A DNA stretch of 20,000 nucleotides from Halocafeteria seosinensis (GCA_001687465.1 LVLI01000603.1:44450-64449); one strand, 5' to 3'. Shown: positions 1 through 20,000, counted from the first letter of the stretch. A program made the numbers and translations. Notes: generated from the letters alone by a model not told the origin.

Positions 1-144
1 CAAGCAGATGGCTTGTGATATGCTTTGATTAATGCATGTGCAGCGTGCAGGTGCCTGGATAGAGGATATGAACTGGCGCATTCCCCGAGGTGGATATCAT
101 CAAGCAATCCAAGTGTAGACTTCAGCACAAGTATAAACAAGAGA

Positions 145-2470
145 ATGAGTAGCTCGGGGACTAACAAAAAGAGTAGCGTGGGTCTGCACACTGAAAGAAG
201 TGGCTACCTATCGCGCACCCCTGATGGTAAATCATGGAGCCGTGTGTATGGTGTAAGTGTATTGGTTTGGTTGAGCAGGATGATGGATACGTTCACTGGT
301 TTCTGCCTTCCCACAGATATTGCGGAAATTTACGATGACTCTGTATACGGAAAGAAAAGAAGGAACTATTGTCGCCACTCTTCCTTTAGAAGTAAGTCCT
401 ATGCGGCGGGGACTTGGTGTTAAAACACGATGGAGGACGTTGATATTCATCTATCTTCGCAGAATTGTCATGCCTCTCCTCTTGATGCAACACGTGCATC
501 ACGGCGATATGCGTTTCAAGTGGAACTGCAGGTGCGTTGAAGCGAGTTTTAGCATGCGCTGTTCCGTTGTGGGCAGTATAAGGTGTATACTCGAGTGAGT
601 GCAGACGGGTCAAACACATTGGTTCGCTTCGGAATCGAAAGAAGACACTGAGCACTGGTTAAGTTGTATACTGACTTCATCGATTCCTCCTACATGGCCA
701 GGGGGAGTTAACGCCGAAAATAGAGCAAAGCCTCTTCTATACAGCGAAATTCTCCGCAAGTTAGGCTACCGACCTCTTTCGGTTGTATGCCGGGTGGACC
801 CCCACAACAACAGTGTGACCGCGGATAATGACTTCGAGAAAGATCCAAACTTTAGGAACCCGTTAGAGCCCCTGCCATCTCTAGAGTCTGTGCCTTTCTA
901 TCAGCAGCGTGCAATGGTTTTGCGGAAGTTAAGGCTCTGCTCGGTCATCTTCGATATCCCGGACCCGTCTGTGGCGGCTCAGGAGAAAGACTATAAGAGG
1001 TCCACACTGATGGAGCTTGTGGACTGTTGTGACAAAAACGGGCATGTGATACAGGATCTGCGTGTACTGGACGAAATGTTTCAAATGGTATGCTATGACG
1101 ACCACGGCTTCAGAAACGATGCTCACTTCACCTTTGTTTGCTTTTCATGACCAGGTCCGCGTTAACCTCTTTAGAGCGCTTCCAACAGCCCCGGAGCCTC
1201 TTGGTGATCCTGACGAGGGTACGTTATTGGATAGCATTGCCAGTGCCCTTGTAGTTACTCATTGGGTGGTTTATCCATCTGCAGAAGAAGAGCCTTTCAT
1301 GGATCATCAATGGCCGCACTTGTCTGTTGTATATGAGTTATTGCTCCACCTCGTATCCTTGGATAGTATTGGGCTGCCTGTGAAAAAGAAGGTGAGGAAT
1401 TCCTTTGTTTCCCAGGCAAGTGTCGTTTCCGGCTTGCCATCACTGGCGTTTTTGGTGTTCAGCTTTTGGATCCCACTTTCGTGAAGAAATTCCTGCTGTT
1501 ATTTGACAGCGAAGACATGCGGGAACGGGACTATTTGAAGACGATTACGCATAGGATTTATTCAAAATTGACTCAGCGGCGTGCCTTAATTCGGCGAGTT
1601 ATATGCAATTGCTTTTACGAATTCATATTTGAGACAGGGAAACACAACGGGATAGCGGAAATGTTAGAAATCCTAGCATCGGTTATAAATGGCTTTGCAC
1701 AGCCAGTCAAAGAGGAGCACAAAGTTATGCTAGTTAAGGCACTGCTTCCATTGCATAAAGCCCGTGATGTTGCTTCTTATCACCCGCAACTTTCATATTG
1801 CATGGCGTTATATGTTGCTAAAGATCATACCATTACAAGACATGTTATCCCAGGGTTGCTAAGATACTGGCCAGTAAGTATTTTTTTGTGGATCTCTAGC
1901 CAGTAATATAGTGGTAGGATTTGCGGGTCTTTACAGATTGCAAATAGTGCGAAGCAAATTATGTTCTTGAATGAGCTGGATGATGTCTTTGAATACGTCC
2001 AATCCGACGATCTTGAAGTACGTGTATTGAATCATATTCGCCCTTGCTACAATCTACAGGTATTTATAACTCGTATTCAGGTTTTCCGGAAAGGTTTAGC
2101 ATATAGGCTGTCTAAATGCATAGGGAGCCTGCATTTCCAGGTGGCTGAACGGACTCTTTGTCTATGGAGCAGCGAGCGCTTTTCTCAACTTGTTTTAGAA
2201 GATGCTGATCACCGTTCGGTAATTCTCCCTCTTATATTTAATCCTCTTATGGATAACAGTCGATACCACTGGCATGAAAGTGTGAAATCGGCTTCAACTC
2301 AAATTTTAGAACAGTATATGGAGATTGATGCTGATTTATATAACTCTTGCCTAGCGCAATGGGAAAAACAGAATGCCAAGCAGGATACGGATGGTGACGC
2401 TCTGCTAGATAATCATGATGTCAGCGCGGAGCTAGAAAAGAAGATGAATGCTCTGTCAGTGAAGAGTTAG
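145..2470 (+). CDS. PPP2R5: PP2A B56 (B') regulatory subunit with N-terminal PH domain; 9 exons
   Basis: Exons 145-252, 317-391, 463-531, 605-1087, 1155-1218, 1285-1391, 1463-1873, 1937-2017, 2081-2470 join in frame via GT-AG introns. B56 motifs WPHLSVVYELL, FDSEDMRERDYLKTITHRIY, EMLEILASVINGFAQPVKEEHK, SLHFQVAERTL. PH-like N-terminus RSGYLSR..WSRVYGIL..YAFQV..HWFASESKEDTEHWLSCI. The frame is open upstream of ATG 145, so the start is not certain. Confidence 0.93.
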
Positions 2471-2690
2471 TGCTGCAATATACTAATTATGCACTTGTAA
2501 CCTTCTTGGTTTTAGTATAGCGTTGCATTATGCATCCAATCCTCCTGTCGTGGAAGAGCTTGGTTGGCAGCTTGGGGTGAACTTCACATGATGAAGCAGG
2601 TTGGGTTCAATAACAAGTTGGCAGTCTACACTCTAGTCTAGTCATGCTTTCTGTAATTGTTAGACACTGCCCTAGAAGCGTCTCTATGTG

Positions 2691-4383
2691 ATGTGTCTTG
2701 CTTCTTTCCGACGCCTTGGCCTTTCCTCCGGAGTGCGCTGTGCTGCCGGATTCCACCGGGTCTCGTGTTCTTTGGCAGGGAGAACAATGGCATCATCTGC
2801 TGTCGGGCGAATTGCCGTCACACGACGACTTCCTGGGCCACAACAGGAAGGTATGACATTTTCGTCTCTTTCCTTTTTCTATTGCAAACGGGCATAATGT
2901 ACCTCGTGGATGCTGCAGAACTCCTCAGACGAGTCCAGGAGAGGGGAATCCAACTGTTGCAGAACGATAGGTAAGGATAGACTGACTACTAGTGACGCTG
3001 TTGACATGATCCTCCTTGCTTTTTTTCTTGAATGCAGCGACGAACCTGTTGACAGGCGACAGCTGGAGGAATGGACTCAGCAAGGGATCGACGGCCTCTA
3101 CTGTCTGCTGACGGACAAGATTGACCAGGAACTCATTAGACAGAGCGGGCCACGGCTGGAAGTTGTCTCTACTATGTCGGCCGGATTCAACCATGTAAGA
3201 CACCTGAACCATCAAGTGTAAGGTAGTATGAACACAGAACGACTGATTGCAGATTGACGTGCAAGCATGCAAGTCAAATGGTACGGCAGTCGGATACACT
3301 CCAGACGTACGTAACCCAAGACCATGAAACCTAGAAGCCAGTTTGCTAAACTGAACTTGTTTACGACAGGTCTTGACTGATACTACTGCCGATCTTGCGG
3401 TTGGTCTGCTGCTATCCACCGCGAGGAGAATACCAGAAGCGGCACAAGCTGTCAAAGACGGTAAGCTACACTCAAACAGTGCGGAGAGCGACTAGATCAT
3501 CATTATTGGCTACGGAGTACTAAGCAGGCGAGTGGACCACGTGGAAGCCGGAATGGATGACGGGAAAGGTGGGTTGCATGCGTTGTAATGCTCTGGTCGC
3601 GCTCTTCAACATGATATTATTCGGCAACACAATGCACAGGATATCCATGGTTCCTCTGTTGGAATTATTGGCATGGGGCGGATCGGCTATGCTATAGCAC
3701 AAAGACTGAAAGGGTTCAACTGCAGTTTCTTGTACACAGGTACGCAGTATGCACCTCCTCTCGACGCTTATTGATATTCGAACCACCTCTACAAACGCGA
3801 TTCCAGCCACGAAAAGGAAGCCGGAGATGGAAAAGCAGTTGGGGAATATTAGCTTTTATAACTCTGTAGAGCAGATGCTCCCGGACTGCGATTTCTTGAT
3901 TCTGGCATGCGCCTTGAATGATGCAACATATGGGCTGCTGGGGAAAGGTAAATAAGAGCAGATATTCATGCCTGAGCTGCAAAGAGAGTCCTTGGCAAAA
4001 TTTTGCAGATGCTTTCAAGAAGATGAAAAACGATGCCATTGTGGTCAATATCTCCCGCGGAGAGGTCATACAGCAAGACGAGCTTGTACAGGCTTTGCGC
4101 GATGGTGAGTACACACCATTGGACAGCAGTGTTTTCAAAGGGTATTGTGAACGCGTGTTACCTACCCTGTTCAGGTGAGATTGGAGCTGCTGGTTTGGAT
4201 GTAACAACTCCGGAGCCACTACCCAAGGACCATCCGCTAGTTTCATTACCTAATGCGTTGGTGCTTCCACATATTGGGTCTGCAAGCGTAACTACGCGCA
4301 GAAAAATAGCATCCATGGCGCTTGAAAATCTTTTCGCTGGGATTGACGGCCAGACACTGCCGTATGCCGTTCCTGGGAGCTGA
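2691..4383 (+). CDS. GRHPR: Glyoxylate reductase/hydroxypyruvate reductase (D-2-hydroxyacid dehydrogenase); 10 exons
   Basis: Exons 2691-2850, 2919-2970, 3038-3194, 3253-3306, 3370-3460, 3528-3568, 3640-3739, 3807-3947, 4009-4104, 4175-4383. Motifs CLLTDKID, STMSAGFNHID, GYTPDVLTDTTADL, Rossmann GIIGMGRIG, VNISRGEVI, GLDVTTPEPLP, LPHIGSAS. Alternative in-frame ATG at 2787. Confidence 0.93.
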
Positions 4384-4693
4384 ACGAGCGACCAGGGTCA
4401 ACCACGGTCTTGCTCGTACCTCGTTTCACATCGAATACACTTACTGTTGTGGTTGATAACTATGCACAGTGTGTTTTCCTGTTCAAGTCGTCGTCTCATG
4501 ACCAATGGCATTATTCTTTGATAGCCTATTGACCATAGGTCCTCACGCCGAGGCTCACGGTTTGTGATCCTTCAACGAGTGTGTTTTAGACTCAGTGATA
4601 AATGGTTGTCAAATGTTTGATGGGGTAGTGTAGAAGTGCACACCTATTCGTATTGCTTGCGTGAACCTGTATCATACTACATACGAGTACACT

Positions 4694-5311
4694 ATGGCGG
4701 AACTATCTCGACGGCAGCAACGCTCTCAGCAGCGAGAAGAGCTACTTGCGGCTTCAGAATCTAATGAAGACAAACTGCGTCAGTCTCATATACAGCAAGT
4801 GCTGGAAAGGGTGAGTAAATCTTATCATGTAGACCTTAGAGTGATGGATGTCGACTTACATTTCGTTGCATTGGTAATCTCATGTACGCTGCTGCAGCGC
4901 CGACGGGAGAAAGAAAGTGCAAAGCGAAGATATACACCCCAGCTTCACTTGCAGCAGCGCAAATCGGATTCGGACAAGCCTTCACATGATAAAGACAGCA
5001 GTAGGCGCCGTTCATTTGGTGGAGACAAGGAGTCTGATAAGTGCAGGGAACAACATAGCAAGAAGAAGTCCTCACACAGGGGCAGCGACAGGAAGAGAAG
5101 GAAGAGCAGAAAAAGGCGAAAAAGCCCAAGTCCATCAACTTCCTCTGGAAGTTCGGGTAGCAGTGATACTCGTTCCAGGTCGAGTTCTTCGTCATCCTCA
5201 CACTCTGACGAAGGAAGCACCTCCGAAGATACCAAACGACGTTCTTCGAGAAAAGAGAACGATGAAAAGAAAGAAAAGAACAGGAAGAAAAGAAAAACTG
5301 CCTCGGAATGA
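4694..5311 (+). CDS. Small Arg/Ser/Lys-rich low-complexity protein, probably nuclear; 2 exons
   Basis: ATG 4694, intron 4811-4897 (GTGAGT...CTGCAG), stop 5311. Basic NLS-like tracts (RKRRKSRKRRKSPSP, KKEKNRKKRK) and a poly-Ser tract. No family recognised. Confidence 0.7.
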   Translation: MAELSRRQQRSQQREELLAASESNEDKLRQSHIQQVLERVSKSYHVDLRVMDVDLHFVALVISCTLLQRRREKESAKRRYTPQLHLQQRKSDSDKPSHDKDSSRRRSFGGDKESDKCREQHSKKKSSHRGSDRKRRKSRKRRKSPSPSTSSGSSGSSDTRSRSSSSSSSHSDEGSTSEDTKRRSSRKENDEKKEKNRKKRKTASE

Positions 5312-6205
5312 AGTGTCCCCGTTCAGTAGAATGTTTTACTCGCAAGGAGGGGCTATACTCATATCATGTGCTGCCTTCGCTAACATATAGGATCTAGATT
5401 TCGGTCATAGATTCGTACAGTTTGGTGCAATTCTACTGCCACAGAAATGAAAGTAGCGTCACTGAAGTCCTCAACCATGACAGTGAAAACTCCCATGGAC
5501 TTCCATGGTCGCGTTGGAATTGTTTAGACGTATCATACCGTATTGCCAGAGCGGATCTCGATGGGCCATAGTGCCTTTACGTTTCTCAAGCGTCCGATGA
5601 CTATGGTGCTGCTGCGCATTTTCGGTCGAGACTCTCATTTATTACCTTCGGATCCGTGTGACCGTGTCATTTGAATTCCACCTCGGATGGTATCATCCTG
5701 TGCTGTTGAGCACTCCTGTGTTAACGTTTGGAGGCCGGCCGATACTCCTCTGTTTATACAACTCTTGATCCTCGCTACCGTCCTTGACACCTATTTTATT
5801 TTTACCGTCATGTATTTAAGTGCTAAGTTGTTCTTGGGAAAAATAAAACACACACACTTGTCATTGAAGTACGTCTTGCTTTTTTGTTGAAGTGACACGT
5901 GCCCAAGTGGTTACTGTGGGCCGTTTTGCAGTAACTGCTGTCCCGGTGTAGCCAGTGTGACGGAGGGAAGGGGAGTTATTTCATTCTTTGGAGCTATTTG
6001 GAGTTGATGAAGTGTCCATATTCTCTAGAAGAGGGGTAAACAGTAACACAGAGACGCAGATTTTGGTTGCGTACTGCAAAGAAGCTCCCTTTCCCGTTGC
6101 AAAGGGAAGCTGTGTGACAAGAAGAACCGCAGAAGGACCTTTCTTTCCCTTTCCCCCCATTTCATTGTGCTCATGTCTATACAGCATCCAGAAAAAAGAA
6201 GGACG

Positions 6206-9200
6206 ATGGCTCATCGTTTGGTGCTTGGCTTACTGTTGAGTCTAGTGGTTGCTCCCTTCAGAGCACATGCGCTTACGCGGACACAGCTTGGTTGCTGTTT
6301 CCTGGAAGCTGGTGTTCTCAAAGACTGTGAAAATTGTGGAGTAGGCAATGAAATTGTGTAAGCAACGTTACGACAACAATGACCCCGAGACCAAGATGAC
6401 TGTTTGCGATTGTTCTTGATGTACTTTGGCATCCCACAGAGACTTTAGTGGGGAGGGAATTTCCGACATAGAAGATGGTGCTTTCGACAACACAACCAAT
6501 ACTGCGATGAGAGACTTGTAAGTACCGCATCCTTTGAGTCCTTTCTGGATATTAAACTCAATGGATTTAACGTGGGAGTCTCAGGTTATTGTCGGGCAAC
6601 GAAATTAGCACTTTGAGGAAAGAGATGTTCCGTGGTTTGGGGCAGCTTAAATTTCTGTAAGTGTATATCCTCAGACACTAGCTTGGACTGCTGGCTGTTT
6701 AGAGTAAAGTGTGCACTGCTACAGGGAAATCAAGTCCAACGGACTGACTGAGATACAGGATGATGCTTTGGATCACTTGACCACCCTGGAAGTGTTTGAC
6801 GTTGTAGACAATGACCTCACAGAACTCCCCCCACGTTTGTTGCGTGACAATCCCAGCATAGAGGACTTGTACGTATCCGAAACTAATGTCTGTCTGGTGG
6901 TGTCTCAAATTTGAAAACCAAACTGCTACTACTATTACAGTCGTGCTACGATTCCTACGAATAACAAGCTGACTCTTCTAGACCCCTTCTTTTTGGAAGG
7001 GGTAGGCAGCAGCAGTTATATACTGTAGGTTATCAGTGTTGCTTAAGGAAATACCTAATCCAGAACACTAAACCTAACGGTCTTGCATTGCGTACGCAGG
7101 AGGTTGGATGAGAACGAGATTGATTTCTTTTGGATCGACTTTTGGAAAGTATCCAATGGCTTTGCATCCGTGTAAGTAATGAGGTACATACTCTTGGTAT
7201 CGGTTGTACCTTCGTTTATTGTACTAGCTGTAATTTGTTGCTACCACAGTGATGTATCGGGCAACGTTGGGAAAACCCAGGGAAACTGTCCTGGTCCTCC
7301 TAATGAGAGGACCGATCCTCCCGGATTCCAAGAGGTCAGATTCACCGAGAGGTCTACGCCTCAAAATTTCCAAGAAGGTGTTTTTGGCATAGACATATTT
7401 TTTTGCTATGCTGATTTTCGAGATTCTACTCCAACGCCCAGCCGGACTCCCACGTCGTCCCGAACTCCAACCCCGTCGATTAGCGAGTCGAATACTCCTA
7501 CACCTTCTTCCACGGGTACTCGGACGCCCACACACACGCCAACCCCGACAATGACTTCAACTCAGACCCCAACAGGCACATCCACACGCACGCCCTCGAA
7601 CTCTGCCACACCAACAGCAACTGCCACTAGCAGTCCTAGTTCTTCTCCAGACTTAGTAATCGGTTGCTGTCGCGCGTTCAACTTCGTTCTTGTACGATGT
7701 GACTGCCCCGATGAAGAAGTTTTGTAAGTACCGCCAACCACATATTCGTTGACGCTGGAAGTGTTTTACTGAAGCTCCGAAGCTTGTATATTGTTGTCGA
7801 CCAGGGACCTATCCTGTAACAATCTACGTGGGATAGCCTCCGGGACGTTTGACAGCCCTTGGGATAATGGAAATATAGACACCTTGTAAGAAGTGACATG
7901 AACTCTGTCAAGTTTTATGCGCATGTCCTAATGTCTTCTCCAGAATTTTGAACGACAATGTAATCGATCACATCGAAGGCGGAGCGTTCGTTGGTCTGAG
8001 TTCACTGAGGACACTGTAGGTGAATTTAGAAATATCGCATCACATTCAGATACTAGTGGAAGTGTACTCTAGCATTTCACAGGTCACTGACAAAAAACAG
8101 ACTAACTTCATTGGACGGCGACGATTTTCAAGGGCTAGTTAATGTGACGAATATGTAAGCTCGAAAGGACTAGGGTGCTGTATTTTGGTAGCCAACTAGG
8201 TTAGTGTGCTCGATTTTATGCAGATTTCTCAATGAAAATGAGATCAGCGAAATTGCGGAATCCACATTCAGCGAAGTTCCTTTGCTGGAAGTCATGTACG
8301 TTTCTATAAACGCAGACGCTTTTCATCGGTTCTCGTAACATCCTTTAGCATCCCTCAGATTGTTGCATGACAACGAACTTGTTTCGCTGTACGGCGACAC
8401 GTTCCGAGAAAATGCTGCGCTGCAGGTTTTGTAAGCCACTTATGGAAATCCCTCTGTGGCTTGAGTATTGGTCGACGTTTTCCATACATCGTTCTACAGA
8501 GATTTGGACCGTAACAAACTTGTCGCTCTTCCTGACAATCTGTTTGAAGTAGATTCTTGTCTGACGTACTTGTAAGTTCCTTTGAGTCTGAACGCTTTCA
8601 AACACTTTGTTGATTGTGACTATTTATGACAGAAATCTGGGGGAACCTGACTGCCCCAAAGGGAACAACCCCGGACTCTCTGGCTGTCCATGTCCTCAAT
8701 CAGCCCCAAGCACGCTTCAGTCGGATCTGCTTTACACTTCATACGAGTTTGGACAAGTGGATACACCGCAGTTCTGCTTTGCCCCTCCAATGTGCTGCTC
8801 TCTAGTTGATGGGACACTCTCGAATTGTCGTTGCAATGTAACTCGACTGTAAGTTCACGCCGCTATCTGAACAACTGAATGTGATCAGCAAATACCGAAC
8901 TAATACAGCAATCTCTCGCGAAAAAATATATCAAGCTTGGAGTGTCCGTTCGCGTACCCAGAGAATGTTGCGCTACAGGAAATGTAAGTCTCAGAGTATT
9001 GTTGGCTAGGACGTGTATTTCGCTGAGGTGACGATCTGTCCATCTATACAGATACTTGCACGATAATGAACTAACCGAAATTCCTATAAGTGCTTTTGCG
9101 GGGGCCTCCAATGCCAAGACGCTGTCAGTGCTACCATGGTATCTTGTCCTTTGGGAATTAAAATTGATAGTAATAATCTGCAGGATGCTCGGAAACAACA

Positions 9201-10107
9201 AAATTGCGAATTTGGACCCCTTGGCGTTTATAGGTCTGGACTCCCTACGAAATCTGTGCGTTTTGCATTGCCTAGATTGGTACCGTACCCGGTGTGTTGA
9301 TATGTGTAGGGTCGAAGAAGTGCAGGTATCTACAATCTAATTCTCTCACCTCGCTTGGGGCATGCAAATTTGGGGGTCTTCCGCGTTTGGAAAAGCTGTA
9401 GGTGGAACGGAGTTTTGGGGCTTTTGAACGGCATCTATCTTGCCTCGTTTGCGTATGGTTATCTGCAGCGTATTGAAAGATAATAATTTGACTGATGGGT
9501 TGCATGCCTTTCAGCTGGAAGGAATCGGCCAAAACGTTGAGGCAATGTAAGAAGAACATTGTGAGAGTAAACTGCGGTACCCATGTCTCGAGATAGTTTT
9601 TCGCCCTTCTTTTGACTTTATACAGATATTTACAGCGAAACCATATTGAATTCATCGAAGTCGGTGTGGCTGACCATTTGACCGAAAACTTTATGTTTGC
9701 GTAGGTGTTTTGTAATGTATCCAAGTAGTTTTCTTGTTTTTACACGAAGTTTTGAGGGATTGTCACAGAGCGTTAGAGAATAATGAAGGGTATAATACCT
9801 GCGCACCACCCAATCAAGGGAGTACCGCTGATATATTTTCGGCCACGCTTTCGTTTTGTTTCTCTGTGAATGAGCTTCCTGGAGAGACTGGAATATGCCA
9901 GGTTAGGGCACTATCTCCCAGTATGTCTCTGTGTTATGGACCGAACTAGGTATGTTATAGCGGACCTGCCGTGGAGACCGAAGATCTGCTCACTGCTTAT
10001 CACACAAAGCAACGTGGATTTCGAAGTCACATACATGTTTTCCTTGTCTCATATTAAAGGAACATTCGGGAAAATTGTTAACCGGACCTTGCAAAGAACG
10101 AAGCTAA
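6206..10107 (+). CDS. Secreted leucine-rich-repeat protein (~818 aa) with three Cys-capped LRR modules, a Thr/Pro/Ser linker and a Cys-rich C-terminus; 22 exons
   Basis: Signal peptide MAHRLVLGLLLSLVVAPFRAHA. Exons 6206-6357, 6440-6517, 6585-6656, 6725-6868, 6941-7024, 7100-7171, 7250-7723, 7805-7885, 7944-8015, 8083-8154, 8224-8295, 8359-8430, 8500-8571, 8633-8848, 8909-8983, 9052-9123, 9184-9255, 9326-9397, 9469-9546, 9626-9700, 9769-9901, 9961-10107 splice into one frame. Repeats of type xLxxNxI/LxxLxxxxFxxLxxLxxL, e.g. ILNDNVIDHIEGGAFVGLSSLRTL. The last exon is the least certain. Confidence 0.88.
7425..7650 (+). repeat. Coding Thr/Pro/Ser mucin-like low-complexity tract within the LRR gene
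   Basis: STPTPSRTPTSSRTPTPS...TPTATATSSPSSSP between LRR modules 1 and 2. Confidence 0.85.
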
Positions 10108-10482
10108 ATGATAACAAAAATTGAGCCTAATCTAGGGAGACTAGGAGCAGTACATGTACCATCAATAGCGACAGATGTTCCTATTAAATTATCAGTCAAG
10201 TCTAACTTGTTATTAGAATAATTAAACAAAGGTGAATCATTAAGTTCAAGCTCAACAGTAAGATCAGATTTTGAACAATGGCGAGGAGCGCTGAGACTAG
10301 GTTCATACGCGGCGCTTTATACTCGACCGCCGACCGCTTGGCTAAGGCCGACAAAATTTGTTTTTACGCGGGGAAGTGGCAAGCGAACGGTGACGTGTAG
10401 TAACTGTGGGCAGGTGAAACTTAAGTTTAATTTATATTTCTAAACTTATAACTCAAAATTCGCGGGCGTTACCTGTCTTGAT

Positions 10483-10812
10483 GGAAAACCCGCTCAACCA
10501 TAAGGGTGTGACAAAAATCTGTTTTTATTGGCTTTTTTCTGACTCTAGTTTCTGCTGAATTTGTTTTTCGATTTTATTTTTGTTGTTACATTTGTGTGTG
10601 TGTTACATTATTTTCTCTTCTACGATTTCCTTTTAAGTTCTCCAATTCTTCGTTGCGTTACCAATGCGAGCAGTTGTCTTTACTCACCACGTACTGTTTA
10701 GACCCCTCGTCTGCACGCTCTTTCAATCCTCTTTACCGCCATAATGGTACTGATGTCCGACCTGTAGCAGCTGCGGCTGACCACTACCAGGTAACAAGAA
10801 TAAAGTCTAACC
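10483..10812 (-). repeat. Left arm of a long inverted repeat
   Basis: Its reverse complement matches 15075-15404. Hand alignment of 10621-10780 against 15124-15283 shows about 10 differences in 160 nt. Outer parts contain indels. Confidence 0.95.
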
Positions 10813-11024
10813 TGTTTCACCCTTCGGGTTCACCAAGGGATTGGGACAGGATAGTGTTTATGCGATGTTTTTGTTTATGTTGTAAAATCCTACTAGCTAG
10901 GCCGGGAACGCCATAATTACCAAAGTAGAGCAAACACCATACCGCACAATTTTTACATCGTGTCTTCTCTTTCGTCCCCAGTTGCTTCGCACACCAATTC
11001 AGATATATGAGGAGTGGTGTTCAG

Positions 11025-12460
11025 TCACAAGGCGAATTGCTTCACGTTGGTTGGTGGGCGCTCCGCATTTCTATTCTTTTTCGTCTTAAACTTCTGCTCT
11101 CACTGAAGTCTTCGTAGATCTGCGCAGGGACAACGAAAATAATATGGACTTCGCAGTTGGTTGGAATCTCAGGAAATGCTGACTGGATTTTTTGAATCAG
11201 GCTTCTATACGAATGCATTTTAATGCCATGGAATTTGCTCACCGTTATCTGATATATACGGATAACTGCTGCGTTCTTGGAGGGGCTAGGCCACATGTCA
11301 GTCACTGCCTCTCTTTTCGATTCGGGGACGAATAAAGACGCTGTTTCTGACTGCTTCGCTTTCTCGGAGAGGTTGTGTCTGTGTAGTAAACTACCTGCAT
11401 CTTGGGAATAGAGGCTTCTGATGTCTGCCTTACAGACGGTGGTACAATCCTATTTTCATCTCCAGTTTTCTCTTCCAAGCACATTATGTGCGGTCTCTTT
11501 ATTCCCATTTCAGAAAGTATGTCAAGGCAAGCTTCTTCATGCAAAAATCCCCACTGTGCTCTCTGTCATCACTCGATACTTTGAGTCGATTCACAGCCTG
11601 CTGTATCTTATACTCCCGTATAAACTTAATTGATAACTGTTGTCTGACATAGTTGGTAGCAAGCGAGACTCCTTTAAAAATAAACGTGTCTTCGTAGCGG
11701 TCATCACGTCTGTCACTATTGCTTGCCTCATCACTATCATTTCCCTCAGATACGTCGTCTCTATCGCTTTCGTTTGGCTCATCATCCATTCCGTTATCAG
11801 TAGTTCCTGCGATGTTGTCAATACCATCGTTTGCTTGCAATATGACTTCGCTACCCACGTCATTCGCCTGGCTATCGGCGGATGCATTCCAATTGCCAGA
11901 TGTAGCTTCGCCCTCAGAAGCCGTACCGGTATCAGCAGTTGCTGCGTCGTTATCAATACCTTCGTCTGCTTGCAATATGGCTTCGCTTCCCACGTCATTC
12001 GCTTTGCTATCGCCAGCTGCATTCCGATTGCCAGATGTAGCTTTGCCCGCAGAAGCGGCACCGGTAGTTTCCGAACTTCCAGTTTCAATTTCATCGGTTC
12101 CATCAAGAGACAACGTGCCAATAGAAGGCACAAAATGCAACAATCTTTGAGAAGCTTCAGGTTTTGTTTCAAATTTGCTCCCCGAATTAAAGTCCACAAG
12201 TACGTTCATCAAATCGCTGCCTCCTTTGATATTGGCCAGTGCACTCGCCATATACCCTTCCGTAATTATCACTCCTTCGCTCATCGGCTTTTGAAACACA
12301 TAACGCGGAATGCCACCAAACATTGAAAACAAATTCAGCATAGCTCGACGAGTAACAGCAGGAAAGCAAAGCCTTCGACAACGAGACATCTCACGAACAG
12401 TCCACACAGGTATGGACATGTTATGCCCATGATCCTTTATGTACTGGCTTTGAGACATAC
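11025..12460 (-). pseudogene. Crinkler/RHS-type P-loop NTPase (C-terminal part) + PD-(D/E)XK restriction-endonuclease-fold protein; 5'-truncated with three frameshifts
   Basis: Motifs IPVWTVREMSRC..FSMFGGIPRYVF, SQRLLH, GFLHEEACLDIL, LFVPESKREAVTDMW, IYQITVSKFHGIK, IIFVVPAQIYEDF, QKFKT..VKQFAL occur in family order across -1 frameshifts near 11550, 11378 and 11099. No Walker A region is present. Confidence 0.8.
11795..12064 (-). repeat. Two-copy 135-nt (45-aa) tandem duplication inside the Crinkler-like frame
   Basis: TGAASAGKATSGNRNAAGDSKANDVGSEAILQADEGIDND versus TGTASEGEATSGNWNASADSQANDVGSEVILQANDGIDNI. ACCGGTA occurs at 11925 and 12060. Confidence 0.92.
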
Positions 12461-12550
12461 CCTTATTTGTATATGGGTACGTGATGGTCACGGAGAGCAA
12501 TTCTATCACGCCTAACCGTGTTGAAATCCGGGCTTCACAGTCCCCCAAAC

Positions 12551-12650
12551 TGGTAGTGAGTGGACGCTACTGGTAGTGAGTGGACGGTCCGCCCTGGGGG
12601 AGATTTTCCCCCATTGGTAGTGTGTGGACGCTGCTGGTAGTGAGTGGACG
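12551..12650 (+). repeat. Four 16-nt direct repeats in two pairs flanking a hairpin
   Basis: TGGTAGTG(A/T)GTGGACG at 12551, 12571, 12615 and 12635. Hairpin TGGGGGA-GATTT-TCCCCCA at 12595-12613. Confidence 0.92.
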
Positions 12651-13073
12651 CCGCAGATTTCCACCCCTCTTGCATGGCTCATAAAACGCGAAACTGCATA
12701 TACATGGGTATGTGCTGACTCTGTGGAGTTCAGTGATTTTGTATATGTGATTGGAGTTTTCATACGTGTATTGTGTGAGGAATCATAAAGTGGTGTAAGA
12801 GCGGGCTCCGGGAATGCCGGATCTTCAGGTTGTTCTGCGGTGCGAACGCTCAAATACAGGGGCTCAATCGACTGTCGACATCAATAGACACTTTGTGATC
12901 TTTAAACAAGCAGTGTTACACCCTTTGTGGTCCCACATCATACCAGTAGGGAATGACGTAACTGGTTCTCCGTGTGAACTACTGGGGTCGAGGGGAAGCG
13001 GGGGCTGTTCCGATTGTTTTGTATGATATCGACGGTTGTAGCTAGTCGGCATTTGGTATACAAGGGAAATAAA

Positions 13074-15080
13074 ATGGAACGTTTGCTTGCTGGCGTTTAT
13101 GGCCCAATTTGTGGGTCATGCTCTTCCGTGTTTTCTCCTAATAGTGATTCCTGTCGATCCCACCTAATTCAGTGCCACAAAGAGAGTGTATCACGGAACG
13201 CCTACCGTGGATGGTTGGACGCACAAACATTTGAGGAGGAGACTCCTCCCAATCGACTGGCAAGGGTGGATTCGAACCTCCCAATTTTGAATGGGCGGGA
13301 GTGTTGCCTCTGTAACAAAGTGTTTGCTGGCCGGCAGGGGTGGAACTCTCACAAGAGAGAACATGCTGTGGCCGCCAACCCCACTTACCGCTGTGTTAAA
13401 GCGCAAGCACATCCAGGGAACTGCTTACGAGCAGTGCGTGTAGCCTGTCAAGACGCCAGGGAGGGTCCGCGGTTTGGCCGCGTTCGGTTTCCGGATGCGT
13501 CTCTAAGCCCGGACAGGAGGATGCTGGAGCGTCGGTATGAAGGGCTGGTAAAGGACTCAGAGATATATAGAACCGAATTAGTTCGGTTCTATATGTCCTT
13601 GGGGCTGCATGCCGACGTTTCCAGAAGTAACGAGGAGTACTACGCGTACTTGCGTTCATTGTTTCAAGAGGTGCACTGCCCTTCGTTCAGAGAGGATTCT
13701 CAGCGGTGGTATGCATATAAGAATACAGTCACAAGGATCAGATTTCTCTGTACAAAGGGGGAGGAATTGCTGGATTTTGTTAGTGATGCATTTCGTCGTG
13801 GTATAATGATGCATACGTATGGAGATGGCGCGAACACTCAACGTGATGGCGAGGAAGTGGATCATTTGCAGAGGATGTCTACCGTGGCAGAGAACACGAA
13901 GCATAAATACGTGGCGGAAGTCGCCCAATGTTTTGTATTTCTCTGTCCAGGATTCTTTGAAAAGCATCCACAGTTTTCCCAGCAGGAGGTACCCATGCAT
14001 GCAGACGAGCAGGAGGACACCCTGTTTCAAAGCGTGTGTCATACGATGCTAGAACACACGCTGTTCGGAGAAACGGGTAAACTTAGAAATGGACTGATAC
14101 TAGCACAGCGTTCAAAAGTCTTGAGGTACTTCCAGGGGAGGGTACTTGACAAGAAGGATGGGGAGATCTTCTTCCGTCCTCCAGGGTGCGTCCAGCATCT
14201 AGCTGCGTCGTTGTTGTTTGTGCTACGTCATATTTGGATGCTTCACTCTGTTAATGGTGTGAAAGCGACGGAGACCGGGGCCGCTTTCGGGCAGAATAAG
14301 CTCATCGTTAAAGTAAAGTACCTTGCGTCAGCTGCTCGACAGATGGGACAACGGATGAATTTGAACATTGACGGTTCTCCAGAAAGAACCGAAGACGGTG
14401 CTCTTCTGGGCTATCGGATAGGAGGCGACATAATTAGTCGACCATTATTGGGGCGACTTAGAAAAAAATTGTTAAATAAAGTTCGGGAAGAAATGAAGAT
14501 GTTTTTCTTTGGTGAGGACGACGGGATGAACTCAGATGAACCGGAGGTTGTAGCCCTGAAACTGGTGATCGAGGGTAAAGGCGTGTGTGAAATTCGTGAC
14601 GCACAGCTCCAGTGTGTCGGTGCCAGCGAAAAGAAGCCTCTCAACCTTCGCATTTCCTCCGTACACATTGGTGGGAGCCGAACGGTTGGACTGCAGGAAA
14701 TAGTAGACCATTTGACCACTTCACCTATAAGAGACGCTGTTTTAGAAGATTTTTTTCCGCTTATGATGAATATGTTCGCTTTGGTGTATGTTACCGCTGG
14801 ACCTCCTGTAAGAGTCGAAGAACTCAGAAGGGTGGTTTTTGATGGCGACCAAGATAGATCGGTTCGGTCTCTTCCCAACGACCCTCGAATATTCCTAGCC
14901 ATCTCATCGAAGAAGTCCCACCGCAGACTGCAAACAGTTAAATTTTTGGATTGGGAAACTTCGCGTTTGTTTCTCCTCTTTTGCCTACTCGCAAAATGGG
15001 TGTATTTGGAGAAGTGGCAAGACACGGTGGACGATACTGTAGCACCCACATCTGAAGCGTTGCACCGGTTCCGGGATTAG
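13074..15080 (+). CDS. 668-aa intronless ORF: DUF3505-like double C2H2 zinc finger plus the start of a tyrosine-recombinase-like domain (telomere-linked-helicase/Crypton-like), C-terminally truncated
   Basis: ICGSCSSVFSP..CRSHLIQCH and NLPILNGRECCLCNKVF..WNSHKREH..YRCVKAQ. Later VYVTAGPPVRVEEL..DRSV..SSKK..VKFLDWETSRLFLLFCLLAKW resembles the TxGxPxRxxE..RN..K..RxLP..LL.YL block of fungal TLH-type proteins. It ends before any HxxR/Tyr motif. Confidence 0.7.
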   Translation: MERLLAGVYGPICGSCSSVFSPNSDSCRSHLIQCHKESVSRNAYRGWLDAQTFEEETPPNRLARVDSNLPILNGRECCLCNKVFAGRQGWNSHKREHAVAANPTYRCVKAQAHPGNCLRAVRVACQDAREGPRFGRVRFPDASLSPDRRMLERRYEGLVKDSEIYRTELVRFYMSLGLHADVSRSNEEYYAYLRSLFQEVHCPSFREDSQRWYAYKNTVTRIRFLCTKGEELLDFVSDAFRRGIMMHTYGDGANTQRDGEEVDHLQRMSTVAENTKHKYVAEVAQCFVFLCPGFFEKHPQFSQQEVPMHADEQEDTLFQSVCHTMLEHTLFGETGKLRNGLILAQRSKVLRYFQGRVLDKKDGEIFFRPPGCVQHLAASLLFVLRHIWMLHSVNGVKATETGAAFGQNKLIVKVKYLASAARQMGQRMNLNIDGSPERTEDGALLGYRIGGDIISRPLLGRLRKKLLNKVREEMKMFFFGEDDGMNSDEPEVVALKLVIEGKGVCEIRDAQLQCVGASEKKPLNLRISSVHIGGSRTVGLQEIVDHLTTSPIRDAVLEDFFPLMMNMFALVYVTAGPPVRVEELRRVVFDGDQDRSVRSLPNDPRIFLAISSKKSHRRLQTVKFLDWETSRLFLLFCLLAKWVYLEKWQDTVDDTVAPTSEALHRFRD

Positions 15081-15404
15081 GGTTTATTCTTGTTTATTCT
15101 TGTTACTTGGTACCTGCCAGTAGTCAGCCGCAGCTGCTACAGGTCAGACCTCAGTACCGTTATGGCGGTAAAGAGGATTAAAGATGCGTGCATGCGAGGG
15201 GTCTAAACAGTACGTGGTGAGTAAAGACAACTGCTCGCATGGGTAACGCTACGAAGAATTGGAGAACATAAAAGGAAATCGTAGAAGAGAAAATAATGTA
15301 ACAACAAAAATAAACCCAGTAGAAGCCAGTGGAAACTAGAGTCAAAGAAAAGAAAAAGAAAAAACCAAATTTTTGACACACCCTTATGGTTGAGCAGGTT
15401 TTCC
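15075..15404 (+). repeat. Right arm of a long inverted repeat
   Basis: CGAGGGGTCTAAACAGTACGTGGTGAGTAAAGACAACTGCTCGCAT and CACACCCTTATGGTTGAGC are exact reverse complements of sequence in 10483-10812. Confidence 0.95.
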
Positions 15405-15629
15405 TTCCTGAGGTGTCACCAGGCCTCAATTGGCATGGGATCAATACTAGAAATTAGCACTGTTGATCGGTCCCTAAAAGGGACGCACGGTGATCGTTGC
15501 TTGATTCTGTGCAAGCCGCTTCCGATTTGTTCTAAGGCGTTGAAGGACCTGCTCTTTTTGTGTGTCGGTGTAGGCACAAAATGGAGTCTTGTTGTCGCAC
15601 ACACACAAATGTGTGTGTTGGGGGGGGGT

Positions 15630-16822
15630 TGTTATCATTGGAAGCCAATCATATCTTCGATGGCCAGAATGTCGGCAGACGGATTTCAGGGGGCTATTCA
15701 CCATCAATGATACAGTGAGCGCATTTGACGAAGCTCCGATAGTAAAGCACATCCATAACATAGGAGGCTCAACAGTCAGCGACGGTGGTTTAATCGTCCG
15801 AAAGCAGCAAAGGTTTTTTAAGCTTCATGATTGCAGCTCTACTGGCAGCATTGCGGGGTCTTATTCGGCCCATGGAAATGGAGAAGCAGTTATTACAAAT
15901 TCGTTATCTATTGGAACCATTGGCGCCAGAGGTGGTGGGATTCTTGGTAGGAAAACGGGGTATACAGGAGGTGAAGATAATGTTAGCAACTGCCAAACAA
16001 CTGGAGATATTAGTTCCCGGGCCGGTGGTGTATGTGGGCTAAACACTGGAGCAGGAAGTGATCCAATTGTGTTTATCTTCCAGTTTTATTCGACGGGTAC
16101 TATCAAAGGAGTGATATTGTGGGTCCAGAAGCTGTATGATGTTCGGGAGTTTTGCACATGTCCCAGTGTATTACGGGAGGGGCAATATCAGCATGGTGGC
16201 ATCGCAGGGAGTCGCGCTGGAAACTCAGCGGGTGTCGTTACTATCGCGAATTCGTAAATAACACGAAACGAGATAATAATAGTGAAAATAGCGGTGGATA
16301 TGCACACAAGCAGCCGGTTACGATAACGGAAGTGTGATCATTAAGAACGTATATGCTTTATCCTCAACTGGAACAGTTCTGATTGGATCAACAGCTCTCT
16401 GGTGACAATGCCGCTGGCGCAATAGCAGTCCGCTACGCAGTTCATAACACAAGTACCGGTCATACAATGCAACATACATCGTTGGGGATGACAAAGGAAA
16501 TATCTTGCATGAGGGCGGTAACTCAGTTGATCTTGACACTATCCAGGGACAACTACACAGGGCGCAGGTAACAGACGACGGAGACGAACACGAATGGTCA
16601 AATACAATTTGGTTTGTGCCGAGAAGCGACCAATATCCCGAATTGCGATGGCGCTCCGAGCTACCAGAGATGGCACCCGCTTCCCCCACGCCGCGCAGAA
16701 GCATAACTTCTTTTCCAACATCTTCTTCATCGCCTAGAGTGACACAGTACCTCGAATTATCTGCCCAGTTTCCACAAAGAGTGGAGAATGAGTCTTTCAG
16801 AAAATGTTTGATATCGGGGTAG
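15630..16822 (+). pseudogene. Decayed GLUG-like Gly-rich repeat (beta-helical surface/adhesin-type) gene
   Basis: Repeats CSSTGSIAG, SLSIGTIGARGGGILG, NCQTTGDISSRAGGVCG, GGIAGSRAG. Fragments in other frames (LEANHIFDGQN; ICTQAAGYDNGSVIIKNVYA; EWSNTIW..DQYPEL followed by an S/P/T tail) are separated by frameshifts and stops. Confidence 0.65.
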
Positions 16823-17140
16823 CAAGAAGCTACACTCGCCAACGATAGTAACGCTTACACATGAACAACATGTCCTGAGTCGATAAACTCAAGTGTACAA
16901 TACACATTGTGCCAGTTTCAGAGCACAGTCATTGTGTAGCGTGCAAGCGAGTAATCGAAGATAGAAGCTCTTGGAAGTGGTAAGCTCCGCGTGTATACAC
17001 ACTCCCCCCCCCCGAACGAATTCGCGCTTCTCCGCCAGCCCTGCCACCATATCTTTCCGCACGTAGAGAAGCCGGTATAGTCAGGCACCGAGCAGAAGGC
17101 TCATATATCCAAACCCAGAATATTCTACGACGACGAGTCA

Positions 17141-19204
17141 CTACCTTTTCTTCTTCTTAGTGGGCCGTTTCTTCTTCTTTTGAACGTTCGTTTTTTCTCC
17201 CTTCGCCCCACAGCTGATTGAAGGATCAGCGGAGATATTCCGCATCGCATTCATCATCTGAAACCAATCCTCCGGCATGGCCTCTGCTGCGCAAAATGAT
17301 GCCCCGGTGTTCCATCCCAAGCATTCAATTACATCAGAGAGGTTGTTAGAGCATTGGAGTAACTCTTGTAATCCCGCGGCTCGATGATATTGTTCCTCAA
17401 TTTGCTTTACACTCTCTTCTAGATCATCAGGTGTGTCCGCATCCGCATGTACTTGCGACTCAGGTTCCCAAAGTCTTTCGATGCATACCTCCCAGATCTG
17501 CTGAGCAACATCTTTCCATTGTTGCTCGTAAATTTGTTTGATATCAGGATCAGAAATGCCTCTCGTCTGCTTCTGTAAAAGGTTTTGGATCTTTGGTACC
17601 TCGAAGTGCGAAACAGTATCGATCTCCCGTTGCAATTGTTCCAATTTTATTTGCTTCTGCTGACGCTGAAGCAACGTAGCCTTTTCACGTTCAGCTTGCT
17701 TCAAAGCTTTGTTGAGTTCTTCGTCTTCTTCTACTGTTGTAGCAACATAGGTTGGAGCGAAAGTGCCAGTCTTGGATTTCTCTAATGTTTGAGATTGGGA
17801 GGACTGGAGGGCCACGTTCTGTCGTCTCCCGGGTGCGGACATTGAGCCAGCTTGACCGCTCCTTTGTTCACGAAAACGCATTTTAAGCTCCTGGACTACT
17901 TCGCCAAGGAAAGCGCGGACAGCAGATGCAGTCTCAGGAACACTACATTGTACCCTTCTACCGTAGTGCCGTAGGCAACGGCAAAATTCAAGTGCATCCG
18001 TGACGCCGTCCGAGGTTTCTGCGATTACACCAGCCAAATGATCAGCAATTGCATACGCATTTACCCTCCATGAGGATGCTTCATTCGTAGCAGTCGCTGA
18101 TAGTCCTTCCACCATGGCTCTACAGAGTAGCTCCAATACAGCATAGTCGACTCTGCCCGTCACCATAAGAACGTTCTCTTCAGCCATGACACCATCTACG
18201 TCTAATTGTACAATAGCGTTGATTAGAGGCTTCCACTGAGCAGATGCGACATCCCTTGTTGACTCATCAGCAGAAAGAGGTGACGATATGCTAGGCTTCC
18301 CAAGCGGATTCTCTGTTTGTCCGCCAGCGTCATGAGTTTCTGTCGGCATAGGCTTGATATTGAGTTCACTCGCCTCCACAGCTTTGACCTTTGCCCGACG
18401 TAGTTTTTTATAAACTAGCTGCGTCTCTTGGTAAGTAGGCCGTCCGGTGACGAAAGTTATCTTGCGAATCCGGTCATCAGTCGGTTGTAGGATACATCCT
18501 TCCAAGTTTTGAAAATGTCGTAACAGTGAGTCCCGGGAGTCGGGACCAAATGATCTCAGACGGACGCTTACGTTGTAACGTTGAGCTCTTTGTTGAGTCG
18601 TGGCGGTTGTGCCGGCGGCGCTTCATCTTGCTTCCTTTCTCCTCATTTTCATAAAAGTGCTCATCTCCCTCGGGAACTTGTTCGAGCTGTTCTTGGCGTA
18701 CGCTCTTTCAACAACAAAGCTCGGCGCTTGTCCGCCCACCTGCTGGCCAAAGAGTTTATTCATGTTCCTGCGAGAAGCCCCAATGAAAATTCTACCACAA
18801 CATGCCAAAAGAGGACGAAGGGAGGCGAGTAATTCATGGATTTGAGTTGCCAGCAATATCTCATTGTTTCTCCGTATCTGTGCGCCCATGCTTGTCGCCT
18901 TTGCTCCTGTGGCATCCTTTGAAGATTGAGACCCTCCCTGCTTTTTCCTTGCTGTGTATTTATGCAAGGTTTTGTGAAACAGGGAAATGACTTCGGGGGT
19001 ATCCTCTCGAGACAGTCTCTGCGTTACTGCCTCCAGGTCTTCTGCCGAATCACTTCGTAAGGTAGCACGTAGATGCTTTTCATCACGCCTACAATGCTCT
19101 CTATAGCTCTCTATCGTATCAAAATGCTCATTACAGCGGTGGCATGACACCCCTCCGCCACCAGGAGGAAGGCTTTCGGAGGCTCCTATAGACGAGGCTG
19201 CCAT
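17141..19204 (-). CDS. ANKZF1: Vms1/ANKZF1-like ribosome quality-control factor (C2H2 finger + VLRF1 domain + coiled-coil tail), ~645 aa, 3 exons
   Basis: Exons 19204-18740, 18686-18572, 18498-17141 join in frame (introns GTGGGC..AACAG and GTAAGC..GGAAG). Motifs CHRCNEHFDTIESYREHC..H, HKTLHKYTARKKQGGSQSSKD..SMGAQIRRNNE, RIFI, DDRIRKITFVTGRPTYQE. Confidence 0.85.
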
Positions 19205-20000
19205 CCTCTATGGTTTCCAGGTGTATTCAACACTAACAACAATCTAACCACTACAGTACATGAAACTATCCTAGCCTACTATACACTACTTGTAACAATA
19301 GCGTGTGAAAACTTTCGTTCACACTGTCCGGCGGCTAGGGATGCTTTGGGTAAGATATCGCCATACAAAAATAGTTGGTATTGTTACCAACGAACATATC
19401 CTCTAATTAGCATGTCGACACTCTTTTCATGAGTATTCGAGGATTCCTTATAACTTTACTACCAGGTCGAAATCCGAATCCCAATTTGTCGGCGTTGTGA
19501 AGCATGTGGAAGCAAGTCCATGCGGCTTTCTTAGGCTGGTGCAGCTTAAGAGGTGAGTACGATGACGATTGTGAAGATATGGGCGATCTAGATGTGTTAC
19601 ACATCGGAACGGATGCAGCTACTACCCCAGATACCGACACAAGGAGAGCAGGGTCGGCCTGAGGGTAAGCCCTTCGCAAAGCAGGCCAACCGCCAATACA
19701 ACGAAGAATAGACCGCAAAATGTACGAGTTCTCGAGCGCCAGGTCGGTTCCCTCCGTCGGACCCTTTCTCGGCTTGGCGTGGACCCAGAGGTGGTCTTGA
19801 TCGAAACATATCATCTTGACTCGTTCTTCTTGTCCGTCTTCACTCTACGGAAATGAGCAATTAGTGATACAATTAACGGATAGGGATTTAGAGGAGAATA
19901 GGCTGTTGAATTGTTAAGGAACCAATATCGTCATTACCCTATGTTGGCTACAAGCTTCTTTTTGGTCCGTGGAGCCCCCTGTGCACTCTACCTTAGACCG

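Follow-up and report, generated by a model that had tools for sequence, protein, structure and literature searches.

The open reading frame at positions 13074–15080 of the window, by which is meant the whole stretch of 20,000 nucleotides that was analysed, is a real protein-coding gene with close paralogues under purifying selection, and the family to which it belongs is low-copy. Its product, P0001, is a constrained protein with two C2H2 zinc fingers, which is likely of the OrsD (DUF3505) kind and likely a DNA-binding protein rather than a recombinase. Judged by its sequence, P0001 would be a helicase-less member of the kind of protein that carries the head of OrsD and telomere-linked helicase (TLH) proteins, placed in an island that is bounded by repeats. 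A sequence-only reading of the same DNA had taken it for the transposase of a tyrosine-recombinase (YR) or YR-helicase transposon. A recombinase (transposase) activity of P0001 is unsupported, and on present evidence the protein reveals no new transposase class.

Results

The gene and its constraint

The reading frame and its upstream start codon have the following positions.

13074–15080, plus strand: open reading frame of P0001, intronless, 668 codons without interruption
13023, plus strand: upstream in-frame ATG of P0001, which yields a form of 685 amino acids, as in the transcriptome open reading frames

The 2-kb frame is uninterrupted, as had been claimed, and in the alignment the start of the paralogues P0003, P0004 and P0006 coincides with 13074.

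That the frame is translated and constrained is seen when contigs from the sequencing runs X1 and X2 are compared with the window, from which they differ between 13379 and 14207 at 40 listed variant sites (with 11 further sites beyond these), 31 of the 40 being in codon position 3. When the variants are read in the P0001 frame, the 38 changed codons divide into 28 synonymous and 10 non-synonymous ones, while the same variants give 3 synonymous and 35 non-synonymous changes in one of the other two frames and 0 and 37 in the remaining one, all counts being pooled across different variant contigs. Further downstream, each run covers the stretch 14540–15035 with just one contig and zero differences, whereas the parts upstream of it show two variants in X1 and X2. 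For the last 178 codons, which have no paralogue for comparison and are judged by coding statistics only, 0 of 5000 shuffles remain open, and the P0001 frame has a codon log-likelihood of +11.3, the two other frames having −52.4 and −45.9.

P0001 is also matched by database open reading frames that are named after the records GECG01009358-62, an accession style which we take to be that of transcriptome assemblies; it is from these transcriptome-derived names, and not from the runs X1 and X2, that expression of P0001 is read. The five GECG frames are combinations of two N-terminal, a few mid-region and two C-terminal variants, and since N- and C-terminal variants are mixed among them, there must be at least two close loci. 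Transcriptome open reading frames end at the same stop as P0001, and P0002 is identical to P0001 at 99.56% over 685 amino acids. P0003 and P0008 have an alternative, short C-terminal tail, which the window does not encode and which therefore belongs to another locus.

The range of the family is narrow. An exhaustive phmmer search of 1.84 billion representative proteins at E ≤ 0.001 found four proteins, P0003, P0004, P0005 and P0006, and no fungal relative. P0005, a low-complexity repeat protein, was dropped as a family member. P0003 is 87% identical to P0001, P0004 is 37% identical (448 amino acids) and P0006 is 31% identical (249 amino acids), and all three come from one eukaryotic transcriptome, which is also the source of the near-identical open reading frames (EukProt). 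P0001 accordingly stands among at least four diverged paralogues that are known solely from the transcriptome of one eukaryote, and this source eukaryote has a family without detectable sequence relative elsewhere among the same representatives. A word-index search over near lengths and a four-sequence profile (E ≤ 10) returned open reading frames of the same transcriptome only, a word-index search for proteins longer than P0001 returned none, and when metagenomes were scanned with the family alignment, 146 stretches fitted the patterns, of which 0 were confirmed.

The zinc-finger head

The N terminus of P0001 contains two motifs.

13110–13178, plus strand: C2H2 finger 1, C13-x2-C16-x13-H30-x4-H35, kept in four of four aligned diverged paralogues
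13302–13364, plus strand: C2H2 finger 2, C77-x2-C80-x12-H93-x3-H97, kept in four of four aligned diverged paralogues

Both of the C2H2 fingers that had been described are thus found, about 60 residues apart, as in OrsD/DUF3505. The LP-x3-G-x2-C-x2-C spacing ascribed to them is that of finger 2, which is preceded by LP-x3-G, but not that of finger 1, which reads G-x-Y-G-P-x-C-x2-C. Finger 2 also gives weak Pfam C2H2 matches, with E = 0.0004 to 0.06.

The assignment to OrsD comes from the profile PF12013 (OrsD, formerly DUF3505), which Pfam gives for two of the five family proteins scanned. P0004 is matched with 19.6 bits and P0006 with 19.7 bits (E = 0.0013 each), over positions 13–110 and 13–114 of the 114 in the profile, and both scores are below the gathering score of 26.6 bits; for P0001, P0002 and P0003 OrsD is not listed. 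In the ESM Atlas, the whole of P0001 resembles Ascomycota OrsD clusters at 0.94 (201 of 256 features), 0.90 and 0.90, and seven of the ten best hits having a family are OrsD, but the recognition value for P0001 is 1894, where most known families reach 2300, and high scores are then weak evidence. These OrsD look-alikes are helicase-less proteins of 616–933 amino acids. Residues 130–668 resemble clusters of Ascomycota hypothetical proteins at 0.96, 0.95 and 0.95, scores which for a part of a protein are uncalibrated, and the clusters have no common Pfam family.

When AlphaFold is given an alignment of four sequences, residues 1 to about 124 reach pLDDT values of 64–88 and form two beta-beta-alpha units and a hairpin, with finger 1 at 80–88, while residues 125–668 have pLDDT below 50; from the single sequence of P0001, the mean pLDDT is 35.9. 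The first 124 residues or so are in this model confidently predicted to form a two-finger module. Fold searches gave nothing above noise, and residues 125–668, which have neither a confident model nor a family, may have an enzymatic activity.

According to published passages on the TLH proteins of fungi and Monosiga, two N-terminal C2H2 motifs are followed by a TLH domain and then by RecQ, and the two motifs obey the patterns Cx2-3Cx8-14Hx3-5H and Cx2-5Cx11-16Hx4-5H. Finger 1 of P0001 (Cx2Cx13Hx4H) fits the first pattern as given there, and finger 2 (Cx2Cx12Hx3H) fits the second apart from the spacing of its histidines, which is 3 residues instead of 4–5; in P0004 and P0006, the corresponding spacing is 4. 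In other published passages, subtelomeric genes of Fusarium, Colletotrichum and Pyrenochaeta carry annotations of DUF3505/OrsD alongside DEAD and Helicase_C, and so does Ustilago UTASb. The DUF3505-like head that had been proposed for P0001 is in this way partly borne out: the sub-threshold OrsD matches of P0004 and P0006, the OrsD clusters of the Atlas and the published two-finger heads of TLH proteins speak for it, while Pfam is silent on P0001 itself.

The repeat-bounded island

The window is eukaryotic, with a G+C content of 41–51%, and the surroundings of the gene are as follows.

599–2467: PP2A B56 gene, in pieces in several frames, as is usual for a gene with introns
2898–4380: 2-hydroxyacid dehydrogenase (2-Hacid_dh) gene, split over several frames in the same way
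10480–10810, minus strand: left, inverted copy of a dispersed repeat, about 90% alike to the right copy
10806–12514, minus strand: left neighbour, a fragment, with frameshifts, of a different multicopy gene, divergent from P0001
11778–12047: 135-nucleotide tandem duplication in the left neighbour
12550–12650, plus strand: the 17-mer CTGGTAGTGAGTGGACG in four copies, in the interval that separates P0001 from the divergent left neighbour
15081–15407, plus strand: right copy of the dispersed repeat, about 320 bp, with the arm that resembles the left copy at 15093–15407
15574–16254: right neighbour, with no Pfam match
17144–19207, minus strand: VLRF1-like gene, likewise in pieces in several frames

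The inverted copies of the roughly 320-bp repeat bound an island of 4.9 kb, from 10480 to 15407. Inside it, the left neighbour has no Pfam family and is about 95% identical to a contig of 2274 nucleotides, which runs on unlike at both ends and relative to which the fragment has frameshifting indels at 11097, 11372, 11551, 12124 and 12453. The statement that both neighbours of the gene are frameshifted therefore holds for this fragment, but the B56, 2-Hacid_dh and VLRF1-like genes are merely split over frames in the manner of genes with introns. The 17-mer CTGGTAGTGAGTGGACG occurs four times where 0.03 matches are expected, a number that 0 of 200 shuffles reach, and contigs join the motif to other P0001-like points (12565 to 13347 and 12648 to 14282).

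A Pfam scan of the window covered 72 of the 93 open reading frames of at least 70 amino acids and five (P0001 and four minus-strand frames) of the 21 others, which lie in 10512–15076, and found no helicase, reverse transcriptase, integrase or transposase domain among them. The start of the repeat, at 15081–15100, is joined by at least seven different upstream sequences in the contigs of X1 and X2, and the summed contig depth, which is not copy number, is 9890 (X1) and 1285 (X2) at the repeat and 45 and 33 in the open reading frame. When the window was scanned for Rfam families and for tRNAs, nothing was found, and the repeat is therefore not a recognisable tRNA-derived SINE.

One way to view this arrangement is that 10480–15407 is a single TIR DNA transposon or Pack-type element of 4.9 kb, with the repeats enclosing captured or resident genes and P0001 as its cargo or accessory protein. 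The likeness of the inverted arms would then be that of transposon ends, the many contexts and the sharp inner edge of the repeat would be due to non-autonomous relatives that share these ends, and it would fit that each of the two genes inside is shortened or multicopy. Such a unit is nevertheless unlikely. The flanks, read by eye, show no target-site duplication at the outer repeat ends, and an expressed paralogue of the left neighbour has no repeat at its 3′ end. A recognisable transposase is lacking among the Pfam-scanned frames, and the same picture would arise if a SINE-, MITE- or solo-LTR-like repeat had inserted twice independently. Among the listed contig joints none connects 10479 to 15408, as an empty site would, but this weighs little, as absence from contigs proves little.

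A second alternative, which must be rated as unlikely too, is that P0001 is what remains of the 5′ part of a longer TLH-type gene, with the helicase part lost where the dispersed repeat begins. The layout of TLH proteins in the published passages, in which a long body separates the two fingers at the head from any helicase, is matched by P0001, the repeat begins only 1–13 nucleotides past the stop codon, and the copy of the left neighbour also breaks off at the start of the other repeat arm, at 10806/10810. The TAG stop at 15078–15080 is, however, in unique sequence just outside the repeat, other copies of which are alike only from 15081 onward, and this stop is shared by the transcriptome frames. 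No helicase fragment was found among the Pfam-scanned open reading frames of the window, and the Atlas look-alikes are themselves helicase-less OrsD proteins of a length similar to that of P0001. The locus is, furthermore, not subtelomeric: there is no TTAGGG array in the window, only single hexamers at 9903 and 15077.

The tyrosine-recombinase question

The case for a recombinase starts from two strings in the C-terminal part of the protein.

14793–14825, plus strand: TAGPPVRVEEL motif, residues 574–584 (R580), box-I-like, a likeness without statistical support
15063–15074, plus strand: HRFR, residues 664–667, an HxxR-like string followed by a single residue and the stop

The first of these is exactly as the sequence-only reading had it, with the Arg codon at 14811–14813, and the Lys-bearing segment said to follow is also there (K613/K614). 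With these residues P0001 could be read as a tyrosine recombinase that serves a Crypton-like or YR-helicase DNA transposon as its transposase, in a copy that was cut off before the nucleophilic Tyr; R580 would then be the box I Arg, K613/614 the beta-hairpin Lys and H664–R667 box II. The low-confidence predicted secondary structure, with a hydrophobic helix, T-A-G-x-x-x-R-x-E-E-L, Lys-bearing strands and a long helix, goes in this direction, as does the position of HRFR 84 residues downstream of R580, in a protein that ends ...HRFRD and has a stop codon that abuts a repeat. When the whole of P0001 is aligned by hhalign to 17 recombinases, the best local alignment puts residues 541–594 on lambda Int 173–226 with R580 on the box I arginine, and the Atlas has, at ranks 20 and 22, clusters of DUF3435 with a score of 0.76, which are weak leads only.

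All the same, this identity for P0001 is improbable. The hhalign score is not significant (P = 0.27, probability 0.2%). In the catalytic order R...K...HxxR...(H/W)...Y, the candidates are R580, K613/614 and H664-x-x-R667, and the order fails for want of a Tyr: none follows HRFR, and the only Tyr past R580 is Y644, upstream of HRFR. Beyond the repeat, from 15408 onward, the reading frame has no continuation in any of the frames. A hidden Markov model of 17 phage tyrosine recombinases, lambda Int and Cre included, from which 80 near-identical lambda Int copies of IMG/VR had been left out, gave no match to P0001 with all filters off, the reach of a phage-only set towards eukaryotic Cryptons being limited. 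Pfam lists neither PF00589 (Phage_integrase) nor PF11917 (DUF3435) at E ≤ 10 for the whole of P0001 or for its last 168 amino acids, a test limited by HMMER filters that drop weak matches. A PHROGs search of P0001 listed nothing, and a phmmer search of the PDB with the last 168 amino acids returned six sequences at E ≤ 10 (DNA ligases, an AAA+ protein and a designed filament), 0 of them recombinases. Profile similarity, below the cut-off and in two paralogues, is seen for DUF3505, but not for tyrosine recombinases, and the recombinase domain that had been proposed is not supported.

The relatives of P0001 lead to the same result. All seven in the databases are of at most 685 amino acids, and 0 of 7 reach past the C terminus of P0001 or contain a helicase, and with no helicase domain found in P0001 either, the proposed YR(-helicase) transposase is not upheld. 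The fungal look-alikes of residues 130–668, as mentioned, are without a common Pfam family, a low copy number and purifying selection of the family speak against a transposase, and among the papers found on OrsD, DUF3505 or PF12013, a single one also has the term 'tyrosine recombinase', in passages that do not link the two.

The broader proposal that the OrsD/TLH-type body is as such a degenerate tyrosine-recombinase core (R580, K613, H664-x-x-R667), here cut off before the Tyr, is most improbable, and if it were true, it would tie TLH elements and the fungal OrsD family to Crypton-like transposons and extend this Crypton-linked OrsD/TLH kind beyond fungi.

Discussion

OrsD/DUF3505 proteins are numerous in fungi, and the module is found at the head of the enigmatic TLH. 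For a constrained two-finger protein of probable OrsD kind, as P0001 is here taken to be, the following picture suggests itself. The finger head of P0001 would be homologous to the head of the TLH proteins of fungi and choanoflagellates and of the helicase-less OrsD proteins of fungi, as judged by profile, Atlas and published patterns. Through these fingers P0001 would bind DNA, and the cluster of the 17-mer upstream of the gene is a candidate target for them. The family may then be a low-copy remnant of a TLH-like selfish element that was retained or domesticated by its host, rather than an active transposase. With a two-finger head and a candidate 17-mer target cluster beside the gene, the locus provides a small test case.

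Among mobile elements, the nearest comparisons are only partial. A DIRS-like retroelement has inverted repeats, as the P0001 locus has, but no reverse transcriptase or RNase H was found in the five Pfam-scanned frames of 10480–15407. With Crypton and DUF3435 (Starship captain) recombinases, P0001 shares a motif that resembles box I and, at a plausible distance from it, an HxxR string, but neither a significant profile similarity nor the catalytic Tyr; terminal inverted repeats and an OrsD head are, to our knowledge, absent from Cryptons.

The likeness to TLH proteins is of another kind. In the published passages, the TLH proteins of fungi and Monosiga brevicollis have two N-terminal C2H2 motifs and then a long non-helicase region, as P0001 does. 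P0001 has, however, 668 amino acids against about 1300–2900, it has no DEAD, Helicase_C or RecQ domain by Pfam, and its gene is interstitial, between housekeeping genes and away from telomere repeats. The helicase-less OrsD (PF12013) proteins of fungi, with about 600–900 amino acids, have both the two-C2H2 head and a similar length, and they are the nearest look-alikes of P0001 for a protein language model, yet the Pfam scores are below the cut-off. As a constrained, helicase-less relative of these proteins at an interstitial locus, P0001 would widen the known range of the OrsD/DUF3505 module.

Repeats and neighbouring ORFs around the P0001 island

The island that carries P0001, the 668-codon ORF with two C2H2 fingers, and the sequence around it contain the following features.

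4634-5308, plus strand: Arg/Ser/Lys-rich ORF
7176-7724, plus strand: mucin-like ORF, rich in Thr, Pro and Ser
10480-10810 and 15081-15407: dispersed repeat of about 320 bp, two copies in the window
10806-12566, minus strand: partial, frameshifted copy of a gene present in multiple copies
12550-12650: CTGGTAGTGAGTGGACG, present four times between the two divergent genes
15574-16254, plus strand: Gly-rich ORF, the immediate neighbour to the right

The dispersed repeat contains an A-rich stretch and has AATAAA close to its outer end, and both copies lie downstream of the neighbouring gene, in sense orientation relative to that gene. Its depth when summed over contigs, which is not a copy number, is very high, and its flanks are numerous and differ from one another. 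The repeat has neither an Rfam nor a tRNA match. SINE, MITE and solo LTR are candidates for its class, and so is a 3' UTR module of the shared kind. Other contigs have the CTGGTAGTGAGTGGACG motif directly next to P0001-like sequence that is truncated, at 13347 in one case and at 14282 in the other. The motif may serve to bind a protein, or may mark the end of an element prone to recombination.

In the Gly-rich ORF, which has no Pfam match, G-S/T-I-A/G-G strings recur; possibly it is one exon of a gene for a repeat protein. The Arg/Ser/Lys-rich ORF and the mucin-like ORF further to the left both lack a Pfam family. In tblastn, the finger region of P0006, a diverged paralogue of P0001, weakly matches 19082-19189 on the minus strand (E = 8e-4), where the VLRF1-like gene encodes its N-terminal part; the match probably reflects no more than a zinc-finger pattern that the two have in common.

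The left-neighbour fragment, to which no Pfam family was assigned, carries an acidic and Ser-rich tandem repeat of 45 aa (135 nt, 11778-12047), and a paralogous contig has one unit fewer than the copy in the window. The fragment's motifs FGGIPRYVF and YQITVSKFHGI may resemble those of Crinkler/RHS-type proteins.
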